Translations under genes and position numbers: made by a program | Shown: piece by piece, positions 1 through 39,577 of the stretch | How positions within the stretch are numbered: the first letter of the stretch is position 1 | Layout of the letters: the number at the start of each line of letters is the position of its first letter | Sequence record: MZ648215.1 | From: Escherichia phage vB_EcoP_IMEP24 | Length of the DNA stretch: 39,577 nucleotides | Reading direction: 5' to 3' (one strand) | The notes under the pieces: generated by a model | Told to the model about the DNA's origin: nothing | Database searches by the model: none | What the model saw: only the letters and a program-made list of their open reading frames with translations

Positions 1-184
1 TCTCACACTTCAAGAACCTCAAGTCTCCCCCATAGGCCCTCTTTCAGTCCAGACCAAGGGTGGCCCACCTCCAGTCTATCATAGGGTTGGACCGGCTGTC
101 AATATCTCAAGTCAACGATTGGTCATGACTATCGGTGGTGGTGGTGACGATAGGTTGGGACTATTGGTCTGTCTCTGAGTCTTT
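1..184. repeat. Left direct terminal repeat (184 bp), identical to 39394..39577
   Basis: First 184 nt of the window recur exactly at the last 184 nt; T7-like genomes carry direct terminal repeats of this size class. Confidence 0.9.
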
Positions 185-199
185 ATCTGTATAACCATA

Positions 200-279
200 A
201 GTCCAACAACCTACAGTCCAACAACCTACAGTCCAACAACCTACAGTCCAACAACCTACAGTCCAACAACCTACAGTCA
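200..279. repeat. Tandem array, 5 perfect copies of 15-bp unit AGTCCAACAACCTAC, just inside left terminal repeat
   Basis: Read directly: agtccaacaacctac x5 then partial copy; CCTACAGT motif recurs at 302-322 and near right end. Confidence 0.9.
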
Positions 280-577
280 CAGACCATCGGTAAAGCCATT
301 ACCTACAGTCAGAGACCTACAGTTAATAGACACAAAGATATAGACTTAAGGTCAAAGACATGTTAGTCAAAGACTATATCATCTTAGTCACTATGGGGCC
401 GACGATAGCTTAATCAATATTATTTCAAATTAACTATTGACTACAGGTCTCGATTATGGCTTAATAGCTTCCGTCAACACGACACGGCAACAACCGGATA
501 GTGAAGACGCCGGGTCATCCCGGTCAAGTAGACAGCCTGATAAGTCATACGAAAAACAGGCAGATGACAGAAAGTAG

Positions 578-607
578 TTGACAAGCAGTAACGACTTAAA
601 GTAGTAT
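578..607 (+). promoter_or_regulatory. Host sigma70-type early promoter (A1-like)
   Basis: TTGACA 578-583, 18-nt spacer, TAGTAT 602-607; lies in early leader where T7 has A1-A3. Confidence 0.5.
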
Positions 608-725
608 GTACCACGTAGCAAGATGGCGTAGGGATAGGAACCGAGAAACCTGCCCGAGACCAGCCAAGGATAAGGCACTAGCTGTGAGTCGAATTCGGTC
701 ACTCACCGCATAAAAGAATAACAGG

Positions 726-754
726 TTGACAGCCTCCTTTAAAAGCTGTAAGAT
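726..754 (+). promoter_or_regulatory. Host sigma70-type early promoter (A2/A3-like)
   Basis: TTGACA 726-731, 17-nt spacer, TAAGAT 749-754; near-consensus -35 and good -10. Confidence 0.6.
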
Positions 755-932
755 GTACCACACTGAAACGACAGTGAGTCCCAACACTGAAACGGGATAG
801 CACGGCGACGACAGCCAACGCGAATGCTCTTTAACAATCTGGATAAACTCTTAATGTGCGCCGATAGCGACTAACTACAGGGTCTTTGAGTCTACATCTG
901 AAGGCCCTGACTGATAGTCACTAACTTAACGG

Positions 933-1187
933 ATGGACACTATGAAACACTTAAGCACAATCACTAATCACAATGAAATATTCGTGAACACTAAAGGTTA
1001 TGCGTGGATTCAGCTTAAAGAGATGACAGGAGCGCGTCACCGTGTGGTAGTGCGCAAGGTCTCAAGCAAGCCGTTCAGTAACTACAGTGTAGATACTGTG
1101 CGTATAGACAACGAGACCTACCTGATAGACTCGCAGATAACCGTGAGTCCTACAGCGAGCGCCTCAGCTCCTTATTTCGCTAACTGA
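933..1187 (+). CDS. Hypothetical early protein (84 aa)
   Basis: ORF in early region upstream of Ocr-like gene; no recognised similarity; weak SD so start uncertain. Confidence 0.45.
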   Translation: MDTMKHLSTITNHNEIFVNTKGYAWIQLKEMTGARHRVVVRKVSSKPFSNYSVDTVRIDNETYLIDSQITVSPTASASAPYFAN

Positions 1188-1274
1188 GAGTGATTAACTA
1201 CAGGTCGTTAGACTCATAGCGGCCTGACTGATAGTCACTAACACACACACGATTAACTTTGAGAGGATATAACT

Positions 1275-1835
1275 ATGGAACGTAACGCTAACGCATACTA
1301 TGAGCTGCTGGCTGCAACCGTTAAAGCATTTAACGAGCGTATTCAGTACGACGAAATAGCTGAAGGCGATGACTACAGCGATGCGCTACATGAGGTCGTA
1401 GACGGTATGGTTCCGCACTATTACCACGAGATTTTCACGGTGATGGCTGCTGATGGTATAGACCACGAGTTTGAGGACTCTGGGCTGATGCCTGATACCA
1501 AAGACGTAACGCGTATACTGCAAGCTCGCATCTATGAGGCGCTTTATAACGACGTGTCTGATAGCTCGGATGTGGTATGGTTTGAGGCTGAAGAGAGCGA
1601 CGAAGAGGATGAATATTGGGTAGTTGACGCTAAAACAGGACTAATCATTGCGCAAGCTGTACCACTTAAAGACGCTATTGCGGTAAGTCGCAGTCCCTCT
1701 AAGGTAATAACAGGGGACACATACCACCTTGCAGGAAAGGACTTCAAGTCCAAAGACGAGGCGATACGCTATGCGGTTGAGCTTGCTGGCGGTCTTACTG
1801 TGACCAAGATGACAACCATCGCGGTGGAAGTGTAG
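1275..1835 (+). CDS. ocr: Ocr-like anti-restriction DNA mimic (T7 gene 0.3 homolog) with ~70-aa C-terminal extension
   Basis: N-terminal ~115 aa match T7 Ocr ([43 protein letters not shown], acidic stretch [11 protein letters not shown]); RBS gagagga upstream; 186 aa vs 117 aa in T7. Confidence 0.85.
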
Positions 1836-1908
1836 GAGTGATAGACGAGAGGTCATCTAACTGATAGGTGGCCTCAAAGATTACCACTTAAATTGATAGG
1901 AGTTAACT

Positions 1909-1998
1909 ATGAACGTCGGTTACTGGGTGTGCTTATCTCCGGTCATCTTTCTGATAGCTTGGGGCCTTCTGGACGCAATCAAGCGAGGGTCATTCTAA
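1909..1998 (+). CDS. Small hydrophobic peptide (29 aa), early gene
   Basis: ATG 6 nt after AGGAG (1898-1902); MNVGYWVCLSPVIFLIAWGLLDAIKRGSF; stop overlaps next ATG (TAATG). Confidence 0.4.
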   Translation: MNVGYWVCLSPVIFLIAWGLLDAIKRGSF

Positions 1999-2195
1999 TG
2001 AGCTGGATACTTCTGGTTATCTTAGGTTATGGACTTATCACCTACGTGCTGGTGAGAGACATCAACAAAGCGCGTAAAGTCTACAAATTCAACTATGTAC
2101 GTCTGGGTCGCTGGACTGTAAGACAACCTAATGGACGATTCACACGAAACCTCGCGAACGTCTGGGATATAGCAACTCTTGGGAGCAAACTGTAA
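1998..2195 (+). CDS. Small membrane protein (65 aa), early gene
   Basis: ATG coupled to upstream stop; hydrophobic segment WILLVILGYGLITYVLV; preferred over the TTG start at 1893 in the ORF track, which lacks an RBS. Confidence 0.45.
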   Translation: MSWILLVILGYGLITYVLVRDINKARKVYKFNYVRLGRWTVRQPNGRFTRNLANVWDIATLGSKL

Positions 2196-2521
2196 TGAAC
2201 AAGTCATACGGGATTAATCTGGTACACTCTATGGACGCAGAAATGAACATGTTAAGCCTACTGGCTACCGGGTATCGTCACGGGACGTCAAGTCACACCG
2301 CACGTCAACAACAGGAGCGCGACCGTGTACTTCAGGCACGACTCCGGGCCGAGGGCCATAAGTCTGAGCTGATGTGTCTGGCGTATGGTGGGCGACCAAT
2401 CACCGACGATGGTAAACTTCTGGTCTCAGGCTGGAAGGCGATAGACCAACGGTCAACCATCAAGCACACGACTCATGGTGACTTCAGTCATCTTCACGCT
2501 AACCCTCTGATATGCAAGTAA
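2195..2521 (+). CDS. Hypothetical early protein (108 aa)
   Basis: ORF with stop-start overlap (TAATGA) in the slot where T7 has genes 0.5-0.7; no kinase motifs. Confidence 0.5.
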   Translation: MNKSYGINLVHSMDAEMNMLSLLATGYRHGTSSHTARQQQERDRVLQARLRAEGHKSELMCLAYGGRPITDDGKLLVSGWKAIDQRSTIKHTTHGDFSHLHANPLICK

Positions 2522-2526
2522 TTCTG

Positions 2527-2549
2527 ACTTAACTATCACTATAGGACTC
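2527..2549 (+). promoter_or_regulatory. Phage RNAP promoter (class II type) upstream of RNAP gene
   Basis: cttaactatcactatagga, +1 G at 2544; matches the 12-member consensus in this genome. Confidence 0.7.
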
Positions 2550-2618
2550 AAGGTCTAAGACTCCAAGTGAAAGACCAAAGAGACTTTAAGTGAAAGACTA
2601 ATAACAAGGACTTTAAGT

Positions 2619-5300
2619 ATGAGCGTCATCTCTATTGACAAACACGACTTCTCTGATGTGTCGAACGCCATTGAGCCGTTTAACCTGCTGGCTGACCACT
2701 ATGGGCAAGACCTTGCAGTCAAGCAGCTTCAGCTTGAGCATGAGGCATACACTGAAGGTGAGCGACGTTTCATTAAGAACCTTGAGCGCCAGACCGAGCG
2801 CGGGGAACTGGCAGACAATCAGGTCGCTAAACCTCTGATGCAAACGCTGGTTCCGACCATCGCTAAGGCTTTCCGTGAGTGGCATGAAGGCCCGGAAGGT
2901 AAGTCATCGACCTCGCGTCCAAGCGTAGCGTTTACCATGCTGAGCACTGACGAGAAGGCTGTAAAAGACCGCTCTCTGCTAATCTCTGCGGAGTCTGCTG
3001 CGGTTATCATACTGAAGGTCATCCTCTCCAAGCTGGTCAAGCCTGAAGGGATACCGATAACTCCTATGGCATCCGCGATAGGTCGCACACTGGAAGATGA
3101 AATCCGCTTTGGTCGCATACGTGAGCAGGAGCAGGAGCACTTCAAGAAGACCATAGCGGAGAACCTGAAGAAACGCGCTGGCGCAAGCTACAAGAAAGCC
3201 TACATGCAGGCAGTCGAGGCGTCTATGCTTGAGCAGGGGCAACTGGCTGACGCTTGGGGGACTTGGAGTCCTACCGAGGCGGTACACGTTGGCATCAAGA
3301 TGCTTGAGATTGTCATCCAGTCCACACAACTGGTCGAGCTTAAGCGTTATGGTGCTGGCAATGCGGCGGCTGACGTTGAGATGGTCCACCTGTCAGACTT
3401 CTGGGTCAAGAAGATGGCACAACGTGGATTCAGCCTTGCGGGTATCGCACCAGTCTATCAACCTTGCGTCGTTCCACCTAAGCCGTGGACGGGTGTCGTA
3501 GGCGGTGGGTACTGGGCCAAAGGTCGCAGACCGTTACCATTGATTCGCTTAGGGTCTAAGTCTGCGGTAGCACGTTACGAAGACGTGTACATGCCTGAAG
3601 TCTATGACGCTGTGAACATCATTCAGAATACACCTTGGAAAGTTAACAAGAAGGTTCTGGACGTGGTGAACATGGTCGAGAAGCTGAACAACACGCCTAT
3701 TGATGACATCCCTCAAATGGAACCACTGAAGCCTGAGGACTATGCGGGTGAGACTGAAGAAGAACTCAAGGCATGGAAGAAAGCTGCTGCTGGTATCTAT
3801 CGCCGCGAGAAGGCCCGACAGTCACGCAGATTGTCGCTGAGTTTTATCGTCAGCCAAGCGAACAAGTTCTCGCAGTTTAAGGCTATCTGGTTCCCGTACA
3901 ACATGGATTGGCGCGGTCGCGTCTACGCTGTACCGATGTTCAACCCTCAGGGTAACGACATGCAGAAAGGTCTCCTGACTCTGGCAGTCGGAAAGCCTAT
4001 TGGCGCTGATGGTTTCAAATGGCTGAAGGTCCACGGTGCAAACTGTGCGGGTGTCGATAAAGTCACCTTCGAGGAGCGCATCAAGTGGGTGGAAGACAAC
4101 CACGACAACATCATGTCTACCGCTAAGGCCCCGATGGACAGCATTGAGTGGTGGGGTAAGTTAGACTCTCCTTTCTGCTTCCTAGCGTTCTGCTTCGAGT
4201 ATGCTGGCGTAATGCATCACGGCCTGTCTTACTCCTGCTCGTTGCCGATAGCGTTCGATGGGTCCTGCTCTGGGATTCAGCACTTCAGCGCGATGCTTCG
4301 TGACCACATCGGTGGACATGCAGTAAACCTGACGCCTTCCGGTAAGGTTCAAGACATCTACCGCATCGTGTCTGACCGCATTGAGGAGGAGCTTAAAGTC
4401 CTGCTGGTTAACGGTACGGACAACGAGATGGTCACTCACGAGGATAAGAAAACTGGTGAGATTACCGAACGTCTCAAGCTGGGGACACGAGAGCTGGCCC
4501 GGCAGTGGCTGACTTACGGTATGTCACGCAAGGTAACTAAGCGTTCGGTCATGACTCTGGCCTACGGGTCGAAAGAGTACGGATTCGCAGACCAAGTTTA
4601 CGAGGACATCGTGATGCCAGCGATTGACTCAGGGTCCGGCGCTATGTTCACTGAACCAAGCCAAGCGTCTCGCTTCATGGCTAAGATGATTTGGGAAGCT
4701 GTTAGTGTGACCGTAGTTGCTGCGGTTGACGCGATGAAGTGGCTTCAAGGTGCTGCCAAGCTGCTGGCTGCTGAAGTGAAGGACAAGAAGACTGGCGAAA
4801 TCCTGAAGCCATGTCTTCCGGTACACTGGGTCACACCTGATGGTTTCCCGGTCTGGCAGGAATACCGCAAGAAAGATACCACTCGTCTGAACCTGATGTT
4901 CTTAGGGTCATTCAACCTTCAGCCTACGGTCAACAAAGGCACGAAGAAAGAGCTGGACAAGCACAAGCAGGAGTCAGGCATTAGCCCGAACTTCGTCCAC
5001 TCACAAGATGGTAGCCACCTGCGCAAGACTGTAGTCCACACGCACCGCAAGTATGGCGTGATGTCGTTCGCAGTGATCCACGATAGCTTCGGGACCATCC
5101 CGGCTGACGCTGAGTATCTGTTCCGTGGCGTCCGTGAGACAATGGTTGAGACCTACCGCGACAACGATGTGCTGCTTGACTTCTACGAGCAGTTCGAATA
5201 CCAGCTTCACGAGAGTCAGCGCGATAAGCTGCCTGAGCTTCCGAAGAAAGGTAAACTGAATATCGAAGACATCCTGTCTTCAGACTTTGCATTCGCTTAA
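2619..5300 (+). CDS. Single-subunit DNA-directed RNA polymerase (T7 gene 1 homolog)
   Basis: 893 aa; near-collinear with T7 RNAP incl. KAIWFPYNMDWRGRVYAV, HGANCAGVDK, LPxAFDGSCSGIQHFSAMLRD, VHSQDGSHLRK, IHDSFGT, C-terminal FAFA. Confidence 0.98.
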   Translation: MSVISIDKHDFSDVSNAIEPFNLLADHYGQDLAVKQLQLEHEAYTEGERRFIKNLERQTERGELADNQVAKPLMQTLVPTIAKAFREWHEGPEGKSSTSRPSVAFTMLSTDEKAVKDRSLLISAESAAVIILKVILSKLVKPEGIPITPMASAIGRTLEDEIRFGRIREQEQEHFKKTIAENLKKRAGASYKKAYMQAVEASMLEQGQLADAWGTWSPTEAVHVGIKMLEIVIQSTQLVELKRYGAGNAAADVEMVHLSDFWVKKMAQRGFSLAGIAPVYQPCVVPPKPWTGVVGGGYWAKGRRPLPLIRLGSKSAVARYEDVYMPEVYDAVNIIQNTPWKVNKKVLDVVNMVEKLNNTPIDDIPQMEPLKPEDYAGETEEELKAWKKAAAGIYRREKARQSRRLSLSFIVSQANKFSQFKAIWFPYNMDWRGRVYAVPMFNPQGNDMQKGLLTLAVGKPIGADGFKWLKVHGANCAGVDKVTFEERIKWVEDNHDNIMSTAKAPMDSIEWWGKLDSPFCFLAFCFEYAGVMHHGLSYSCSLPIAFDGSCSGIQHFSAMLRDHIGGHAVNLTPSGKVQDIYRIVSDRIEEELKVLLVNGTDNEMVTHEDKKTGEITERLKLGTRELARQWLTYGMSRKVTKRSVMTLAYGSKEYGFADQVYEDIVMPAIDSGSGAMFTEPSQASRFMAKMIWEAVSVTVVAAVDAMKWLQGAAKLLAAEVKDKKTGEILKPCLPVHWVTPDGFPVWQEYRKKDTTRLNLMFLGSFNLQPTVNKGTKKELDKHKQESGISPNFVHSQDGSHLRKTVVHTHRKYGVMSFAVIHDSFGTIPADAEYLFRGVRETMVETYRDNDVLLDFYEQFEYQLHESQRDKLPELPKKGKLNIEDILSSDFAFA

Positions 5301-5312
5301 CAGGAGAGAGTT

Positions 5313-5513
5313 ATGAAATTTGCACACAAGCAGACTGGCGTTAATGGCGGGACTCAAATCGTGACTGTAACGGAGCACAACGGGAAGGGTCTGGTGAAGA
5401 CCACGGTCATTCCTACAGAAATGGCAAAGCAGCTTAACGTACCGTTCAAGTGGCTAGTTAAGTTGGTCGAGGAGCGTCACGAGGCAGAACTTAAAGAGGC
5501 AGCAACCAAATGA
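5313..5513 (+). CDS. Hypothetical protein (66 aa)
   Basis: ORF with RBS aggagag 6 nt upstream; sits between RNAP gene and gene 1.1. Confidence 0.5.
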   Translation: MKFAHKQTGVNGGTQIVTVTEHNGKGLVKTTVIPTEMAKQLNVPFKWLVKLVEERHEAELKEAATK

Positions 5514-5591
5514 CAGACCTACAGTTACTGGCCTTGTGGCTGGGAGCACTCGCAGTATTCACTTTAATCCAACGCAGAAGAGGTTAACCTT

Positions 5592-6065
5592 ATGTTCGGT
5601 AAGTCAAAACTTGAAGCACAAATCGAGGAGTTGAGCATGAAGGTGGTATGTTTGAAGCGAGCCGTAGAGGTCCGGGACAAGGACAACGAGCGGCTGAAGG
5701 ATAAGCTCGCTGAAGCCGAGCGTAAGCGCCTAACGCCACCAGCGGCTGTAACCCTCAAGCGTATGGTCGGCATCAAGTTCAAGGCGCTGTTCGATGGTAA
5801 GTATCAGCCCACTGAGTTCAAGATAGGTCTTGGCAAGTGTGGGAAGGTGGTCAACTACTTCGAGGTGACTAAGCGTGAAGACCGGACGCTTACCATTCAC
5901 CAGTATCACACAGACGGGTCGTCTAAGGACTTCGAGTACCGACTCGGAGACATCGACGGTCGCATCCAGTATGACTACGAGCTGATGCAAGTCTACGGCG
6001 AGGAGGCAGAACGTGAGCGAGCGATTCAGGCATTCATGCAAGTAAGACCTCGCATCGTCATCTAA
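5592..6065 (+). CDS. Hypothetical protein (157 aa), coiled-coil N-terminus
   Basis: ORF; stop TAA is embedded in the downstream phage promoter; no recognised similarity. Confidence 0.55.
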   Translation: MFGKSKLEAQIEELSMKVVCLKRAVEVRDKDNERLKDKLAEAERKRLTPPAAVTLKRMVGIKFKALFDGKYQPTEFKIGLGKCGKVVNYFEVTKREDRTLTIHQYHTDGSSKDFEYRLGDIDGRIQYDYELMQVYGEEAERERAIQAFMQVRPRIVI

Positions 6066-6083
6066 ACTATCACTATAGGATTA
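6061..6083 (+). promoter_or_regulatory. Phage RNAP promoter (phi1.1-like)
   Basis: tctaaactatcactatagga, +1 G at 6078. Confidence 0.8.
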
Positions 6084-6124
6084 GACTCAAGGTCATGACT
6101 CAAAGTCGTGGCCTTCATGATTAA
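6081..6124 (+). other. RNase III-type processing hairpin (R1.1-like)
   Basis: TTAGACTCAAGGTCAT..GTGGCCTTCATGATTAA; 10-bp stem with G.U wobbles; same element recurs at 13401 and 36152. Confidence 0.5.
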
Positions 6125-6154
6125 CCCTATAACCTAAACAACTGGAGCTACAAC

Positions 6155-6334
6155 ATGTATCAGAACACTATCAACTTCGAGCGCATCCGTGAACGTCAGC
6201 AGACTGAAGATTATATTCCGAAGGGACGCAAGCTGAACAAGACCAAGCGTGGTGGTGGTGTCAAGGGTGCTTTCCGTAACGCTGAAGGTAAAGACTCTCT
6301 GGTAAACCAAGAGAAATACTTCGTAGGAGCATAA
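6155..6334 (+). CDS. Gene 1.1-like protein (59 aa)
   Basis: Below the ORF track cutoff; RBS ggag; shares KGRKLNKTKR with T7 gp1.1. Confidence 0.65.
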   Translation: MYQNTINFERIRERQQTEDYIPKGRKLNKTKRGGGVKGAFRNAEGKDSLVNQEKYFVGA

Positions 6335-6338
6335 CGCT

Positions 6339-6602
6339 ATGGGCCGACTTTATAGTGGCAACCTAAACGCTTTCAAAGCAGCGTGTAACAGGCTCTATCA
6401 GTTAGACTTCTGCGTGATACAGAAGGATTGGTACGAGGCGCATCTTCGGAAAGAGTGCATGAGACTTCAAGTCGAGGACCGAGCTGGTAACATCTTCGCG
6501 CTTAAGACCTTCGCTCACCACGATGAAGACGTACTGTACAACACTGCAACAGGCTTCCTTAACTGCCTCGCTAACCAACTCGACACATGGAGAAAATCAT
6601 AA
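6339..6602 (+). CDS. Gene 1.2 protein (host dGTPase inhibitor homolog)
   Basis: MGRLYSGNLxAFKAA...HHDEDVL matches T7 gp1.2 along whole length; 87 aa. Confidence 0.85.
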   Translation: MGRLYSGNLNAFKAACNRLYQLDFCVIQKDWYEAHLRKECMRLQVEDRAGNIFALKTFAHHDEDVLYNTATGFLNCLANQLDTWRKS

Positions 6603-7663
6603 TGACTACGACTATTAAAACTAACCCGCACCGCGCTGTAGATTACTCTGAGTCTGGCGTTAAGAAGGCTCTGGAAGCTGCTGGGTCGCTGGAAGCTGAA
6701 GTGAAGTACGATGGTGTCCGGTTGAACCTTACGGTCTTCCCTACTGGTGAGACTCAATGGCTGAGCCGTGAGTCCAAAGAGCTTCCAGCACTTCAGCATC
6801 TGAAGTCAGAACATGGGAGTCCTACCGAATTAACAAACTGTGGAGACTGGCGCTGGTTCCTGAAGCAAGCAGGACATGAGGTCTCTGGCCTGATGATTGA
6901 CGGTGAGGTCATGGTCAAGGGTGTAGACTTCAATACGTCTTCAGGTCTCATCCGAACGAAGTGGTTGAAGCAAAAGAACTTTGAGTTTTCAACTGGTGAG
7001 CACTGGGGTAAGGACAGGAAGAAAGAGAAGCTACCATTCTGTCTGGACCAGAGGTTCATCAAAGTGGTCGTCTACGGGGTCATCGACCTTAACGTCATCA
7101 CCGACCCGACAGCCGAAGGTCCTATCCATAGCGTCACACGCCTGAAGGCCGAAGCTATCGTCCCTCTCCTCCAGAAATACTTCCCTGAAATCGACTGGGT
7201 TCTGTCTGAGTCACACACGGTCTATGACCTTGAGTCGCTCAACTCCCTGTACGAACAGAAGCGTCTGGAAGGACACGAGGGTCTGGTAGTCAAGGACCCG
7301 CTTGGTAAATACAAGCGTGGCAAGAAGTCTGGCATGTGGAAAATGAAGCCTGAGGAGACCATCGACGGGACCGTGTGTGGCCTAGTGTGGGGGACTCCGG
7401 GTAAGGCCAACGAAGGTAAGGTGATTGGCTTTGAGGTTCTGCTTGAGGATGGCATGGTGGTTAACGCCTGTGGTCTGACTGAAGAACAGAAGGACGAGTT
7501 CACACTAGCTGTTAAGACTCAGGAGCTAAACGGTGACAGCCACGCCTATGAAGGATGGCAGTGTGAGGTCCTATTCATGGAGAGGTTCCCTGATGGCTCC
7601 CTTCGTCACCCTAGCTTCAAGTGCTGGCGCGGGACGGAAGACAATCCAACCGTTAAGAGCTAA
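6602..7663 (+). CDS. ATP-dependent DNA ligase (T7 gene 1.3 homolog)
   Basis: KYDGVR adenylation motif, LMIDGEVMVKGVDFNTSSGL, EGHEGLVVKDP, KRGKKSGMWKMKPE, DGSLRHPSF; start placed at ATG 6602 (MTTTIKTNP matches T7 N-terminus), overlapping 1.2 stop. Confidence 0.93.
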   Translation: MTTTIKTNPHRAVDYSESGVKKALEAAGSLEAEVKYDGVRLNLTVFPTGETQWLSRESKELPALQHLKSEHGSPTELTNCGDWRWFLKQAGHEVSGLMIDGEVMVKGVDFNTSSGLIRTKWLKQKNFEFSTGEHWGKDRKKEKLPFCLDQRFIKVVVYGVIDLNVITDPTAEGPIHSVTRLKAEAIVPLLQKYFPEIDWVLSESHTVYDLESLNSLYEQKRLEGHEGLVVKDPLGKYKRGKKSGMWKMKPEETIDGTVCGLVWGTPGKANEGKVIGFEVLLEDGMVVNACGLTEEQKDEFTLAVKTQELNGDSHAYEGWQCEVLFMERFPDGSLRHPSFKCWRGTEDNPTVKS

Positions 7664-7672
7664 CTAAACGTC

Positions 7673-7710
7673 AACCCAGTGGTCTTCGGACTGCTGGGTT
7701 TCTTTGCTTT
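7673..7710 (+). terminator. Rho-independent terminator (early terminator TE equivalent)
   Basis: AACCCAG..CTGGGTT stem followed by TTCTTTGCTTT; located right after ligase as in T7. Confidence 0.65.
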
Positions 7711-7746
7711 GTGCTAACAAGCTATCGTTTGGGGTACCAGCCTGAC

Positions 7747-7769
7747 CCTAAGCTATCACTATAGGACAA
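7747..7769 (+). promoter_or_regulatory. Phage RNAP promoter
   Basis: cctaagctatcactatagga, +1 G at 7764 (one variant base at -13). Confidence 0.7.
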
Positions 7770-7797
7770 CCATAACTTCGACCTAAGGAGGCCGACC

Positions 7798-8058
7798 ATG
7801 TTTAAGAACTTAATGTTCAACCGTTATACCAGTACATTCCACCTGTCTCACAACCCGTTCGCTTGCATTAAGCGCAACGAGAAGCTGGGCTACTTCGGGA
7901 AGGCCGTTAAGCTGTCACCTACAGTCTTCGCTCTGATTACTCCGGGCAAAGTTGAAGAGGCCCGACAGAAGCGTGAGACCAACGTACCTGTGGTCTACAC
8001 CAAGTGGCCTCGCGTTCGTCTGTTCGTTGAGTTCGTGAAGGAGGTGGTCAATGACTAA
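7798..8058 (+). CDS. Gene 1.6-like protein
   Basis: RBS aggagg; pattern similarity to T7 gp1.6 (LSPTVFALITPG; KWPRVRLFVEFVKEV). Confidence 0.7.
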   Translation: MFKNLMFNRYTSTFHLSHNPFACIKRNEKLGYFGKAVKLSPTVFALITPGKVEEARQKRETNVPVVYTKWPRVRLFVEFVKEVVND

Positions 8059-8479
8059 GCACGAGCGGATAGTAGTGAAACTGGTAGAACAGAACACCGA
8101 TAAACCAGATGACCATGACTCCTGTGCAGGGACATCATGCTATGGCGTAGATTGTAGTGGTTGCCCCTTCGACGATAATGACGATGGGGAGATGACTTTA
8201 GGCAAACTCCGCGAGTCCATCAAGCCAGCAGCTACCGAAGATGGTGTACGCAAGCCATCCCACTATCAGGTCTTTGACGGTGTGGAATCCATTGAGATTA
8301 TCGCTCGGTCCATGACTGTCAGTGAGTTCCGTGGTTTCTGCATGGGTAACGTCCTGAAGTATCGACTCCGAGCTGGTAAGAAGTCAGAGCTGGCTACTAT
8401 GGAGAAGGACCTGAACAAAGCAGCCTTCTATCAGGAGCTGTTCGACCTACATAAAGGTAAGTGCTATGCTGCCGAGTGA
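8051..8479 (+). CDS. Gene 1.7-like protein (nucleotide kinase family in T7)
   Basis: C-terminal half matches T7 gp1.7 (PSHYQVFDGVESIEIIARSMTVSEFRGFCMGNVLKYRLRAGKKSELA); RBS aggagg. Confidence 0.8.
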   Translation: MTKHERIVVKLVEQNTDKPDDHDSCAGTSCYGVDCSGCPFDDNDDGEMTLGKLRESIKPAATEDGVRKPSHYQVFDGVESIEIIARSMTVSEFRGFCMGNVLKYRLRAGKKSELATMEKDLNKAAFYQELFDLHKGKCYAAE

Positions 8480-8561
8480 GTGGTGCGAGCGTAAATTTGA
8501 AGAGACAGGTAACGTAGATTACCTTGAACTCTATAACCAATGGAAGGAGCGTGGTCTATGA
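8466..8561 (+). CDS. Small ORF (31 aa), gene 1.8 position
   Basis: Short ORF between 1.7 and 2 with stop overlapping gene 2 start; weak RBS; positional call only. Confidence 0.3.
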
Positions 8562-8713
8562 CCGATGAGAAGAAATACATCGTGGAGCTTGAGGGTCGCG
8601 TTCAGTCCTTCGAGGTTCCGGTGTACGCAAAGTCTCTTGAAGAGGCTACCCTGAAGTCCCAAGAGTATGAGGACGCTGGGTTTGTGGTCGGACGGATTCG
8701 TCCTGAGACCTAA
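8558..8713 (+). CDS. gp2-like inhibitor of host RNA polymerase (51 aa)
   Basis: Below ORF track cutoff; [15 protein letters not shown]...[10 protein letters not shown] matches T7 gp2 core; RBS ggaaggag. Confidence 0.8.
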
Positions 8714-8731
8714 ACTATCACTGTAGGACAG
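8709..8731 (+). promoter_or_regulatory. Phage RNAP promoter (phi2.5-like), variant
   Basis: cctaaactatcactgtagga; A to G at -3; +1 G at 8726. Confidence 0.6.
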
Positions 8732-8771
8732 ACGTCAAGTTCGTAACTTTTAAATTAGGAGATTTACACAG

Positions 8772-9470
8772 ATGGCTAAAGAGCAACTGAAGACTTTCAC
8801 CACTCCGGTAGCTGGTATCGTTGAGCCGTACGCATGGCTGAACAAAGCAGACACCAAGTTTAACGAGCGTGGTGAGCATAAGGTTAACCTGACATTCGAC
8901 CTGAGCAACCCGAAGGTCCGTAAGATGATTGATGTCTTACAGAAGATTCACGACGATGCGTATGCGAAAGCACTCGCAGACCACGAGAAGAACCCACCTC
9001 AGGTTCAGCGTGGCAAGAAGCCTATTGAACCACGAGAAGGCGACATGCCGTGGATTGAGAATGGTGACGGTACTGTTACCCTGAAGTTTAAATGCTTCGC
9101 GTCTTACCTGAAGGATGGTAAGTCAGAGCCTATCGTATTACGGTTCTACGACACCGATGCTAAGTTAATCCGTGACGTCCCGAATATTGGCGCTGGCTCC
9201 AAACTGAAGGTCAAGTTTAAAGTCCTGCCGTTCAAGTGGAACGCTGCGACTGGTGCAAGCGTTAAGCTCCAGCTTGAGTCCTGCCTTCTGGTAGAACTGA
9301 AGGAGTGGAAAGGGGATGGTGCTGGTGGAGATGGTGGCTGGGGTGATGATGAAGACCTCGGTACTGGCTACAAAGCGTCAACCGATGGTGACTTCGGGTC
9401 TGATGACTTTGGTGACGATGGTTCCGAAGGCGGTGACGACTCCAACTCTGGTGGCGATTACGACTTCTAA
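8772..9470 (+). CDS. Single-stranded DNA-binding protein gp2.5
   Basis: MAKE...AEPYAW, GDMPWxxNGDGT, SKLKVKFK..VKLQLESxxLVEL, acidic C-terminal tail ending DYDF, as in T7 gp2.5. Confidence 0.93.
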   Translation: MAKEQLKTFTTPVAGIVEPYAWLNKADTKFNERGEHKVNLTFDLSNPKVRKMIDVLQKIHDDAYAKALADHEKNPPQVQRGKKPIEPREGDMPWIENGDGTVTLKFKCFASYLKDGKSEPIVLRFYDTDAKLIRDVPNIGAGSKLKVKFKVLPFKWNAATGASVKLQLESCLLVELKEWKGDGAGGDGGWGDDEDLGTGYKASTDGDFGSDDFGDDGSEGGDDSNSGGDYDF

Positions 9471-9922
9471 TGGCCCAATGGTCTGCAAAACGGGGGCACT
9501 CTGTGGGTGCCTACCGCTCTGGACTTGAAGCCAAGAACCAGCAGTGGCTGGAACAGAACGGCGTCAAAGCGGAGTACGAAAGCCATTATATCAACTATGT
9601 GATTCCGGCTTCCGACCACAAGTACACACCAGACTTTATCCTTCCTAACGGTATCATCGTGGAGACCAAAGGTATCTTCGATAGTGATGACCGTAAGAAG
9701 CACCTTCTGGTACGAGAACAGCACCCAGAGTTAGACATCCGGTTCGTGTTCTCAAGTTCCCGCTCCAAGTTATACAAAGGGTCCCCGACCACGTATGGCT
9801 CATGGTGCGAAAAGAACGGCTTTAAGTTTGCCGATAAGTTCATCCCGGTTGAGTGGCTGCGAGAGGTGACTGTACGTCTGCCTTCTGGTATACTCATTCC
9901 CAAGAAGAAAGGAGTTAAGTGA
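9470..9922 (+). CDS. Endonuclease I (Holliday junction resolvase, T7 gene 3)
   Basis: YVIPASxHxYTPDFxLPNGIxVETKG, DDRKKHLLxREQHPELDIRxVFSSSRxKLYKGSPT matches T7 endo I. Confidence 0.95.
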   Translation: MAQWSAKRGHSVGAYRSGLEAKNQQWLEQNGVKAEYESHYINYVIPASDHKYTPDFILPNGIIVETKGIFDSDDRKKHLLVREQHPELDIRFVFSSSRSKLYKGSPTTYGSWCEKNGFKFADKFIPVEWLREVTVRLPSGILIPKKKGVK

Positions 9923-10146
9923 TGACTCAAGAAGTTAAGGTCGTTCGTCAGCGTCTGACCATTGATAAAATCCCGGTAGGCTATGCGTTTATCGTCCACG
10001 GTAAGCCGGGTGAAGTGTACGTGAAGATTAGTAACTCTCACGTCTTCAACCATAAGTTGCTCCAGATGCACACCACGGATGCTAACCGTTTCCAGCGTCA
10101 TCTGAACCTCGTAGCTGTAGAGCTGGTGGTGTACGATGGTGAGTAA
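9922..10146 (+). CDS. Hypothetical protein (74 aa)
   Basis: ORF between endo I and lysozyme with RBS aaaggag; start taken at ATG 9922. Confidence 0.5.
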   Translation: MTQEVKVVRQRLTIDKIPVGYAFIVHGKPGEVYVKISNSHVFNHKLLQMHTTDANRFQRHLNLVAVELVVYDGE

Positions 10147-10594
10147 GGTTCAGTTCAACCCACGGTCCCGGACTGACGCTATCTTCGTTCACTGTTCGGC
10201 TACCAAGCCAGATATGGACATCGGAGTAGAGACCATCCGTATGTGGCACAAGCAGCAAGGCTGGCTGGACGTAGGCTACCACTTTATCATCAAGCGTGAT
10301 GGTACTGTGGAAGAGGGCCGCCCGGTCAATGTCGTAGGGTCACACGTTAAGGACTGGAACTCCAAGTCCGTAGGCGTCTGCCTTGTAGGTGGAATCAACG
10401 CTAAGGGTCAGTTTGAAGCTAACTTCACTCCAGCCCAGATGAATTCCCTTCGCAACAAGCTGGCTGACCTGAAGGCCCTATATCCTCAGGCAGAAATCAA
10501 AGCACACCATGACGTAGCACCAAAGGCGTGTCCAAGTTTTGACTTGCAACGCTGGCTGTCTACCAATGAACTGGTCACTTCCGACCACGGTTGA
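10136..10594 (+). CDS. Lysozyme / N-acetylmuramoyl-L-alanine amidase (T7 gene 3.5)
   Basis: TDAIFVHCSATKP, WHKxQGWLDVGYHFIIKRDGTVExGR, GVCLVGGI, AHHxVAPKACPSFDL, ELVTSDHG; near-collinear with T7 lysozyme. Confidence 0.96.
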   Translation: MVSKVQFNPRSRTDAIFVHCSATKPDMDIGVETIRMWHKQQGWLDVGYHFIIKRDGTVEEGRPVNVVGSHVKDWNSKSVGVCLVGGINAKGQFEANFTPAQMNSLRNKLADLKALYPQAEIKAHHDVAPKACPSFDLQRWLSTNELVTSDHG

Positions 10595-10618
10595 TAAACT
10601 CTAAAGGAGAACAACTCA

Positions 10619-10834
10619 ATGATTAAACTTATCGAATTTCTTGGTCGTCTGGTGGTGCGTGGCTATCGTCGTGCTGCGGTACTGGAACGAAAGGTAGAAA
10701 AGAAGACTGCTGACGGTGCGGCTGATGCTGCTGCTCTGGCTGACAAGCTGACCATCGCGTCACTGGAAGCTGGAATGAAGGTGCGTCAAGCTGACACCAA
10801 AGCTGACCAGTTGGCTCAGTTCTTCAAAGCCTAA
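10619..10834 (+). CDS. Hypothetical protein (71 aa), Ala-rich
   Basis: ORF with RBS aaaggaga; stop overlaps downstream promoter. Confidence 0.5.
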   Translation: MIKLIEFLGRLVVRGYRRAAVLERKVEKKTADGAADAAALADKLTIASLEAGMKVRQADTKADQLAQFFKA

Positions 10835-10852
10835 ACTATCACCTTAGGGATG
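10830..10852 (+). promoter_or_regulatory. Phage RNAP promoter, divergent variant
   Basis: cctaaactatcaccttaggga; two changes at -4/-3; +1 G at 10847. Confidence 0.45.
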
Positions 10853-10902
10853 GGACTATGAGTCCTGTCCCTTTGTTAGCATTTTTGATTAAGGAGTGAC
10901 CA

Positions 10903-11079
10903 ATGGATGGTGTGCCAAGACACATGAGGTATTACGTTGGTAATACTGGGAAGAACCGAAGGTCTAAACTCAAAGAGAGACTAAAGCGGGAAGTACCTGA
11001 TGCTAATCAACGCGCTGCTGTACTTGCTATTATGGAGGAATACGCCATTCTGTATCACCTAAAGTTTACTAAGGAGTGA
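10903..11079 (+). CDS. Hypothetical basic protein (58 aa)
   Basis: Below ORF cutoff; preceded by taaggagtgaccaATG, a 16-bp string repeated exactly at the gene 4 start. Confidence 0.5.
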   Translation: MDGVPRHMRYYVGNTGKNRRSKLKERLKREVPDANQRAAVLAIMEEYAILYHLKFTKE

Positions 11080-12783
<1,704 letters not shown>

Positions 12784-12837
12784 GGAGGAGTACATTGCTA
12801 AGAAAACTTAAAGCTCGCTACCATCGGTTCATGTACA

Positions 12838-13386
12838 ATGGAGGGTTCCATTCTAATGAGAAACTTAATCAACGGTAAGACTCTGACAGAAGTACAGCAG
12901 GTCCTTGGACCGAAGGAGGGCCTTGAGTCCTTCACTTCACGCTGCACTGGTCGGACGTTAGCTCGAGCACTACTGTTCATTTCTACAGTCATGACTCATG
13001 GTTCTCTCGACCTGAAGCCACTGCGCGGTAACTTGGGAGACCAAGAGATTGACTTGGTGAAATTCCAGATTAACCAACGTCTGGACCAGATGGGACTCGT
13101 TGGGTTCTCATGGTCTGGCGACGTTCTGAATTACTACCCGTTCGAGGAGTATCAAGATGTTAAAGAGATTGTACGTGAAGTTAAAGTCGAAGTATCACCT
13201 TTCAATGGGGAAATGGTGGCACCAAGAAGCTATGGTGTTGAGCAACATTCTGAAGGACCAGCGATTCACGTCGAAAGCGTGGAACAAAGCTACCCAGAAG
13301 TGCGCGTATCATCTAGCAAGAGTGCAGTAGTTGGTGAGATGGAAGTCTTGGAACCTCTGGTCCCGGACATGACTCCACCAGCTTAA
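12838..13386 (+). CDS. Hypothetical protein (182 aa; alternative start 12856)
   Basis: ORF in the gene 4.x slot; SD ggaggg favours ATG at 12856; no recognised similarity. Confidence 0.5.
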   Translation: MEGSILMRNLINGKTLTEVQQVLGPKEGLESFTSRCTGRTLARALLFISTVMTHGSLDLKPLRGNLGDQEIDLVKFQINQRLDQMGLVGFSWSGDVLNYYPFEEYQDVKEIVREVKVEVSPFNGEMVAPRSYGVEQHSEGPAIHVESVEQSYPEVRVSSSKSAVVGEMEVLEPLVPDMTPPA

Positions 13387-13403
13387 CTATCACTTTAGGA
13401 TAG
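13381..13403 (+). promoter_or_regulatory. Phage RNAP promoter, variant
   Basis: gcttaactatcactttagga; A to T at -3; +1 G at 13398. Confidence 0.55.
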
Positions 13404-13440
13404 ACTCAAGGTCATTCACACCGAGTGGCCTTTATGATTA
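13401..13440 (+). other. RNase III-type processing hairpin
   Basis: TAGACTCAAGGTCAT..GTGGCCTTTATGATTA; same box as 6081 and 36152. Confidence 0.5.
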
Positions 13441-13461
13441 GACTAAAGCGGAGGATTAACC

Positions 13462-15633
13462 ATGTTTGACCTTAAGGATATTTGGGGTTCGGACATCGAG
13501 ACCAACGGTCTCCTTGACACCGTGTCCCAGTTCCATTGTGGGGTCCTGATTAATGCCGAGTCGAATGAGACCCTTAAGTATGGGGTAGCGCCGATGGTCG
13601 GTATCATCGGTGGCTTCAAAGAGTATGTGCAGAAGGTGGAAGAGATTGCTGCAACGCCTACAGGTATGCTTGTCTTCCACAACGGTATCAACTATGACGT
13701 CCCTGCTATTGACAAGCTGAAACGTCTGTACTTTGGGAAACGCTTTAACTTCCCGAAACACAAGATGATTGATACCTTGGTGCTGGGCCGCTTGATGTAT
13801 CCCAACATTAAGTTCTCAGACATGGGAGCGGTGAAAGCTGGTCGTCTGCCACCTAATATGATGGGACGTCAGTCTCTTGAGGCTTGGGGTTATCGTCTCG
13901 GTGAGATGAAGGGTGAGTACAAACACGATTACGTTGCCAAGTGCAAGGCTGAAGGTATCGAATATAAGGCTGGGGACGAATGGTTGTTCCCGTCTCAGGA
14001 GATGCTGGACTATAACGTTCAAGACGTTGTGGTCACACTGGCGTTGTTCAAGAAGTTCCTGACTGACAAGTATTACTTCCAGTCTGAACAGTTCGCTTTC
14101 GAACAGATTTATGCGTTGCGTCTGGAACATGATGCTGCGTGGACCTGTGCGAAGATGGAACGTAACGGCTATCCGATGAACACCGAGATGGTCGAAGGCT
14201 TATATCGTGAACTCACCGTCAAACGTGCAGAGTTGCTGGACAAGCTGCGTTCGACTTTCGGTAGCTGGTATGCACCAAAGGGTGGCAAGGAGTTCTTCAG
14301 GCATCCACGGACAGGCAAGGACCTTCCGAAGTATCCACGAGTCGTGTATCCTAAGGTAGGGTCAGTATTCAAGAAGCCGAAGAACAAAGCTCAACGCTTA
14401 GGTCTGGAGCCTTGCGAGTTCGACTCACGAGACACGATGGAAGGAGCACCATTCACGCCAATCACTTACGTTGAGTTTAATCCGGGAAGCGGAGACCACT
14501 TAGCGAAAGTCTTGATGGAGCGTGGATGGGAGCCTGTAGACTTCACTGACACCGGGAAACCTGTAGTCGATGACGAGACGTTAGAACACGTTAAGTTACC
14601 AGACGAAGAGGCTCAGGCTTGCGTAGAGCTGGTCCGTGAGTATCTGGTAGTCCAGAAGCGCATCGGTCAGGCGGCTGAAGGTAAGAACGCATGGTTGAAA
14701 CTTGTAGGTCCAGACGGACGTATGCACGGTTCAATCAACCCATGCGGTGCAGTAACCGGACGTGCGACCCATAGTTCACCAAACATGGCTCAAGTCCCGG
14801 CTAACGGTGCTCCATATGGTGAGACCTGCCGCGGTGCTTTCGGTGCAGCGTGGAACAAGAAGGACGGCGAGCCAGACCCTTGGATTCAAGTGGGTGTGGA
14901 TGCCTCAGGTCTTGAGCTTCGTTGTCTGGGGAACCGAGCGGCCCCGTTTGATGGTGGAGCCTATGCGAAGACTGTGGTCGAAGGTGACATCCACTGGGCC
15001 AACGCAGTAAACGCTGGGTTAGCACCCAACGTCCCACGCGATAAGTCTAACCACGACCATGAGGCTTTCCGCAACAACGCTAAGACGTTCATCTATGCGT
15101 TCCTGTATGGTGCAGGGGCCGCTAAGATTGGACTGATAGTAGGAGGTGGTAAGAAGGAAGGTTCAGCTCTCATGAAGAAATTCATTGAGGGTACACCAGC
15201 CATCAAGGACCTCAGGGAAGCTGTGAGTAATACGTTAATCTCAGACTCTAAGTGGGTAGACGGAGAGAACATCGTCAAGTGGAAACGCCGTTGGTTGCGT
15301 GGACTTGATGGTCGCCGTATCCACATCCGGTCGCCACACTCAGCACTGAACGCCTTACTTCAAGGTGACGGTGCGGTAGTCTGTAAGCACTGGATTGTTG
15401 AGACTGAACGTATGCTCGAAGAGGCCGGGTATGTCCACGGCTGGGAAGGAGACTTTGCGTACATGGCATGGGTCCACGACGAATTGCAGATTGCAGCTCG
15501 GAACATGGAGATTGCCGAAGATATTCGCAGAATTGCTCAACTTGCTATGCGTAAGGTGGGTGAGTTCTATAACTTTAAATGTGTCCTTGATACCGAAGGT
15601 AAGATTGGACCAACGTGGAAGGAGTGTCACTAA
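13462..15633 (+). CDS. DNA polymerase (T7 gene 5)
   Basis: DIETNGLL exo motif, FHNGxxYDVPA, YNVQDVVVT, GSWYxPKGG, PNGAVTGRATH, DASGLELRCL, NAKTFIYxFLYGAG, YMAWVHDE; collinear with T7 gp5. Confidence 0.97.
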   Translation: MFDLKDIWGSDIETNGLLDTVSQFHCGVLINAESNETLKYGVAPMVGIIGGFKEYVQKVEEIAATPTGMLVFHNGINYDVPAIDKLKRLYFGKRFNFPKHKMIDTLVLGRLMYPNIKFSDMGAVKAGRLPPNMMGRQSLEAWGYRLGEMKGEYKHDYVAKCKAEGIEYKAGDEWLFPSQEMLDYNVQDVVVTLALFKKFLTDKYYFQSEQFAFEQIYALRLEHDAAWTCAKMERNGYPMNTEMVEGLYRELTVKRAELLDKLRSTFGSWYAPKGGKEFFRHPRTGKDLPKYPRVVYPKVGSVFKKPKNKAQRLGLEPCEFDSRDTMEGAPFTPITYVEFNPGSGDHLAKVLMERGWEPVDFTDTGKPVVDDETLEHVKLPDEEAQACVELVREYLVVQKRIGQAAEGKNAWLKLVGPDGRMHGSINPCGAVTGRATHSSPNMAQVPANGAPYGETCRGAFGAAWNKKDGEPDPWIQVGVDASGLELRCLGNRAAPFDGGAYAKTVVEGDIHWANAVNAGLAPNVPRDKSNHDHEAFRNNAKTFIYAFLYGAGAAKIGLIVGGGKKEGSALMKKFIEGTPAIKDLREAVSNTLISDSKWVDGENIVKWKRRWLRGLDGRRIHIRSPHSALNALLQGDGAVVCKHWIVETERMLEEAGYVHGWEGDFAYMAWVHDELQIAARNMEIAEDIRRIAQLAMRKVGEFYNFKCVLDTEGKIGPTWKECH

Positions 15634-15932
15634 TGGCTATGACCAAACGCGCTATCGTAAGTTTCAACCTTAAGGCTGTACTTCCTACAGACCAAGAGGA
15701 ATTAATTATTAAGGGTCTGCGAGAGCTGGCTAAAGGCGTTCACTCAGGTGAAATCAATCCTGACGCTAAGCAGCGCCATATGCTGACCCTGTGGCTGACG
15801 GAAGGTATGGACGCAGTGATTGAGTTTGTTCTGCGTGACAGCTTCCGTTCAATGATTAAAGAGGCTGCGCAGGAGTATTCAGACTCAGAGTTCTTCAGTT
15901 TATCACCAGCTACTGTGAGGTTCAAGCAATGA
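15633..15932 (+). CDS. Gene 5.5-like protein (99 aa)
   Basis: ATG overlapping polymerase stop (TAATG) with RBS ggaaggag; size and position as T7 gp5.5; start MAMTK. Confidence 0.65.
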   Translation: MAMTKRAIVSFNLKAVLPTDQEELIIKGLRELAKGVHSGEINPDAKQRHMLTLWLTEGMDAVIEFVLRDSFRSMIKEAAQEYSDSEFFSLSPATVRFKQ

Positions 15933-16138
15933 GTGAATACTTACGGGTCCTAGCGGCCCTTAAGTCCTGCCCGAAGACCTTCCAGTCCAACTATGTGCGC
16001 AACAACGCTGCACTTGTGGCTGAGGCTGCGAGTCGTGGACATCTAAGCTGTCTGTCTATGGATGGGCGTAACAATGGTGCGTGGGAGATTACCGCTGCTG
16101 GCACCAAGTTCCTGAACCAACATGGAGGATGTCTATGA
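15929..16138 (+). CDS. Gene 5.7 protein
   Basis: VLxAxKSCPKTFQSNYVRNNAxLVAEAASRGHxSCL..GAWEITAxGTxFL matches T7 gp5.7; 69 aa. Confidence 0.85.
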   Translation: MSEYLRVLAALKSCPKTFQSNYVRNNAALVAEAASRGHLSCLSMDGRNNGAWEITAAGTKFLNQHGGCL

Positions 16139-16446
16139 GCAATCCTGTAGACCGTATTGGTAATCGACTCAATGTTGGTGATTCCGTCATCTACGTTGGG
16201 GCTGGCTACACAACGCTAGAGCAAGAGGTCATCACTAAGATTAATGACAAGACTGTAAACCTTGGTGATAAGTCTCAGTGGGGTTCCTACACTCGCCGTC
16301 CATTCAACAGCGTGCTAAACCTTAGTGCCATCGAAGAGTTGGTAAAACGCTCCGATAAACTAGCTGCTCTTGAAGCTGGCGGAGTTGACAACTGGGAAGG
16401 ATACGGGTGGTGCTTCGAGGGTGAGGAGGATGAAGACGATGAGTGA
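16135..16446 (+). CDS. Hypothetical protein (103 aa) with acidic C-terminus, gene 5.9 position
   Basis: ATG overlapping 5.7 stop (ATGA), RBS ggagga; C-terminus EGEEDEDDE; positional analogue only. Confidence 0.5.
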   Translation: MSNPVDRIGNRLNVGDSVIYVGAGYTTLEQEVITKINDKTVNLGDKSQWGSYTRRPFNSVLNLSAIEELVKRSDKLAALEAGGVDNWEGYGWCFEGEEDEDDE

Positions 16447-17305
16447 GAAGAAGATAGCTCTGGTTCTAGATGGTGACTATCTGGTATTCTCTTCTATGGC
16501 TGCTGCCGAGGACGAGACAGACTGGGGTGATGACATCTGGACCCTTATCTGCGACCACGAGAAGGCTCGTCGTATCCTTGATAACACCATCGCTGAAATC
16601 GTTAAGAAGCGCAAGGCGTGGAAAGACGCTAAGATTGTGATGTGCTTTACTGACGATAACAACTGGCGTAAGGATGTTCTGCCTACCTATAAGGCCAACC
16701 GTAAAGGTTCTCGCAAGCCTGTAGGTTACAAGAAGTTCGTAGCCGAAGTGATGGCTGACCCACGGTTCAACAGCTTCCTGCGTCCTACGCTTGAGGGTGA
16801 TGACTGTATGGGTATCATCGGGACCAGACCTCAGATTGTAGGCTGTGACCATGCGGTGCTGGTGTCCTGCGATAAGGACTTCAAGACCATCCCGAACTGT
16901 GAGTTCTTCTGGTTAACTACTGGTGAAATCCTGAGTCATACGACTGCTGAGGCAGACTACTGGCACATGGAGCAAACCATCAAGGGTGACACTACAGATG
17001 GCTACGGTGGCATTCCTGGGATGGGTGAGGATACCACTCGTGCATTCCTTGACGAGCCGTACTACTTCGTGCAGGAGAGCCGTGAGCTTAAGACTGGTAA
17101 GAACAAAGGCCAGATTAAGACTGAGTGGAAGAAGTATCCGAAGCGTGAAGACATGACGCTGTGGGACTGCATGGTGACTCTGGCTGAGAAAGCTGGGATG
17201 ACTGAAGAAGAACTTCTGGTCCAAGCTCAGGTCGCTCGTATTTGTCGAGCCTCCGACTACGACCCTAAGTCCAAGGAGGTCATCCTGTGGACACCATCCA
17301 TGTAA
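16439..17305 (+). CDS. 5'-3' exonuclease (T7 gene 6)
   Basis: LVLDGDYLVF, CDHxKARxIL, KANRK, KPVGY, LEGDDxMGxI, SCDKDFKTIPNCxF, TIKGDxTDGY, GKNKGQ, TLWDC match T7 gp6; start ATG 16439 with RBS gaggagga. Confidence 0.94.
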   Translation: MSEKKIALVLDGDYLVFSSMAAAEDETDWGDDIWTLICDHEKARRILDNTIAEIVKKRKAWKDAKIVMCFTDDNNWRKDVLPTYKANRKGSRKPVGYKKFVAEVMADPRFNSFLRPTLEGDDCMGIIGTRPQIVGCDHAVLVSCDKDFKTIPNCEFFWLTTGEILSHTTAEADYWHMEQTIKGDTTDGYGGIPGMGEDTTRAFLDEPYYFVQESRELKTGKNKGQIKTEWKKYPKREDMTLWDCMVTLAEKAGMTEEELLVQAQVARICRASDYDPKSKEVILWTPSM

Positions 17306-17431
17306 TCTACTGGGCCGGACTTCTGGCCCTTTACTGCATGTACAAGTGGTTCGGGTCGAACAACCGTCCTAAACACTGAGTCTAACCGATAGTCATATCC
17401 TATCAATCCAACAGTCATCCATAGGTGAAAC

Positions 17432-17454
17432 ACTAAACTATCACTATAGGGACT
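17432..17454 (+). promoter_or_regulatory. Phage RNAP promoter (class III type, phi6.5-like)
   Basis: cactaaactatcactatagggac; +1 G at 17449. Confidence 0.85.
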
Positions 17455-17515
17455 TTAGGACCTAAGATATGACTATAAGATAGACTTTAGTCTTAACTTA
17501 AAGAGGAGATTCAAG

Positions 17516-17788
17516 ATGGCAATTAATGCTATTGAAAACGTTGTTAAGCAGTTACAGGAAGAAAGACTTGATGTCCCGAACATCTCCCAGTCTGCCATCC
17601 AGTTCCTGCACGTATTATTCAACGCAAGCTACGCTGAGAAGATGGGAGCTATCAGTCTCCTCAAGCAGCAGGGCTACAGCGATGCGTTCATTGCCGGGTT
17701 TATCAAGGGTCTCCAGTATTGCTCTGACACTCTCGACTCTGCGATTGCTATGCGTCGTGAGCTGAAAGATACCGTTCAGTTCGATTAA
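17516..17788 (+). CDS. Gene 6.5-like protein
   Basis: ORF after class III promoter, RBS agaggag; position as T7 6.5. Confidence 0.55.
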   Translation: MAINAIENVVKQLQEERLDVPNISQSAIQFLHVLFNASYAEKMGAISLLKQQGYSDAFIAGFIKGLQYCSDTLDSAIAMRRELKDTVQFD

Positions 17789-17802
17789 CTGTAGGAGGGA
17801 CT

Positions 17803-18027
17803 ATGTGTTTCAGTCCAAAGATTAGCACTCCGAAGCCTTCGGTCCAAGCACCTGAGCCAGCACCTCTGAGTGAGGAAGTTGCGTCAGTTGACATCGGGGC
17901 TGAATCGGACGTTGACACCAACGAGACCAAAGGTATCAAAGACCTAAAGGTCAAGAAGGAGTCTTCGCCTAAAGATAAATCGTCAGTTAGCCGCGCTATG
18001 CGAGCCTCTGGCGTCAACATGGGGTAA
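17803..18027 (+). CDS. Gene 6.7-like virion protein
   Basis: N-terminus MCFSPKI and EPAPL match T7 gp6.7; RBS aggaggg. Confidence 0.75.
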   Translation: MCFSPKISTPKPSVQAPEPAPLSEEVASVDIGAESDVDTNETKGIKDLKVKKESSPKDKSSVSRAMRASGVNMG

Positions 18028-18031
18028 GACA

Positions 18032-18436
18032 ATGCTACCATATCTCAACTCACGCGAAGGTCGCCTCATGTGCGCTTGTCGCCTCTGGGAAGACGGGCAG
18101 TCTAACTTCAAGTCATTCGAGGACTTCAAGGCTCATACTTACCGTATGGCTGACGAGTTCGACGGTGAAGAGTACACAATCTACGATGTCTCAGGTCAAC
18201 CAGTAGCGTATCTCTACATGCTGGCTACCGCATCTTGGCACCGACCGACTCCCGGTCTTGACCTTTCAATCGTCGCTATTCGTCGTGACTCGCAGTCCTC
18301 CCGCAAGGTTCTTGAGACTGTAAGGCACATCATAGACGAAGAGTGCAAGCGTTGGGGTCTTGGCTGGTATTCTCGTGTCAAGCATGTTTCTGGGTCGGTA
18401 GACATCGTAACAACTAAGGAGATTAACCGTGGGTAA
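18032..18436 (+). CDS. Gene 7-like protein
   Basis: ORF of T7 gp7 size and position; similarity not verified. Confidence 0.55.
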   Translation: MLPYLNSREGRLMCACRLWEDGQSNFKSFEDFKAHTYRMADEFDGEEYTIYDVSGQPVAYLYMLATASWHRPTPGLDLSIVAIRRDSQSSRKVLETVRHIIDEECKRWGLGWYSRVKHVSGSVDIVTTKEINRG

Positions 18437-18677
18437 ATCAATCAGTAAGGCTTTCAAGAAAGTGGTAAAGGGTGCTTTAGGGACCGTTGGTCTTGGCTCT
18501 GACGATGCACCTAAGGTTGTTGAGGCTCAGACCCCAGCAGCACCAGTGGAAGTACCGAACGACAAAGTGGAAGATGTGGATACCGAAGCGACTGCATCTG
18601 ACGAGAAGAAAGTGAAGCGTTCAGGTAAGCGTAGCCTTCAGGTCTCTCGTACCTCTGGTGGCGGTATTTCTATTTAA
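18429..18677 (+). CDS. Gene 7.3-like tail/virion protein (GTG start)
   Basis: MGK.. basic N-terminus and C-terminal SGGGISI as in T7 gp7.3 (SGGGINI); RBS aaggag 7 nt before GTG. Confidence 0.7.
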   Translation: MGKSISKAFKKVVKGALGTVGLGSDDAPKVVEAQTPAAPVEVPNDKVEDVDTEATASDEKKVKRSGKRSLQVSRTSGGGISI

Positions 18678-18688
18678 GGAGGTGACGA

Positions 18689-20257
18689 ATGGCTGAACGT
18701 GAAGGGTTCGCTGCTGAAGGAGCCAAAGCGGTCTATGACCGACTGAAGAACGGTAGACAGCCATATGAGACACGCGCTCAGAACTGTGCTGCTGTCACTA
18801 TCCCGTCACTGTTTCCTAAGGAGTCCGACAACTCGTCTACTGAGTACACAACTCCGTGGCAAGCTGTAGGTGCTCGTTGTTTGAACAACTTGGCTGCAAA
18901 GCTGATGTTGGCGTTATTCCCTCAGTCACCGTGGATGCGCCTGACAGTCTCGGAATATGAGGCCAAGACCTTGAGTCAGGACTCAGAGGCTGCTGCTCGT
19001 GTTGACGAAGGGCTGGCTATGGTCGAGCGTGTGTTGATGGCCTACATGGAGACTAATAGTTTCCGTGTTCCACTGTTTGAAGCTCTGAAGCAGCTTATCG
19101 TCTCCGGTAACTGTCTGCTCTACATTCCAGAGCCTGAACAAGGTACTTACAGTCCTATGCGAATGTACCGCTTAGTGTCATACGTTGTTCAACGTGATGC
19201 TTTCGGCAACATCTTGCAGATTGTGACTCTCGACAAGGTAGCGTTTAGTGCTCTACCGGAAGACGTGAAGTCACAGCTCAACGCAGACGACTATGAGCCT
19301 GACACAGAGCTGGAAGTGTATACGCACATCTACCGTCAGGACGACGAGTATCTGCGCTACGAGGAAGTGGAAGGAATTGAGGTAGCAGGGACCGAGGGTT
19401 CTTACCCACTGACTGCATGTCCGTACATCCCGGTACGAATGGTTCGACTGGATGGTGAAGACTATGGTCGTTCTTACTGCGAGGAGTATCTTGGAGACCT
19501 GAACTCGCTGGAGACGATTACAGAAGCTATCACCAAAATGGCTAAGGTAGCCTCCAAGGTGGTGGGCCTCGTTAACCCGAACGGTATCACGCAACCTCGT
19601 CGTCTGAATAAGGCGGCTACAGGTGAGTTCGTTGCTGGTCGCGTTGAGGACATCAACTTCCTGCAACTGACGAAGGGTCAGGACTTTACGATTGCCAAGT
19701 CGGTGGCTGACGCTATCGAGCAACGTTTAGGCTGGGCCTTCCTTCTTAATAGTGCTGTTCAGCGTAATGCTGAGCGAGTAACTGCTGAAGAGATTCGTTA
19801 TGTTGCTGGCGAACTGGAGGCGACCTTAGGTGGCGTGTACTCAGTGCAATCCCAAGAGCTTCAGTTACCTATCGTCCGTGTGTTGATGAACCAGCTTCAG
19901 TCTGCTGGCATGATTCCTGACCTTCCTAAAGAAGCGGTAGAGCCTACGGTCTCCACTGGTCTGGAAGCTCTGGGCCGTGGTCAGGACTTAGAGAAGCTGA
20001 CTCAGGCGGTTAACATGATGACTGGCCTTCAGCAGCTATCTCAGGACCCGGACATCAACTTGCCGACCCTTAAGCTGCGACTTCTGAACGCTTTAGGCAT
20101 TGACACTGCTGGTCTTCTACTGACTCAGGACGAGAAGATGCAACGTATTGCTGAACAATCAGCTCAAGGAGCTGTGGTCAACGGTGCGTCTGCTGCTGGT
20201 GCTAACATGGGTGCTGCTGTAGGTCAGGGAGCTGGTGAGGACATGGCTCAAGCCTAA
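18689..20257 (+). CDS. Portal (head-to-tail connector) protein (T7 gene 8)
   Basis: YETRAQNCA, PSLFPK, TPWQAVGARxLNNLAxKLMLALFP, MYRLxSYVVQRDAFGN, RLDGEDYGRSY, VTAEEIRYVAxELExTLGGVYS; collinear with T7 gp8. Confidence 0.97.
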   Translation: MAEREGFAAEGAKAVYDRLKNGRQPYETRAQNCAAVTIPSLFPKESDNSSTEYTTPWQAVGARCLNNLAAKLMLALFPQSPWMRLTVSEYEAKTLSQDSEAAARVDEGLAMVERVLMAYMETNSFRVPLFEALKQLIVSGNCLLYIPEPEQGTYSPMRMYRLVSYVVQRDAFGNILQIVTLDKVAFSALPEDVKSQLNADDYEPDTELEVYTHIYRQDDEYLRYEEVEGIEVAGTEGSYPLTACPYIPVRMVRLDGEDYGRSYCEEYLGDLNSLETITEAITKMAKVASKVVGLVNPNGITQPRRLNKAATGEFVAGRVEDINFLQLTKGQDFTIAKSVADAIEQRLGWAFLLNSAVQRNAERVTAEEIRYVAGELEATLGGVYSVQSQELQLPIVRVLMNQLQSAGMIPDLPKEAVEPTVSTGLEALGRGQDLEKLTQAVNMMTGLQQLSQDPDINLPTLKLRLLNALGIDTAGLLLTQDEKMQRIAEQSAQGAVVNGASAAGANMGAAVGQGAGEDMAQA

Positions 20258-20275
20258 ACTATCACTATAGGAACT
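20253..20275 (+). promoter_or_regulatory. Phage RNAP promoter (phi9-like)
   Basis: gcctaaactatcactataggaac; +1 G at 20270. Confidence 0.8.
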
Positions 20276-20353
20276 TAGACAAGATTCACAAAGCATTAGG
20301 CCGGGTGAGACTCCCGGTCGGTTCCTATCATCAACTTAAAGGAGAATGACTCA

Positions 20354-21238
20354 ATGTCTCAATCAGTTTATGCCGAGTTCGGCGTTAGCTCTAATGCAAT
20401 CACTGGTTCCGTTGAGGACCTGAACGAACACCAGAAGTCTATGCTTGAACAGGACGTAGCTGTTCGTGATGGCGATGACGCTATTACCTTCAAGCAACTG
20501 GAAGCCGAAAACGAAGAGGCTACCGAAGAAGACGAGAACGTCGAAGAGACTGAAGGCGAAGAAGACCACGAGTCCGATGACGAAGAGTCTGAGACCGATG
20601 GTGAGCAGCCTGAGTTCATCGAACTGGGTGATGCACCGAAAGAGCTGACTGAAAGTGTCGCCGCTCTGGATGAAAACGAAGCTGCATTCGACGACATGGT
20701 GTCTTCTGCTGTAGAAGCTGGCAAGGTCACTGCTGATGAAATTACCGCTATCAAGGCTGAATACGCCAAGGACGGTAAGCTGTCTGACGCATCCTACGCT
20801 AAGTTGCAGGAAGCAGGTTACACCAAGCGTTTCGTAGATTCGTTTGTACGTGGTCAGGAAGCTCTGGCTGAACAGTATGCTGCTGGTGTGGTACGCTACG
20901 CTGGTGGTGCTGAACAGTTTAATCGCATCCTGTCACACCTTGAGGCCAACGACCCGTCAACTCGTGAAGCACTGGAAGCTGCTATCGTTCGTAAGGACAT
21001 TGCGACTACCAAAGCTCTGCTGAATCTGGCTGGCAAGACTCTGGGTAAAGCTGTAGGTGTTAAACCTCAGCGTACTATCACCGCTCAGGCTAAACCTGTG
21101 GTCGCACCTAAGGCTCCTCAGACCGAAGCATTCAGCTCCAAGGCTGATATGATTAAGGCTATGAGTGACCCGCGATACCTGCGTGACGCTAAGTACACGA
21201 TGGAAGTTCGCGCTAAGGTAGCTGCCTCAAGCCTGTAG
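20354..21238 (+). CDS. Capsid assembly (scaffolding) protein (T7 gene 9)
   Basis: Acidic N-terminal half, SYAKLxExGYTK, FxDSxxRGQEAL, MIKAMSDPRY match T7 gp9. Confidence 0.92.
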   Translation: MSQSVYAEFGVSSNAITGSVEDLNEHQKSMLEQDVAVRDGDDAITFKQLEAENEEATEEDENVEETEGEEDHESDDEESETDGEQPEFIELGDAPKELTESVAALDENEAAFDDMVSSAVEAGKVTADEITAIKAEYAKDGKLSDASYAKLQEAGYTKRFVDSFVRGQEALAEQYAAGVVRYAGGAEQFNRILSHLEANDPSTREALEAAIVRKDIATTKALLNLAGKTLGKAVGVKPQRTITAQAKPVVAPKAPQTEAFSSKADMIKAMSDPRYLRDAKYTMEVRAKVAASSL

Positions 21239-21239
21239 G

Positions 21240-21262
21240 ACTAAACTATCACTATAGGGAGA
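21240..21262 (+). promoter_or_regulatory. Phage RNAP promoter (phi10-like, full consensus)
   Basis: ctaaactatcactatagggaga; +1 G at 21257; transcript 5' end can form AGGGA/TCCCT stem. Confidence 0.9.
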
Positions 21263-21364
21263 CCAAGAGACAGACTCAAGGTTTCCCTATTACTTCAGTC
21301 CATACGGATTGGGCATACAGTAAGTAATAAACTTTATCTTTCAATTGAATAGGAGAATTATCAT

Positions 21365-22408
21365 ATGGCAAACGTTCCGGGTCAGAAAATTGGTACAGAC
21401 CAAGGTAAAGGCAAATCCAGCTCCGACGCTCTTGCGTTGTTCCTGAAGGTCTTTGCTGGTGAAGTCCTGACCGCATTCACTCGCCGCTCTGTAACTGCTG
21501 ACAAACATATTGTCCGTACCATTCAGAACGGTAAGTCTGCTCAGTTCCCGGTCATGGGTCGCACCTCTGGTGTGTATCTGGCTCCTGGTGAGCGACTGTC
21601 CGATAAGCGTAAAGGTATCAAACATACCGAGAAAGTGATTACCATTGATGGTCTGCTGACTGCCGATGTGATGATTTTCGACATTGAAGACGCGATGAAC
21701 CACTACGACGTGGCTGGCGAATATTCCAACCAGTTGGGTGAAGCTCTGGCTATCGCTGCTGATGGTGCTGTGCTGGCTGAAATGGCTATCCTGTGTAACC
21801 TCCCGGCTGCATCCAACGAGAACATCGCTGGTCTGGGTACTGCGTCCGTACTGGAAGTTGGTAAGAAAGCTGACCTCGACACCCCGGCTAAACTGGGTGA
21901 AGCAATCATCGGTCAACTGACCATTGCTCGTGCGAAGCTGACCTCCAACTACGTTCCTGCTGGCGACCGTTATTTCTACACCACGCCGGACAACTACTCT
22001 GCAATCCTCGCGGCTCTGATGCCGAACGCTGCTAACTATGCTGCGCTGATTGACCCAGAGACTGGTAACATCCGTAACGTGATGGGCTTCGTTGTTGTTG
22101 AAGTTCCGCATCTGGTACAGGGTGGTGCTGGTGAGACCCGTGGTGCTGATGGTATCACTATCGCTTCCGGCCAGAAACACGCATTCCCGGCAACTGCTGG
22201 TGACGACGTTAAAGTTGCTATGGACAACGTTGTGGGTCTGTTCTCTCACCGTTCTGCTGTGGGTACTGTGAAACTGCGTGACTTGGCGCTGGAACGTGAC
22301 CGTGACGTAGATGCTCAGGGCGACCTGATTGTTGGTAAATACGCTATGGGTCACGGTGGTCTGCGTCCTGAAGCGGCTGGCGCACTGGTTTTCAGCCCAG
22401 CGGCGTAA
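21365..22408 (+). CDS. Major capsid protein 10A
   Basis: ALFLKVFxGEVLTAF, SAQFPV, IKHTEKVITIDGLLTADV, DIEDAMNHYDV, LMPNAANYAALIDPE, RNVMGF, HRSAVGTVKLRDLALER, KYAMGHGGLRPEAAG; collinear with T7 gp10A. Confidence 0.98.
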   Translation: MANVPGQKIGTDQGKGKSSSDALALFLKVFAGEVLTAFTRRSVTADKHIVRTIQNGKSAQFPVMGRTSGVYLAPGERLSDKRKGIKHTEKVITIDGLLTADVMIFDIEDAMNHYDVAGEYSNQLGEALAIAADGAVLAEMAILCNLPAASNENIAGLGTASVLEVGKKADLDTPAKLGEAIIGQLTIARAKLTSNYVPAGDRYFYTTPDNYSAILAALMPNAANYAALIDPETGNIRNVMGFVVVEVPHLVQGGAGETRGADGITIASGQKHAFPATAGDDVKVAMDNVVGLFSHRSAVGTVKLRDLALERDRDVDAQGDLIVGKYAMGHGGLRPEAAGALVFSPAA

Positions 22409-22539
22409 GCACCTTTAGCCAACCTAACGTCGCTACAGTAGCGGCTGCACCTGAAGAGGAGACCCTAACTCCTCAACAGAAAGCTGCGCGTACTCGTGCT
22501 GCGAACAGGGCCGCTAAACTGGCTGAGTCCAACAACTAA
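21365..22539 (+). CDS. Minor capsid protein 10B via programmed -1 frameshift at GGTTTTC (22387-22393)
   Basis: -1 frame is open from 22372 to stop at 22537-22539 and reads ..KAARTRAANRAAKLAESNN; slippery heptamer sits in the VF codons at the 10A C-terminus, as in T7. Confidence 0.65.
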
Positions 22540-22545
22540 TTGAAA

Positions 22546-22582
22546 CCCCTTGGGTGCCTTCGGGTGCTTGAGGGGTTTTTTT
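22546..22582 (+). terminator. Rho-independent terminator (Tphi equivalent)
   Basis: CCCCTTGGGTGCC-TTCG-GGTGCTTGAGGGG stem (13 bp incl. G.U pairs, tetraloop) followed by T7 run; resembles T7 Tphi. Confidence 0.9.
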
Positions 22583-22603
22583 GCTTAAAGTGAGAGGAGA
22601 CTT

Positions 22604-23170
22604 ATGGCTCAATACATTCCACTGAATTCTAACGATGACTTAGACGCCATCAACGATATGTTAGCAGCTATCGGTGAACCAGCAGTCCTACAGCTTGACG
22701 AGGGGAACGCTGACGTCTCGAACGCTCAACGTATCCTGCATCGTGTCAATCGTCAGGTCCAAGCTAAAGGCTGGAACTTTAACATCAACGAAGCTGCTGT
22801 CCTGACACCTGATGTCCAAGACAATAGGATTCGATTCTTGCCGTCATACCTTCGTGTAATGACCGCTGGGGCCACCAGCTACTACAGCAACATGGGTGGA
22901 TACCTGTACGACCTGTCCACTCAGTCAACCACTTTCACCGACCCCATCACGGTAGAGCTTGTGGAGATGAAGCCATTCTCCGAGATGCCTGTGGTCTTCA
23001 GGGACTACATCGTCACTAAAGCTAGCCGTGAGTTCAACGCTAAGTTCTTCGGTAGCCCAGAGTCAGAGCTATACCTTCGTGAGCAGGAAGCAGAACTCTA
23101 TCAGCAGGTTATGGAGTACGAGATGGACACTGGTCGCTACAACATGATGTCTGACATCGGGAGGGACTAA
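22604..23170 (+). CDS. Tail tubular protein A (T7 gene 11)
   Basis: IGEPxV, ANAxRILxxxNRQxQxxGWxFNI, YIVTKASRxFN, FFGxPE, MEYEMD match T7 gp11. Confidence 0.92.
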   Translation: MAQYIPLNSNDDLDAINDMLAAIGEPAVLQLDEGNADVSNAQRILHRVNRQVQAKGWNFNINEAAVLTPDVQDNRIRFLPSYLRVMTAGATSYYSNMGGYLYDLSTQSTTFTDPITVELVEMKPFSEMPVVFRDYIVTKASREFNAKFFGSPESELYLREQEAELYQQVMEYEMDTGRYNMMSDIGRD

Positions 23171-23397
23171 TGGCTAGTCACAACCTGAAGATTCACCGCC
23201 AGCACTTTGGTCCGGTACAGCTAGGTCTAAAGACAGCAGAGCTGAGACTTAACGACCGGGACTTTAAGGTTGGCGATTGGCTTATCCTGAATGAGTGGGA
23301 CAACGGGTATACTGGACAACAGGTAGCGCGTAAGGTTGTCCACATTGCTGACGTTGGTGACATCGCTGAAGGATACGTCCTAATGAGTATGATTTAA
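23170..23397 (+). CDS. DUF3850/ASCH-like small protein (75 aa)
   Basis: HxLKIxxxxFxxVxxGxKTxExRxNDRDFKVGDWLILNEW pattern recalled for DUF3850; start overlaps gene 11 stop (TAATG); RBS gggaggg. Confidence 0.6.
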   Translation: MASHNLKIHRQHFGPVQLGLKTAELRLNDRDFKVGDWLILNEWDNGYTGQQVARKVVHIADVGDIAEGYVLMSMI

Positions 23398-23406
23398 GGA
23401 GGGCCT

Positions 23407-25764
23407 ATGCCGCTTATCACACAAAGCATAAAAAATCTTAAAGGTGGCATTAGCCAGCAGCCTGATATACTGAGGTTCTCAGACCAAGGCGAGGCACAGG
23501 TTAACTGCTGGTCATCCGAGAGTGATGGCCTCCAGAAGCGCCCACCTACAGTCTTCAAGCGACGTCTTAACATCGACGTTGGGAGTAACCCTAAGTTCCA
23601 CCTGATTAACCGTGACGAGCATGAGCAGTATTACATCGTGTTCAATGGGTCCAACATTCAGGTAGTTGACTTGAGTGGCAATCAATACTCAGTGTCAGGT
23701 GCGGTAGACTACGTTAAGTCCTCCAACCCACGAGATGACATCCGTGTCGTTACCGTGGCAGACTATACGTTCGTCGTTAACCGTAAGGTTGTCGTCAAAG
23801 GTGGAAGCGAGAAGTCACACTCTGGTTATAACCGCAAAGCACGAGCTTTAATTAACCTGCGTGGTGGACAGTATGGTCGAACCCTTAAGGTGGGAATCAA
23901 CGGTGGAGTTAAGGTCTCGCATAAGCTACCAGCAGGTAATGATGCCGAGAATGACCCTCCTAAGGTGGATGCTCAGGCCATCGGTGCAGCTCTGAGAGAC
24001 CTTCTTGTTGCTGCCTATCCTACCTTCACGTTTGACCTTGGGTCTGGCTTCCTGCTAATCACAGCTCCTTCAGGGACAGACATTAACTCAGTGGAGACGG
24101 AGGATGGCTACGCTAACCAGCTAATAAGCCCAGTCCTAGACACTGTGCAGACAATCTCTAAACTACCTCTTGCAGCTCCTAATGGGTATATCATTAAGAT
24201 TCAAGGTGAGACAAACAGTAGCGCCGATGAATACTACGTGATGTATGACTCCAACACTAAGACGTGGAAGGAGACAGTGGAGCCGGGAGTTGTCACTGGG
24301 TTCGATGTCACCACAATGCCACATGCTCTGGTCAGACAGTCTGATGGCTCCTTTGAGTTCAAGACTCTGGATTGGTCCAAGCGTGGTGCTGGTAACGATG
24401 ACACAAACCCTATGCCTAGCTTCGTGGATGCTGCGATTAATGATGTGTTCTTCTACAGGAACAGACTTGGGTTCTTGTCAGGTGAGAACGTGATCATGAG
24501 CCGTTCAGCTAGCTACTTTGCGTTCTTCCCTAAGAGTGTGGCGACACTGAGCGATGATGACCCTATTGATGTAGCTGTAAGTCACCCTCGTATCTCAATC
24601 CTTAAGTACGCCGTTCCGTTTAGCGAGCAGCTACTACTTTGGTCGGATGAGGTTCAGTTCGTGATGACAAGCTCTGGGGTCCTTACCTCGAAGTCTATCC
24701 AGCTTGATGTAGGCTCAGAGTTTGCCTTAGGTGATAATGCCAGACCGTTCGCTGTAGGACGCTCAGTCTTCTTCTCAGCTCCTCGTGGGTCATTCACCAG
24801 CATTAAGCGATACTTCGCTGTAGCTGATGTGTCTGATGTGAAGGATGCCGATGATACAACTGGTCATGTATTGTCCTACATCCCTAACGGGGTGTTTGAT
24901 ATTCAAGGTACAGGGACTGAGAACTACATCTGCGTCAACTCTACAGGTGCATACAACAGAATCTACATCTACAAGTTCTTGTTTAAGGACGGCGTACAGC
25001 TTCAAGCCTCTTGGTCGCACTGGGAGTTCCCTATAGCTGATAAGATTCTGGCGTCTGCGTCGATTGGCTCTACCATGTTCATTGTTCGTCAGCACCAAGG
25101 TGGTGTGGACCTTGAGCACCTTAAGTTCATCAAGGAGGCAACTGACTTTCCATTAGAGCCGTATAGACTCCACGTTGACTCCAAGGTGTCTATGGTAATA
25201 CCAATTGGCTCATATAATGCTGACACCTATAAGACTACGGTTGACATTGGTGCTGCTTATGGTGGCAACGCTCCGTCTCCCGGTCGGTACTATCTGATTG
25301 ACAGTCAGGGTGCTTATTTGGACCTTGGGGAATTAACCAGTATATCTACTGTGGTTGTCCTCAACGGCGATTGGTCAGGACGCACAGTGTTCATCGGAAG
25401 GGCGTATCTGATGTCCTACAAGTTCTCACGGTTCCTGATTAAGATTGAAGACGATAGTGGTACTCAGTCTGAAGACACTGGCCGTCTACAGCTTCGTCGG
25501 GCTTGGGTAAACTACAAAGACACTGGCGCTCTGAGACTCATTGTCAGAAACGGTGAGCGGGAGTTCGTGAACACCTTTAACGGGTACACCCTTGGTCAGC
25601 AAACCATCGGGACTACCAACATTGGGGATGGACAATATCGCTTCGCTATGAATGGCAACGCATTAACCACGAGTCTAACCTTAGAGTCAGACTATCCTAC
25701 CCCAGTGTCCATCGTTGGGTGTGGCTGGGAGGCGTCATACGCTAAGAAAGCTCGTTCCGTCTAA
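23407..25764 (+). CDS. Tail tubular protein B (T7 gene 12)
   Basis: QSIKNLKGGISQQPDILR, WSSExxGLQKRPP, HLINRDEHEQYY, VTVADYTFVVNR, GRLQLRRAWVNY, GCGWE; collinear with T7 gp12. Confidence 0.97.
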   Translation: MPLITQSIKNLKGGISQQPDILRFSDQGEAQVNCWSSESDGLQKRPPTVFKRRLNIDVGSNPKFHLINRDEHEQYYIVFNGSNIQVVDLSGNQYSVSGAVDYVKSSNPRDDIRVVTVADYTFVVNRKVVVKGGSEKSHSGYNRKARALINLRGGQYGRTLKVGINGGVKVSHKLPAGNDAENDPPKVDAQAIGAALRDLLVAAYPTFTFDLGSGFLLITAPSGTDINSVETEDGYANQLISPVLDTVQTISKLPLAAPNGYIIKIQGETNSSADEYYVMYDSNTKTWKETVEPGVVTGFDVTTMPHALVRQSDGSFEFKTLDWSKRGAGNDDTNPMPSFVDAAINDVFFYRNRLGFLSGENVIMSRSASYFAFFPKSVATLSDDDPIDVAVSHPRISILKYAVPFSEQLLLWSDEVQFVMTSSGVLTSKSIQLDVGSEFALGDNARPFAVGRSVFFSAPRGSFTSIKRYFAVADVSDVKDADDTTGHVLSYIPNGVFDIQGTGTENYICVNSTGAYNRIYIYKFLFKDGVQLQASWSHWEFPIADKILASASIGSTMFIVRQHQGGVDLEHLKFIKEATDFPLEPYRLHVDSKVSMVIPIGSYNADTYKTTVDIGAAYGGNAPSPGRYYLIDSQGAYLDLGELTSISTVVVLNGDWSGRTVFIGRAYLMSYKFSRFLIKIEDDSGTQSEDTGRLQLRRAWVNYKDTGALRLIVRNGEREFVNTFNGYTLGQQTIGTTNIGDGQYRFAMNGNALTTSLTLESDYPTPVSIVGCGWEASYAKKARSV

Positions 25765-25788
25765 CTTATTGAAGGGCCTATAGATTTA

Positions 25789-25811
25789 CCTTAACTATCA
25801 CTATAGGGACT
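25789..25811 (+). promoter_or_regulatory. Phage RNAP promoter (phi13-like), inside a 12-bp inverted repeat
   Basis: ccttaactatcactatagggac; +1 G at 25806; flanked by AAGGGCCTATAG (25772-25783) and CTATAGGCCCTT (25810-25821). Confidence 0.85.
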
Positions 25812-25840
25812 ATAGGCCCTTAAGGTTATAAGGAGACTTT

Positions 25841-26320
25841 ATGTATATTCGTAAGGCTACAGATGTAGACGTTTGGTACGCTGCTGCACAACTTACAGAT
25901 GACGACTTAAAGGAGTGTAAAGCCAACTATGGGACCACTGAAGGTCTCACTGAAAGGCTGAAAGCACACCTAACGTCTTCATCTGTGGTTTTAACTAATG
26001 CTGTTGGAGAGATTTACGCCTATGGTGGTAACCAAGGTGACAACGTTTGGTTCCTGACGACCAGAATGACCGAGCGTCTCACACCTGAAGGTAAGCGAGA
26101 GTTCCGTGAGAGAATCATGGAGTATCGTGACAAGATGATGGAGGACTATCCGGTCCTATGGAACTACGTATGGGAAGGCAGTGAAGCACACATTAGGTTT
26201 CTCAAGTCAATAGGCGCTAAGTTCCACGACGATAAGTGGACCAGAAGCCCAGTGACTGGAGAAGTATTCATTCTATTCACTATCTCTAAGGAGGACGTAT
26301 GTGTGAACCAATTTCAATAG
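25841..26320 (+). CDS. Internal virion protein A (gene 13 position)
   Basis: ORF between tail tubular B and gp14 homolog; positional call; RBS aaggag. Confidence 0.6.
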   Translation: MYIRKATDVDVWYAAAQLTDDDLKECKANYGTTEGLTERLKAHLTSSSVVLTNAVGEIYAYGGNQGDNVWFLTTRMTERLTPEGKREFRERIMEYRDKMMEDYPVLWNYVWEGSEAHIRFLKSIGAKFHDDKWTRSPVTGEVFILFTISKEDVCVNQFQ

Positions 26321-26886
26321 GCATGGGCGTAATGTCTGTAGCCGGGGCCACTATGTCCGCATCCCAACAGGCTAAGGCTGAAGGCGCTGCTATTGATGCT
26401 CAGAACCGACAGGCTCAGGAGATGATTAAGCAGATGAACTACTCTGACGCCAACCTGAGGATGCAGGAGCGAGACCTGAAGGAGCAGCAGATGGCTGAAC
26501 TGACAGAGACCACGCTCAACGGTATCCGCAATCAGGGTATGGTCCGAGCTGCGGTGGCTGAGTCCGGTCTGGAAGGTAACTCTATGGACAGGATTGAACG
26601 TCAGGTCGAAGGAGATACAGTCAAGGAGCGAGCAGGGATTACCGAAAGTTACAACCGCGACTATGCGGCTATCTTCGGGAACCGTATCGCCAACATTGAG
26701 AACACCAAGTCTGCTATCCGTGGTCAGGGTAAAATTATCAAGACCAGCCCACTGGCCCATGCACTTAATGTTGCTAACGCCGGGATGCAAGGTTACGCCG
26801 CTGGTAAGTCAATGTCTAAGACTTCAGGCTCTGGTGGTGCTGCACCAATTAGTGCTGCTAAAGGCACACCGACAGGCCATAGATAA
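26299..26886 (+). CDS. Internal virion protein B (T7 gene 14)
   Basis: MC start, SMDRIxRxxEG, ESYNRDY, AAKGTxTGxR C-terminus parallel T7 gp14. Confidence 0.85.
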   Translation: MCEPISIGMGVMSVAGATMSASQQAKAEGAAIDAQNRQAQEMIKQMNYSDANLRMQERDLKEQQMAELTETTLNGIRNQGMVRAAVAESGLEGNSMDRIERQVEGDTVKERAGITESYNRDYAAIFGNRIANIENTKSAIRGQGKIIKTSPLAHALNVANAGMQGYAAGKSMSKTSGSGGAAPISAAKGTPTGHR

Positions 26887-26897
26887 GAGGAGGACTA

Positions 26898-29180
26898 ATG
26901 GCTAGTAATATTGAATCAGCTCTTGCTAATCGGACTATGGGTCGTGGCAGAGCGCCGGGTAAAACTATCGCCGTCAACTATCAAGCAGCAAACGTTCAGG
27001 CTCCCACTGGGGACTCCGGGCTGGCTCGTGCATTAACTAACTTCGTTGAGTCTGGGACAGGATTGTACAAGCAGTTCAAGGACGATGAGAAGACCAGAGC
27101 TGACGAGCGGTCTAACGAGATTATCCGTAAACTGACACCTCAGCAAAGACGTGAGGCTATCCAGAACGGCACATTGCTGTATCAGGACGACCCTTACGCT
27201 ATGGAAGCACTTCGAGTCAAGACTGGTCGTAATGCTGCCTTTGCTGTAGACGACGAGATTAACGTTAAGATTCAGAACGGTGAGTTCCGCACACGTCAGG
27301 AAATGGAAGAATATCGCCACCAGCGACTTCAGGATGCCGCTAAGTCCTATGCTGAAGAGGCGGGTATTAACCCTACCGACGAGTTCTTCCAGCGTGGCTT
27401 CAACGATAACATCACGGACCGAAACATCGCTATCTACGGGTCCTTCAATAAGTATTTCAGCAAGCAGTCTGAAGAGACAGCAATGTTGAACACTCGTATT
27501 GAGCTGAACTCGTTCCTTAACGATGGGGACCTAATGCGTTCGCCTGAGTCTGGAAAGACCTTCATGGCCTACCTTCGGGATGGACTGACGACTGCTGCTA
27601 TACCTTCGGACCAGAGAGCACGAGAGGTCATCACCCAGACGGTCCGTGACGCAATCCAGAAGTCAGGAGGCTCAAACTTCCTACAGCAAGTCCGTGGCGA
27701 GCGTATCACCCTTAACGGTGTTGACGCTACCATCGAAGAGATTGTAGGACCTGACGTCTTCAATGCTGCTATGGTTGAGGCCCAAGGTACTGAGTATAAA
27801 CTGGTGGCTAAGTATCAGGAAGACTTGGCGTTAGGCGTTCAGTCTGCGATTCTTCAGGACGACCCAACCATCGGTCTTGCCCAGATTCAGAAACTCAAGG
27901 AGCAGAACAACCTGCTTCAGCCGGGTGAAGAACTCACGCCTCAGCGCCAGATGCTTATTAATGCCGAAGCGAGCTTACTGGAAGCGGTCAAGCGTAAGTC
28001 TGCTGAACAGGCGAAGGAGAACACTAAGTTAATCCAGACTCAGAACAAGCAACTGGTAATAGACCAAGTGTATCAGCGACGTCTGGCTGGTGACAACGTG
28101 TCCACCAACTATGAGGACCTTCCGGTCTCTGACGCTACAGGTGAGTTCAAGCGTTCAGATATGAACAACTATGCGTCTGCCAAGCTACAGCAGATTGACC
28201 AGATGGACATCCCTGAGGCTGCTAAAGATGCTCAGAAGGTGGCATTGTTAAGAGCTGACACTAACAACGGTCCGTTCCGTAATGCCTTCCAGACGCTGAC
28301 TCAGGACGCTGCTGGGGAGTGGCAAGCTGCGGTCATCCGTGGACAGTACGACCCAGACAAGATGAAACGCTTCGAGTCTCTTCGTCGTGCCTACACTCAG
28401 GACCCTTCAAGTTTTGCTTCGCTATATCCAGACCAAGCTCAGTTGTTCTCTACGTTCGACCAGATGGACAAGATGGGTCTGGACCCTCAGACGATGATTG
28501 AAGCTGATAAGCAAGCTGCAAGTCAAAGCCGTGAGATGCGCATGGAGTCAGACAAGGCGTGGCAGGAGTTGAAGAACGACTCCAAGAACACCCAGTTGTC
28601 TCGCCTCCCAACGTCTCTGGACTCAAGTGCTCGTAAGGTCTGGGACTCATGGTACTATCGTACAGGTAACGCTGACGCTGCAACGCAGCAGACTCAACGC
28701 TGGCTGAATGAGAACACCGTAACGTTCCAGTCTGAAGGTTCTGACGGTAAGTCAATAGGCATGGTGTCTAAGCACCAGCTTATGGTCGGGGATAACCCAG
28801 AGTCGTGGCAGGTGGGTCGAGACATCATCGACACCGCTCGTCAGCAGCTCATTAAGGCCAACCCTTGGGTAGTGAACTCTCAGTTGTCCGTTGTTGAACA
28901 GAACGGCTCTATCTTCCTCCAAGACGCTACGGGGACTATTCGTATTAGATACGATAAAGAACTTGTAGGTAAACTCTACCGCGAACAACAGCAGAAGGCA
29001 CAAGATGCCGCATATGCTCAGGCAGAACGTGACGCTAACAAGCGAGCGCGTATCGTCGGGACTAAAGCTGCTGGTGACAAACGTCGAGCTGACCGAGAGG
29101 CCAACATCGAGAAGCGCGGAGGGATGTACAATGACGTCTCATTGGAGGGTATCGCAAACGTACTAATCGGTAAGGAGTAA
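26898..29180 (+). CDS. Internal virion protein C (T7 gene 15)
   Basis: ADERSNEIIRKLTPxQRREAxxNGTLLYQDDPYAMEALRVKTGRNAA, EMEEYRH, GEFKxSDMxNYA, IRxRYDKEL match T7 gp15. Confidence 0.95.
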   Translation: MASNIESALANRTMGRGRAPGKTIAVNYQAANVQAPTGDSGLARALTNFVESGTGLYKQFKDDEKTRADERSNEIIRKLTPQQRREAIQNGTLLYQDDPYAMEALRVKTGRNAAFAVDDEINVKIQNGEFRTRQEMEEYRHQRLQDAAKSYAEEAGINPTDEFFQRGFNDNITDRNIAIYGSFNKYFSKQSEETAMLNTRIELNSFLNDGDLMRSPESGKTFMAYLRDGLTTAAIPSDQRAREVITQTVRDAIQKSGGSNFLQQVRGERITLNGVDATIEEIVGPDVFNAAMVEAQGTEYKLVAKYQEDLALGVQSAILQDDPTIGLAQIQKLKEQNNLLQPGEELTPQRQMLINAEASLLEAVKRKSAEQAKENTKLIQTQNKQLVIDQVYQRRLAGDNVSTNYEDLPVSDATGEFKRSDMNNYASAKLQQIDQMDIPEAAKDAQKVALLRADTNNGPFRNAFQTLTQDAAGEWQAAVIRGQYDPDKMKRFESLRRAYTQDPSSFASLYPDQAQLFSTFDQMDKMGLDPQTMIEADKQAASQSREMRMESDKAWQELKNDSKNTQLSRLPTSLDSSARKVWDSWYYRTGNADAATQQTQRWLNENTVTFQSEGSDGKSIGMVSKHQLMVGDNPESWQVGRDIIDTARQQLIKANPWVVNSQLSVVEQNGSIFLQDATGTIRIRYDKELVGKLYREQQQKAQDAAYAQAERDANKRARIVGTKAAGDKRRADREANIEKRGGMYNDVSLEGIANVLIGKE

Positions 29181-29184
29181 CATA

Positions 29185-32100
29185 ATGGCGACTCGTGGTA
29201 TTCGCAATAACAATCCGGGTAACATCCGGGTAAGTAAGGACCAATGGGAAGGAATGACTGGAGATGATGGCGCATTCGTCACCTTCGATAGTCCAGAGTC
29301 TGGCGTCCGAGCTTTAGGTAAAAACCTGCTGTCCTACGGTCGCCAAGGTTATGACTCCATCGAGAAGATTATCAACCGATGGGCGCCTCCTAACGAGAAC
29401 GACACTAAGGCTTATATTGACTCAGTGGTGGCTGCAACTGGTATTCCAGCTACCCAGAGTCTCGACCTATCGGACCCTGACACCCTGTCTTCTCTGGCTC
29501 AAGCTATCAGCTTCCATGAGACAGGCTCCCGGTACGACCCTGAAGTCTATCAGCAGGGAGTCGCACGAGCACTCAATGGCATTAGCCCAAAGACTCCACC
29601 AGTAAGCGCTAACGTATTTGACGCACTCACGGAAGGACTCAAGGCTAAACCTAAAGTAGCTCTGGGCGAGAACCTTCCGACCGCTGCTGGTCTAAACATT
29701 GAGGGTCAAGCACCTGAAGCTCCCAACGAATCGTTCGGTGAGATGTTCTATAAGTCTACTGGCGAGACCATGCAGGAACGAGAGGATCGCTCTACGTGGT
29801 TCGGTTTTGGTGCGGCTACAGAAGCTGAAGTGAAGAACTCTATGGTCGGCGTGGCTGTCCGCGCTGGTCAGACCGAGGACTCACTTGATGTCATTGGCGA
29901 TGTGTTCAACCCGACCCGATGGAACAACCATAAGTGGTCTCGTGAGGAGCTGGACCAGATTCGTAACGCTGGGGTGCTGCCTCAGTATTACGGAGTCATT
30001 ACCGGTGGCTCACCTCAGAACCTGACCAAGCTTATCAACTTGGCGCTTGAGAACCAGAAGTTGGACCAAGAGAAGGCCAAGGCTGGGACTGGCGCTCAAC
30101 TGGCGGCTGGTGTGATTGGTGCTGGCGTGGACCCTCTGACCTACGTTCCTATTGCTGGGCAGGTAGGCAAAGGTGGGAAGCTAATCAACAAGATGTTCAC
30201 TGTGGCCGCTCAGTCTGGTGCTCTGGCTGGTGTGTCTGAGATGGCCCGTACCTCAGTAGCTGGGGGCGATGCTCATGTGGCTGAAGCTATCCTTGGTGGT
30301 GCTCTCTTCGGTGGTGGTATGACTGCTATCGCTGATGGACTTGGAAGAGCCTTAGGTCGTAACACTAACGAGTTCGCTGGTCCAGCAACACGTCTGGAAG
30401 CTCGTGAGACAGCCCGTAACGTTGATGGTCAGGACCTGTCTCGTCTCCCTATTCAGGAAGGTGAGCCGACCTTTACTCATCAAGGAGTTAAGTTCGCTGA
30501 TGTTCCGAATGAGCCGGGTAGTGTACGACTGGAAGATGGTTCAATCCTGATTGGTGAGAACCCTCTGAACCCTAAGACACGTCAAGTCTTTGACGAAGTG
30601 ATTGAGCCAGAACGTGCCGCTGCTGGTGTGAACCTTGGTGGACTTACCGAGATTGGCCTGAAGCTGCTTCGGTCTGAGAACCCTGAGATTCGTGGAGTAG
30701 CTGCTGACTTAGTGCGCTCACCGACTGGTATGCAGTCGGGGGCCTCAGGTAAAATCGGGACAACTGCGTCAGACGTGTTCGAGAGACTTCGTGCTGTGGA
30801 CCATCGGTTCTACAACGACATCGACGATGCGGTCACTGAGGCACTAAAAGACCCGTACTTCCAGACAGCATTCTGGCGAGACTCTGGCGCATTCCGTCAG
30901 GACATCTACCAGCGTGTGTCTATGGCTATCGAAGATGGTAGCGGAAACCTGAAGGCTGAACTGACTCCGGGAGAACTGAAAGTATATGACCTACTGAAGA
31001 ACCAGTTTGACGCCAAGCGTGAGATGATGGAGAATCCAGCTATGTTTGGTCGGACAGACGCTCAGTCTATCTTTCCGGGTAGCCGCTTCAAGGGAACCTA
31101 CGTCCCTCATGTGTACAGCAAACAGATGAAGGAGCTGTACATCAAGGAGCTTGGGAGTCCAGAGGCGCTACAGGAGGCCATCAAGAAGTCATGGTTGACC
31201 AGCTATGCGTCTCGACCTGAAGTCAAGAAACGCGTGGACGAGGCACTCTTAGAGGCTGACCCTACGTTGACTCCAGAGGGACTTGCTGCTGCGGTCGATA
31301 AGTACGCCAACGATAAGGCTTACGGTATCTCTCACACCGAGCAGTTCGAACGTTCATCCGTAATGGAAGAGAACATCAACGGTCTGGTTGGTCTGGAGAA
31401 CAACAGCTTCCTTGAGGCTCGTAACCTGTTCGATAGCGATATGTCAATCGTCCTACCTAATGGTCAGACCTTCAGTGTCAACAACCTGCGTGAGTGGGAC
31501 ATGGACAAGATTGTCCCGGCCTACAACCGTCGAGTTAATGGCGATATTGCTATCATGGCTGGTACAGGCAAAACCACGAAGGACATGAAGGACTTGGTTG
31601 AGACCATGATGAACAAGGCTGGGGATGACGGTAAGTTGAAAGGTGAAGTATCCACCTTACGTGACACCTTGAAGATTCTAACTGGTCGTGCTCGACGTGA
31701 TGGCGCTGATGATGCGGCCTTCGCTACCGTGATGCGCACAATGACAGACCTATCGTTCTTCGCTAAGAATGCCTACATGGGTGTTCAGAACTTAACGGAG
31801 ATTGGTGGTATGCTGGCTCGTGGCAACGTTCGTGCAATGCTTCATGGAGTCCCGATTTTCCGTGACCTAGCCTTCCGTAACAAGAAGGTAGGGGCCTCAG
31901 AGATTAAGGACCTGCACAATGTTATCTTCGGTAAGGAACTGGACGACTCAATCCGTCCGTCTAAACAAGATGTCATTGACCGTCTGCGATCCTATAGCGA
32001 CCTAGGTCGCGGGGCAGCTACAGCTCTGGGGACTGCCAAGTACTACACTGGTGAACTTGCAGCACGCTCTCCGCTCACTAAAGTCCTCAACGGTACGACC

Positions 32101-33072
32101 AACTACCTGTTAGATGCTGGACGTCAAGGATTCCTGTCCGACATCGTGGAGCATAGTCTGACTGGCAGTAAGCGTCGATTCGATGACCGCTGGCTGAAGA
32201 CCGCTGGTATCTCTGACGAGCAGTGGAAGGGCATTAAGTCCCTAATCCGTGAGTCAGTGACGCGTGGTCCAGACGGGAAGTACACCATCAAGGATAAGAA
32301 GGCGTTTAGTCAGGACCCAAGGGCTATGGACCTGTGGCGTATGGGTGACACCATCGCTGACGAAACGTTACTCCGGCCCCACAAGCTGTCAAACATGGAC
32401 GCCAAGGCTTATGGTCCTCTCGCTAAGACTGTCCTTCAGTTTAAGAACTTCGTCATCAAGTCCATCAATGGACGTACCATGCGAACCTTCTATAACGCCA
32501 CGAAGAACAACCGAGCGATGGACGCTGCTCTGTCCACTGTGATCTCTATGGGTCTTGCTGGTATCTACTACATGGCTCAGGCGCATGTCAAGGCTTACGC
32601 TATGCAGGATGGTCGAGACCGTGACTACCTCAAGCAAGCTCTGGACCCGACGATGATTGGATATGCAGCTCTATCACGTAGTTCACATCTTGGTGGACCA
32701 CTTGGGGTAGCTAACATTCTTGGGGGTATAGCTGGGTATGAGGACACTAAGATGCTCCGTTCGTCTATCCTACCTCGTTCTCCCACAGAGAAGCCTGAAC
32801 GTGCCATCGCGTATGGTGCAGCTACAAGTGACCCTGTGATGAATATTGTTGGTAACTTCTTGGAGCAGGTTCCAGCTTTCGGATATGCTGCTAACGTTGG
32901 CGCTTCGGCTTACAACTTGGCTGGATACCTCAAGGCCGATACTCGTGTCAACGAGCGTGACTACATGACCGGGATGTATAATACGTTCCGTGAACTGGTT
33001 CCTAACGACCCAATTACCCAGAAGCTGTTACTTGGAACGTTTGAGGAGCAAGGTATCCACATCAAGGACTAA
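29185..33072 (+). CDS. Internal virion protein D (T7 gene 16), with N-terminal domain unlike the T7 transglycosylase domain
   Basis: From about aa 190 on collinear with T7 gp16 (TGGSPxNL, AGxIGAGVDPLxYVP, RLEARETARN, VRSPTGMQSGASGK, ENPAxFG, GTYVPHVY, YGISHxxQF, GLxxNSFLEARNLFDSD, RRVNGDIAIMxxTGKTTK); N-terminal ~130 aa (MATRGIRNNNPGNIR...) diverge. Confidence 0.95.
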   Translation: MATRGIRNNNPGNIRVSKDQWEGMTGDDGAFVTFDSPESGVRALGKNLLSYGRQGYDSIEKIINRWAPPNENDTKAYIDSVVAATGIPATQSLDLSDPDTLSSLAQAISFHETGSRYDPEVYQQGVARALNGISPKTPPVSANVFDALTEGLKAKPKVALGENLPTAAGLNIEGQAPEAPNESFGEMFYKSTGETMQEREDRSTWFGFGAATEAEVKNSMVGVAVRAGQTEDSLDVIGDVFNPTRWNNHKWSREELDQIRNAGVLPQYYGVITGGSPQNLTKLINLALENQKLDQEKAKAGTGAQLAAGVIGAGVDPLTYVPIAGQVGKGGKLINKMFTVAAQSGALAGVSEMARTSVAGGDAHVAEAILGGALFGGGMTAIADGLGRALGRNTNEFAGPATRLEARETARNVDGQDLSRLPIQEGEPTFTHQGVKFADVPNEPGSVRLEDGSILIGENPLNPKTRQVFDEVIEPERAAAGVNLGGLTEIGLKLLRSENPEIRGVAADLVRSPTGMQSGASGKIGTTASDVFERLRAVDHRFYNDIDDAVTEALKDPYFQTAFWRDSGAFRQDIYQRVSMAIEDGSGNLKAELTPGELKVYDLLKNQFDAKREMMENPAMFGRTDAQSIFPGSRFKGTYVPHVYSKQMKELYIKELGSPEALQEAIKKSWLTSYASRPEVKKRVDEALLEADPTLTPEGLAAAVDKYANDKAYGISHTEQFERSSVMEENINGLVGLENNSFLEARNLFDSDMSIVLPNGQTFSVNNLREWDMDKIVPAYNRRVNGDIAIMAGTGKTTKDMKDLVETMMNKAGDDGKLKGEVSTLRDTLKILTGRARRDGADDAAFATVMRTMTDLSFFAKNAYMGVQNLTEIGGMLARGNVRAMLHGVPIFRDLAFRNKKVGASEIKDLHNVIFGKELDDSIRPSKQDVIDRLRSYSDLGRGAATALGTAKYYTGELAARSPLTKVLNGTTNYLLDAGRQGFLSDIVEHSLTGSKRRFDDRWLKTAGISDEQWKGIKSLIRESVTRGPDGKYTIKDKKAFSQDPRAMDLWRMGDTIADETLLRPHKLSNMDAKAYGPLAKTVLQFKNFVIKSINGRTMRTFYNATKNNRAMDAALSTVISMGLAGIYYMAQAHVKAYAMQDGRDRDYLKQALDPTMIGYAALSRSSHLGGPLGVANILGGIAGYEDTKMLRSSILPRSPTEKPERAIAYGAATSDPVMNIVGNFLEQVPAFGYAANVGASAYNLAGYLKADTRVNERDYMTGMYNTFRELVPNDPITQKLLLGTFEEQGIHIKD

Positions 33073-33090
33073 ACTATCACTATAGGAAAC
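33068..33090 (+). promoter_or_regulatory. Phage RNAP promoter (phi17-like)
   Basis: ctaaactatcactataggaaac; +1 G at 33085. Confidence 0.8.
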
Positions 33091-33136
33091 GGGAGGCGCT
33101 ACCATAGGTCTCCATTTAAATCACAAAGGAGGCATA

Positions 33137-35320
33137 ATGTCCACGATTACACAATTCCCTTCAGGAAACACTCAGTACAGGATTGAGTTCGACTACCTAG
33201 CCAGAACGTTTGTTGTTGTTACGCTGGTGAATAGCTATAACCCTACCATGAACCGTGTACTGGAAGTTGGTCGAGATTACCGATTCCTTAATCCAACGAT
33301 GATTGAGATGTTGGTTGACCAATCAGGTTTCGACATCGTTCGTATTCACCGTCAGACTGGAACTGACTTAGTGGTAGACTTCAGGAATGGCTCAGTGTTG
33401 ACAGCTAGTGACCTGACCAATGCAGAGCTTCAGGCTATCCATATTGCAGAAGAAGGTCGAGACCAAACGGTTGACTTAGCGAAGGAATATGCCGATGCTG
33501 CTGGTAGCTCTGCTGGCAACGCTAAGGATAGCGAGGACGAAGCACGACGAATCGCTGCGAGTATCCAGGCAGCTGGTAAAATTGGTTATATTACCCGTCG
33601 CTCCTTCGAGAAAGGCTTCAACGTTACAACATGGAACGAGGCCCTGCTATGGGAAGAGGATGGTGATTATTACCGCTGGGATGGTACGCTTCCAAAGAAC
33701 GTTCCTGCTGGTTCAACTCCTGAATCATCTGGTGGTATTGGGCTAGGTGCGTGGGTTAGTGTTGGTGATGCTTCATTACGATCGGCTCTACAGGCAGAAG
33801 ATGGTGCAAAAAATATTGGCTCTGGTAAAAGAAAGCTGATTGATAATTTGAATGACATTAAACACAGTGGTGATTATTCAACTTTACAACAGGCGATTAA
33901 TGATACCACCTCAAGGGGTCGGGTTCTTGTTTCTCCAGGCGTATATAGCGAAAGCGTTTCAACCGGCAATGCTGACATTGAGGGTTCTGGTTATGCATCT
34001 TTATTAAAAACAGGGAGTGAAGATTATGCAATTAAAGTATTACAATCAGTGCCACACTGGGAGCGTCGAAGTATTTCAAAAATAAGCCTACAAGGAACAG
34101 CAACACCTAATTCCGTGGGGGTGCTATATGACCCGGATGATATGCTCTCTGGGAGATGGGATATCAGTTATGTAGGTATGGCTGACTTTGGTGTTTGTAT
34201 TAAAAAGCCAACTGGCAATATAGGTAATACATATCAAACTGTTAACTTCAGAGCTTCTGAGTATGGGTATCGTGCTGAAAGCGTGACTGGCATGCATTCT
34301 GGCTGCGATACATTTCGTGACTGTTATTTCCAAGGGATATCCAAATACTGTATTGATATAGTGAATGCTCAAGATGGCGGTGGATCTGTGCAAATTCAAG
34401 ATAGCATCATGGAGCAATGCACTGGTGGTGGCATAAGGATTGACTATAATAACATTGTTCCTTATACACCTATTGTTATACGAAACGTATGGTTTGAACT
34501 CATTGCTACGGCATCTACCATTGACCGCGATGGTTCTGAAGAAGTTCCGAGACAGGTTAAATTAATAAACACACCACAGGCATACGTTGAAGAGTCATAC
34601 TTAACTAATATTGAATTAATTAACTCAAACTTAATTGCGCGTAACTGTCGAATTGACACTGTTAGTTCGAATATTTACAGCATGAACGTTGACGCTAATA
34701 GTTCATTTATTGTTGAGAATCTTTATGCAGGGGGGGAAGTTGGCGGAGTCCCGATTATTAAAAGCGTTGCATCTCAATCTGGATTATTTGCGAGTAGTAA
34801 CTTAAGTTTGCGTGGAACTCCCACGGTGCAAGCTATCAAGGGGGCCATGGGGTATCATGGCACTGTACGTGCAGCAGATTTATATTCAGGGGTTGTTGGT
34901 TCTACTACGTGGACATTCCCGGGCACGGAAGAAGTAACAGCAAACTGTGTAGAAGATGGAGTGGCAATTGGTTATGGTTGTGCGGAAGTATCAATCAATG
35001 CTGGGTCATCACAGTTAAGTTCAGAAATTGCCACAATAACTGCCGGGAAGTGGTATGTATGGGGGGTTAACGCTAAACTTGTTTCTGGGACAGGAAACTT
35101 TAGATTCTCAGAATATATTTCAGCAGGTGTTATCTATACACAAGACGGCAAATGGACAAGCACTTTCGGTATTGGAAAAGCGCAATCATCAGGAACAATT
35201 CGATTGTATCTTACTGCACAAACTGACACCGTTATTAGATTGCAAAACTTTTTTATTGTTGAGTTCAATACGGAGGCTGATGCTTTGGCATTTTGTAATG
35301 CGAGAGTTGCAATAGGTTAA
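33137..35320 (+). CDS. Tail fibre / tailspike (gene 17): T7-like N-terminal anchor plus probable beta-helix receptor-binding/depolymerase-type domain
   Basis: N-terminal ~150 aa match T7 gp17 anchor (FxYLARxFVVVTL, DYRF, VDFxxGSxLxAxDL, QxxHxAEExRD); remainder unrelated to T7 fibre and AT-richer. Confidence 0.9.
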   Translation: MSTITQFPSGNTQYRIEFDYLARTFVVVTLVNSYNPTMNRVLEVGRDYRFLNPTMIEMLVDQSGFDIVRIHRQTGTDLVVDFRNGSVLTASDLTNAELQAIHIAEEGRDQTVDLAKEYADAAGSSAGNAKDSEDEARRIAASIQAAGKIGYITRRSFEKGFNVTTWNEALLWEEDGDYYRWDGTLPKNVPAGSTPESSGGIGLGAWVSVGDASLRSALQAEDGAKNIGSGKRKLIDNLNDIKHSGDYSTLQQAINDTTSRGRVLVSPGVYSESVSTGNADIEGSGYASLLKTGSEDYAIKVLQSVPHWERRSISKISLQGTATPNSVGVLYDPDDMLSGRWDISYVGMADFGVCIKKPTGNIGNTYQTVNFRASEYGYRAESVTGMHSGCDTFRDCYFQGISKYCIDIVNAQDGGGSVQIQDSIMEQCTGGGIRIDYNNIVPYTPIVIRNVWFELIATASTIDRDGSEEVPRQVKLINTPQAYVEESYLTNIELINSNLIARNCRIDTVSSNIYSMNVDANSSFIVENLYAGGEVGGVPIIKSVASQSGLFASSNLSLRGTPTVQAIKGAMGYHGTVRAADLYSGVVGSTTWTFPGTEEVTANCVEDGVAIGYGCAEVSINAGSSQLSSEIATITAGKWYVWGVNAKLVSGTGNFRFSEYISAGVIYTQDGKWTSTFGIGKAQSSGTIRLYLTAQTDTVIRLQNFFIVEFNTEADALAFCNARVAIG

Positions 35321-35332
35321 CTTGACATCCTC

Positions 35333-35357
35333 CACGCCCTAAAGGGCGGGGCTTTTC
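35333..35357 (+). terminator. Putative weak rho-independent terminator after gene 17
   Basis: CGCCC-TAAA-GGGCG hairpin followed by GCTTTTC; only four T. Confidence 0.4.
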
Positions 35358-35370
35358 GGATAATTATTGA

Positions 35371-35457
35371 TCAGAACGGGATATCGTCATCGAAGTCCAT
35401 TGGCGGCTCATTACCTCCTTGTGGGCTTTGTTGTTTTGGTGGCTGATGTTGTCGTTG
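35371..35457 (-). pseudogene. Fragment homologous to the 3' end of a bacterial ssb gene (SSB C-terminal tail), antisense to phage genes
   Basis: Minus-strand translation QRQHQPPKQQSPQGGNEPPMDFDDDIPF-stop; last 13 residues equal the recalled E. coli SSB C-terminus (SNEPPMDFDDDIPF); in-frame stop directly upstream, no OB-fold region. Confidence 0.6.
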
Positions 35458-35693
35458 CTAAAAACCATCAAATATCAAAGGCTCTGATGGTTCCCATCTC
35501 TTTACTCTGACTACTGATGACGTAACTGTTAAAGACGTTAATGTGGTTACGACCCTTACTGCTGCCTCTGTGCCATTGGAGTCCTGAACCGGGTAGAGGA
35601 TCGAATGTTGTGGAGGTAGAGGCGAACTACACGCTGACCAACGTATGGTAACAACTTTGGGTCACGGACGACCCGCTTTAAACTGGAGGTTTT

Positions 35694-35888
35694 ATGATTG
35701 AGTTAGACTTCAAGAATGAGGTCCTTAAAGCCTCTCCTATCGTCGGGACCGCTGCGGCTGATGGTGCCAGTCGGTTCTTCTTCGGACTTACACTGAACGA
35801 ATGGTTCTACGTTGCAGCTATCGCGTACACCGTTGTCCAGATTGGTGTGCTAGTCTACAAAACGATTAAAGGAGGTGGTAAAACATGA
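35694..35888 (+). CDS. Class II holin (T7 gene 17.5)
   Basis: LDFxNExxKAxPIVGT, FFGLxLNEWFYVAAIAYTVVQIG matches T7 gp17.5; RBS ggagg. Confidence 0.92.
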   Translation: MIELDFKNEVLKASPIVGTAAADGASRFFFGLTLNEWFYVAAIAYTVVQIGVLVYKTIKGGGKT

Positions 35889-36148
35889 CGCAGATGGACT
35901 TAGAGAAGTTCCTCTTAATGCTAGATACTGAACGTGCTCGACTCATGCTGCAAGACCTGCGGGATGACACTAAGCGTTCACCTCAGCTCTACAACGCCAT
36001 TGAGAAGCTACTTGCTCGTCACAACTTTGTGTTAAGCAAGGTGTCTGTGGACGAGAAGACGCTGGCTGATATGGAGGCCCTGAACGCAGAGTACGATAAG
36101 GTGCTTTCAGCGACTGAGGATAATGACACCGGGTATGGCGTTCAATAA
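35885..36148 (+). CDS. Terminase small subunit (T7 gene 18)
   Basis: FLxMLDT, RRSPQLYNAIxKLLxRH match T7 gp18; ATG overlaps holin stop. Confidence 0.85.
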   Translation: MTQMDLEKFLLMLDTERARLMLQDLRDDTKRSPQLYNAIEKLLARHNFVLSKVSVDEKTLADMEALNAEYDKVLSATEDNDTGYGVQ

Positions 36149-36151
36149 GTG

Positions 36152-36190
36152 TTAGACTCAAGGTCATCGTCAGGTGGCCTTTATGATTAA
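36152..36190 (+). other. RNase III-type processing hairpin (R18.5-like)
   Basis: TTAGACTCAAGGTCAT..GGTGGCCTTTATGATTAA; third copy of the box. Confidence 0.5.
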
Positions 36191-36204
36191 CATTAGGAGG
36201 GTTT

Positions 36205-36480
36205 ATGACTAAGATAATGGAACGCAGAGCTGCCTATTATAAGCAGGTATACAAGGTGGACTTACAGACTCTAATTGGTATTCTAAAAGAGCAGGGAGGC
36301 TATGAGATATGTGGAAAGAGTATCTCTTTTGAAGGTGCAAAGGTAACAGCTCGCGTGGACCACTGCCACTCTACTGGAGCTATACGTGGTATTATATGCA
36401 ATAGGTGTAATCAGGCACTTGGTATGTTTGGAGATAACGTAGAGGGCATCTACAAGCTCTTAGCATACCTAGGCAAATAG
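36205..36480 (+). CDS. Endonuclease VII-like HNH nuclease (91 aa)
   Basis: DHCHSTGAIRGIICNRCNQALGMFGDN is the His-Me finger motif of the T4 endo VII family (DHDH..G.VRGLLC..CN..G); RBS taggaggg. Confidence 0.75.
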   Translation: MTKIMERRAAYYKQVYKVDLQTLIGILKEQGGYEICGKSISFEGAKVTARVDHCHSTGAIRGIICNRCNQALGMFGDNVEGIYKLLAYLGK

Positions 36481-36490
36481 GAGGGCAACT

Positions 36491-36940
36491 ATGCTCGAAT
36501 TTTTAAAGAGAGCGGCTCCGTGGTTACTTGCAGCAGTGATGTTTGCTGGTGGCTACCACACCGCTAACAATAAGTGGGAGGCTAAGGTAAATGCAGAATA
36601 TACCTCGAACCTTAAGGCATCGGAGGATACAAGGCTTGCTGTCCAAGCTGAAGTCAACAAAGTGTCCAAACGGTTTCAGGACGAAATGTCCTCGCTGGAA
36701 GGCAGCACTGATAGGATTATTGCTGACCTTCAGTCTGACAATAAGCGGCTGCGCATCCGAGTCAAACCTACGAGTGGAACCACGCAAAGTGACGGTCGAT
36801 GCGTCATTGATGGTTACGCCGAACTTGACGAACGAGATGCTAAACGTCTTGTCGCCATCGGACTAAAAGGAGATAAATGGATTAAGGCACTTCAGGACAC
36901 TGTGAGAGCCTTGCAGCAAGATAAGGAGGTGACGCATTGA
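36491..36940 (+). CDS. Rz-like i-spanin (T7 gene 18.5)
   Basis: MLEFL N-terminal TM, [24 protein letters not shown], DxRDAKRL, WIxALQDTxRxLQ match T7 gp18.5. Confidence 0.92.
36591..36866 (+). CDS. Rz1-like o-spanin lipoprotein embedded in +1 frame of Rz (T7 gene 18.7); true start probably internal
   Basis: [25 protein letters not shown] lipobox-like signal and SLMVxPNLTxEMLNV match T7 gp18.7. Confidence 0.75.
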   Translation: MQNIPRTLRHRRIQGLLSKLKSTKCPNGFRTKCPRWKAALIGLLLTFSLTISGCASESNLRVEPRKVTVDASLMVTPNLTNEMLNVLSPSD

Positions 36941-38700
36941 GTAAAGACTTAGTGGCGCGTCAGGCGCTAATGACTGCCCGTATGAAGGCAGACTTCGTGT
37001 TCTTCCTGTTCGTTCTATGGAAAGCTCTGTCACTCCCAGTCCCGACTCGCTGTCAGATTGACATGGCGAAGAAACTATCGGCTGGGAACAACAGGCGTTT
37101 CATCCTACAGGCGTTCCGTGGTATCGGGAAGTCCTTCATTACGTGTGCCTTCGTGGTATGGAAGCTATGGAATAACCCAGACTTGAAGTTCATGATTGTG
37201 TCGGCCTCAAAGGAACGAGCCGATGCGAACTCCATCTTCATCAAGCGAATCATCGACCTCATGCCTCAGCTTCAGGAACTAAAACCTAAGCAGGGACAAA
37301 GGGATGCTGTTATCAGCTTCGACGTTGGGCCAGCCAAGCCAGACCACTCACCCTCGGTTAAGTCCGTTGGTATCACTGGTCAGTTGACTGGTAGTCGTGC
37401 TGACATCCTGATTGCCGATGACGTGGAGGTTCCTAACAACTCTGCTACTCAGGCTGCGCGAGACCGTCTGTCAGAGCTTGTGAAAGAGTTCGACGCTATC
37501 CTGAAGCCGGGAGGTACAATCATCTATCTGGGTACTCCTCAGAACGAGATGACACTGTATCGTGAGCTTGAAGGTCGTGGGTATACCACTACTATCTGGC
37601 CAGCTCGTTATCCACGCGACAGGAAGGACTGGCAGTCTTACGGAGACCGTCTGGCTCCTATGCTTCAGGCAGAGCTTGAAGAGGACCCTGAGTCCTTCTA
37701 CTGGCGTCCGACTGATGAAGTACGCTTCGATGACACTGACCTGAAGGAACGTGAGCTGTCCTATGGTAAAGCTGGCTTCGCTCTACAGTTCATGCTTAAC
37801 CCAAACCTGAGTGATGCTGAGAAGTACCCTCTGAAGCTCCGTGACCTTATCGTAGCTGACTTGGACCCAGCGTCCAGCCCAATGGTCTACCAATGGTTGC
37901 CGAACCCTCAGAACAAGCGTGAGGACGTTCCTAACGTTGGACTTATGGGTGACTCATACCACACGTATCAGACTGTAGGTTCTGCCTTCAGCTCGTACAC
38001 CCAGAAGATTCTGGTAATTGACCCTAGTGGTCGTGGTAAGGATGAAACTGGTTATGCGGTACTGTATCAGCTCAACGGCTACATCTTCGCTATGGAAGTT
38101 GGTGGTATGCGTGGTGGTTATGAAGACTCTACGCTGGAAGCCTTGGCTAAGATTGGTCGTAAGTGGAAGGTCAACGAATACGTCATTGAGGGTAACTTCG
38201 GTGATGGTATGTACCTTGAGCTATTCAAGCCTGTAGCGGCCCGTATCCATCCTGCGGCTGTAACTGAAGTGAAGAGTAAGGGTCAGAAAGAACTCCGCAT
38301 CTGTGACGTTCTGGAGCCTATCATGGGGTCTCACCGACTTATCGTTAACGCTGCTGCTATCGTCCAAGACTACCAGACAGCCTCTGACAAGGATGGTGTG
38401 CGCAACCCTATCTATTCTCTCTTCTATCAGATGACCCGTATCTCTCGCGAACGTGGGGCCTTGGCACATGATGACCGACTTGATGCGCTGGCTATCGGTG
38501 TACAGTTCTTCGTTGAGTCTATGGCGAAGGATGCCAACAAAGGCGAACGTGAAGTCACTGAGGAGTGGCTGGAGGAACAGATGGAGAACCCACGGAAAGG
38601 CTTCGAGTCCATCCACACTGAGTTCTGGGACAATGGGGTCCGGGTAACTCATGATACGGACGACGAGCTGGGACTAGGGTCATACGTTACGTTCCACTAG
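36937..38700 (+). CDS. Terminase large subunit (T7 gene 19), TTG start
   Basis: [26 protein letters not shown], [16 protein letters not shown] (Walker A), [16 protein letters not shown], [20 protein letters not shown], [38 protein letters not shown]; collinear with T7 gp19. Confidence 0.96.
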
Positions 38701-38794
38701 CTGAATGAATAACTATGGGTGAAAGCTGCATGAATACGCGGTTAGTAACCTATAGTTACTACCAGTCTAACCTACTGTTTTACAAGGAGTTTGG

Positions 38795-38817
38795 ACTTAA
38801 CTATCACTATAGGGAAG
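38795..38817 (+). promoter_or_regulatory. Phage RNAP promoter (right-end phiOR-like)
   Basis: gacttaactatcactatagggaag; +1 G at 38812. Confidence 0.85.
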
Positions 38818-38997
38818 ACCCCCGGTTACTTATAGTATTACTGTAGTGAATATACATATGCAGACTTTATGCAAGACCTTAGGAGGCAGACTCCGAGTTC
38901 TTACCTAAGGCTTGCACCGATGGAAGGAGGGTGATATTAATCATAATCCCTCCAATACAGATAGTCACCGACCATAGATACAGGAGGTATGTAGCAT

Positions 38998-39156
38998 ATG
39001 GCAAAGACCAAAGCTGTACTTAAAGCTCTGGCGACCAATCGAGCTACATACAGGTTTCTTGCTGCTGTTCTACTTGCTGCTGGCGTTACTGCTGGAAGTC
39101 AGTGGGTCGGGTGGGTCGAGACTCTCGTATGTTCTCTGGTGTCTCAGTGTAATTAA
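38998..39156 (+). CDS. Gene 19.5-like small protein (52 aa)
   Basis: Below ORF cutoff; RBS caggagg; TYRFLxxVLxAAG...LVCSLVSQC parallels T7 gp19.5. Confidence 0.65.
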   Translation: MAKTKAVLKALATNRATYRFLAAVLLAAGVTAGSQWVGWVETLVCSLVSQCN

Positions 39157-39189
39157 CGCAATCATGGTAACAATCAACGAAAGACGGAC

Positions 39190-39230
39190 CTAAGGTCAGT
39201 TCATAGCTGACGCTACTCTACTGACCTTAG
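39190..39230. repeat. Perfect 10-bp inverted repeat (CTAAGGTCAG / CTGACCTTAG) with 21-nt loop near right end
   Basis: Read directly from sequence; lies between gene 19.5 and the right terminal repeat. Confidence 0.8.
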
Positions 39231-39393
39231 CTACTGTAGTCAAGGACTTTAGGTAACACCTTAATAGAAGCTCACTTAGGGTCATCCTACTTATTGGTCT
39301 ATCCTAGTGTCGCCTGACCTACGGTCCTTGACCTACAGTGGCTGAGTCCTACAGTAGGGACGATGAGTTTTGGACCAAAAGTTTGAGACCACA

Positions 39394-39577
39394 TCTCACA
39401 CTTCAAGAACCTCAAGTCTCCCCCATAGGCCCTCTTTCAGTCCAGACCAAGGGTGGCCCACCTCCAGTCTATCATAGGGTTGGACCGGCTGTCAATATCT
39501 CAAGTCAACGATTGGTCATGACTATCGGTGGTGGTGGTGACGATAGGTTGGGACTATTGGTCTGTCTCTGAGTCTTT
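39394..39577. repeat. Right direct terminal repeat (184 bp)
   Basis: Identical to 1..184. Confidence 0.9.

Follow-up and report, generated by a model that had tools for sequence, protein, structure and literature searches.

Does the gene between genes 5.7 and 6 of Escherichia phage vB_EcoP_IMEP24 encode a counterpart of T7 gp5.9, the small acidic inhibitor of host RecBCD, or a different protein that has taken its place? The question arose from a first-pass annotation that placed a 103-amino-acid (aa) acidic protein in the gene 5.9 slot, recognized no direct similarity to T7 gp5.9 and proposed that the product might be a different anti-nuclease or DNA mimic. As a dimer, T7 gp5.9 forms an acidic coiled coil that mimics DNA and occupies the DNA-binding site of RecBCD (PMC9836394). 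We analysed the whole deposited stretch of 39,577 nucleotides (MZ648215.1; hereafter the window), a complete Kayfunavirus-type T7-like genome, and compared the open reading frame (ORF) and its product with isolate, metagenomic, profile and structural collections.

A conserved gene in the gene 5.9 slot

The neighbours of the ORF are a gene 5.5 homologue upstream (PF11247 match), a gene 5.7 homologue (phrog_1334) and a 5′–3′ exonuclease gene (phrog_107; Table 1), and on the strength of these flanks the label 'gene 5.9 slot' is correct. The translational coupling described in the first-pass annotation is likewise evident in the sequence: the TGA of gene 5.7 and the ATG of the ORF overlap as ATGA (16135-16138), and the ORF shares 8 nt, ATGAGTGA, with gene 6, whose ATG lies at 16439. 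The product has the reported 103 aa, close to twice the 52 aa of T7 gp5.9, and ends in the reported ...EGYGWCFEGEEDEDDE. Six homologous loci all share the GGAGG sequence and the [A/G]TGA junction, and we rejected the in-frame ATG at 16129 as an alternative start because homologues carry CTG or TTG at that codon. The window contains 12 promoters of the TAAACTATCACTATAGG type, compared with a chance expectation of 0.07, and a scan of the window with this consensus placed none inside the ORF; the resulting transcription unit (13383-17434) comprises genes 5, 5.5 and 5.7, the ORF and gene 6. Co-transcribed with genes 5.7 and 6 and translationally coupled to both, the ORF is best explained as a functional member of the class II (DNA-metabolism) genes in a T7-type phage resembling Kayfunavirus.

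Table 1 Features of the locus in window coordinates
Feature	Position	Strand	Remarks
Phage-RNAP promoter	13383..13399	+	Upstream of gene 5; TAAACTATCACTATAGG consensus with 2 mismatches
Gene 5.7 homologue, 69 aa	15929..16138	+	phrog_1334, E 7e-39; stop overlaps ORF start
Shine-Dalgarno GGAGGA	16124..16129	+	Read from the sequence; 5 nt upstream of ORF ATG
Two-domain protein CDS	16135..16446	+	103 aa + stop; ATG 16135-16137, TGA 16444-16446
Residues 1-62	16135..16320	+	Predicted five-stranded KOW/Tudor/SH3-like β-barrel, near neutral (pI 8.1)
Residues 63-81	16321..16377	+	Predicted amphipathic helix (AlphaFold2), opens gp5.9-family module
Residues 79-90, LEAGGVDNWEGY	16369..16404	+	Family signature motif; missing from T7/T3 gp5.9
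Residues 95-103, EGEEDEDDE	16417..16443	+	Acidic tail; pLDDT 48-66 (AlphaFold2)
Gene 6, 5′–3′ exonuclease	16439..17305	+	phrog_107, E 6e-80, and PF02739
phi6.5-type promoter	17434..17450	+	Identical to promoter annotated in phage PE3-1; closes transcription unit

Relatives of the whole protein come from metagenomes. Among 5.8 billion proteins searched we found eight, of which seven are 101-104 aa long, 58-98% identical and collinear throughout, with no indel at the domain junction. These seven full-architecture homologues (P0001-P0007) derive from independent metagenomes, and all six of the contigs that we fetched are T7-like metagenomic sequences with the gene between 5.7 and 6. Comparison with the metagenomic homologues gives dN/dS values of 0.07-0.14 overall, low in both halves of the protein, and the two homologues at about 91-93% identity give 0.07-0.09 overall, again with both halves low. 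The ORF is a real, conserved phage gene.

A 901-nt query around the ORF is 83-97% identical to sequences of Kayfunavirus, Escherichia and Salmonella phages over genes 5.5/5.7 and gene 6 only, and the ORF itself has no match in them. Searching 50,697 phage records by tblastn with the whole protein retrieved no full-length homologue; the barrel half alone was matched, in six records, and the fused form is therefore absent from this isolate collection. Neither the whole protein nor its separate halves matched any NCBIfam entry, and a PDB sequence profile search gave no relative at E<0.09; GP-PDE and ATPase matches in the PDB search were rejected as chance.

Profile matches place the C-terminal module in the gp5.9 family

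Residues 64-97 match the Pfam family PF25708 (Phage_T7_Gp5_9) with 50.8 bits against a cut-off of 24.5 (E 1.5e-13), covering profile positions 10-45 of 46, and the protein also matches two 'host RecBCD nuclease inhibitor' PHROGs (phrog_6234, E 1.2e-11; phrog_4790, E 3.8e-9). PF25708 is matched by 13 of 13 two-domain relatives. We ran an exhaustive profile search for the C-terminal module against 1.84 billion cluster representatives (E<=0.001) and obtained 595 matches (50%-identity clusters), mostly proteins of 46-75 aa with the pattern of a strand, a helix, the motif LEAxGVDNWxGY and an acidic tail. Ten positions are conserved in at least 90% of 123 sequences (L76, L79, E80, G83, V84, D85, N86, W87, G89 and Y90), and all ten are present in the 103-aa protein; the family shows hardly any variation at L69, L76 and L79, and the acidic tail, found in most members, varies in sequence. 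The motif occurs once in a six-frame translation of the window, at the same position between gene 5.7 and gene 6 that gene 5.9 takes in T7 and T3. Judged by these matches, the 103-aa protein is a member of the gp5.9 family in the broad sense of PF25708.

The module extends beyond enterobacterial phages, with GVDNW-type modules also found in phages of Clostridium and Enterococcus. The label 'RecBCD inhibitor' has by now spread to hundreds of clusters, some of them in phages of AddAB hosts.

T7 gp5.9 is atypical of its family

The initial view that the protein has no recognizable direct similarity to T7 gp5.9 survives in pairwise comparison and fails at the level of the family. BLASTP of the 103-aa protein against T7 gp5.9 is insignificant (E 6.8), hhalign of the mainstream-family profile against T7 gp5.9 yields a probability of 1.6%, and the gp5.9 chains did not appear in a profile search of PDB sequences (E<=10). 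At the family level the two are joined by the PF25708 and phrog_6234/phrog_4790 matches. T7 gp5.9 itself scores 27.8 bits on PF25708, just above the cut-off, compared with 36-63 bits for GVDNW-type proteins, and lacks the otherwise invariant LEAxGVDNWxGY motif. The bridge between the two sequence types is the 61-aa gp5.9 of the Berlinvirus JSS2, whose N-terminal residues 1-30 are 47% identical to T7 gp5.9 (E 9e-10) and whose C-terminal two-thirds are 51% identical to residues 53-103 of the 103-aa protein (E 5e-12). The overlap common to all three proteins is about 22 residues, corresponding to the strand and the initial half of the helix, and the link to T7 gp5.9 is only transitive, by way of JSS2 gp5.9. 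These comparisons show that T7 gp5.9 is an outlier, an atypical member of the PF25708 family. Nor is the 103-aa protein an unrelated mimic: residues 64-97 belong by profile match to the gp5.9 family, and the module is 51% identical to the C-terminal two-thirds of JSS2 gp5.9.

The two proteins share several features. Like the 103-aa protein, T7 and T3 gp5.9 occupy the slot between 5.7 and 6, match PF25708, are small and strongly acidic, comprise a β-strand followed by an amphipathic helix and are encoded by a non-essential class II accessory gene; the charge of T7 gp5.9 (net -8 over 52 aa) is comparable to that of the 41-residue C-terminal module (net -11). They differ in architecture. The 52 aa of T7 gp5.9 form one continuous coiled coil that lacks a GVDNW turn, with a long and uninterrupted helix (modelled residues 1-49), whereas the predicted helix of the 103-aa protein spans residues 63-81 only, about 19 residues, and gives way to Gly-Gly, then the motif and then a poly-acidic tail. 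The N terminus of T7 gp5.9 is a free strand, whereas that of the 103-aa protein is a 62-aa predicted barrel.

The residues through which T7 gp5.9 contacts its target are largely replaced. Nine acidic residues of T7 gp5.9 form ion pairs with RecB or RecC (D4, D11, D15, D21, E24, E36, D38, E39 and E45; PMC9836394 Table 1). Mapped through the JSS2 alignments, D11 corresponds to R55, D15 to S59, D21 to E67 and E24 to V70, and for D4 and residues 36-45 the 103-aa protein offers no homologous position. An acidic counterpart is thus present for about one of the nine contact residues (D21, aligned to E67), and the segment that grips the RecB arm in T7 gp5.9 (E36-E45) is replaced by a Gly-Gly turn and a different motif. 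T7 gp5.9 inserts its N terminus close to the core of RecBCD, even a His-tag at that end increases its IC50 from 1.3 to 23 nM, and AddAB is not inhibited by the protein (PMC9836394).

RecBCD inhibition or DNA mimicry has been put to experiment only with T7 and T3 gp5.9, both divergent members of the family. MukBEF is a second target that T7 gp5.9 inhibits (PMC7617805), which brings its targets to at least two, and the protein also triggers Sir2-HerA (PMC7617805, PMC13434337). Recent in vivo experiments used T3 gp5.9 (PMC13192584), which is one residue apart from T7 gp5.9, and we accordingly rejected them as evidence on GVDNW-type proteins. Our literature searches found no published experiment on GVDNW-type members, and nothing relevant on the GVDNW motif, DUF7205, PF25708 or PF24203.

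Other acidic phage proteins offer a putative functional parallel. The DNA mimics lambda Gam and T7 Ocr are also small and acidic; they compete for DNA-binding sites, in the case of Gam on RecBCD. No sequence or fold relationship to them was detected among Pfam or PDB matches. A separate Ocr homologue is encoded elsewhere in the window (1275-1835).

A predicted barrel precedes the acidic module

The acidic character noted in the first-pass annotation holds for the whole protein (pI 4.34, net charge -10) and is confined to residues 63-103 (net -11), with a net charge of -8 in the last 12 residues (92-103); residues 1-62 have a pI of 8.1 and a net charge of +1. An AlphaFold2 model built on the 123-sequence alignment (mean pLDDT 88.3, pTM 0.71) passes from barrel to helix to turn to tail. 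Strands are predicted at residues 17-21, 28-36, 40-43, 53-56 and 60-62, and the helix at 63-81 (pLDDT about 93-97) begins right at the end of the last barrel strand. Past the helix come the GGVDNW turn and two further helices, both short (90-94 and 98-101), with confidence dropping through the tail, and the acidic tail EGEEDEDDE is probably flexible. The hydrophobic spacing of I66, L69, L76 and L79 is compatible with a coiled coil, not diagnostic of one. An earlier model from an eight-sequence alignment was dropped (pLDDT 55); a Foldseek search of the PDB with it gave no significant match.

The predicted five-stranded barrel of residues 1-62 can be superposed on known KOW/Tudor/SH3-like small barrels, a fold class typical of nucleic-acid or protein adaptors. 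The extra length over T7 gp5.9 corresponds to this separate predicted N-terminal β-barrel domain and not to an enlarged mimic. Residues 6-64 match phrog_2251 (E 6.1e-12), and Pfam matches to DUF7205 (16 bits) and Phage_ProQ_C_like (14.7 bits) are weak, each below a cut-off of 27; PF23835 is listed for P0001-P0007 in the precomputed annotation of the protein collection. The barrel is also encoded by itself, in ORFs of about 70 aa, and at one locus (L010) it lacks a GVDNW neighbour and adjoins a primase/helicase gene. Its matches in BFVD are all uncharacterised.

Barrel and GVDNW modules recur together

The interval between genes 5.7 and 6 is occupied in many ways. It is empty in PE3-1 and LM33_P1, and the gene is therefore dispensable. 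T7-type gp5.9 stands alone in T7 and T3, a 78-aa GVNNW-type protein alone in Hafnia phage yong1, and a barrel alone in EcoDS1 and in one IMG/VR T7-like contig. In JSS2 and KA1-1 a gp5.9 gene precedes a barrel gene, in Pseudomonas phage Psari100M a barrel gene precedes a GVDNW gene coupled to it through ATGA, and the window and its metagenomic relatives carry the barrel–GVDNW fusion. Bas105 has an unrelated acidic protein of 110 aa.

The split arrangements are instructive about the fused one. The Berlinvirus-type pair (Salmonella phage JSS2 UVK85842/UVK85843; Klebsiella phage KA1-1 gp36/gp37) resembles the fused gene in its slot, and its downstream ORFs of 69-71 aa are 64-70% identical to residues 1-63 of the 103-aa protein; the pair differs in consisting of two genes in reversed order, with the acidic module first, and its gp5.9 retains a T7-like N-terminal strand, VTREAWNDLQ. 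Psari100M (Pifdecavirus) shares the order of the fusion, barrel and then GVDNW module in translational coupling, and departs from it in making two polypeptides, of 67 and 81 aa, with an N-terminal helical extension of its own and a Cys-rich acidic tail on the GVDNW protein. Nine further distant 50%-identity clusters, all of which match PF25708, also join the modules with the barrel ahead of the GVDNW part, and include a linker and the N-terminal strand of the family in complete form; the one whose context we examined, P0014, lies on phage contigs of 41-82 kb with ligase and 5′–3′ exonuclease flanks. Adjacency in both orders together with independent fusions is 'Rosetta-stone' evidence of joint action, and suggests that the barrel and the GVDNW module work together.

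Comparison of the fused gene of the P0007 phage with the JSS2 arrangement at the DNA level reveals a permutation of the module order, and on this ground we rejected fusion by read-through or loss of a stop codon from a JSS2-like arrangement. A speculative origin, hinted at weakly by the resemblance of TRRPFNSV to TREAWNDL, is a tandem duplication in which the two copies were truncated in complementary fashion.

Proposed function and alternative readings

The best explanation of these data, which we hold with moderate confidence, is that the C-terminal module acts as an acidic RecBCD decoy and the barrel as its accessory. The module would self-associate through its helix, as the T7 gp5.9 dimer does, and would form an acidic decoy of the gp5.9 kind against a host DNA-end-processing enzyme, which in an enterobacterial host would be RecBCD. 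Linear phage DNA and replication or recombination intermediates would thereby be protected while the gp6 exonuclease acts. The barrel may provide an additional docking surface or second contact, or may substitute for or extend the N-terminal bracing strand of stand-alone members. Several lines of evidence lead to this reading: the PF25708 and PHROG 6234/4790 matches; the bridge to T7 gp5.9 through JSS2; the T7/T3 gene 5.9 slot, held here by the only gp5.9-like motif of the genome; the charge of the module, purifying selection on both halves and the AlphaFold2 model; the recurrent linkage of the two modules; and the founding example of T7 gp5.9, which blocks DNA binding by RecBCD (PMC9836394).

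Counting against a RecBCD decoy, as far as alignments can indicate, are the undetectable direct similarity to T7 gp5.9 and the poor conservation of its contact residues. The 62-residue barrel at the N terminus argues against a binding mode identical to that of T7 gp5.9. Clostridium and Enterococcus hosts use AddAB/RexAB, and the presence of GVDNW modules in their phages means that the target may differ. A tentative alternative, to which we give clearly less credence than to the decoy, is that barrel and GVDNW module form a two-part phage counter-host unit that docks through LEAxGVDNWxGY, with a target or mode unlike that of T7 gp5.9; T7 and T3 gp5.9 would then be a derived offshoot and the 'RecBCD inhibitor' label would be partly wrong. 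A related reading, the main rival of the decoy though rather unlikely, accepts homology of the GVDNW module with gp5.9 but assigns it a different or broader target, such as MukBEF, AddAB-type enzymes or a defence system, with LEAxGVDNWxGY serving as a specific protein-docking element and not as a generic DNA mimic. It gains from the concentration of conservation in a non-acidic motif (G83, V84, D85, N86, W87, G89 and Y90) and not in acidic residues, from occurrence in phages of Gram-positive hosts and from an N terminus blocked by a domain; the loss of the T7 RecBCD-contact residues (PMC9836394 Table 1 mapping) and the precedent of T7 gp5.9, itself a protein of at least two targets and a Sir2-HerA trigger (PMC7617805, PMC13434337), point the same way. 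Yet the gene sits exactly in the gene 5.9 slot of a genome without a second gp5.9-like gene, the Berlinvirus bridging protein unites both sequence types in one polypeptide, and most members keep an acidic tail.

The roles of the two modules could also be reversed. The barrel would then be the effector and, as a KOW/Tudor-like domain, would bind nucleic acid or protein in phage DNA metabolism, and the helix, GVDNW motif and tail would be mainly a dimerisation and regulatory appendage; the tail might for example contact replisome or recombination proteins of the phage, in the way known for the acidic tails in T7 gp2.5 and gp4. We consider this improbable. A barrel found without a GVDNW neighbour implies a function of its own, and such barrels occur both alone in the 5.7-6 slot (EcoDS1 and the IMG/VR T7-like contig) and near a primase/helicase gene at L010; the fold class typical of nucleic-acid and protein adaptors and the coupling of the gene to an exonuclease gene are in keeping with an effector. 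However, the C-terminal module is strongly constrained and far commoner on its own, as in most of the 595 matches, every BFVD match of the barrel is uncharacterised, and gp2.5 and gp4 depend on a C-terminal aromatic residue that is missing from the acidic tail of the 103-aa protein. A last reading, of vanishingly small probability, makes the fusion an assembly or frameshift artefact, or a recent non-functional or decaying gene, on the grounds that relatives carry the modules as separate genes and that PE3-1 and LM33_P1 have nothing in the slot. Seven independent homologues of 58-98% identity with the same indel-free junction, dN/dS of 0.07-0.14, conserved start and stop coupling signals and the same N-to-C architecture in distant phages speak against it, and an artefactual fusion is effectively excluded.

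Significance

With the acidic RecBCD decoy as the favoured reading, what is new here is modest: a fusion of a barrel with a gp5.9-family module that is absent from 50,697 deposited phage records; a recurring link between an uncharacterised KOW/Tudor-like phage domain and the gp5.9 module; and the recognition, from profile comparison, of the characterised T7 protein as atypical in its own family. Automated pipelines would by now label the C-terminal part gp5.9-like, and close relatives can do without the gene, so this is not a new kind of system. The 103-aa protein, with its putative function, departs modestly from a known host-takeover protein, and if plain RecBCD inhibition proves true it would be one more ordinary accessory gene. 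RecBCD is nevertheless a hub of phage–host conflict, at which inhibitors protect phage DNA yet trip retron Ec48, P2 OLD and Sir2-HerA. The mechanism of the gp5.9 family is known from T7 and T3 gp5.9 alone, and the mainstream GVDNW form spans at least 595 clusters at 50% identity. The fused protein and its split forms in JSS2, KA1-1 and Psari100M constitute a simple system in which RecBCD inhibition, its mode and the contribution of the barrel may be addressed.

The 5.7–6 junction is an accessory slot

We compared the site between gene 5.7 and exonuclease gene 6, occupied in the window by positions 16135-16446, with seven comparison loci (L003, L015-L018, L022 and L023), and found that the 5.7–6 junction in T7-like phages is a hypervariable accessory slot. 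In these phages the slot can be empty, hold the KOW/Tudor-like barrel alone or a GVDNW-type protein alone, carry the barrel and the GVDNW-type protein as two genes (in both orders), or encode a barrel::GVDNW fusion. The Bas105 slot holds an unrelated acidic 110-aa protein. DNA flanking the variable slot retains 92-97% identity.

Relatives of the two fusion modules

PF25708, the Pfam family named after T7 gp5.9, gives T7 gp5.9 itself only 27.8 bits (cut-off, 24.5), and the GVDNW motif, invariant in the family, is missing from T7 gp5.9. Phages of Clostridium, Enterococcus, Erwinia, Xanthomonas and Acinetobacter encode GVDNW-type members, and these proteins bear 'RecBCD inhibitor' as a transferred label. 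The barrel also stands alone as P0049 on an unrelated phage contig (L010), where a 165-aa ORF comes next and primase and helicase genes lie beyond it; the 165-aa product looks, by sequence, like a putative macro domain, and no GVDNW gene adjoins P0049 on this contig.

Features located in the window and comparison loci
Feature	Location	Strand	Detail
Site with barrel homologue P0049 and the 165-aa ORF	L010 991-1488		unrelated phage contig
T7 gene 5.9	L004 960-1118
Gene 0.3 homologue, 186 aa	window 1275-1835	+	PF08684 match
182-aa ORF	window 12838-13386	+	between primase-helicase and DNA polymerase genes
134-aa ORF	window 18032-18436	+	after gene 6.7
DUF3850/ASCH-domain ORF, 75 aa	window 23170-23397	+	PF12961, E 1.9e-19
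Phage-RNAP promoter sites	window 2529, 6063, 7749, 8711, 10832, 13383, 17434, 20255, 21242, 25791, 33070, 38797	+	consensus TAAACTATCACTATAGG

Other features of the genome

The phage-RNAP promoter consensus occurs at 12 sites in the window against a chance expectation of 0.07, and the six late sites also share the extended form CTAAACTATCACTATAGGGA. Within the late region, the DUF3850/ASCH ORF lies between large ORFs at 22604-23170 and 23407-25764, is start/stop-coupled to the upstream one, and looks like an accessory insertion within the structural module. Neither the 182-aa nor the 134-aa ORF has a Pfam match.

In the gene 0.3 homologue, the match to PF08684, the DNA-mimic domain of Ocr, spans residues 8-96 (E 1.6e-31), and no Pfam family matches the ~90 C-terminal residues beyond it. 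The length of T7 Ocr is ~117 aa. The window's homologue is the genome's second DNA-mimic-family protein with an extra part.

Follow-up and report, generated by a model that had tools for sequence, protein, structure and literature searches.

The capsid gene and the -1 frame at its 3' end

The window, by which we mean the whole stretch of 39,577 nucleotides that was analysed (Escherichia phage vB_EcoP_IMEP24, MZ648215.1), is the genome of a T7-group podophage of the genus Kayfunavirus (K1F-like). The closest genomes over its first 25 kb are Kayfunavirus relatives with 92.5-94.3% identity, and in the capsid-gene region the nucleotide identity is 98.2% to Escherichia phage TM1 and 96-98% to many Kayfunavirus records. 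Gene 10A is an ORF of 347 amino acids (36.25 kDa) on the plus strand at 21365..22408 and its product belongs to the Pfam family Gp10A-like (PF21703, E 8e-105), so that the gene in question is the Gp10A-like major capsid protein gene of a T7-group phage, as it is in the 10A/10B arrangement of T7. Upstream of gene 10, at about 21240..21262 on the plus strand, there is a putative promoter for the phage RNA polymerase, ACTAAACTATCACTATAGGGAGA, which by its likeness to consensus may be the equivalent of phi10; it resembles the K1F promoter consensus given in the annotation of phage ASO2B and lies in an equivalent place. Downstream, a scan found a Tphi-like intrinsic terminator at 22542..22583 on the plus strand, with a 17-bp hairpin followed by a T run and with the outer stem as in T7 Tphi, and gene 11 starts after it at 22604. 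Within this terminator is the sequence CCCC (22547-22550), which is part of every Tphi-like hairpin. Further along, between gene 11 and gene 12, the plus strand carries a 75-aa ORF at 23170-23397 that is called "hypothetical" in the records of close relatives, while the K1F record has no feature at the equivalent place and K1F gene 12 begins directly at the end of gene 11.

The sequence of interest is the slippery heptamer G GUU UUC at 22387..22393 on the plus strand, the only copy in the window, in which GUU (Val342) would occupy the ribosomal P site and UUC (Phe343) the A site. In the 10A frame this region reads CTG|GTT|TTC|AGC|CCA|GCG|GCG|TAA, which is L341, V342, F343, S, P, A, A and stop, and the start of the heptamer falls in the seventh codon before the 10A stop (22406-22408). 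The -1 frame opens at 22372, directly after a TGA at 22369-22371, and closes at the TAA at 22537-22539; the original prediction gave 22372 as the start of the feature because this is where the -1 frame becomes open. The open -1 frame overlaps the 10A frame over 22372..22408 (plus strand, 12 codons) and a shift must occur within this overlap. Among the slippery motifs in the overlap GGTTTTC is the only one that is conserved in relatives, and the adjoining AGC CCA GCG is variable. After a shift on GTT TTC, the 10B-specific coding sequence is 22393..22539 on the plus strand, which is 48 codons plus TAA with CAG at 22393 as the first codon, and the tail that it encodes is QPSGVSTFSQPNVATVAAAPEEETLTPQQKAARTRAANRAAKLAESNN. 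The predicted 10B protein, join(21365..22393,22393..22539), has 391 amino acids and a mass of 40.88 kDa, and its residues 1-343 are common with 10A. Neither ATG nor GTG nor TTG occurs anywhere in the -1 ORF (22372-22539) and therefore the tail can be reached solely from the 10A frame. Thus, what lies here is a -1 ORF that has no start of its own, overlaps the end of 10A and runs up to a Tphi-like terminator. The original prediction had placed G GTT TTC at 22387-22393 in the Val-Phe codons seven before the 10A stop, which is exact to the base, and had the -1 frame open for 48 codons past the site with a tail sequence that agrees with ours letter by letter. It had also put the end of the ORF 6 nt before the terminator, and this agrees within the definition of where a terminator begins, as 2 nt separate the tail stop from the first base that is paired and 7 nt separate it from the CCCC core.

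Neither the heptamer nor the open frame is improbable when taken alone and for that reason the case rests on relatives. GGTTTTC occurs once on the two strands of the 39.6-kb window as against 4.0 +/- 2.0 expected from dinucleotide shuffles, and by simple arithmetic, (61/64)^50, a 50-codon open frame arises by chance with p of about 0.09. Four things are above chance: the site lies at codons homologous to those of T7, the tail shows homology, it evolves in the manner of a coding sequence, and in relatives site and tail are found together. The single occurrence of GGTTTTC might hint that shifty heptamers are avoided elsewhere in the window, but alone this count is not significant. The length of the -1 overhang across the genes of the window was also tried as a statistic and was found to be uninformative, as downstream genes often occupy that frame. 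At the protein level, the predicted tryptic junction peptide of 10B has about 50 residues, YAMGHGGLRPEAAGALVFQPSGV...TLTPQQK, as the Arg-Pro bond is resistant, and the remaining predicted tryptic peptides of the tail, AAR, TR, AANR, AAK and LAESNN, are short.

Homology, selection and predicted form of the tail

BLASTP aligned the tail of the window with that of T7 10B over 36 residues, at 64% identity and E 2e-11, and the tail also matched two PHROG "head protein" families, phrog_12582 (E 3.7e-10) and phrog_20538. When the 48-aa tail was used as a tblastn query against the phage collection there was no match, for which a short, low-complexity query is the likely cause, and the comparison of tails was done locus by locus in place of tblastn. 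The alignment of the window and T7 tails gives the common core LTP(A/Q)Q(K/E)AARTRAAN(K/R)A. In the window the conserved core, LTPQQKAARTRAAN, is encoded at 22465..22506 on the plus strand (tail residues 25-38); it was delimited from the alignment and from further lineages and is part of a predicted basic helix. In the block from the core to the end of the tail, 16 of the 30 differences between the window and T7 are at third codon positions and pN/pS is 0.29. Between the divergent lineages compared (window, L011, L040 and T7) the differences in the core were concentrated at third positions of the -1-frame codons and pN/pS in the tail frame was 0.14-0.46, whereas with the alignment read in either of the remaining frames it was about 0.8-9.6. 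Thus, the tail is under purifying selection and evolves as a coding sequence in the -1 frame. A single-sequence AlphaFold2 model of 10B was poor, with a mean pLDDT of 31.5, and gave no more than a weak hint of a helix at residues 370-389 (pLDDT 54-67); from this model the tail is probably a linker followed by a short basic helix. It was also observed that G|GNN|TAA is found right before the 10A stop in every T7-type lineage (22400-22408 in the window, and equivalents), which gives a conserved Gly-(Val/Leu) in the -1 frame, encoded by GGC GTA in the window, GGA GTA in T7 and GGC TTA in L011, with the -1-frame GTA or TTA overlapping the TAA stop. A possible reason for this conserved Gly-(Val/Leu) is that the linker, or the context of the stop, is constrained.

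For both T7 and T3 the gene 10 frameshift has been described (Condron 1991, by way of papers that cite it), and in T7, according to PMC1635266, about 10% of translations undergo a -1 shift and give the 10B protein. The T7 genome record annotates 10B as a joined CDS. In T7, as in the window, G GUU UUC is at the homologous Val-Phe of ...GGLRPEAAGA(L/V)VF... and the 10A stop follows within a few codons; the tail runs to just short of a CCCC-containing Tphi, and the core ...ETLTP(A/Q)Q(E/K)AARTRAAN(K/R)A... is homologous. The two differ in that the T7 tail has 56 residues compared to 48 in the window, with a linker part that cannot be aligned, in that the 10A stop is 9 nt after the heptamer in T7 and 12 nt in the window, and in that the terminator CCCC is more than 200 nt downstream in T7 and 154 nt downstream in the window. 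The likeness to K1F is closer, as the genus, the heptamer and the terminator are the same and 47 of the 48 tail residues are identical, with an A to D change at one position. In K1F a "-1 translational frameshift ... addition of 44 triplets" has been described (Moller-Olsen et al. 2018, PMC6277420), and this net addition equals the 391 residues of 10B minus the 347 of 10A in the window. In the same work the phage K1Fg10b::gfp, in which gfp was fused to the end of the -1 ORF, gave stable, fluorescent particles (PMC6277420). K1F is, however, a different phage, and the database genomes nearest to the window are about 94% identical over 25 kb.

Other known systems resemble the site in the window in part. 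In T3 and phiYeO3-12 the orthologous capsid gene also has a -1 shift at its 3' end that yields a minor capsid protein, but it takes place at C CCA AAG (Lys slippage), adds an unrelated Big_2 Ig-like tail of about 86 residues and has its terminator far downstream; the window has neither the T3 site nor a Big_2 tail, since AAAG is absent from its overlap and its tail gave no Big_2 match. Big_2 matches were found in the tails of T3, L027 and L046. In Kluyvera phage Kvp1, which belongs to another genus, slippage is likewise on a poly-U (Phe) sequence at the capsid gene's 3' end, and 10B was confirmed by mass spectrometry with the shift at TTTTCA (PMC2579914). With the canonical X XXY YYZ sites of dnaX, IS elements and retroviruses the heptamer of the window shares the logic of tandem slippage, as the A-site U UUC fully re-pairs, but its X XX is G GU and the re-pairing in the P site is imperfect.

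Slippery sites and tails among relatives

For this comparison we fetched 78 loci whose capsid relatives were 99-44% identical, and a second scan gave 80 more. Scoring covered 78 loci, drawn from the window, six GenBank loci and the 78 IMG/VR loci, with gene 11 as the downstream landmark. A T7-type N GTT TTY (U UUY) site was followed by a real -1 tail in 34 loci and stood without a tail in only one (L010). The T3-type A AAG site had a real -1 tail in 11 loci and none in 2, and all 30 loci without a slippery site were also without a tail. The tail was therefore present in 45 of the 48 loci with a slippery site and in 0 of the 30 without one. After clustering by capsid this association gave Fisher p values from 9e-8 (36 clusters) to 0.005 (13 clusters). 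New loci from the second scan replicated it, in that 25 had a U UUY site with a tail and one had a truncated tail, and all four loci that lacked a site lacked a tail. Thus, the slippery site and the tail are gained and lost together among relatives.

In the relatives that keep Val-Phe and have no T7-type tail the Val codon is GTC, GTA or GTG and never GTT, although GTT makes up about a third of the Val codons in the same genes. With GTC, which most relatives without a tail have at this position, the A-site codon in the -1 frame is CUU and no longer UUU, and this is expected to stop slippage. In all tail-bearing T7-type relatives, on the other hand, GTT TTC is invariant and the first base of the heptamer is G, A or C. 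Because GTT TTC is fixed while the first base varies, the essential element would seem to be re-pairing in the A site, from U UUC to UUU, as judged from this pattern of conservation.

Broken tails behind an intact slippery site were seen in L010, L018 and L049 and also in L124 and L138. In the sole U UUY exception among the 78 loci, L010, one nucleotide of the TAA stop is deleted (at about 2240), the L018 tail switches frame midway, and those of L049 and L138 have premature stops. These loci are either sequencing errors or phages that are null for 10B, and the latter would fit with PMC3276506, in which gp10B is reported to be dispensable in T7 and T3. Selection for the tail is therefore not absolute, given that natural broken tails exist and that gp10B is reportedly dispensable in those two phages.

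The tail is not of one kind. Kayfunavirus capsids that are 93-99% identical to that of the window have unrelated -1 tails at the same GGTTTTC, namely a domain of about 95 amino acids (type b; phrog_7473, function unknown, no Pfam match) in L012, L014-L024, L075 and L076, and a more distant relative with 78% capsid identity, L027, has a Big_2 tail. The 48-aa basic helix of the window (type a), the phrog_7473 domain and Big_2 have a common left junction, made up of the 10A stop and a linker of the QPSGV.TTF kind; in types a and b the right junction, AAC TAA TTG plus the terminator, is common as well. These common junctions suggest, from comparison of the loci, that cassettes are exchanged by recombination. 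It is conceivable, and we hold this at slightly less than an even chance, that the stretch from the 10A stop to Tphi behind a fixed U UUC or A AAG serves as an exchangeable display slot whose copy number is set by the frameshift efficiency; for the window, this adds nothing beyond its T7-type cassette.

Two other kinds of capsid extension were encountered. In an environmental T7-like sequence (L085:1248-2681, on the same contig as L046; also L086 and L062) the capsid gene ends with G GTT TTT A, and a -1 ORF of 477 codons, which would give a 475-residue tail, ends just before a terminator hairpin and gene 11. This tail starts with Big_2 and has FEGDSL, GTNN and DGTH motifs (GDS(L)-like and DxxH-like) that are reminiscent of SGNH hydrolases, but an identity as an SGNH hydrolase was not retained since Pfam, PHROGs and a PDB sequence search gave no support beyond the motifs. 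If real, it would be an unusually large, possibly enzymatic and frameshift-dosed decoration on a T7-like capsid. Three loci with 59-64% capsid identity (L072, L073 and L074) have an in-frame C-terminal extension of 30-40 residues and no frameshift, and these extensions end in Ala/Arg/Lys-rich sequence (...ASTRRKAAE, ...AATRNKRQA) that is loosely like the core of the T7-type tail. In these lineages the tail may be fused to every subunit.

Mechanism, alternative explanations and annotation

All of this makes it very probable that ribosomes shift to the -1 frame here in a programmed way, as in T7 gene 10, and that this yields a minor 10B protein. The claim of the original prediction that the locus mirrors T7 10A/10B is thus borne out, with support from the identical heptamer at homologous codons, the homologous tail under selection, the lack of a start for the tail and the co-occurrence of site and tail. 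In the mechanism that we propose most ribosomes would read ...CUG GUU UUC AGC CCA GCG GCG UAA and make the 347-aa 10A, and a minority, with GUU in the P site bound by tRNA-Val and UUC in the A site bound by tRNA-Phe, would slip one base back, whereupon tRNA-Phe would re-pair perfectly with UUU and tRNA-Val would re-pair with GGU at two of three positions. The slipped ribosomes would resume at CAG 22393, add 48 residues and stop 2 nt before the terminator hairpin. The product would be a 391-aa minor capsid protein whose extra part is a flexible linker and a short basic, probably helical segment. 10B would co-assemble into the shell, so that the number of subunits with a tail would be set by the efficiency of the shift. 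We infer by analogy with the experiments on T7 and K1F that this phage produces 10B and builds it into its capsids.

A stimulator is expected, because according to PMC1635266 the bare T7 GGTTTTC in a reporter gave less than 1% shifting compared to about 10% in its native context. The review in PMC5009743 describes the T7 heptamer as of the G_GU type with an unexplained dependence on the terminator CCCC more than 200 nt downstream. In the window, the fold of the 77 nt after the site was no better than that of shuffled sequences (z +0.56), that of +5..+59 had a z of -1.15, and the region 3' of the site had no complementarity to the 5' arm of the terminator (z -0.34), although in the T7 group complementarity between the proximal region and the terminator gave a modest signal. 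In the L011-like group a local hairpin was significant. The window has a hairpin at 22429-22445, but a local hairpin as stimulator did not reach significance there, and the hairpin of the T7 group was not seen in it. RNAalifold found no conserved proximal helix in seven divergent tail-bearing sequences, no SD-like element was found 10-14 nt upstream of the site in the window, and Rfam gave no match apart from a sub-threshold one on the terminator. With no detectable 3' structure and no upstream SD-like element in the window, the site is not of the type in which a canonical heptamer is combined with a proximal structure. RNAalifold did propose a pairing of the heptamer with GAAAGCU (22480-22486) that is kept with G.U pairs in T7, but it was rejected, as a loose complement was present in 212 of 2000 shuffles, both arms are otherwise constrained and a ribosome on the site would exclude the pairing. 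As no stimulator was found in the window, the efficiency of the shift could be low here.

This leads to an alternative in which the heptamer and the tail ORF are kept by descent, the stimulatory context is different and shifting is at background level, so that 10B has no meaningful place in the virion. The absence of any detectable stimulatory structure or long-range pairing in the window would fit with it, as would the low activity of the bare heptamer in the reporter, the reported dispensability of 10B and the occasional relatives with broken tails. A near-silent site does not, however, account for the purifying selection on the tail across lineages, K1F-like ones included, or for the fact that the slippery codon is lost in the lineages without a tail, and the tail in those without the codon. 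Moreover, K1F, in which the site is identical and the sequence downstream of it nearly so, gave fluorescent particles when gfp was placed on the tail (PMC6277420), and we regard this alternative as improbable.

It may also be asked whether the tail is reached by another route, either by ribosomal slippage elsewhere in the 12-codon overlap, for example at C CCA (22397-22400), or by RNA polymerase slippage on the run of four T residues. Any -1 event within 22372-22408 would give a 10B-like product, and T3 does use C CCA AAG, but in the window CCCA is not followed by AAG, and among phages with the same tail CCCA is not conserved (AGCTCA in L002 and ACAGCA in L031) whereas GTT TTC is invariant. 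Polymerase slippage is usually tied to homopolymers that are much longer than four T residues, which counts against this variant. As the mass spectrometry of Kvp1 also put the shift at TTTTCA (PMC2579914), we give such routes very little credence. Even less credible is that the open frame is a chance feature of a non-coding spacer, or an assembly artefact in which a sequencing indel has split one capsid ORF. An open frame of 50 codons is not rare by chance and the heptamer count is not above expectation; however, the two-frame arrangement is found in dozens of independently sequenced genomes, including that of T7 where it is experimentally established, and the homology of the tail at the protein level together with its synonymous-biased divergence has effectively refuted this explanation already. 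The programmed frameshift of the T7 gene 10 type thus remains the reading that we prefer.

The feature is an orthologue of the T7 and T3 frameshift, of which use has been made in K1F; as a system it is already known, and the biological weight of the site in the window is accordingly small. For capsid decoration it may be of modest interest that where the tail has gone the slippery codon has gone too, and that several unrelated cassettes are swapped at one site. For engineering, 10B would offer at its C terminus a natural place for display in low copy number, of the kind used in T7Select and K1F-GFP. In the K1F RefSeq record and the GenBank records of three close relatives that were inspected the 347-aa 10A alone was annotated, and the correct annotation for the window is join(21365..22393,22393..22539) with ribosomal slippage. 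Salmonella phages PRF-SP, STP-SP and CRW-SP and Klebsiella phage P7124 have "minor capsid protein (10B)" as the label of the 347-aa 10A ORF, and Hafnia phage yong1 has "scaffold protein"; records in which annotation oddities were noted are OM867676, PQ133619, MK610268 and MT350292. Finally, the capsid gene of "Enterococcus phage EFA-1" is 97.6% identical to those of enterobacterial Kayfunaviruses, and for this reason its host assignment looks doubtful.

Follow-up and report, generated by a model that had tools for sequence, protein, structure and literature searches.

A DUF3850/ASCH-fold accessory gene between tail tubular genes 11 and 12 of a Kayfunavirus coliphage

Gene layout and expression signals at the gene 11/12 junction

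The window analysed here is the whole 39,577-nucleotide stretch of Escherichia phage vB_EcoP_IMEP24 (MZ648215.1), which belongs to the genus Kayfunavirus (Autographiviridae, Studiervirinae) and whose first 25 kb show ~94% identity over ~90% to Hafnia phage yong1, P762, ZH4 and vB_EcoP_F. Pfam and PHROG searches identify gp11, gp12 and then gp13 as the neighbours of a 75-codon open reading frame (Table 1), which the first-pass annotation had singled out as overlapping the gene 11 stop. We find it as described: the gene 11 TAA shares bases with the ATG of the ORF (TAATG), the encoded protein begins MASHNLKIHRQHFGPVQLGLKTAELRLNDRDFKVGDWLILNEW and carries the residue pattern quoted in that annotation, and the frame closes at its own TAA (23395-23397). 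This is the single DUF3850 copy in the window genome, and we regard the identity and architecture of the accessory gene, as read here, as virtually certain.

Table 1. Coordinates of the features at and around the gene 11/12 junction
Feature	Position	Strand	Details
phi10-type phage RNA-polymerase promoter (predicted)	21240..21262	+	23/23 match to the EcoDS1 promoter before gene 10
T-phi/TE-type terminator between genes 10 and 11 (predicted)	22543..22578	+	identical to the annotated EcoDS1 terminator
Gene 11 (tail tubular protein A)	22604..23170	+	188 aa; Pfam Tube PF17212, E=3.6e-46; PHROG 446
Shine-Dalgarno of the 75-aa ORF, GGGAGGGA	23159..23166	+	within the final Gly-Arg-Asp codons of gene 11
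DUF3850/ASCH-fold accessory gene	23170..23397	+	75 aa, 8.5 kDa, pI 6.4
237-bp cassette, absent in K1F	23170..23406	+	from alignment; edges ambiguous by a 3-nt ATG repeat
Codons 19-30 of the accessory gene, GLKTAELRLNDR	23224..23259	+	ASCH octapeptide G-x-K-x-x-E-x-R, then DUF3850-specific N-D-R
Shine-Dalgarno of gene 12, AAGGAGGG	23396..23403	+	overlaps the stop of the 75-aa ORF; direct reading
Gene 12 (tail tubular protein B / nozzle)	23407..25764	+	785 aa; Pfam Phage_nozzle PF25675, 1091 bits
phi13 promoter, start of the next transcription unit (predicted)	25789..25811	+	exact match to EcoDS1 phi13

Across 14 homologous copies of the ORF from related genomes, the mean pN/pS is 0.165, and variable sites fall 11, 12 and 40 times on codon positions 1, 2 and 3, showing that this is a genuine protein-coding gene under purifying selection and not a chance ORF. 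As the sense frame explains this codon-position pattern, we treated a 56-aa antisense ORF (23193-23363) as incidental. An RNA element at the site was rejected because an Rfam search of the whole window gave zero matches and, besides T-phi, there was no excess of promoter or terminator sites. Recent foreign origin was likewise rejected, as the GC content of the ORF (0.487, against 0.499 for the whole window) carries no compositional signal of it. The cassette contains no mobility gene, and the only domains matched in the ORF are DUF3850 and ASCH, with no nuclease domain of the HNH, Endonuclease VII, GIY-YIG or LAGLIDADG type.

We mapped transcription in the window using the promoters and the terminator annotated in EcoDS1 as probes. 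The phi10-type promoter would drive gene 10 and, via readthrough, genes 11, the 75-aa ORF and 12; the terminator that follows gene 10 has a 17-bp stem and then a T run in a terminator scan. The probes placed no promoter between this terminator and gene 12, nor any further on before phi13. T7 has the identical order of phi10, gene 10, T-phi, gene 11, gene 12 and phi13, and the window thus shows the class III (late) layout of the T7 group, with a phage promoter upstream and a leaky T-phi as the only intervening terminator. These signals support the earlier expectation of late expression, and we infer that the 75-aa ORF is co-transcribed late with genes 11 and 12 through readthrough of T-phi. At the level of translation, the TAATG and the embedded Shine-Dalgarno sequence point to coupling of the ORF to gene 11. 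What emerges is a promoterless gene that appears to be threaded into an essential operon, where recoding of gene 11 supplies a ribosome-binding site and gene 12 retains one of its own. Beyond the locus, the Kayfunavirus phage-promoter consensus (…TAAACTATCACTATAGG…) has twelve matches in the window, all on the + strand (2527, 6061, 7747, 8709, 10830, 13381, 17432, 20253, 21240, 25789, 33068 and 38795), which outline a transcription map of the whole window.

The first-pass annotation had also considered that the ORF might be the N-terminus of a longer gene 12. We rejected this: the ORF ends at its own TAA, a separate Shine-Dalgarno sequence and ATG serve gene 12, and in both K1F and T7 gene 12 begins at the same Met. 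The two genes do share a reading frame in the window, where the gap between them is the TAA plus nine bases (…SMI*GGPMPL…, 23170-23412), and stop-codon readthrough there would fuse the 75-aa protein to gp12. At the related locus L014 they are out of frame; programmed readthrough is therefore unlikely, and the shared frame is probably coincidental.

Family, fold and conserved residues of the 75-aa protein

The proposed DUF3850/ASCH assignment is borne out by a Pfam profile search, a solved homologue and a fold search. In Pfam, the protein scores above the curated gathering cut-offs of both DUF3850 (PF12961; E=1.9e-19, 70.1 bits, cut-off 22.9, profile positions 2-76 of 77) and ASCH (PF04266, PUA-like clan; E=1.4e-5, 26.2 bits, cut-off 21.2, profile positions 2-61 of 103). 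It also matches PHROG 986 ('RNA-binding protein') at E=2.8e-35, and has no match in NCBIfam; as applied to this protein, 'RNA-binding' is a prediction at family level only. The solved homologue, PDB 3IUW (Enterococcus faecalis NP_814290, 'Activating signal cointegrator'), is a structural-genomics DUF3850 structure encoded in a bacterial genome, and supports the fold while adding no mechanism. An AlphaFold2 model built with 150 homologues (pLDDT 97.8) shows a five-strand barrel with one helix, and no helices after strand 2. ASCH proteins are typically ~110 aa long with C-terminal helical elements, and at 75 aa the protein falls short of this size; as modelled, it is a minimal ASCH/PUA-like beta-barrel.

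An exhaustive profile search returned 16,166 clusters (50% identity) at E<=0.001, and we scored conservation in the top 150 representatives, whose identity to the 75-aa query is 39-59%. K21, E24, R26, D29 and R30 are invariant in 150/150, and H4, K7, N28, G35, D36, E42 and G49 are conserved in at least 98%. The ASCH signature, G-x-K-x-x-[E/T/S]-x-R (PMC9599836), is present as G19-L-K21-T-A-E24-L-R26. The protein differs from a typical basic RNA-binding protein in its near-neutral pI of 6.4, close to the family median of 6.5.

A divergent copy occupies the same site at L025:4067-4291, apparently from Citrobacter phage CR44b. This 74-aa variant is only 45% identical to the window protein, with GIKTCDLRPSIPE replacing GLKTAELRLNDRD, such that Glu24 becomes Asp and the invariant N-D-R is lost. 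Its Pfam DUF3850 score of 26.6 bits is barely over the threshold, and the CR44b protein keeps the fold (TM 0.93 in BFVD). The variant may be functionally diverged or decaying.

We compared the protein with ASCH proteins of known activity. E. coli YqfB, an N4-acetylcytidine (ac4C) amidohydrolase (PDB 1TE7, 9KYF, 9KYH), is 103 aa long, shares 16-17% identity with the 75-aa protein, and uses Lys21, Thr24, Arg26 and Glu74 in catalysis (PMC9599836). By sequence alone hhalign gives a weak match (probability 19%, E=0.0012) that agrees with the structural one, placing G19, K21, T22, E24 and R26 on G19, K21, T22, T24 and R26 of YqfB. Thus Lys21 and Arg26 align and Glu replaces Thr at 24, whereas Glu74, which YqfB carries on a helical insert, has no counterpart in the 75-aa protein, nor does the insert itself. 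In Glu-type (GKER) ASCH members the octapeptide Lys and Glu are essential, and 19/19 ASCH proteins assayed, all from outside DUF3850, are reported to remove ac4C34 from E. coli tRNA in vitro (2026 preprint). This catalytic pair is present here as K21 and E24, invariant family-wide. The Glu-type proteins reported as tRNA ac4C erasers (Thermus thermophilus TthASCH, 2DP9; human EOLA1; the TRIP4 ASCH domain) differ in being ~120-160 aa long with extra helices, and none is viral or DUF3850. We found no experiments in the literature on any DUF3850 protein.

Extrapolating from longer (~110 aa) ASCH proteins, we tentatively propose, with confidence a little short of even, that the 75-aa protein may be an ASCH-type hydrolase or reader of an ac4C-like modified base. 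This small protein would need no partner and would work in the cytoplasm, outside the virion, either as an ASCH-type amidohydrolase or as a base-flipping reader. A pocket formed by the invariant Lys21 and Glu24 (and Arg26) would engage an ac4C-like base, whether free as a nucleoside or part of host tRNA, such as the ac4C34 of E. coli elongator tRNA-Met. The fitness benefit of such a gene would be conditional and not essential. The proposal offers a specific hypothesis, hydrolysis of ac4C or another modified base through Lys21 and Glu24, and the stand-alone 75-aa protein is a clean test case for the very large, uncharacterised DUF3850 family.

Several observations weigh against this proposal. 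The ASCH match ends at profile position 61, with nothing in place of YqfB Glu74, and the alignment to YqfB is weak by sequence alone. The CR44b-type variant retains the fold with Asp for Glu24 and with N-D-R lost. The advantage that late ac4C erasure or salvage would give a lytic phage is not obvious. In its strongest form, in which an active minimal ASCH amidohydrolase made late erases ac4C34 of host tRNA-Met or reverses an acetylation-based toxin or defence, we consider the idea improbable. If true, erasure of ac4C34 in elongator tRNA-Met would alter AUG/AUA decoding or the fate of the tRNA, and DUF3850, with >16,000 sequence clusters and reported to be enriched in phages and prophages, would represent widespread viral RNA-modification erasers.

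The same barrel could instead be a non-catalytic reader that binds a specific RNA, or a modified RNA or DNA base, as PUA, YTH, EVE and SRA domains do, and that would, for example, regulate or shield phage transcripts or replicating or packaged DNA without chemistry. We hold this to be possible but somewhat unlikely: the residues that never vary are precisely the Lys, Glu and Arg of ASCH catalysis, a pI of 6.4 and a length of 75 aa leave little electrostatic surface for nucleic acid, and YqfB-type ASCH proteins bound no nucleic acid in EMSA (PMC9599836).

Distribution and history of the 237-bp cassette

Proteins 96-100% identical to the 75-aa protein are encoded at the same position in many GenBank records. 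Some are labelled 'hypothetical protein' or, in EcoDS1, 'unknown product'; others, fully identical ones among them, bear the names 'RNA-binding protein' or 'DUF3850 domain-containing protein'. The gene is therefore not new, and its family assignment is already in public annotation; the window adds one more copy, in itself an ordinary finding. EcoDS1 (ACF15818), PE3-1, ST31, LM33_P1 and vB_EcoP_FFK3 have the same gene in the same 237-bp cassette, with no substantive difference. What is new here is the exact anatomy of the cassette, the recognition of K1F as a natural precise knock-out, and the testable biochemical hypothesis set out above.

The first-pass annotation took the gene to be an accessory insertion, given that genes 11 and 12 are adjacent in T7. 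Synteny bears this out. T7 lacks the 75-aa gene and has merely a 23-bp spacer between the two, and in K1F, the type phage of the genus, genes 11 and 12 overlap (TAATG) with no ORF between them. Aligning the window with K1F reveals a clean 237-bp indel, ATG to ATG. We sampled 60 of 212 matching GenBank records, spread across the set, and found the insert in 41 of them (K1F-type, 8; spacer-type, 6; undetermined, 5), such that about three-quarters of related records carry the cassette. When insert-bearing records matched in two pieces, the span was always exactly 401+237 bp. Outside the genus, the gap between genes 11 and 12 is 8-35 bp in 54/56 T7-group loci, and all 56 lack a DUF3850 gene in the 3.5 kb around gene 11.

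We surveyed 28 junctions at the Kayfunavirus level (the window, EcoDS1, K1F, Kosakonia Kc166A and 24 loci from a viral-contig collection) and found three states. In the spacer state (10/28), seen among others at junctions matching Citrobacter SH3/SH4 and Cronobacter Dev2/GW1-type genomes, the gene 11 end reads GGT CGA GAC TAA, and 11-13 nt of spacer (taggaggtgat) separate it from gene 12. In the insert state (16/28), gene 11 ends GGG AGG GAC TAA. In the overlap state (K1F, ZG49), the recoded, insert-type gene 11 end is present with neither ORF nor spacer. Every insert-bearing genome, as well as K1F and ZG49, has GGG AGG/AGA GAC at the gene 11 end, which, as read from the sequence, is a synonymous Gly-Arg-Asp recoding that creates the Shine-Dalgarno of the 75-aa ORF. 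In L014 and L025 the bases before gene 12 are ggaggtgat and ggaggtgct, as in the ancestral spacer of insert-free relatives.

These states bear on the direction of change. We rejected the reading in which the K1F state is ancestral and the window gained the gene recently. The recoded gene 11 end is still present in K1F and ZG49, the ancestral spacer is missing from both, and neighbour-joining trees, one of gene 11 and one of gene 12 (first 900 nt), place the two phages within the E. coli clade that bears the insert. Elsewhere in its genome, too, K1F lacks a DUF3850 gene. In the most economical account, the cassette entered a junction of the spacer type and was subsequently removed from K1F-type phages by precise ATG-to-ATG deletion; the sequence comparison shows the absence in K1F to be a secondary loss. 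As K1F lost the cassette precisely, the 75-aa gene must be dispensable, and K1F and ZG49, which differ at the site by a precise 237-bp deletion, amount to natural isogenic-like knock-outs. Insert-bearing genomes also sit on deep branches, interleaved with spacer-state genomes, and ORF identity to the window ranges through 85% (L014), 66.7% (Kosakonia Kc166A) and 45% (L025). This interleaving indicates recombinational mosaicism.

Other insertions occur at the same junction. Unrelated Endonuclease_7 (PF02945) ORFs lie between genes 11 and 12 in two of the 56 distant T7-group loci (viral contigs L051:4070-4400 and L061:3429-3806), and in Hafnia phage Ca/yong1 and Enterobacter phage B1 an endonuclease ORF directly follows the 75-aa ORF. 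Insertion at this junction has therefore happened repeatedly, and co-conversion by a homing endonuclease is a plausible route by which the cassette spread. These ORFs, together with the mosaic trees of the flanks, would also suit a gene that is hitch-hiking cargo of little benefit, carried along as flanking markers are co-converted at a homing-endonuclease landing site. We find that reading quite improbable, given clear purifying selection (pN/pS 0.165), retention of the gene at 45-100% identity over deep Kayfunavirus branches with gene 11 recoded for its Shine-Dalgarno, and the absence of an endonuclease at the site in the window.

Some differences away from the junction are also worth recording. 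Genes 13 and 14 of EcoDS1 are separated by a gene 13.5 (region compared, L001:5420-6501), described as Endonuclease VII in the Hafnia phage Ca paper, where the window passes directly from 13 to 14 (25841-26886); this is another accessory presence/absence difference in the structural region. In K1F (NC_007456, L171:12921-15690), the annotated DNA polymerase gene consists of two joined pieces that flank an HNH endonuclease ORF, an interruption resembling an intron or intein. Lastly, the host assignments of three records look doubtful: in MT350292 (Enterococcus phage EFA-1) and PV615262 (Acinetobacter phage vB_Aba_01KA) the region is 95-99% identical to coliphage Kayfunaviruses, and part of gene 11 is matched at 86% in OR786095 (Staphylococcus phage MBBL139).

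DUF3850 genes in other phages and what they suggest

In a phage database, 489 records contained a homologue of the 75-aa protein, the closest being Kayfunavirus copies at the gene 11/12 junction. The more distant homologues that we inspected were not in tail operons. Their loci adjoin a primase; P2 gene A with a methyltransferase and ParB; T1-type early genes; or SSB and a resolvase. DUF3850 neighbours in other phages include replication, recombination, Dam-methylase and ParB genes. When 120 non-redundant neighbour proteins, drawn from 74 viral loci, were compared with Pfam, the families were those of replication, recombination and the nin region; virion proteins and GNAT acetyltransferases were absent, and no partner recurred. 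The domains fused to DUF3850 are for the most part variable tails of lambdoid proteins (DUF551, in 12/150), with a dATP/dGTP pyrophosphohydrolase and HTH domains in single cases. Neither fusions nor neighbouring genes yielded a consistent functional partner. ParB-CTPase-DUF3850 fusions have been described as frequent in phage proteins and enriched in prophage regions (ParB-DUF3850 paper). For the proposed modified-base activity, the replication, Dam-methylase and ParB neighbours and the ParB-CTPase fusions would fit a DNA or modified-DNA ligand equally as well as RNA.

A further possibility, which overlaps both the hydrolase and the reader readings, is counter-defence, in which the 75-aa protein would neutralise a host immunity or toxin system, for instance by reversing GNAT-type base acetylation or by hiding the ligand that a PUA-type modification sensor recognises. 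In its favour, the gene is present or absent within one genus, at a junction that took other inserts; an ASCH protein is encoded almost always in (PIN)-GNAT-EVE operons (PMC7641849), and the ParB-DUF3850 paper too suggests anti-defence roles. Against this, PADLOC gave no significant match (best E=0.0073, 14.4 bits over 34 residues), the 120 neighbour proteins included neither a GNAT nor a defence gene, and the predicted late expression would be ill-timed against most early-acting defences. An accessory-gene screen paper makes no mention of ASCH, PUA, K1F or tail tubular genes. On balance, we judge a counter-defence role to be improbable.

The position between two tail genes could suggest that the protein helps gp11 and gp12 to assemble, or decorates the tail. 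We think such a structural role very unlikely. The DUF3850 proteins of other phages (P2-like, T1-like, Kagunavirus, Listeria and Enterococcus phages, and the fusions) have the same domain and the same invariant residues, but their genes belong to early, replication or nin regions, and fusion to other domains is frequent, whereas the window copy stands alone in a late structural operon. The tail-operon location is thus peculiar to this lineage and atypical for DUF3850, and probably reflects a tolerated insertion site and not a tail function.

Follow-up and report, generated by a model that had tools for sequence, protein, structure and literature searches.

A predicted RNA hairpin around the phi13 promoter of a K1F/EcoDS1-type phage, a probable counterpart of the R13 sites of T7 and T3

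The stretch of DNA analysed (the window, 39,577 bp; Escherichia phage vB_EcoP_IMEP24, MZ648215.1) is a complete T7-like phage genome. Its two ends carry identical sequence, the motif at 30–41 being found again at 39423–39434 (an offset of 39393), and the direct terminal repeats are about 184 bp long (1–184 and approximately 39394–39577), a length estimated from this single recurring motif. Their presence at both ends shows the window to be a linear genome in its entirety. The closest relatives belong to the genus Kayfunavirus (K1F, EcoDS1, vB_EcoP_F and many Salmonella Typhi phages), and the phage itself is of the K1F/EcoDS1 type. Eleven copies of the phage promoter are present, with the consensus CTWAACTATCACTATAGG.

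Gene 12, for tail tubular protein B (23407–25764, + strand; assigned from the open reading frame and the annotation of relatives), and gene 13 (25841–26320) are separated by a gap of 76 nt, and this entire intergenic region is identical in the window, EcoDS1 and K1F. It contains the phi13 promoter (CCTTAACTATCACTATAGGGACT, 25789–25811, + strand, positions −17 to +6), with transcription starting at G25806. The sequence fits the consensus of the 11 promoter copies of the window, and is annotated as 'promoter phi13' in EcoDS1 (EU734172, 25367–25389). Further downstream are the Shine-Dalgarno sequence of gene 13 (AAGGAG, 25830–25835) and its ATG start codon (25841–25843), both on the + strand.

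The first-pass annotation had placed a perfect 12 bp inverted repeat around this promoter, and a repeat search found it at exactly the same positions. The 5′ arm (AAGGGCCTATAG, 25772–25783, + strand) spans −34 to −23 when numbered from the start of phi13 transcription, and the 3′ arm (CTATAGGCCCTT, 25810–25821, + strand) forms nt +5 to +16 of transcripts initiating at phi13; the two are 12 nt each, 100% complementary, and separated by a spacer of 26 nt. The identity of the bracketed promoter is borne out by the EcoDS1 annotation, but the bracketing is not complete. The 3′ arm begins at +5 and so overlaps the last two promoter positions, meaning that the promoter is not strictly confined to the loop. 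Most of it does lie in the 26 nt apical loop (25784–25809, + strand), within which a 5 bp inner helix (CCUUA/UAGGG) is predicted. The 3′ arm is supplied by a tandem repeat: ACTATAGG occurs twice on the + strand with a period of 9 nt (25800–25807 and 25809–25816; overall 25800–25816), so that CACTATAGG at 25799 and GACTATAGG at 25808 are tandem copies of the promoter core, and it is the second copy (25809–25816) that provides the arm.

Transcripts entering this region from upstream can be traced to read-through. Gene 10 is followed by a T-phi-type terminator (22542–22579, + strand; a 17 bp stem and then a T-run), and there are no phage promoters between phi10 (CACTATAGG at 21250) and phi13. Genes 11 and 12 thus depend entirely on T-phi read-through for their transcription, and the resulting RNA reaches the phi13 hairpin. 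T7 is arranged in the same way, its genes 11 and 12 relying on T-phi read-through (PMC5592923). A scan of 25400–26100 for sigma-70-like promoters and terminators detected nothing, and the element itself lacks the form of a G+C-rich hairpin followed by a U-run, since the 3′ arm is followed by AAGGUUAUAAGG.

RNA covering the two arms and the spacer (25772–25821, 50 nt) is predicted to fold at −20.4 kcal/mol (z = −3.76), a value equalled by none of 200 shuffled sequences. A longer fold of 67 nt (−22.4 kcal/mol, z = −3.31) includes a lower stem, predicted to form between UAACU (25762–25766, + strand), which contains the gene 12 stop codon TAA (25762–25764), and GGUUA (25824–25828, + strand). Between the upper and lower stems is an asymmetric internal loop, UAUUG (25767–25771) opposite AA (25822–25823). 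The predicted fold agrees with the earlier proposal that read-through RNA could form a hairpin having the promoter sequence as its loop. It had also been proposed that transcripts initiating at 25806 carry only the 3′ arm, and this holds as well: a start at G25806 excludes the 5′ arm, and the RNA from +1 to +40 of phi13 is predicted to be unstructured (−6.8 kcal/mol, z = +0.27). Among the 11 promoters of the window, a strong helix spans the start site only at phi13 (24 predicted pairs), the other ten showing 1–17 weak pairs across it.

Two further structures were considered and rejected. A hairpin at the 5′ terminus of phi13-started RNA (GGGACUAUAGGCCC) has only 3 pairs (−3.6 kcal/mol) and is no better than shuffled sequences. 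In the minimum-energy fold of read-through RNA an outer helix (UUCC/GGAG) would hide the ribosome binding site (RBS) of gene 13, but duplex energies speak against it, as pairing of the last 30 nt of gene 12 with the RBS region was no better than that of random 30-mers in 24 of 25 variants. A search of the whole window against Rfam gave no matches at the gathering thresholds.

An inverted repeat of this size is, by itself, only mildly unlikely on a genome-wide scale. The window holds one perfect inverted repeat with arms of 12 bp or more and a loop no longer than 60 nt, compared with a mean of 0.105 per genome in 200 first-order Markov simulations, and about 10% of the simulated genomes contained such a repeat. 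Chance complementarity maintained without selection is nevertheless very improbable as an explanation, because the arms fit exactly about a single one of the 11 promoters, within a gap of 76 nt, and because the repeat is conserved, K1F, EcoDS1 and many relatives from metagenomes having it in identical form. A second perfect repeat, of 11 bp, encloses a phi6.5-type promoter, so that two of the three perfect repeats of at least 11 bp in the genome bracket promoters.

Conservation of the element was examined in gene 12–13 regions gathered in three ways (by gp13, by the gp12 C-terminus and by the start of gene 13), which gave 22 distinct Kayfunavirus-type sequences; the 20 that were still distinct over the first 72 nt were aligned. 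The perfect 12 bp repeat is peculiar to the K1F/EcoDS1/window type. A 9 bp core (GGCCTATAG/CTATAGGCC) is nearly invariant across the 20 variants, while the third pair from the base (G25774–C25819) is present in seven and replaced by U-C or A-C in the other 13. The 3′ arm is invariant except in one variant (L112), which has an A-C mismatch in the core; another (L117) has lost the top pair, and a third (L014) carries CCUGUAG, a change that is G-U compatible on the sense strand only. In the lower stem, 97% of cells are paired over the 20 variants, with U-G alternating with U-A. Compensatory changes were absent: among the 20 distinct variants no pair was altered on both sides, counts being the same as for shuffles, and of two candidate structures counted over these variants neither showed any. 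Covariation within the genus is thus uninformative, not negative.

The arms could also be an evolutionary by-product with little function of their own. An ancestral T7-type arm, complementary to the promoter, together with a 9 bp tandem duplication of the promoter core would create an inverted repeat automatically, and this could then persist through linkage to a strongly selected promoter and RBS. The tandem repeat at 25800–25807 and 25809–25816 is what such a history would leave behind, no compensatory changes are seen within the genus, and the whole intergenic region is highly conserved (mean column identity of 92%). However, the 5′ arm, although it belongs to neither the promoter nor the coding sequence, is more conserved than the upstream half of the promoter and the flanks. 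Bases of the loop next to the 5′ arm vary while the core GGCCTATAG stays, and the 9 bp core is unchanged even where the gp12 C-terminus is merely 62–65% identical. It is also unchanged in three IMG/VR relatives (L016, L022 and L045) whose loop has another upstream promoter half, AAACTATTACACCCTCACTATAGGGA or AAATATTTAACACTCACTATAGGGA, between the same arms. In these, the altered promoter half suggests a different polymerase specificity set in the same hairpin frame. The conservation at 62–65% gp12 identity and the retention of the arms despite a replaced promoter half argue for selection on the arms. Start sites within hairpins also recur in lineages with unrelated arm sequences, and an origin as a mere by-product is accordingly judged improbable.

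The same region was compared across Studiervirinae using T7 and 80 loci collected by way of the gp12 C-terminus, blind to the presence of a hairpin. Nearly every distinct sequence from these loci has its phi13 start enclosed by a stable hairpin, and this was seen in the T3-like, K11/KP32-like and gh-1-like groups, in others, and in T7. Some of these hairpins are known. T3 has an annotated 'RNase III recognition site R13' (25443–25480) that overlaps phi13 (25457–25479), and the record of phiYeO3-12 lists a 'putative RNase III site R13'. The cut in T7 R13, which we take to be at 27281, would be at about +8 if numbered from phi13, where transcription starts at 27274. In T7, R13 is described as a site that RNase cleaves weakly (PMC5592923). 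The arm sequences are wholly different among the T7, T3, K11-like and gh-1-like groups, and the upstream arm changes together with the promoter in T7/T3-type lineages; across genera, compensatory changes were found at two of eight consensus pairs.

The element of the window occupies the same position as R13 of T7, T3 and phiYeO3-12, over phi13 in the stretch that runs from the stop codon of gene 12 to gene 13, and shares its logic: the start site is inside the hairpin, which can hence be formed only by read-through RNA from genes 11–12. The stabilities over comparable lengths are similar (−27.2 kcal/mol for T7, about −21 to −25 for T3 and −27.8 for the window), and T3-type phages and Kayfunavirus alike have a closing helix, UAAC/GUUA, that includes the stop codon. 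The architecture is different. In T7, T3 and phiYeO3-12 the promoter itself (about −12 to +6) is the 3′ arm and pairs with a complementary upstream sequence, several of the pairs being G-U, whereas in the window the promoter lies unpaired in the 26 nt loop, and a near-copy of its core further downstream (+5 to +16) serves as the 3′ arm. Cleavage, moreover, is documented for T7 R13 as a weak site, while the site in the window is putative. If the promoter as 3′ arm is taken as the mark of the R13 class, the window element falls outside it, by architecture and not by position or logic. The likeness to T7 R13 put forward in the first-pass annotation therefore stands for the position and for the start site within a hairpin, but does not extend to the layout.

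A T7/T3-type pairing can still be read in the sequence of the window, as CCUAUAG (25777–25783) could pair with CUAUAGG (25801–25807) over 7 bp, and the tandem cores suggest that the promoter-in-loop layout was derived from a hairpin of the T7 type when the core of the promoter was duplicated. A related locus (L053; same contig as L004, at about 881–960), with gp13 87% identical, has a T7-type hairpin (GUCCCCUAUGG...CUAUAGGGGAC) and a distinct promoter (GGTACACTATAGGGGAC). The T7-type layout in so close a relative indicates that the two hairpin layouts interconvert within the clade. BP12A-like (L091, L104) and PP81-like (L069, L072) sequences were considered as further promoter-in-loop cases and rejected; their folding gave mixed or T7-type structures, and independent recurrences of this layout at phi13 are consequently not claimed.

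The alternative raised at the outset, a structure in DNA that modulates promoter use, finds no support. It could take the form of a cruciform or single-stranded hairpin acting on phi13, a site for a dimeric protein, or a replication structure at a secondary origin; fragments containing phi13 are reportedly secondary origins in T7. The 12 pairs in this genome are Watson-Crick without exception, so that the antisense strand of the element folds almost as well as the sense strand (−19.5 and −20.4 kcal/mol), and the DdmABC defence system senses palindromes of T7-like phages, including RNase III sites, as DNA (PMC11707656). Against this, a spacer of 26 nt would, from DNA energetics, make extrusion of a cruciform very unfavourable, the 5′ arm (−34 to −23) lies beyond the promoter (−17 to +6), and no sigma-70-like promoter or terminator is present. 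Across lineages the hairpins depend on G-U pairs, and for that reason fold better on the sense strand: this was the case for 28 of 33 non-Kayfunavirus sequences (−25.0 versus −18.2 kcal/mol) and, with a weaker effect, for 11 of 13 Kayfunavirus sequences, although the sequences in this test are related and the p-values overstate their independence. Changes among the variants point the same way, being G-U compatible on the sense strand only (CCUGUAG in L014, and U-G/U-A in the lower stem). A function at the level of DNA is for these reasons held to be quite improbable.

If the hairpin acts as RNA, host RNase III is the likely enzyme to act on it. To look for its sites, eight canonical RNase III sites of T3 were used to build a covariance model (R1). 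Trained on T3 only, it finds six canonical hairpins in the window, all on the + strand and scoring 28–57 bits (865–923, 1188–1240, 1836–1889, 6076–6129, 13401–13440 and 36147–36195), which share the pattern GACUCAAGGUC...GGCCUUyAUGAUUA. With six canonical copies in its genome, the phage clearly uses the host enzyme. At 25760–25830 the same model gave no match, with E values up to 10 and filters off, and the canonical profile (a 9 bp lower stem, an internal loop, AAGGUC...GGCCUU and the 3′ flank UAUGAUUA) is not seen in the element. As a control, the model also misses the annotated R13 of T3 itself, which indicates that R13-class hairpins are non-canonical as a group and that the miss is not peculiar to the window.

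Canonical sites of the T7 group (R0.3, R0.5, R1, R1.1, R1.3, R4.7 and R18.5) are, like the window element, intergenic hairpins of the sense strand, and have the same plan, in which an asymmetric internal loop joins the upper stem to a lower one. The window element differs from them in lacking the GACUC...(U/C)AUGAUUA flanks and the long lower stem, and in having a loop of 26 nt as against 3–8 nt. The first four pairs of its upper stem are AAGG (25772–25775) and CCUU (25818–25821), and the same AAGG/CCUU base is found in seven of the 10 annotated T3 sites (R0.3, R0.5, R1.1, R1.3, R4.7, R6.5 and R18.5) and at the canonical window sites at 6089, 13408 and 36160. For the RNase III of E. coli, the minimum substrate is about 11 bp, with the distal box about 11 bp from the cut (PMC3867540), and where it cuts a single strand at an internal loop, a stabilising hairpin is left at the 3′ end (PMC3867540; PMC1540722). 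The helix of 12 bp satisfies this minimum length and, as predicted to stand above an asymmetric internal loop, it fits the dimensions of the enzyme.

The hairpin might form in read-through RNA and yet remain uncut, its role being purely structural, for example as a barrier to 3′ exonucleases after decay downstream, or as an element insulating the messages of genes 12 and 13 from each other. The evidence from folding and conservation is the same as for a processed hairpin, the canonical RNase III model fails to recognise the element, and T7 R13 is itself a weak site (PMC5592923). The regular helix, 12 bp here and 9 bp in most variants, is also short compared with the approximately 22 bp for which a dimer of RNase III has room (PMC6212723). 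On the other hand, the homologous hairpins of T3 and phiYeO3-12 carry RNase III-site annotations and T7 R13 is cut, the stem reaches the minimum of about 11 bp (PMC3867540), and its AAGG/CCUU base is common to canonical sites. An uncut hairpin is thus unlikely, though less so than the other alternatives.

A closer match to the architecture is found at a different promoter. In T3, the stem-loop annotated as RNase III recognition site R6.5 (17135–17206) encloses phi6.5 (17160–17182), with an upper stem of 10 bp and a loop of about 26 nt that holds the promoter, just as the window element has an upper stem of 12 bp and a promoter-bearing loop of 26 nt. In both, the upper stem has AAGG...CCUU at its base, and in both the position of the promoter in the loop means that its primary transcript is without the 5′ arm. 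T3 R6.5 differs in having the full canonical flanks (AAGUGAUAAACUC...UAUGAUUAUUACUU) and a lower stem of 9 bp, whereas the window element has a lower stem of 5 bp and the flanks UAUUG / AAGGUUA, and gives no covariance-model match; the canonical model scores T3 R6.5 at 55 bits, R6.5 being one of the eight sequences on which it was trained. The promoters also differ, phi6.5 in the one case and phi13 in the other. In architecture, then, the window element has the layout of T3 R6.5 and not that of T7 R13.

The window has its own repeat at the corresponding promoter. A second perfect inverted repeat, ATAGTCATATC / GATATGACTAT (17389–17399 and 17466–17476; 11 bp with a 66 nt spacer), encloses a phi6.5-type promoter (CACTATAGG at 17442, start at 17449), in parallel with the annotated R6.5 of T3, and the region 17380–17480 folds at −23.1 kcal/mol. 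EcoDS1 also has the phi6.5-type arms, the 110 nt stretch that was compared ending at the last base of the 3′ arm. A third perfect repeat, CTAAGGTCAGT / ACTGACCTTAG (39190–39200 and 39220–39230; 11 bp with a 19 nt loop), lies near the right end, downstream of a phiOR-type promoter at 38805, and reaches about −24.5 kcal/mol with its flanks. Counting the one at phi13, the genome has only three perfect repeats of 11 bp or more whose loop does not exceed 100 nt (simulated mean of 0.74). A curious feature is that the phi6.5-type promoter (17449–17470) and phi13 (25806–25828) share an unusual initially transcribed sequence (GGGACTTTAGGACCTAAG and GGGACTATAGGCCCTTAAG, respectively), transcripts of the remaining promoters beginning with GGA..., GGGAGA or GGGAAG.

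Taken together, the element is probably the Kayfunavirus counterpart of R13 of T7 and T3, an RNA-level hairpin of the sense strand that would be cut by RNase III at the base of its helix. Transcripts from phi9, phi10 or further upstream would pass T-phi, carry genes 11 and 12, and continue over phi13. In this read-through RNA the arms would pair to form the 12 bp helix, with an RNA copy of the promoter as its 26 nt loop and, beneath it, the asymmetric internal loop and the 5 bp lower stem that includes the stop codon of gene 12. Host RNase III would then cut at the base of the 12 bp helix, on its 3′ side; from the distance rule of about 11 bp and the layout of canonical T3 sites, the cut is expected near 25821–25823. 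It would leave a gene 11–12 message ending in a protective 3′ hairpin, and release a message for gene 13 onward with a short leader. We infer both the cleavage and its stabilising effect. The Shine-Dalgarno sequence and ATG of gene 13 are 3′ of the hairpin, so they would be kept in both classes of RNA. RNA started at G25806 is without the 5′ arm, so the structure would never form in it and processing would not be needed.

On a more speculative and improbable reading, the position of the promoter in the loop and not in an arm would make the processing hairpin independent of the promoter sequence. The specificity of polymerase and promoter could then change without loss of the R13-type hairpin, and a promoter-containing RNA of about 50 nt could also be produced: cuts on both strands could release a hairpin RNA bearing a copy of the promoter, which might have a role of its own, such as that of a decoy for the phage polymerase or of its regulator.

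The element is real and conserved, but of an ordinary kind. As an annotation it is missing from the records of K1F and EcoDS1 that were inspected, which have no RNase III-site annotation, and from the best 40 GenBank matches listed; a literature search turned up no openly available paper dealing with Kayfunavirus RNase III sites. The biology is not new, as this kind of element, its position and the likely enzyme have been known since the genome analyses of T7 and T3, and what would be gained, if the interpretation is true, is an annotation that the records of K1F, EcoDS1 and the best 40 listed relatives lack. Phages of the K1F/EcoDS1 type serve in phage therapy and engineering, and for genome refactoring it would follow that shifting or swapping phi13 would break the hairpin. 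The two layouts, with the promoter as an arm or in the loop, offer a natural pair of designs for asking why the phi13 start stays within a hairpin. If the proposed explanation is true, K1F/EcoDS1-type phages would separate the messages of genes 11–12 and of gene 13 onward as T7 and T3 do, by means of a rebuilt hairpin.

Follow-up and report, generated by a model that had tools for sequence, protein, structure and literature searches.

The tailspike gene of Escherichia phage vB_EcoP_IMEP24 (gene 17, 33137..35320, 727 aa) opens with a T7-type anchor and continues in a visibly AT-richer manner, which raises the question of whether its distal part was acquired from another phage and, if so, from what kind of donor, by which route and with what receptor. 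The window analysed here, 39,577 nucleotides (MZ648215.1), is the full genome of this relative of Kayfunavirus and ends in exact 184-bp terminal repeats; features lie on its plus strand unless stated otherwise. Gene 17 is a chimera, in which a beta-helix tailspike module has very probably been acquired horizontally and joined to a conserved anchor. It is a textbook-quality and unsurprising case of tailspike module exchange among phages. Modular exchange with conserved flanking motifs has already been published (PMC10408124), and the new detail is a 28-codon ssb remnant on the minus strand just downstream of the gene, which holds the apparent right-hand crossover.

Gene 17 and its conserved anchor

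The open reading frame order around gene 17 fits a T7-like genome, with a gp16-like internal virion protein upstream (29185-33072) and a T7-type holin (35694-35888, a PF10746 match) and the small terminase subunit downstream; the same synteny is annotated in Baskent_phicoli_1 and LM33_P1. The gene product is 100% identical to UCR92084.1, annotated as 'tail fibers protein', and is matched over its full length (aa 1-726, E 1.2e-221) by the profile phrog_27367. Three more contigs of about 39 kb carry a protein of identical length with 99.5-99.9% identity, suggesting that the 727-aa chimera is stable. A search of the literature for IMEP24 itself found nothing beyond an ICTV taxonomy listing.

The first 214 residues (33137..33778, ending in ...GAWVSVGDASLR) form the Kayfunavirus anchor module, as delimited by Pfam, megablast and PDB comparisons. 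A Phage_T7_tail domain (PF03906, aa 10-115, 33164-33481, E 4.9e-16) is followed by a linker at about aa 116-150 and a Tail_spike_N domain (PF18668, aa 151-211, 33587-33769, E 1.9e-20). At the nucleotide level, megablast finds the anchor (gene nt 1-642/653) in 165 phage records, in most of them at 95-98% identity. In PDB, the T7 gp17 chains 7boz, 8dsp and 8e4g cover aa 6-116 only (E 1e-16 to 1e-17), and 9vvr_A aligns with aa 1-290, being nearly identical as far as approximately aa 214. The sequence-only reading had assigned the first ~150 aa to the T7 fibre anchor domain; the T7 domain is indeed present, but the genus-conserved part extends to 214 aa and includes Tail_spike_N. Residues 1-214 are the virion-attachment module native to the lineage, which by analogy with T7 and K1F would plug the trimer into the tail.

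Foreign composition and relatives of the distal module

The boundary between anchor and module lies at aa 215/216 (...DASLR|SALQ...). Backbone homology with other phages ends at about 33775-33804, in agreement with the coordinate near 33780 from which the sequence-only reading had described AT-richer sequence, and homology to P22-like prophage tailspikes starts at 33781. The maximum-likelihood GC change-point within the gene is at 33808 (0.484 to 0.408). GC content of the segment 33780-35320 is 0.411 versus 0.499 for the whole window, approximately 3.9 SD below the mean of 1,541-nt windows across the genome (0.5006, SD 0.023); this is essentially the genome's GC minimum (lowest value 0.410, window starting at 33791), and the second-lowest non-overlapping window has a GC content of 0.455. 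The AT-rich run quoted in that reading was recovered at 34001-34051 with zero mismatches. The GC scan thus bears out the claimed compositional shift and contradicts a gene-wide uniform composition, the finding named beforehand as speaking against it. Codon choice, also said to differ, does so clearly: scored against the usage of the other genes, the C-terminal part has a synonymous-codon log-likelihood of -1.329, whereas 513-codon chunks of those genes give -1.053 +/- 0.039 (z = -7.0), and its GC3 is 0.305, compared to 0.423 in the N-terminal part and 0.48-0.67 in other genes.

Comparisons by blastn, together with GC and codon usage, define the imported low-GC block as 33781..35347, which covers aa 216-727 and runs past the stop codon into 27 nt of 3′ flanking sequence. 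Although the anchor is 95-98% identical to those of Kayfunaviruses, this block matches the tailspike genes of P22-like (Lederbergvirus-type) E. coli prophages at 93.2% over 1,567 nt (L001) and 94.5% (L010) with the same end points, which upholds the proposal of a mosaic tailspike with a swapped module; across more than 20 such tailspikes (WP_244586523.1 and WP_251000203.1 among them), identity is 91-94% for amino acids and 93-94.5% for DNA. The prophage copy has a GC content of 0.41, equal to that of the gene 17 module. L001 is a P22-like prophage with Arc, Mnt, antirepressor, tailspike and integrase genes, adjoining E. coli yfdC-mlaA-fadL, a region that holds tRNA-Arg. Unlike gene 17, which lacks PF09008, the P22-like prophage tailspikes carry this head-binding domain at their N-terminus (P0002 and others). 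Prophages of this type are temperate and integrated by tRNA-Arg, and their copies of the module lack the ssb remnant that IMEP24 carries.

One alternative is that no horizontal transfer took place and that AT-richness and codon choice are by-products of the amino acids used in a fast-evolving native C-terminus. The module is indeed rich in Ile, Asn, Ser and Tyr while containing little Lys and Glu, which shifts its composition somewhat; however, GC3, which is largely independent of amino acids, also drops to 0.305, the DNA is 93-94.5% identical to unrelated temperate prophage genes with sharp ends, and sister Kayfunaviruses are ~95% identical on both flanks whereas their modules are unrelated or only 39% identical in amino acids. 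This explanation is therefore extremely improbable. Assembly chimeras are also an unlikely source of the prophage matches, because P22-type E. coli tailspikes with the module occur in more than 20 independent records.

Acquisition of the module is placed in a broader setting by its distribution. The module is found, at 72-100% amino acid identity, behind four virion adaptors, namely the T7-type anchor, the P22 head-binding domain PF09008, a siphovirus adaptor (L008, in the context of a tape-measure gene) and an SU10-like podovirus adaptor (L009); the last of these is collinear through the left junction (33658-34548, 89%). The C-terminal 1.57 kb had zero megablast matches in 50,697 phage records, and no megablast match to the module was found in 5,426 complete E. 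coli genomes, so that no serogroup could be linked to it; its E. coli copies come from draft or read-archive assemblies only. Among the IMG/VR viral contigs scanned, no relative was found, and a metagenome scan yielded a single 2.5-kb P22-type contig. The module family as a whole comprises 279 clusters at 50% identity, has neither a Pfam model nor a solved structure, and its specificity or chemistry may be of a kind not yet described.

Flanks of the imported block and a possible route of transfer

Downstream of the stop codon, a GC-rich hairpin (35331..35357; stem CGCCC, loop TAAA, stem GGGCG, extended, followed by CTTTTC) was recognized by folding and alignment. It occupies the place of the siphovirus tailspike/ssb terminator, where a bidirectional terminator is annotated in ASO78B. 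The RNA fold has an energy of -14.3 kcal/mol with a z-score of only -1.5, and a consensus terminator scan did not call the hairpin at 35331..35357, which is hence described as terminator-like only. Beyond it, translation of the minus strand reveals the fossil 3′ end of a gene for single-stranded-DNA-binding protein (ssb; 35371..35457), 28 codons that read ...QQSPQGGNEPPMDFDDDIPF* and are closed upstream by a stop codon. Annotated ssb genes in siphoviruses of 45-47 kb and in E. coli have 3′ ends that match this remnant; the same remnant is located between the tailspike gene and intS in a P22-like prophage (L004) and past the tailspike gene in Sa179lw.

The Kayfunavirus backbone resumes, according to blastn, at 35411..35693, but not at the same point for all relatives: homology to the Salmonella Kayfunavirus KE18 returns at 35411 (91.4%), whereas that to Baskent and LM33_P1 returns only from about 35600-35608. 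In a five-way alignment of the ssb remnant, the right-hand exchange maps to a conserved core some 45 nt long. The right-hand crossover probably lies within the remnant, at about 35411-35458, ~100 nt past the stop codon. On the left, no extended homology with the P22-type copies was found at the junction, the only shared stretch being the 5-nt GATGC located 12 nt upstream. The gp17 of LM33_P1 has the same junction residue (...VGDASLR|).

We infer the donor and the direction of transfer from these comparisons. The block most likely entered the Kayfunavirus backbone by recombination; on the left the exchange lies where the Tail_spike_N domain runs out (...DASLR|SALQ...), and on the right it apparently falls in the conserved ssb-gene remnant. 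A P22-like prophage as the direct donor was considered and is weakened by three features: the gene 17 module falls outside the group formed by the sampled P22-type copies (91.4-94.3% identity to them, against a median of 96.1% among themselves), the left junction is bare, and the module-bearing copies have no ssb remnant. Given the outgroup position and the missing remnant, the sampled P22-type prophages appear to be relatives of the donor rather than the donor. A candidate of the donor type is a 650-aa protein on a 47.9-kb contig (P0108) that has Tail_spike_N together with the module.

Conserved flanking motifs were previously proposed as recombination hotspots for exchange of receptor-binding domains (Virol J 2023, PMC10408124); in that paper the motifs are absent from Lederbergvirus prophages and ssb is mentioned 0 times. 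In IMEP24, by comparison, the downstream arm can be identified as what remains of an ssb 3′ end, and a P22-like prophage, L004, has it as well. A tentative extension, which we regard as possible though short of an even chance, is that the tailspike module moves as a cassette between two portable homology arms and that the ssb fossil is of siphovirus origin. Upstream, the arm would be the terminal part of the Tail_spike_N coding sequence; downstream, it would be the terminator plus the fossil ssb 3′ end. The fossil would go back to siphoviruses whose full-length ssb gene is convergent to the tailspike gene, and today it would tag the tailspike loci of Buchananvirus, P22-like prophages and Kayfunaviruses. 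If true, the transfer route would be recorded in the flanks, and the tailspike pools of temperate prophages would be tied to virulent T7-like phages, two groups between which the published motif analysis had seen no connection. In practical terms, the junction at aa 215/216 and the downstream ssb remnant offer splice points for grafting other receptor-binding modules onto a Kayfunavirus chassis.

Predicted fold, receptor and activity

The sequence-only reading had described the module as beta-helix-like, and structure prediction agrees, giving a beta-helix and a beta-sandwich. An N-terminal linker/cap with short helices (aa 216-258, 33782..33910, beginning SALQAEDGAKNIGSGKRKLIDNLNDIKHSGDYSTLQQAIN...), delimited by DSSP, pLDDT and junction alignments, is modelled with lower confidence (pLDDT 68-79 over model residues 1-30). 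The central domain is a predicted right-handed parallel beta-helix of about aa 259-569 (33911..34843), with ~11 coils and 34 short strands. It is followed by a predicted C-terminal jelly-roll beta-sandwich (aa 572-727, 34850..35317) with a terminal short helix, which resembles carbohydrate-binding modules (CBMs) of the CBM4/16/22 type and is 8-17% identical to CBMs. The T7-like fibre tip that had been named as the contrary outcome is absent; T7 gp17 matches aa 6-116 only, and its shaft and tip domain have no counterpart in the C-terminal part of gene 17. By analogy with its relatives (9vvr, 9lna and the CBA120 TSPs), the protein is probably a homotrimer.

Sequence searches with the module gave few additional clues. 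For aa 215-727, Pfam returned zero matches even with the cut-off relaxed to E <= 10, including PF13229 (Beta_helix) and PF12708 (Pectate_lyase_3), which are present in only a few distant homologues; NCBIfam returned no match, and sequence and profile searches of PDB revealed no related structure, the profile matches arising via P22 head-binding columns only. Thus, with no Pfam or NCBIfam match and no sequence-related solved structure, the fold rests on prediction. The profile phrog_27367 matches the module alone with E 3.5e-144. The composition had been called Gly/Asn/Ser-rich and repetitive: the enrichment is real but modest (26.7% versus 18.3% in other proteins), whereas repetition finds no sequence support, since Tandem Repeats Finder detected none and self-comparison of the protein gave no extra match. 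The module is itself internally mosaic.

The receptor of gp17 is likely to be a surface polysaccharide of E. coli, in view of the predicted fold, the CBM-like C-terminal domain and the presence of the module in P22-like prophage tailspikes. Residues 216-727 would most likely bind and cleave this polysaccharide, allowing the short-tailed virion to reach the outer membrane, and we propose that host range is thereby determined by the module. The receptor of T7 is rough LPS; the predicted host range of IMEP24, unlike that of T7, would depend on a single surface polysaccharide found on an uncommon type of E. coli, which is of relevance to the choice or engineering of therapeutic and diagnostic phages. 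The substrate is probably O-antigen, that of an uncommon serogroup being the most probable, and there is about an even chance that the module acts as a hydrolase. Since near-identical modules are carried by prophages, the serogroup of the carrier strains could reveal the receptor.

Helix residues conserved across the family include R340, K357, GNIGN 360-364, H387, D391, E426, E454, R472, E485, R505, D507 and D519; across 59 homologues, H387 and E454 are conserved in 100%, D519 in 97%, and E426 and D507 in 92%. A putative enzymatic activity would have E426, E454, D507 and D519 as candidate acidic residues. Structural neighbours of the beta-helix comprise hydrolases, lyases, epimerases and also non-enzymatic adhesins, and it is conceivable that the module is an adhesin that binds a glycan, or even a protein receptor, without cleavage. 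Several carboxylates and one histidine of the helix are, however, conserved throughout the family, as is typical of active tailspikes, and E426 and E454 are 28 residues (about one coil) apart, apparently close to the spacing of the catalytic pairs of Sf6, HK620 and P22, which makes a purely adhesive role quite improbable. A somewhat stronger, although still unlikely, alternative retains the same architecture but assumes a capsular (K-antigen) or other exopolysaccharide as substrate, with the module perhaps being a lyase. The tail fibre protein of ES17, a ~38% relative for which heparan sulfate binding was reported and whose authors' model template was a K5 capsule lyase, keeps a capsule-type substrate possible (PMC7885116). 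On the other hand, characterised P22-like phage tailspikes and prophage-host correlations are predominantly O-antigen specific (PMC10408124), module relatives at ~39% identity occur across genera in phages isolated on O25b-positive strains, the sialidase beta-propeller is absent, and the C-terminal part has no Pfam match and hence no Peptidase_S74 chaperone. We favour cleavage of O-antigen. The C-terminal beta-sandwich, instead of binding sugar, could serve trimer assembly.

Several known tailspikes help to place this protein. In K1F, whose gp17 is the type tailspike of Kayfunavirus, the module is a beta-propeller sialidase from which a C-terminal chaperone is cleaved. Gene 17 shares with the K1F gp17 endosialidase a common design, a T7-type anchor plus an exchangeable polysaccharide-degrading module (PMC10408124), but it differs in having a predicted beta-helix and CBM-like sandwich and no Peptidase_S74 or other C-terminal Pfam match. 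The P22, Sf6 and HK620 enzymes resemble the module at the fold level only (10-12% identity). More generally, helix identity to CBA120 TSP2/TSP4, Sf6, HK620, P22, the Klebsiella K2-2 TSP and KP32gp38 is 9-14%, with no relationship at the sequence level, and catalytic residues are therefore not transferable from these solved beta-helix tailspikes.

A close counterpart in design is gp17 of LM33_P1 (726 versus 727 aa), which has the same backbone, an anchor with 97.7% DNA identity and, in the same place, a module of the same family, phrog_27367, to which the Kayfunavirus tailspikes of 22664BS1, HC12/13 and others also belong. LM33_P1 was reportedly associated with O25b by Dufour and colleagues in 2016; no work on the receptor of its Gp17 was found in the literature searched. 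Its module is only ~39% identical to that of IMEP24 in amino acids and has no similarity at the DNA level, and with so low an identity the receptor specificity of IMEP24 is probably unlike that of LM33_P1.

Chimeric structure and foreign composition of gene 17

The terminal repeats of vB_EcoP_IMEP24, which are direct, exact and 184 bp long (1-184 and 39394-39577), fit a linear T7-like genome that is complete, and the final 10.6 kb of the window shows approximately 95% identity to E. coli and Salmonella Kayfunavirus genomes, with approximately 80% of its length covered. Together, these features indicate that the window is a complete T7-like genome of the Kayfunavirus type within Studiervirinae. 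The closest overall relatives are Salmonella Kayfunaviruses, and immediately inward of the left terminal repeat, at 200-278, a 15-nt unit (AGTCCAACAACCTAC) is perfectly repeated in tandem (5.3 copies). Between the genes for the small terminase subunit and Rz-like proteins, a 91-aa ORF (36205-36480, plus strand) contains a Recombination endonuclease VII domain (PF02945, E 1.2e-14); since 36195-36480 has no counterpart in the Kayfunaviruses Baskent_phicoli_1 and LM33_P1, this segment looks like a homing-endonuclease-type insertion.

Gene 17 (33137..35320, plus strand), flanked by a gp16-like internal virion protein and a T7-type holin, encodes a 727-aa product that matches UCR92084.1 ('tail fibers protein [Escherichia phage vB_EcoP_IMEP24]') at 100%. 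The gene is chimeric, with exact boundaries. Megablast matches to other phages (165 records, mostly 95-98%) are confined to its nt 1-642/653, and 33781-35347 shares 93.2% identity across 1,567 nt with a P22-like prophage tailspike gene (L001), in agreement with the sequence-only reading, which had proposed a mosaic tailspike with a swapped module. A second P22-type copy (L010) shows 94.5% identity to the same segment, with the same end points and evenly spread divergence. The gene order in the former prophage is Arc, Mnt, antirepressor, tailspike and integrase, and the locus adjoins yfdC-mlaA-fadL, the E. coli chromosome region that holds tRNA-Arg. Compared to two Kayfunaviruses, backbone homology stops at 33775-33804 and restarts only at 35600-35608; compared to the closer Salmonella Kayfunavirus KE18, it restarts at 35411. 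This gap in Kayfunavirus homology is filled by foreign DNA. In the protein, the junction lies between residues 215 and 216 (...GAWVSVGDASLR / SALQAEDGAKNIGSGKRKLIDNLNDIK...). In the Salmonella Kayfunaviruses (KE18, vB_STmST19_KE18; L005, 1480-3495 and 3501-3811), gene 17 departs from the window even earlier, after ...VSVGD (~33769).

The conserved anchor contains a T7-tail domain (Pfam, aa 10-115), to which region T7 gp17 structures also align (aa 6-116), and a Tail_spike_N domain (PF18668, aa 151-211), the N-terminal domain of CBA120 TSPs. Chain 9vvr_A, a solved structure, can be aligned with aa 1-290, with near-identity up to approximately aa 214. Thus, a T7-type anchor had been recognized correctly from the sequence, whereas its proposed length of ~150 aa was too short, as conservation extends to approximately aa 214.

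The composition of the imported block is also distinct. As anticipated, the sequence becomes AT-richer from ~33780: the GC content of 33780-35320 is 0.411 vs 0.499 for the whole window, approximately 3.9 SD under the mean of all equal-length windows and essentially the genome minimum (the next-lowest independent window, at 171-1711 at the left end of the genome, has 0.455), and this is the strongest compositional shift in the genome. The best-supported change-point inside gene 17 is at 33808, and the AT-rich run quoted in the sequence-only reading is located at 34001-34051. The prophage tailspike copy has an equally low GC content (0.41). The suggested difference in codon choice was also observed, with a GC3 of 0.305 in the module part, 0.42 in the 5' part of gene 17 and 0.48-0.67 in other genes, and synonymous codon usage that differs by 7 SD from that of other-gene segments of equal length. 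The expected enrichment in Gly/Asn/Ser is real but modest (26.7% vs 18.3%), and the expected repetitive character is absent at the sequence level: Tandem Repeats Finder detected nothing, and the gene 17 protein showed no internal self-match. The periodicity of the module is a property of its fold alone.

Probable crossover sites and possible origin of the imported segment

At the left junction, P22-type genes have no extended homology to Kayfunavirus. The locus of an SU10-like podovirus (L009) is collinear across this junction (VGDTSLRTALQAEDGAKNIGSG), and two siphoviruses (L006 and L007) have a Tail_spike_N coding stretch in common with the window (33661-33775, 75-77%), which makes the end of Tail_spike_N a plausible homologous left arm for the exchange.

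Beyond the stop codon of gene 17, a GC-rich hairpin plus a short run of T (35331-35357), a weak terminator by itself, is followed in the intergenic region by a 28-codon fossil of an ssb 3' end on the minus strand (35371-35457; ...GGNEPPMDFDDDIPF*, also given as ...QQSPQGGNEPPMDFDDDIPF*). In 45-47 kb siphoviruses, full-length ssb genes end in matching sequence, and one of these phages, ASO78B, has the native order of tail fibre, bidirectional terminator and convergent ssb; the remnant probably comes from siphoviruses whose full-length ssb is convergent to the tailspike gene. Truncated copies are also present behind the tailspike genes of Buchananvirus Sa179lw and of a P22-like E. coli prophage (L004, between the tailspike gene and intS). 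KE18 carries a shorter, distal piece, and the presence of this piece in Salmonella Kayfunaviruses suggests that a cassette had already been exchanged in this lineage. In a five-way alignment, the shortened distal end (...GTTGCT/AAAACC...) is common to IMEP24 and KE18; only the former has the hairpin and the proximal part that bears the DIPF tip. Based on this pattern, the right-hand exchange appears to have occurred inside the conserved ~45-nt ssb core, roughly 35411-35458, which would give an imported segment of about 1.63-1.68 kb.

The sampled P22-type copies of this module were considered as the donor and rejected, because they lack the ssb remnant and because the window module (91.4-94.3% to them) lies slightly outside their own diversity (median 96.1%); they are cousins of the donor instead.

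It has already been described in detail that phages swap C-terminal receptor-binding domains behind anchors specific to each genus, with Kayfuna-, Kaguna-, Gamaleya-, Kutter-, Lederberg- and Uetakeviruses among the genera explicitly covered (PMC10408124). IMEP24 gene 17 is a well-resolved new case of this exchange; the chimera is biologically real and useful for host-range prediction and engineering, but ordinary, the phenomenon being well documented. Two points slightly exceed that study: the downstream arm can be identified as a remnant of ssb, a term absent from PMC10408124, and a P22-like prophage carries this remnant too, although the study reported its motifs to be absent from Lederbergviruses.

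Predicted fold, distribution and substrate of the module

The module (residues 216-727) matched no Pfam or NCBIfam family, even with permissive thresholds, and neither sequence nor profile searches retrieved a PDB relative. An AlphaFold2 model based on 59 homologues is confident (pLDDT 93.1, pTM 0.89) and nearly all beta, and its best Foldseek matches are tailspike depolymerases (K2-2 TSP, Kp7 gp52, CBA120 TSP4, Sf6, HK620 and P22). A beta-helix, as had been foreseen, plus a CBM-like domain is predicted at high confidence; neither a uniform composition nor a T7-like fibre tip was found. H387 and E454 are invariant across the family, and E426, D507, D519, R340, K357, R472, R505 and the motif GNIGN (360-364) show at least 92% conservation. 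E426 and E454, spaced by 28 residues or approximately one coil, are the most likely candidates for the catalytic carboxylates.

A word-indexed search detected 92 module homologues, and an exhaustive search of 1.84 billion representatives yielded 279 clusters (50% identity, E <= 1e-3), of which 63 reach E <= 1e-30. Among the matches listed, most cover the whole beta-helix and sandwich unit, and the N-termini ahead of it differ greatly in length. The module is portable between virion adaptors, as close copies were found behind four of them: the T7-type anchor (IMEP24 and three other ~39-kb contigs, 99.5-99.9%), the P22 head-binding domain (>20 E. coli prophage proteins, 91-94%), a siphovirus adaptor in a tape-measure context (L008, 6526-7919; window 33917-35310, 92.8% nt) and an SU10-like podovirus adaptor with Tail_spike_N (L009, 6360-7247; window 33658-34548, 89.2% nt). 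Because the latter match ends at 34548 and the siphovirus match begins only at 33917, the imported module is itself mosaic, which implies additional breakpoints near aa 471 and aa 261. More distant relatives (35-40%) are present at the same gene position in LM33_P1 (gp17), in E. coli siphoviruses of 44-45 kb (Golestan and the Kagunavirus 22664BS2, for example) and in Bp4, ES17 and myPSH1131, phages of ~72-76 kb; several phages with such relatives were isolated on O25b-positive strains. The module was not found in 5,426 complete RefSeq E. coli genomes, yet it is present in >20 draft E. coli assemblies; because it is missing from the complete genomes, the target serogroup is probably uncommon.

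T7, K1F and P22-type tailspikes are trimers fixed to the tail via an N-terminal anchor, and the tailspike beta-helix binds and cleaves a surface polysaccharide, which gives the short tail access to the outer membrane. A gene 17 trimer would attach to the tail through its N-terminal anchor, and the beta-helix of the module would bind and cut surface polysaccharide, letting the short tail reach the outer membrane. The module could still be specific for capsule and act by a lyase mechanism. We infer O-antigen as the substrate, because the module is closest to those of P22-like prophages with a single tailspike, in which tailspike type tracks host O-type (PMC10408124), and because distant relatives track O25b hosts.

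Follow-up and report, generated by a model that had tools for sequence, protein, structure and literature searches.

Exchange of the receptor-binding domain (RBD) of tailspike proteins has been described across phage genera, including Kayfunavirus, Kagunavirus-like siphophages, Lederbergvirus (P22-like) and others (PMC10408124; also PMC11990801). Conserved motifs flanking the RBD were proposed as hotspots of recombination, and motif three, a 20-nt non-coding motif located downstream, was predicted to be a terminator and was found in only one Kayfunavirus (PMC10408124). We analysed the DNA behind the tailspike gene of Escherichia phage vB_EcoP_IMEP24 (IMEP24) in a window that consists of the whole 39,577-nucleotide stretch of record MZ648215.1. 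IMEP24 belongs to the genus Kayfunavirus (Autographiviridae, Studiervirinae), as judged from its closest annotated relatives, which are all Kayfunaviruses. As in the described exchanges (PMC10408124), its RBD recurs elsewhere, with siphophage-like contigs, an SU10-like podophage and a P22-like prophage carrying it at 89–94% DNA identity. Unlike these exchanges, however, the imported block of IMEP24 extends past the RBD into fragments of two genes of the donor's replication module, the pseudogenised 3' end of the replaced fibre gene is retained, and the right join, a 7-nt microhomology, is apparently distinct from the published 20-nt motif. Literature searches returned general papers on RBD exchange and no account of an ssb stub or a fibre pseudogene behind Kayfunavirus tailspikes, and for IMEP24 itself only a taxonomy listing. 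The patch of DNA described below is very probably a non-functional composite recombination scar from a swap of the host-recognition module, and as such it adds a new and unusually legible case to a process that has been described before, without being a novel type of element.

Locally, the genes are arranged as gp16, gene 17 (tailspike), the patch, holin, small terminase, a gene of the Endonuclease VII family, Rz and large terminase. The tailspike ORF of 727 aa, the product of which matches the 'tail fibers protein' recorded for IMEP24 with 100% identity, occupies positions 33137–35320 of the plus strand, and the holin ORF occupies 35694–35888 of the same strand, leaving a patch of 373 bp between them (35321–35693). 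When the 47-aa ORF starting with TTG is not counted, this patch ranks second among the gaps between plus-strand ORFs of the genome, behind the left end. Penshu1, a relative in which the long fibre gene is intact, has only 42 bp between fibre and holin. The initial annotation had described a gene-free patch of 373 bp at this place, and the patch proved to be real: its ORFs are only 32–47 aa in length, none of them gave a Pfam match, and none keeps its start, its frame or its length in the relatives compared. The absence of a phage promoter before the holin was likewise borne out. The promoter core CACTATAGG was found at 33078, ahead of gene 17, and next at 38805, with every match on the plus strand and with no match within the patch or on the minus strand. 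The last 42 bp of the patch (35652–35693, plus strand) are the native pre-holin spacer, near-identical throughout the Kayfunaviruses compared, Penshu1 with its intact fibre among them. This spacer contains a small conserved hairpin at about 35659–35675 and the holin Shine-Dalgarno sequence GGAGG at 35685–35689, at the equivalent of which the Penshu1 record annotates a ribosome-binding site.

The N-terminal anchor of gene 17 (33137–33780, plus strand) is of native Kayfunavirus type, with Pfam matches to PF03906 (Phage_T7_tail) and PF18668 (Tail_spike_N). The rest of the gene, from amino acid 215 to 727 and including the stop codon (33781–35320, plus strand), is an imported receptor-binding module, as judged from DNA identity to L015, L010, L009 and L008. 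L015, a P22-like E. coli prophage with the module located beside an integrase, showed 93.2% DNA identity exactly from 33781 to 35347. The identity to L010, a metagenomic siphophage-like contig from JGI, was 94.06% between 33962 and 35458 (positions 121–1617 of L010) in a single block of 1497 bp, and this block takes in the C-terminal end of the tailspike gene with its stop codon, then the spacer with the hairpin, and 89 nt at the 3' end of ssb. Other carriers of the module are the siphophage-like contig L009 (92.8%) and the SU10-like podophage L008 (89% DNA identity). Within the collection of isolate phages the best similarity to the module was only about 40% amino acid identity, and no RBD relative was found by a tblastn-confirmed search of IMG/VR. 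The tail fibre of Escherichia virus LS3 (P0002) came closest by full-length score.

The left end of the import could be placed within a few bases. Kayfunaviruses are 96–98% identical to IMEP24 up to 33775–33780 and diverge beyond this point, while the identity to the siphophages Sa179lw and ZCEC08, at a level of 77%, is confined to a motif of 115–123 nt within 33660–33780. This last stretch of about 120 nt of the anchor is common to siphophage and SU10-like tailspikes, and it encodes the end of the Tail_spike_N domain, ...GIGLGAWVSVGDASLRS (...VGDASLRS). The left breakpoint coincides with the end of the shared motif, and the P22-like allele begins at 33781. Judging from these alignments, the anchor-end motif is the probable left crossover zone, with the breakpoint at 33776–33781. 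A shared motif at 33660–33780, followed by divergence between one Kayfunavirus and another at 33775–33781, is the pattern of flanking motifs described for RBD cassette exchange (PMC10408124).

Beyond the tailspike stop codon, the left 172 bp of the patch are, from their matches, foreign DNA with coding sense on the minus strand. The first part (35321–35370) is the donor intergenic spacer, colinear with positions 1480–1529 of L010 inside the 94% block, and includes a hairpin at 35332–35351 and TTTT at 35353–35356. It is followed on the minus strand by a 3' fragment of a siphophage ssb gene (35371–35457), recognised by translation and DNA identity, that consists of the stop codon and the last 28 codons (...NEPPMDFDDDIPF, stop). 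The minus-strand translation, QRQHQPPKQQSPQGGNEPPMDFDDDIPF followed by a stop, has the make-up of an SSB C-terminus, a linker rich in Gln and Pro that leads to the acidic tip ...DFDDDIPF. The fragment lacks the OB-fold part as well as a usable start codon; a Pfam search gave no match to the SSB OB-fold domain (PF00436) for the fragment, and an in-frame TAG lies directly upstream. The intact SSB of L010 (PF00436, 131 bits) ends with ...QGGSEPPMDFDDDIPF, stop. At the DNA level the fragment is 84–91% identical to the annotated ssb 3' ends of many siphophages of about 45 kb (Jersey-, Macdonaldcamp- and Buchanan-type), including Vi II-E1, ZCEC08 and BS5, and the ssb gene of E. coli itself matches more weakly. 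The identity of the ssb tail was about 92% to L010 by hand count from the sequences and 91% to Sa179lw by blastn; the two candidate sources are thus about equally close, and the identities of sub-blocks fit a history of one step or of two alike.

The end of a second siphophage gene is located next to the ssb fragment. Positions 35458–35492 of the minus strand represent the stop codon and the last 11 codons (...PSEPLIFDGF, stop) of a gene for a 155-aa protein, identified by the match to Sa179lw: 34 nt (35459–35492) are 97% identical to positions 4120–4153 of Sa179lw (L004), which form the end of an ORF at 4119–4586 on the minus strand. An in-frame TAG (35458–35460, minus strand) divides the ssb fragment from the ...PSEPLIFDGF codons. 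In both Sa179lw and YX3973 the gene for the 155-aa protein immediately precedes an ssb stub, and IMEP24 has the two pieces in this order and in this frame as well. The OB-fold part of ssb is absent from these two phages, and the linker and tip alone remain, in frame after the stop of the 155-aa gene. IMEP24 carries this derived arrangement, less 30 nt of the Gln-rich linker.

The gene order of L010 is tailspike (plus strand; protein P0006), convergent intact SSB (PF00436), AAA_24, DUF3799 and helicase. L010 departs from IMEP24 exactly at 35459, where L010 continues into the body of ssb and IMEP24 into the Sa179lw-type gene end. In all these siphophages the tailspike gene on the plus strand converges on the ssb stretch, with a short hairpin-bearing spacer between them. 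IMEP24 repeats base for base the order of tailspike (plus), spacer and ssb (minus) at the tailspike–ssb junction of Jersey-, Macdonaldcamp- and Buchanan-type siphophages (Vi II-E1, Sa179lw and YX3973), but of ssb no more than 28 codons are kept, and of the adjoining gene 11, on a strand without a match to the phage promoter. Since no sequenced donor has both a tailspike of L010 type and an ssb stub of Sa179lw type, the history possibly involved one step or several. If the original import is preserved, its donor would have had this tailspike and this stub together; if a later re-exchange took place, the right crossover would have fallen inside a pre-existing stub.

The ssb fragment might also be thought of as expressed from the minus strand as a short SSB-tip peptide (MDFDDDIPF), serving as a decoy for host SSB-binding proteins. 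The tip is indeed identical to that of the L010 SSB (...PPMDFDDDIPF, stop), and the in-frame ATG, coding for the Met of PPMDF, has GGAGG about 12 nt upstream. This GGAGG, however, is part of the codons for QGG, which are found in intact ssb genes too, and the minus strand has no match to the phage promoter, all the matches being on the plus strand. A single sigma-70-like match was found on the minus strand, at 35390 to 35363; as it begins within the ssb fragment and downstream of the ATG at 35398–35400, it could not drive expression of such a peptide. In most other stub-bearing Kayfunaviruses the tip is wholly lost. We therefore regard the expression of a decoy peptide as extremely improbable, and take the ssb fragment as a relic of the donor.

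The right part of the patch has a different origin. By blastn and multiple alignment, the plus-strand segment 35493–35651 was identified as a pseudogene remnant of the last 55 or so codons of an ancestral tail-fibre gene of Penshu1 type. Positions 35482–35760 are 89.7% identical by blastn to 3001–3281 of Penshu1 (L001), a match that spans the last 172 nt of the fibre gene and its downstream sequence; of this match, 35482–35693 represents these 172 nt and the 42-bp holin leader. The last base of the Penshu1 fibre CDS is 3172, and its holin begins at 3215. The remnant has 1-nt deletions near 35573/4 and 35601/2, a premature TGA at 35585–35587 and the old stop TAA at 35649–35651. The intact fibre protein of Penshu1 has the C-terminus ...SDGSHLFTLTTDDGTVKDANVFTTLTATSGVVGLLNRVGGSKIVEVEANYTLTSVG, stop. 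Translation of the patch gave GSDGSHLFTLTTDDVTVKDVNVVTTLTAASVPLES followed by a stop and then, in another frame, ...GSNVVEVEANYTLTNVW followed by a stop, the frame being switched by the two 1-nt deletions. These protein-like but frame-broken peptides on the plus strand had been quoted in the initial annotation; both are present, and both align to the C-terminus of the Penshu1 fibre.

The proposal made along with them, that the patch is a decayed remnant of gene 17 left by replacement of the receptor-binding module, holds for part of the patch only. It is correct for 35493–35651, the right-hand 43%, which is homologous to the end of the Penshu1 fibre gene, but not for 35321–35492 (46% of the patch), which is siphophage-derived DNA and not gene-17 debris. 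The remnant occupies the syntenic position right before the holin leader and matches, at the nucleotide level, the 3' end of the intact Penshu1 fibre gene; it is disrupted in frame, and 172 bp of foreign DNA separate it from the live stop codon of gene 17. The last 22 or so codons of the remnant (...PEPGRG.KVVEVEANYTLTNVW, stop) are still open in several relatives, the sequences of which are too alike to separate selection from recency.

At the border between the two parts, the BLAST matches to siphophages and to the fibre gene overlap at 35482–35492, within GGCTCTGATGGTT, where 11 of 13 bases match. Sa179lw has exactly GGCTCTGATGGTT at this junction and Penshu1 has GTCTCCGATGGTT, and the join therefore lies at a perfect microhomology of 7 nt, GATGGTT, at 35486–35492 in the three-way alignment of IMEP24, Sa179lw and Penshu1. 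The same siphophage/fibre junction was found in about 43 records of Kayfunavirus type, and exact or degenerate search of IMG/VR and of the JGI metagenomes detected none. Its carriers are mostly phages of Salmonella Typhi and Typhimurium (the ST, CHRF and KE series and Seyj3-1), and also include the E. coli phages PH1061 and TH16 and the Citrobacter phage NS1.

Comparison of these relatives revealed both shared and private damage. The two 1-nt frameshift deletions are common to KE14, Seyj3-1, ST38 and PH1061, the aligned relatives that keep that part of the remnant, and the scar is therefore older than the split of these phages. As for private changes, TH16 lacks about 118 nt, KE14, Seyj3-1 and ST38 lack one further nucleotide, and PH1061 has lost the old stop. 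Many Typhi phages have internal deletions, by which the BLAST matches are split into two pieces. The stub has been kept to different lengths: IMEP24 retains 123 nt of it, PH1061 about 67 nt, the Typhi phages about 50–60 nt and TH16 34 nt. L014, a Kayfunavirus contig with a tailspike 56% identical to that of IMEP24 and with its own diverged ssb-tip bases, has lost 211 nt, and the stop-proximal bases of ssb are fused to the remnant. This fusion is exactly as expected from deletion between the copies of ATCGAA at 35389–35394 and 35600–35605 of a patch like that in the window. As the junction is shared by about 43 records and has decayed further in a different way in each lineage, the patch can be considered as inherited and neutral DNA. 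Lineage-specific decay together with unconserved ORFs reads, at the level of sequence comparison, as the signature of such DNA.

These comparisons also bear on whether the patch encodes one or more small proteins, such as a hydrophobic 47-aa product of the plus-strand ORF at 35367–35510 or a 36-aa product of the ORF at 35541–35651. ORFs of 32–47 aa are present in the patch, 'hypothetical protein' annotations are found in the equivalent region of KE14, PH1061 and ST38, and the 47-aa ORF has a hydrophobic core (LLVGFVVLVADVVV). Among close relatives, however, the ORFs of the patch vary in start, frame, length and even strand, and 118–211 nt of the region are deleted in TH16 and L014. The 47-aa ORF lies antisense to the Gln-rich linker of ssb; it has TTG as its start codon, lacks a Shine-Dalgarno sequence and is missing where the stub is shorter. 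A coding role of the patch is thus very unlikely, in agreement with its being a scar.

Transcription by T7-type RNA polymerase terminates at a stable hairpin followed by a U-run, or at a class II signal, ATCTGTT. Direct reading of the sequence detected no ATCTGTT in the patch. The hairpin, CCACGCCC-TAAA-GGGCGGGG at 35332–35351, is located 12 nt past the tailspike stop and is followed by CTTTT, in essential agreement with the hairpin and short T-run at 35333–35357 noted in the initial annotation. Like an intrinsic terminator after a late structural gene, it is a GC-rich stem-loop that closely follows the stop codon and has T residues on its 3' side. The stem is, however, short and imperfect (5 bp perfect; 7 bp, or 5 + 2, with one mismatch), whereas the counterpart in L010 is a perfect 8-bp stem. 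The folding energy of −14.3 kcal/mol in a context of 55 nt corresponds to z = −0.97, unremarkable for its composition. The hairpin was not called by a terminator scan for both a hairpin and a T-run, because its T-run is too short: the sequence 3' of the stem is CTTTTCGG, with four T, against a threshold of at least five T in the 8 nt after the stem. Termination at this hairpin, if any, may reasonably be taken as leaky, as the initial annotation had supposed.

It may still be asked if the hairpin works as a partial terminator or a 3'-end stabiliser that balances tailspike mRNA against the mRNA of holin and terminase; part of the patch would then be regulatory. Its position is kept in the donors, with some GC hairpin there in each siphophage, and one compensatory G:C to A:T difference was found between the hairpins of IMEP24 and L010. 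From this compensatory change, the donors may use the hairpin as a genuine element, and a minor effect is possible in IMEP24, for example on partial termination or on protection of the 3' end. A better terminator-like hairpin with T-run is present at the equivalent place of KE14, Seyj3-1 and ST38, and a terminator-like motif has been reported downstream of other tailspike genes (PMC10408124). Against such a role stand the weak stem, the four T, the ordinary z-score and the negative scan, and phages of Penshu1 type manage without such an element. Strong termination is excluded because essential late genes lie downstream, without a promoter of their own before 38805, and need read-through. A regulatory role of the hairpin in IMEP24 is therefore unlikely, though less so than a coding role of the patch. 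An exact search of IMG/VR for the hairpin gave no match. Separately, two 40-nt plasmid matches to the hairpin region, one in an E. coli IncF plasmid and the other in an Allochromatium plasmid, were found in unrelated and unannotated contexts and were set aside as noise.

A structured RNA had been named in the initial annotation as the alternative to a decayed gene. Transcription of the patch within the late operon would be expected, and several local hairpins can be drawn. Nevertheless, the minimum free energy of the whole patch gave z = −0.99, with 20 of 100 shuffled sequences folding equally well, and the hairpins of sub-regions (the main hairpin on both strands and the pre-holin hairpin) gave z between −0.66 and −1.02. 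With z-scores in this range for both the patch and its sub-regions, there is no structural signal. An Rfam search of 35000–36000 on both strands with a permissive E-value detected only HgcC on the minus strand, at 24.2 bits against a threshold of 50 bits, which was treated as a chance match; no family thus came above threshold. Furthermore, every segment of the patch is accounted for as a fragment of coding sequence, from three genes and two strands, and large parts of it are deleted in relatives. That the patch acts as a structured non-coding RNA is accordingly unsupported and highly improbable.

Taking together the homologies and their colinearity, the breakpoints, the shared and lineage-specific decay, and the lack of promoters, of conserved ORFs and of unusual RNA structure, we infer the following course of events for the scar. 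A Kayfunavirus ancestor would have carried a tail fibre of Penshu1 type, and everything past ...VGDASLRS would have been replaced by the tailspike module of a siphophage of about 45 kb. In such siphophages the tailspike gene converges on a block of replication genes, and the imported block would have overshot the tailspike stop, bringing along the donor hairpin together with the ssb 3' end and 34 nt of the gene beyond it. The donor stub was presumably in the derived arrangement of Sa179lw and YX3973, with ssb already reduced to linker and tip. On the left side, a homology-guided crossover in the conserved anchor-end motif is suggested; on the right side, an illegitimate, microhomology-mediated join to the old fibre gene at the 7-nt GATGGTT. 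The imported segment would then be 33781–35492, and the last 55 or so codons of the old fibre would have been stranded and have since decayed. The number of events may have been one or more, as noted above.

At present, the phage RNA polymerase would read through the patch from the gene-17 promoter, allowing expression of holin, terminase and the genes beyond. Such read-through is presumed because no promoter is located before 38805 and because holin, terminase and later genes need to be expressed. The native 42-bp holin leader with its ribosome-binding site is unchanged, and the ssb fragment, which has no usable start codon, is on the strand without a match to the phage promoter. The patch itself probably lacks any function.

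A further role may be suggested for the DNA at the two ends of the module. The siphophage-derived stub and the ...GDASLRS motif could serve as two homology arms for repeated swaps of receptor-binding cassettes with siphophages of which the tailspike abuts ssb. In line with this idea, the right junction is fixed, but the length of the stub and the allele of the tailspike vary among lineages; the colinearity of IMEP24 with siphophages extends to the end of the ssb tail; and L014, with its diverged tailspike, has ssb-tip bases of its own. ST38, Seyj3-1, TH16 and PH1061 have only the anchor motif and the shortened stub in common with the siphophages compared, with no colinearity through the ssb tail, a result that speaks neither for nor against recurrent crossover in the stub. 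Recurrent use of the stub as a homology arm is put forward as a tentative possibility, less probable than its being a passive remnant of the scar.

The scar keeps a record of a switch of host range, in which both partners can be recognised by kind: the donor as a small siphophage in which tailspike and ssb converge as in Sa179lw, and the replaced fibre as one of Penshu1 type. It gives both breakpoints to within a few bases, and the transfer appears to have been guided by homology at the left end and mediated by microhomology at the right end. Among related phages of Salmonella Typhi and E. coli that are candidates for therapy, several annotations of a 'hypothetical protein' are probably artefacts. 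The segment 35321–35651 is probably deletable, or usable as a landing site, in the engineering of tailspike swaps in Kayfunaviruses. If the stub is a recurrent homology arm, it would help to explain the free exchange of RBDs between this subclade of Kayfunaviruses and siphophages.

The ssb tail found in the stub, the siphophage-derived segment that also carries the end of the next gene, has a counterpart in the siphophages Sa179lw (L004) and YX3973 (L005), in which a reduced ssb locus was recognized from the reading frames on the minus strand (4001-4586 and 4001-4592, respectively). At this locus, only the Gln/Pro-rich linker and the ...NEPPMDFDDDIPF tip of ssb are left, and both are placed in frame and immediately 3' of the TAA that terminates a gene of 155 codons' product length (155 aa), which is annotated as 'putative type III restriction endonuclease' and gave no Pfam match. 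As judged from this arrangement, the linker and tip could be a deletion scar; alternatively, they could represent a read-through extension that adds an SSB-type tip to the 155-aa protein.

In the Salmonella Kayfunaviruses KE14 (L002, approximately 960-1000), Seyj3-1 (L012) and ST38 (L011), the left end of the stub is ACCCGCTTCGGTGGGTTTTGTTGTTTTT, forming a UUCG-loop hairpin followed by a T-run, which in Seyj3-1 and ST38 lies directly past the tailspike stop. This hairpin looks more terminator-like than that of the window, and appears to be made in part from former ssb-linker sequence. A sub-threshold Rfam match to HgcC on the minus strand of the window (35309-35409; 24.2 bits against the gathering score of 50 bits; E = 0.003), overlapping both the patch hairpin and the ssb tip, was taken as chance. 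KE14 (1062-1196, plus strand), the Kayfunavirus PH1061 (L003, 3048-3224, plus strand) and ST38 (3519-3710, minus strand) each have a CDS annotated as 'hypothetical protein' that is located wholly within the stub and the fibre remnant, the decayed 3' end of the old tail-fibre gene. These CDSs are not conserved from genome to genome, and they are probably annotation artefacts.

Near the holin gene, a small plus-strand hairpin (GGGTC-ACGGAC-GACCC, 35659-35675) was found 10 nt upstream of the holin Shine-Dalgarno sequence. Every Kayfunavirus in the comparison, Penshu1 among them, has kept it, and it varies only in the loop (A/C); its folding energy is not unusual (z = -0.66). Further downstream, a plus-strand gene of the Endonuclease-VII family (36205-36480; 91 aa; PF02945, 54 bits) is flanked by small terminase and Rz. 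This interval is only about 100 bp in Penshu1, KE14 and PH1061, and the same site in another Kayfunavirus contig (L014) carries a different gene, HNH_3 of 134 aa. The site looks like an insertion hotspot for homing endonucleases.

An E. coli prophage sequence (L015, 2501-4460) also carries the receptor-binding module of the window, joined there to a head-binding anchor of the P22 type and adjoining the prophage integrase. The DNA identity is 93% from 33781 to 27 nt beyond the tailspike stop. The specificity module is therefore in circulation between temperate and strictly lytic phages.

Follow-up and report, generated by a model that had tools for sequence, protein, structure and literature searches.

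Stacked gene remnants beside the tailspike gene of the T7-like phage IMEP24, among them an antisense ssb 3' end that very probably came from a siphovirus as the flank of a tailspike cassette

The window analysed here, 39,577 nt in length, is the complete genome of Escherichia phage vB_EcoP_IMEP24 (IMEP24), a T7-like phage of the genus Kayfunavirus (Studiervirinae) with terminal direct repeats of 184 bp, whose closest relatives are other members of that genus. The gene 17 tailspike is followed by a gap of 373 nt and then by the holin gene, 3' of which lie the small terminase, an endonuclease VII-family gene, Rz and the large terminase. The preliminary description of this DNA placed all confident genes on the + strand, and both ORF content and promoters agree: the 30 ORFs of at least 100 aa on that strand sum to 10,731 aa, against 2,188 aa for the scattered minus-strand ORFs, and each of the 12 copies of the T7-type promoter CTWAACTATCACTATAGGRA is on the + strand. 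Within the gap, on the minus strand, is the 3' end of a bacterial-type ssb gene, which must be regarded as foreign to IMEP24 because the phage encodes its own gp2.5-type SSB (8772-9470). The features of the locus are collected in Table 1.

Table 1. Genes, gene remnants and junctions between the tailspike and holin genes of IMEP24 (coordinates refer to the whole window).
Feature	Position	Strand	Description
Gene 17 tailspike	33137..35320	+	727 aa; Pfam PF03906 and PF18668
Conserved anchor end	33661..33775	+	77-80% nt identity to siphovirus tail-fibre genes of Sa179lw and BS5
Spacer with modest GC hairpin	35321..35370	.	Stem 35335-35339 / 35344-35348, loop TAAA, then GGGGCTTTT
ssb 3' remnant	35371..35457	-	28 codons plus TGA (QRQHQPPKQQSPQGGNEPPMDFDDDIPF*); lacks OB fold and start codon
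gp34-like remnant	35458..35493	-	Last 11 codons (EPSEPLIFDGF) plus TAG; like Sa179lw gp34
Right junction of primary capture	35482..35492	.	About 11 nt, CTCTGATGGTT, common to siphovirus- and Kayfunavirus-type DNA
Gene 17 fossil, Penshu1-type	35483..35651	+	Last ~57 codons, frameshifted (tblastn)
Holin (17.5)	35694..35888	+	Pfam PF10746; first intact gene past the patch

Retranslation of 35371-35460 on the minus strand gave the SSB-like tail exactly as first reported, with its 28 codons at 35457..35374, a closing TGA at 35373..35371 and, directly 5', the in-frame TAG that had also been pointed out (35460..35458). The stump consists of a disordered linker followed by the acidic tip D-F-D-D-D-I-P-F, and its sole Met codon (35400..35398) stands nine codons from the end and, as had been stated, 13 nt from an AAGGAGG. 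With a TAG upstream, the stretch does not amount to an entire SSB reading frame equipped with its own start codon and ribosome-binding site. It had been remarked that nothing resembling an OB fold is present, and a tblastn search of 35200-35800 with the SSB proteins of phages Vi II-E1 and BS5 found no further ssb either, all segments outside the last 28 residues having E > 0.8. The likeness to an SSB tail is not a product of chance, the first of two circumstances that would have spoken against it, because only ~4e-10 exact occurrences of PPMDFDDDIPF are expected in a genome of this size (under uniform residue use) and because blastn of the stump region against 2.3 Gb of phage DNA returned annotated ssb genes with E values down to 4e-27. 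The second circumstance, a conserved + strand gene running through the same stretch, does not apply: a 47-codon ORF with a TTG start (35367-35510) was considered and rejected as not conserved, because relatives lack 35371-35410. A search of the patch for known RNAs in Rfam gave only a sub-threshold match to HgcC (24 bits against a gathering score of 50), dismissed as chance.

The preliminary description took the fragment for the captured 3' end of a host, plasmid or prophage ssb gene; the capture is upheld by an 88-nt match to ssb, but the cellular donor is not. It is true that the last 13 residues of the stump equal those of E. coli SSB, and that 2001 E. coli genomes match 44 nt of it at 90-93%. 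However, in blastn searches of 5,426 E. coli genomes and 72,556 plasmids, the ssb1 gene of the chromosome and the ssb of plasmids alike matched this 44-nt acidic tip only, at 90-93%, leaving the linker uncovered. By contrast, 88 nt including the Q/P-rich linker match the 3' end of the ssb gene of siphoviruses of ~45-48 kb (PF00436; BS5 gp44 and Vi II-E1 VIP0041, for example) at 85-93% nucleotide identity. Matching annotated genes in the phage collection, at 85-91% to the stump, belong to BS5 and STGO-35-1 (both Skatevirus), Vi II-E1 (Macdonaldcampvirus), SB28, LPST10, seszw and Akira. With its C-terminus QRQQQQPKQQSPQGGNEPPMDFDDDIPF, the SSB of BS5 shares 26 of 28 residues with the stump peptide (tblastn of this protein against the 600-nt neighbourhood, E 6e-18). 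The matching codons cover part of the linker and the acidic tip PPMDFDDDIPF; what the IMEP24 stump lacks in comparison with the siphovirus genes is the OB fold, the start codon and ~130 upstream codons. The closest allele is a full-length ssb on an IMG/VR contig (L016; 92.9% nt identity, with five synonymous and one non-synonymous codon differences), and the actual donor genomes are absent from the collections, in which nothing nearer than this 92.9% was present. Identity is 91% to a remnant in phage Sa179lw, described below, and 88.6% to BS5 ssb. Differences between the stump and functional ssb alleles are mostly synonymous, which should be the expectation for a recently severed piece of a selected gene. 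Because the linker, the junction with gp34 (see below) and the best overall identity all favour a siphovirus ssb, we consider it very improbable that the stump was captured directly from a host chromosome, plasmid or prophage. The suggestion of a recombination scar recording exchange with cellular DNA thus holds as to the scar and fails as to the cellular source, linker and tip together matching the ssb of virulent siphoviruses.

The place of ssb in the genomes of these siphoviruses is informative. In Vi II-E1 and BS5 it lies on the opposite strand to a tailspike/tail-fibre gene and tail-to-tail with it, in the same position and orientation as the stump in IMEP24, with erf, exoVIII and helicase genes behind it. 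A scan of IMG/VR with an invariant 20-mer of the ssb linker retrieved 24 contigs, 20 of which have an opposite-strand ORF of 220-989 aa that ends 34-440 nt past the ssb stop; for three of the remaining four the downstream DNA is too short to tell. The siphovirus ssb end and the terminator adjoining it, AAAA(A/C)TAACCCCGCCGAAGCGGGGTTTT, are conserved, homology breaks at the end of that terminator, and past it the sequences belong to about ten classes that are unrelated to one another. From this conserved end with unrelated DNA beyond it, we infer that the ssb 3' end is the constant right border of a variable siphovirus tailspike cassette; given that the two genes converge, a crossover slightly downstream of the 3' part of the tailspike gene would carry the ssb 3' end along. 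Such an end, full or reduced to a stump, adjoins tailspikes in Skatevirus, Macdonaldcampvirus, Buchananvirus, Kayfunavirus and a P22-like prophage. The last of these, in E. coli isolate 602, has an ssb stump 46 nt after its tailspike, cut at another 5' point and frameshifted at the tip; being independently cut, it indicates that this hitchhiking of ssb happened more than once. A matching stump was found in one of 5426 complete E. coli genomes.

The TAG directly upstream of the ssb stump has an origin of its own: it is the stop codon of a second truncated gene, since the frame above it matches the last 11 residues of the gp34 protein of Sa179lw (Buchananvirus), which ends in KPSEPLIFDGF (tblastn), and the DNA at 35459-35492 is 97% identical to Sa179lw DNA (L006, 4620-4653). 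In Sa179lw and in two IMG/VR contigs of Buchananvirus-like siphoviruses (L018 and L021), ssb has been cut to 38-39 codons that abut the stop of an intact, 151-aa gp34, so that the gp34-stop/ssb junction, the frame and the site after a tail-fibre gene are common to these three and IMEP24; L018 and L021 also have TAG as the gp34 stop. The IMEP24 stump differs from these remnants in retaining only 11 codons of gp34 and in lacking 30 nt (10 codons) of ssb, in frame, between CAAC repeats. Because the siphoviruses retain a complete gp34 and IMEP24 no more than 11 codons of it, transfer would have proceeded from siphovirus to Kayfunavirus. The record of Sa179lw annotates gp34 as a 'putative type III restriction endonuclease'; a Pfam search of the protein yielded no family, and the parent of the second stump therefore keeps the record annotation only.

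Overlapping the end of the gp34 remnant, and on the + strand, is a third remnant that belongs to the Kayfunavirus side of the junction. Gene 17 of the Kayfunavirus Penshu1 encodes 913 aa, of which the first 218 match the IMEP24 tailspike (91.5% nt identity over IMEP24 32806-33757), and its last 172 nt align to IMEP24 35482-35651, which is intergenic (92.9% nt identity from 35482 onward). By tblastn the C-terminus of the Penshu1 tail fibre is recovered there as two pieces in different frames, SDGSHLFTLTTDDVTVKDVNVVTTLTAAS (35483-35569, 86%) and GSNVVEVEANYTLTNV(W*) (35598-35651, with 81% over 35598-35645); parts of this fossil carry the annotation 'hypothetical protein' in relatives. Since homology to Sa179lw ends at 35492 and homology to Penshu1 starts at 35482, the two kinds of DNA appear to have been joined through about 11 nt of microhomology. 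The first account of this locus spoke of an intergenic patch containing an antisense ssb fragment; the fragment is real but does not stand alone, and the patch is, to judge by these homologies, a stack of three gene fossils that the exchange of tailspike cassettes left behind.

The tailspike gene itself is composite. In its product a T7-tail adaptor (aa 10-115) and a Tail_spike_N domain (aa 151-211) precede the receptor-binding body, which is encoded from ~33781 onward. The gene has Kayfunavirus relatives that are homologous to it only up to 33769-33775. From 33781 to 35347 the DNA is 93.2% identical over 1567 nt to the tailspike region of a P22-like prophage (L035), found in an E. coli assembly at the argW/yfdC locus together with Arc/Mnt, antirepressor, Head_binding tailspike and integrase genes. 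This homology extends 27 nt past the tailspike stop and into the spacer hairpin, to 35347, and L035 contains no ssb stump. Parts of the body are also present on the contig L036 (92.8%), where convergent HNH and SNF2 genes come after the tailspike, and in an SU10-like podovirus, L037 (89%). At the nucleotide level E. coli RefSeq genomes offered only short matches of 70-78%, the 93% match being a Logan contig that was reached via protein search. The spacer hairpin of IMEP24 folds at -14.3 kcal/mol (z -1.5) and was not called by the terminator scan. Because its exact 23-mer, CCCTAAAGGGCGGGGCTTTTCGG, is absent from IMG/VR, the search did not lead to the direct donor of the spacer. We also considered whether the hairpin is a hybrid of prophage flank and siphovirus terminator, which have GGCGGGG in common; so short a match cannot support the idea, which we mention as a suggestion only.

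The right part of the patch, from the Q/P half of the ssb stump through the gp34 stump to the gene 17 fossil, recurs in many Kayfunaviruses of Salmonella and E. coli: at least 80% of a 120-nt probe is covered in 15 records, and dozens of others have an internal deletion. The right-hand junctions are identical in all relatives that carry the patch, and the alignment to IMEP24 starts at about 35408-35427 in the group of KE05, CHRF and ST, at 35456 in PH1061, at 35468 in NS1, at 35482 in Penshu1 (in which the older gene is intact) and at 35600 in LM33_P1. Breakpoints are thus found at the edges of the stump, the length of which varies among relatives. A comparison with the closest relatives, proposed at the outset as a check on whether the patch is present in them, accordingly met with truncated versions only, each with the same right-hand junction, and the DFDDDIPF tip was seen in none of the other T7-like records sampled. 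That the intact tip is unique to IMEP24 among T7-like records might suggest an assembly chimera with reads from a co-isolated siphovirus. Yet dozens of Kayfunaviruses that originate from several countries and were sequenced independently share the right two-thirds of the patch, junctions included, and the tip is contiguous with both the patch and the tailspike flank across joins that do not look like read-end artefacts, which makes such a chimera scarcely credible.

Taken together, we conclude that the stump is very probably a non-functional, 88-nt end of a siphovirus ssb gene, forming the downstream flank of a tailspike cassette that was acquired horizontally by a Kayfunavirus; its arrival as a cassette flank is argued from the fact that ssb in the donor group converges tail-to-tail on a tailspike gene. 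The way in which the homologies are arranged speaks for at least two events, and we propose their order from shared junctions. A Kayfunavirus ancestor with a Penshu1-type gene 17 would first have acquired Buchananvirus-type siphovirus DNA, with a left crossover in the conserved end of the anchor/Tail_spike_N region (~33760-33775, within the stretch 33661-33775) and an illegitimate right join at the ~11 nt of microhomology (35482-35492), which would have left the final 172 nt of the previous gene 17 stranded as a fossil. Slippage between the CAAC repeats may then have deleted 30 nt of the stump. Finally, the receptor-binding body would have been replaced again, and differently in each lineage: in IMEP24 by one from a P22-like-prophage-type tailspike (33781-35347), with a right junction inside the hairpin that would have spared the whole stump, and in KE05/CHRF/ST, PH1061, NS1 and LM33_P1 by replacements that presumably removed progressively more of it. 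The intact tip of IMEP24, found in no other T7-like phage, could be ancestral in this scheme, or could have been re-imported by a crossover inside the stump. Similarly, that the 28-codon frame is intact, though neutrality does not require it, can be put down to the youth of the fragment or to gene conversion from a functional ssb.

Most probably the stump does nothing for the phage today, and neither its transcription nor its translation is to be expected. The C-terminal tip of SSB is a protein-interaction hub, peptides that mimic it exist, and IMEP24 encodes the identical terminal DFDDDIPF. A short expressed decoy peptide was raised in the preliminary description as the less likely of two explanations; such a peptide (MDFDDDIPF or longer) would imitate the SSB tip and titrate host SSB partners. 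For it one may cite the intact tip, the ATG before DFDDDIPF, the AAGGAGG upstream and a frame unbroken for 28 codons; against it, the AAGGAGG 13 nt from the ATG represents QGG codons shared by all ssb alleles, the 12 phage-promoter matches lie without exception on the + strand, and the sole sigma-70-like site on the minus strand is downstream of the ATG, so that no phage or sigma-70 promoter was found to drive the stump on that strand. In addition, the tip has been deleted in every other T7-like relative sampled and is frameshifted in the E. coli prophage copy, and the differences from ssb alleles are those of a recently cut gene. We judge the decoy highly unlikely. The likeness of the stump to an SSB tip is apparently inherited rather than functional. 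Taken alone, the fragment is most probably a harmless fossil, and the notion that the phage encodes an SSB-tip decoy can be abandoned.

A different possibility is that the + strand of this DNA has taken on a role as part of a transcription terminator or attenuator between gene 17 and the lysis and packaging genes, in which the antisense glutamine codons (TTG/CTG) would supply a U-rich tract. In KE05- and CHRF-type phages a hairpin, ACCCGC-TTCG-GTGGGT, is situated on the remnant and is followed by TTTTGTTGTTTTT (-12.3 kcal/mol, z -2.0), and in IMEP24 the spacer hairpin and a TTTT precede the stump. The IMEP24 hairpin is modest, though, and went uncalled by the scan; LM33_P1 and Penshu1 do without the element; and termination by T7 RNA polymerase is beyond the prediction tools used. 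Because the stump is downstream of the hairpin, it would not be needed for a terminator in IMEP24. We therefore regard this role as unlikely for IMEP24, and the hairpin with its U-tract on the KE05-type remnant as a possible minor co-option there.

It is more tempting to speculate that stump and terminator together serve as a downstream homology arm for the exchange of receptor-binding cassettes across phage families, a reading that is compatible with an origin as a scar and adds to it a selected, or at least consequential, role. Some 50-120 nt next to tailspikes are common to siphoviruses, some P22-like prophages and Kayfunaviruses; an ssb stump flanks a prophage tailspike as well; and the siphovirus ssb end and terminator are conserved, with ~ten classes of sequence beyond them and convergent ORFs of 220-989 aa. 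Contigs L017, with a full ssb, and L018, with a remnant, have their tailspike-side sequence in common. Remnant tips vary between DDDIPF and DDSIPF just as functional alleles do, which is what overwriting in the course of exchanges should produce, and the Q/P half of the IMEP24 stump is 97.9% identical to Akira ssb while the tips differ by 10 nt. Motifs flanking receptor-binding domains have, moreover, been proposed as recombination hotspots by Pas et al. 2023 (PMC10408124). On the other hand, the right junctions of Kayfunaviruses are spread over the patch without clustering in the stump (~35347, ~35408-35427, 35456, 35468, 35600) and look like erosion via illegitimate joins; L035, the prophage closest to the IMEP24 receptor-binding body, has no stump; and the single matching stump among 5426 complete E. 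coli genomes also tells against such an arm. We consider a homology arm conceivable and, on balance, doubtful. With similar reserve, one may entertain the broader hypothesis that the siphovirus ssb 3' end, its terminator and the descendant stumps constitute a portable 'docking sequence' for cross-family tailspike exchange. If true, T7-like phages and siphoviruses, both virulent, and temperate P22-like prophages would have this sequence in common beside their tailspike genes; it would pair with the conserved end of the anchor domain on the other side and allow the cassette to be traded by homologous recombination; and with every exchange a functional ssb would overwrite the stumps and so keep them fresh and in frame.

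Irrespective of such a role, the scar is an ordinary kind of feature, unusually well resolved, and not a new mechanism. Gene remnants at novel joints, generated by illegitimate recombination, are a hallmark of phage mosaicism under Hendrix-type models. IMEP24 likewise has sharp joins at or near gene ends, one of them with microhomology, and uneven erosion in sister lineages; it does not differ in principle, but it is unusually complete, with three fossils from three genes in 373 nt. Unlike the functional ssb genes of the siphoviruses, the ssb stump resides in a T7-like phage that has a gp2.5-type SSB and transcribes the other strand only. Literature searches for an ssb stump beside tailspike genes found no earlier description. 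Conserved DNA flanking receptor-binding domains has already been proposed by Pas et al. 2023 (Virol J 20:174, PMC10408124) to act as recombination hotspots, including a 20-nt terminator motif, in genera among which is Kayfunavirus. The conserved anchor end of IMEP24 (Table 1) lies where their motif 1/2 is placed, and both sets of flanks are cross-genus, a likeness that refers to their description in the text and not to the motif sequences. Their text does not mention ssb; in the present case the downstream flank proves to be the 3' end of a gene that converges on the tailspike gene, together with its remnants.

The value of the fragment is that of a marker: three stumps in 373 nt provide an almost base-by-base record of exchange, according to which a T7-like phage has changed its receptor-binding protein at least twice, using siphovirus DNA and DNA of the P22-like-prophage type. 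By the same record, entries named 'hypothetical protein' in dozens of relatives can be recognised as debris of gene 17. The convergent ssb 3' end gives a concrete gene-level identity to the conserved flanks that have been proposed to guide host-range swaps (PMC10408124), and it suggests natural junction points for the engineering of tailspike exchange in Kayfunavirus candidates for therapy.

Among 5,426 complete E. coli genomes, the full minus-strand ssb fragment was matched in isolate 602 only. There, in a P22-like prophage integrated at argW, a decayed ssb stump has the terminator of the tailspike on one side and the 3' end of intS on the other. A second conserved terminator, AAGGCCCCGAAAGGGGCCTTTTCTCTAC.CTTCTGATA, follows the tailspike and is common to the P22-like prophage, a contig that carries convergent HNH and SNF2 genes after its own tailspike, and an SU10-like podovirus; it may be the element that Pas et al. 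2023 call 'motif 3'.

In the KE05- and CHRF-type Kayfunavirus relatives, the cut-down ssb remnant carries a UUCG-loop hairpin (ACCCGCTTCGGTGGGT), which appears to be a reshaped form of that remnant; antisense glutamine codons make up the U-rich tract that comes next. Hairpin and tract together, placed directly past the tail-fibre stop, form a terminator-like element. An Rfam match to HgcC RNA over the hairpin and ssb tip of the window (35309-35409, minus strand) scored 24.2 bits (E 0.0018), below the gathering score of 50, and was judged to be due to chance. Elsewhere in the patch, the CHRF, ST66 and ST63-type relatives are missing a stretch of about 56 nt (window ~35510-35565) from the gene-17 fossil (compared at ~2755 of the CHRF-type record, L004), another instance of the patch being eroded piece by piece. 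Many Kayfunavirus records label short ORFs in the interval from gene 17 to the holin gene as 'hypothetical protein'; these overlap the fossil and are probably not genes.

Coordinates of features in the window and in related records
Feature	Location	Strand	Remark
Penshu1-type gene-17 3' end, frameshifted fossil	window 35483-35651	+	overlapped by relatives' 'hypothetical protein' ORFs
Fossil-overlapping 'hypothetical protein' ORF regions	L003 (KE05-type) 3108-3242; L004 (CHRF-type) 2725-2835; L033 (Kayfunavirus record) 1548-1724
Second post-tailspike terminator	L001 (isolate 602) 3950-4000; L036 (HNH/SNF2 contig) about 5930-5980; L037 (SU10-like podovirus) about 6130-6180
UUCG-loop hairpin on ssb remnant	L003 3003-3040; L004 2655-2695
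P22-like prophage region with decayed ssb stump	L001 1805-5576		E. coli isolate 602, NZ_OW968111.1
Endonuclease VII-family gene (PF02945)	window 36205-36480	+	between small terminase and Rz genes

The endonuclease VII-family gene is present in CHRF_20120 and absent from KE05, KE14, LM33_P1, PH1061 and Penshu1, and therefore behaves like a mobile insertion. The genome is bounded by perfect 184-bp terminal direct repeats (window 1-184 and 39394-39577). A tandem array at the left repeat's inner end (window 178-293) comprises about six units of 15 nt each (AACCTACAGTCCAAC).

In Buchananvirus-like siphoviruses, the ssb remnant (38-39 codons; Sa179lw, L006, 4501-4621, and two IMG/VR contigs, L018 and L021) is in-frame with an intact upstream gp34 gene, and a single TAA or TAG is all that separates the two. 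Because one junction is common to all three records, the shared frame could be a one-in-three accident. If the gp34 stop codon were read through, gp34 would gain the SSB linker and acidic tip.

Follow-up and report, generated by a model that had tools for sequence, protein, structure and literature searches.

For the open reading frame at 36205-36480 of Escherichia phage vB_EcoP_IMEP24, the best explanation is a homing endonuclease gene that is free-standing and belongs to the 'DHHRN' (Endo VII-motif) branch of the His-Me/HNH superfamily. It is carried by a cassette of about 0.3 kb that would have settled in the spacer between genes 18 and 18.5, after an R18.5-like hairpin. From the comparative sequence analysis presented here, this explanation has been assigned a probability of about 0.7. 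In its best reading, the nuclease is an ordinary mobile passenger and not a packaging factor, and the cassette fits a known type of homing endonuclease and overturns no current understanding.

Genome and locus organization

The window analyzed is the whole stretch of 39,577 nt of the sequence record MZ648215.1, which contains the genome of a K1F-like podovirus (Autographiviridae, Studiervirinae, Kayfunavirus). The genome is collinear with that of K1F, and its first 25 kb display about 94% identity to Hafnia phage yong1 and E. coli phage P762. Direct repeats of about 184 bp are located at both ends, indicating that this is a complete T7-type linear genome. The features relevant to the nuclease locus are the following:

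1-184 and 39394-39577: direct terminal repeats, about 184 bp.
9470-9922, + strand: gene 3, T7 endonuclease I, a Holliday-junction resolvase (PF05367 Phage_endo_I, E=2e-81).
35885-36148, + strand: gene 18, gp18 small terminase, left neighbor outside the cassette (PF11123, E=3e-12; phrog_1351, E=1e-34).
36148-36194, + strand: two-stem hairpin with an internal loop, directly 3' of the gene 18 stop codon (-17.2 kcal/mol, z=-3.75).
36196-36201, + strand: GGAGGG, Shine-Dalgarno sequence of the nuclease ORF, separated from the ATG by 3 nt; cassette boundary on the left.
36205-36480, + strand: Endo VII-motif (DHHRN-type) nuclease ORF with ATG start, 91 aa, putative free-standing homing endonuclease gene in slot '18.2'.
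36480-36485, + strand: GGAGGG, Shine-Dalgarno sequence of gene 18.5, sharing one base with the end of the nuclease stop codon; cassette boundary on the right.
36491-36940, + strand: gene 18.5, Rz i-spanin, right neighbor (phrog_1327, E=3e-60; PF17531, E=2e-26).
36591-36866, + strand: 18.7, Rz1 o-spanin, embedded in gene 18.5.
36937-38700, + strand: gene 19, T7-type large terminase (PF22530 Terminase-T7_RNaseH-like, E=6e-38; PF03237).

The position between the gp18 small terminase and Rz/Rz1, already recognized when only the letters of the sequence had been read, was confirmed, as was the absence of a counterpart in T7, where gene 18 (end at 36822) and gene 18.5 (start at 36917) have no coding sequence between them. 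A paralogue of the nuclease elsewhere in the window was not found by tblastn. Scans for sigma-70 promoters and terminators produced chance-level matches only.

Several other ORFs of the window have also been compared with K1F. A 75-aa protein with a DUF3850/ASCH domain (PF12961, E=2e-19) is encoded at 23170-23397, between the tail genes 11 and 12, and K1F lacks it. The ORF at 16129-16446, between genes 5.7 and 6, codes for a protein with an N-terminal part corresponding to phrog_2251 and a C-terminus matching the T7 gp5.9 RecBCD inhibitor (PF25708, E=1.6e-13); this segment is missing from K1F. Two further proteins, one of 157 aa similar to T3 gp1.05 (5592-6065, PF25755) and one of 182 aa assigned to phrog_18700 and without Pfam match (12838-13386), are absent or replaced in K1F.

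Family assignment of the 91-aa protein

The nuclease matched the Pfam family PF02945 (Endonuclease_7) through residues 25-89 with E=1.2e-14 and 54.4 bits, the curated gathering cut-off of the family being 23.6 bits. This was its sole Pfam match, and the classical HNH Pfam family was not matched. Seven PHROG 'endonuclease VII' families were also recovered (best E=3.5e-19). A profile search of the PDB carried out with the nuclease and its homologues retrieved Hpy99I (E=5.9e-9) and T4 Endo VII (E=3.7e-6); the alignment with Hpy99I reaches the C-terminus of the nuclease, and that with T4 Endo VII is limited to T4 residues 15-71. In view of these Pfam, PHROG and PDB matches, the assignment to the Endo VII family stands. 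The sequence-only reading had proposed an Endo VII-type nuclease of the His-Me/HNH superfamily and had made this identity depend on an HNH or Endo VII match in profile searches; Endo VII matches were obtained, the Pfam one above the cut-off. The core peptide that it quoted, DHCHSTGAIRGIICNRCNQALGMF, is present in the nuclease as residues 52-75, and the Endo VII motif spans residues 33-69 of the 91. Judged by these comparisons, the predicted product of the ORF is a bona fide Endo VII-family protein in which all five catalytic-site residues are present.

Active site and the change of Cys33 to Tyr

An AlphaFold2 model calculated from an alignment of 11 sequences was too poor for fold comparison (pLDDT 53, pTM 0.39), and for this reason the residues were mapped to T4 Endo VII from the profile-versus-PDB alignment (1e7d). 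Two features of the active site are relevant:

36301-36303, + strand: codon 33, TAT (Tyr) in place of TGT (Cys), first zinc ligand, from the alignment of homologues.
36358-36411, + strand: catalytic core D52-H53-x-H55...R61...C65-x-x-C68-N69, invariant in the family alignment, with residue roles taken from PMC6083498.

The residues D52, H53, H55, R61 and N69 correspond to D40, H41, H43, R54 and N62 of T4 Endo VII, and all five of these DHHRN residues are invariant across the family alignment. Concerning the zinc ligands, C36, C65 and C68 correspond to T4 C26, C58 and C61, and Y33 occupies the position of C23. The zinc-ligand feature (CX2-4C plus CX2C) is therefore incomplete in the IMEP24 copy, Y33-x-x-C36 and C65-x-x-C68, and the full set is found in the lineage, with Cys33 in 13/13 other copies (10 database homologues and 3 phage copies from GenBank). 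The Y33 variant is on record once, in the single assembly of vB_EcoP_IMEP24. The catalytic identity read from the letters was correct, except that the Tyr in place of the first Cys of the N-terminal CxxC had been overlooked.

In T4 Endo VII, the mutation C23S abolishes activity and DNA binding, and activity is likewise lost in the equivalent C84S mutant of F-CphI (Fang et al. 2018, PMC6083498). Since its first zinc ligand is Tyr and these equivalent mutants are inactive, the IMEP24 copy is probably inactive or badly destabilized by C33Y. The possibility that an inert remnant is present in IMEP24, with an intact ORF encoding a dead protein, is nested inside the homing explanation and is considered an even bet. 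The loss of an otherwise universally conserved ligand in a single record, together with the behavior of the T4 Endo VII and F-CphI mutants, fits a remnant, but only one substitution has occurred, with no frameshift or stop codon, and three Cys ligands are left, a situation to be compared with that of the T4 single mutants C26S and C58S, which stay active (PMC6083498). The TAT at codon 33 could be a real inactivating change or else a sequencing error. In the metagenomic contig L014 (3501-3776, protein P0003) another substitution, DHYH for DHCH (C54Y), coincides with a dN/dS of 0.3-0.5, elevated in comparison with the closest alleles, and this hints that individual nuclease copies may be decaying in more than one lineage.

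The family relationship with T4 Endo VII and the conserved catalytic residues also bear on a possible role as a second junction-resolving or debranching enzyme, which would trim branched DNA before packaging as T4 gp49 does, and late expression beside the packaging genes would suit such a task. This role is very unlikely, however, because the phage already encodes T7 endonuclease I (E=2e-81), the nuclease has 91 aa and aligns to T4 residues 15-71 of 157, so that the C-terminal part is missing, a restriction enzyme, Hpy99I, is a better match than T4 Endo VII, and the gene is optional among relatives. Furthermore, podovirus proteins of this kind have been placed in the 'endonuclease' and not in the 'resolvase' clade, and the podoviruses of the 'endonuclease' clade, which includes Hpy99I and F-CphI, all keep T7 endonuclease I (PMC6083498). 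The better match to Hpy99I would be in line with the 'endonuclease' clade. A separate Holliday-junction resolvase, a feature of phages hosting DHHRN-family genes, is present in IMEP24 as gene 3. GenBank lists the protein (UCR92087.1) as 'hypothetical protein', and UniRef gives it the name 'Recombination endonuclease VII'; the analysis has annotation value in that the automated name implies a resolvase and is almost certainly wrong.

Distribution of the nuclease gene

At the DNA level, the nuclease gene was detected in 3 of 50,697 phage records. The 1.5-kb region was matched by 415 records, mostly with 95-97% identity, and the gene was present in 3/415: the Salmonella phages CHRF_20120 and CHRF_10022 (98.6%) and the E. 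coli phage phiYIO1-1 (89.9%). The gene is missing from about 400 relatives whose genes for the small terminase, Rz and the large terminase are near-identical. Further metagenomic carriers were found in the protein database, a handful of them sharing 90-96% identity and another group 62-67%. The gene order gp18 / Endo VII / Rz is maintained in every carrier contig recovered, beside at least five different tail fiber or tailspike genes. The nuclease gene is optional among very close relatives, and its site is constant.

This distribution bears on the proposal, made in the sequence-only reading next to that of a mobile insertion, of a packaging accessory. Such an HNH-type protein would, in the manner of HK97 gp74, assist the terminase (gp18/gp19) in cutting concatemers. 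The gene is placed between the small and large terminase genes, and terminase-adjacent HNH proteins are needed for cos cleavage in HK97-like phages (Kala et al. 2014, summarized in PMC8861465 and in the abstract of PMC3592412). However, this partnership is reported for cos phages with Terminase_1 enzymes (PMC8861465), and IMEP24 has a large terminase of the T7 type (PF22530/Terminase_6N) and genome ends formed by 184-bp direct repeats instead of cos. In addition, the relatives without the gene have gp18, Rz and gp19 DNA 95-97% identical, the protein matches PF02945 and not the classical HNH family, and the IMEP24 phage was isolated viable with a copy lacking one zinc ligand. The packaging proposal is thus left unsupported and is regarded as extremely improbable. 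The gene 3 resolvase, the T7-type terminase and the 184-bp terminal repeats together disfavor both resolvase and HK97-style packaging roles.

The 18/18.5 spacer and the cassette junctions

The core of the hairpin located after gene 18, ACTCAAGGyC...TGGyCTTTATG, is conserved in T7, K1F, Kvp1 and PcaP1EGY, with equivalents at L004:2045-2095 (K1F) and L021:521-560 (T7). The coordinate of the T7 R18.5 site is taken here to be about 36856. T7 R18.5 is a strong RNase III site (bioRxiv 10.1101/106799). On account of its fold, its conservation and its position relative to R18.5, the hairpin at 36148-36194 looks like the counterpart of this site; an Rfam scan of 35500-37100 at E<=1 gave no match. The upper stem and loop are shorter in carriers (CATCGTCAGGTG) than in non-carriers (CATTACTATATGTAGTG), and the hairpin is foldable in both. 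The nuclease target or an immunity determinant might include this difference at the hairpin top.

In non-carriers, about 38 bp (ACTAGTGGAGGCGACTCTACGTGAAATCTGATAAACCG) separate the hairpin from the ribosome-binding site of gene 18.5. In carriers, this block is exchanged for GGAGGGTTTATG...AAATA, which comprises the nuclease gene and its own ribosome-binding site, and the sequence common to non-carriers resumes at the GGAGGG of gene 18.5 (36480-36485). The junctions, which were derived by anchoring on the gene ends since MAFFT placed the indel wrongly, are identical in all carriers. The comparison of insertion sites suggested from the sequence alone has therefore given a mixed outcome: the junctions are sharp and constant, as expected for a mobile element, but the event is not a clean insertion, because about 38 bp of native spacer have been replaced by the gene and the hairpin top differs.

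When seven carriers were compared with six non-carriers, the only fixed differences in the flanks were those at 36168-36173 (top of the upper stem and loop) and at 36186, and the allele-linked differences are confined to 36168-36480, that is, the gene and about 37 bp upstream. In the same comparison, no fixed differences were found in the holin gene, in gp18 or in the 2.1 kb to the right (Rz, gp19). Co-conversion tracts into the holin, gp18, Rz and gp19 genes were not observed, with no diagnostic sites outside 36168-36186, so that the pattern fits plain cassette recombination as well as nuclease-driven homing.

Evolutionary signals of the cassette

The left flanks of the carriers are most similar to phages that lack the nuclease gene: the flank of phiYIO1-1 is nearest to K1F (98.5%), that of the CHRF phages to ST64 (97.4%), and that of the window to ST31 and Baskent (97.9%). 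Between the window and CHRF, dS was 0.05 for the nuclease gene, 0.22 for gp18 and 0.11 for Rz, and between the window and phiYIO1-1 it was 0.51, 0.22 and 0.10, respectively, values obtained from small genes and subject to large sampling error. The GC content of the nuclease gene is 42.8% versus 49.9% for the genome, among the lowest 4.6% of windows. These data show a cassette that recombines independently of its surroundings, and this movement may be driven by the nuclease. Across the deep split (dS ~0.5), the dN/dS of the nuclease gene is 0.05-0.10, a sign of purifying selection and hence of a protein kept functional in the lineage as a whole.

Endo VII genes in other genera

The 18/18.5 slot also houses Endo VII genes in Berlinvirus Kvp1 (gene 18.2), in Pektosvirus PcaP1EGY (ORF37, re-called with 111 aa and its start at L007:1980) and in several metagenomic phages. 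The same-slot paralogues of Kvp1, PcaP1EGY and contig L010 are 43-63% identical to the window protein, and a Przondovirus paralogue is found in the 13.5 slot, between genes 13 and 14. A search of the literature on Kvp1 found nothing about gene 18.2. Between genera, the amino acid identity of the nuclease (43-46%) is roughly equal to that of gp18 and gp18.5 (42-48%).

The empty spacer of K1F-type phages, TAACTAGTGGAGGCGACTCTACGTGAAAATCTGATAAACC (L004:2094-2133), aligns in codon register at 32/40 positions with the end of PcaP1EGY ORF37 (L007:2282-2321), the last aligned codons being Y L E A V T L R K I stop, and the observed score was reached by 0/300 shuffles. The end of Kvp1 gene 18.2 (L006:1774-1800) aligns similarly with this spacer, and the T7 spacer keeps CTACGTGAAATCTGA (L021:586-600). 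Other members of the family end two or three residues past the conserved 'YL'. These similarities could mean that Endo VII homing genes have held the 18/18.5 slot since before the Studiervirinae genera split, the empty T7/K1F-like spacer being a deletion scar. The similar divergence of nuclease and flanks between genera leaves room for such an ancient occupant, a somewhat doubtful scenario under which the window-type allele would be a surviving, differently trimmed descendant and not a recent invader. As a flank-independent control, the 13.5-slot gene of IME205 was compared with the spacer and displayed no similarity, so that the similarity of the Kvp1-type genes can equally be explained by read-through. 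The reading favored is that in which the Kvp1-type genes would extend about eight codons into the native spacer.

Proposed homing mechanism

In the proposed mechanism, the nuclease gene would form part of the late (class III) polycistronic RNA, and its own GGAGGG, just 3' of the R18.5-like processing hairpin, would serve for translation. During a mixed infection with a non-carrier relative, the active Cys33 form would cut the empty allele, putatively in or near the hairpin or spacer sequence that the carrier allele has replaced (TTACTATATGTAG or the 38-bp spacer), and recombinational repair off the carrier genome would copy the cassette into the cut relative. The carrier allele would be immune, its own version of the target being changed or absent. 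The layout of the cassette limits harm, as the hairpin stays foldable and the stop codon of the nuclease abuts the ribosome-binding site of gene 18.5. C33Y would represent the decay expected of a homing gene once fixed in a lineage. The alternative of a mobile insertion, which had been put forward together with that of a packaging accessory, gains support from the polymorphism at a fixed site, the differences confined to the cassette, the decoupled divergence, the low GC content and the same-slot genes of other genera.

Some observations might weaken this explanation. Carriers are rare (3 isolates and a few metagenomic contigs), and an efficient homing element might be expected to spread. The divergence between genera, approximately equal to that of gp18 and gp18.5, would also fit an ancient vertical residence with repeated loss, and the strong purifying selection could alternatively reflect a function useful to the phage. 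A domesticated nuclease used in competition or defense, kept for damaging rival phages, host DNA or parasitic elements and not for copying itself, would account for this long-term selection (dN/dS 0.05-0.1, dS ~0.5) and for a slot occupied across genera with a divergence similar to that of its flanks. It is unlikely, given the rarity of carriers and the ligand-destroying change of the IMEP24 copy; moreover, ordinary homing also excludes rival alleles, and in practice both explanations overlap.

The locus offers a compact natural test system for Endo VII-motif homing. Alleles with an intact C33 stand beside the probably dead Y33 form, empty sites in near-isogenic genomes number in the hundreds, the slot displays two or three independent types of junction, and the adjacent RNase III-type hairpin shows one and the same difference between all carriers and the non-carriers. 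Kayfunaviruses are also phage-therapy candidates, and spotting dispensable selfish cassettes aids genome engineering and minimization.

HNH_3 homing endonuclease genes in Kayfunavirus

A second hot spot for homing endonucleases is found in Kayfunavirus at the 18.5/19 junction, where an HNH_3 gene is located between Rz and the large terminase in phiYIO1-1 (gp48, L002:2831-3214), yong1 (L017:4515-4652) and contig L016 (4214-4651). This gene has been described as polymorphic within one phage stock (PMC8861465). It is absent from IMEP24, where the ORFs of Rz and gp19 overlap directly. In K1F, the DNA polymerase gene is split by an intervening sequence with gp5.3 (HNH_3; L009:14931-15584); the polymerase gene of IMEP24 (13462-15633), compared at 15476-15531, is uninterrupted. 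The intron-encoded gp5.3 of K1F and the genes of the 18.5/19 slot were considered as members of the same family as the Endo VII ORF, and this was rejected, both being HNH_3.

Comparison with known systems

The closest relatives by position are Kvp1 gene 18.2 and PcaP1EGY ORF37, which lie in the same slot directly after the conserved hairpin and match PF02945 with E of about 1e-21. Their products have 111 aa and 43-46% identity to the window protein; they are extended at the N-terminus and end in a tail of 8-9 residues. In both genes the last codons are formed by the native spacer block CTACGTnnAATCTGA, which is no longer present in the window-type allele, so that the 3' junction differs.

The HK97 gp74-type HNH proteins are likewise small His-Me finger nucleases encoded beside terminase genes, but they belong to another Pfam family, have a Terminase_1 partner, occur in cos phages and are conserved and essential, and the window gene is optional. 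T4 endonuclease VII (gp49; PDB 1e7d/1en7) has the same zinc-plus-His-Me catalytic module, which made the residue-by-residue mapping possible. Unlike the window protein, it is a 157-aa domain-swapped dimer with a C-terminal domain, and it is a structure-selective resolvase essential for T4 packaging. Hpy99I (PDB 3fc3) is the best match among solved structures, and its alignment takes in the CxxC, the catalytic core and the C-terminal '..YL.K' helix; in contrast to the window protein, this bacterial type II restriction enzyme has 200 aa, extra N-terminal domains and a methylase partner.

With respect to F-CphI of cyanophage S-PM2, a member of the DHHRN family (PMC6083498), the window protein has a much shorter N-terminal region (about 30 aa before the motif) and no associated intron, its gene lies in an intergenic spacer and not beside a conserved target gene, and the first Cys is missing in the IMEP24 copy. 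Nevertheless, both systems have in common the D, H, H, R and N residues and, in the lineage, the two Cys pairs, seemingly placed towards the C-terminus of a small phage protein; both genes are free-standing and not intron-encoded, and in both cases the phage keeps a separate resolvase.
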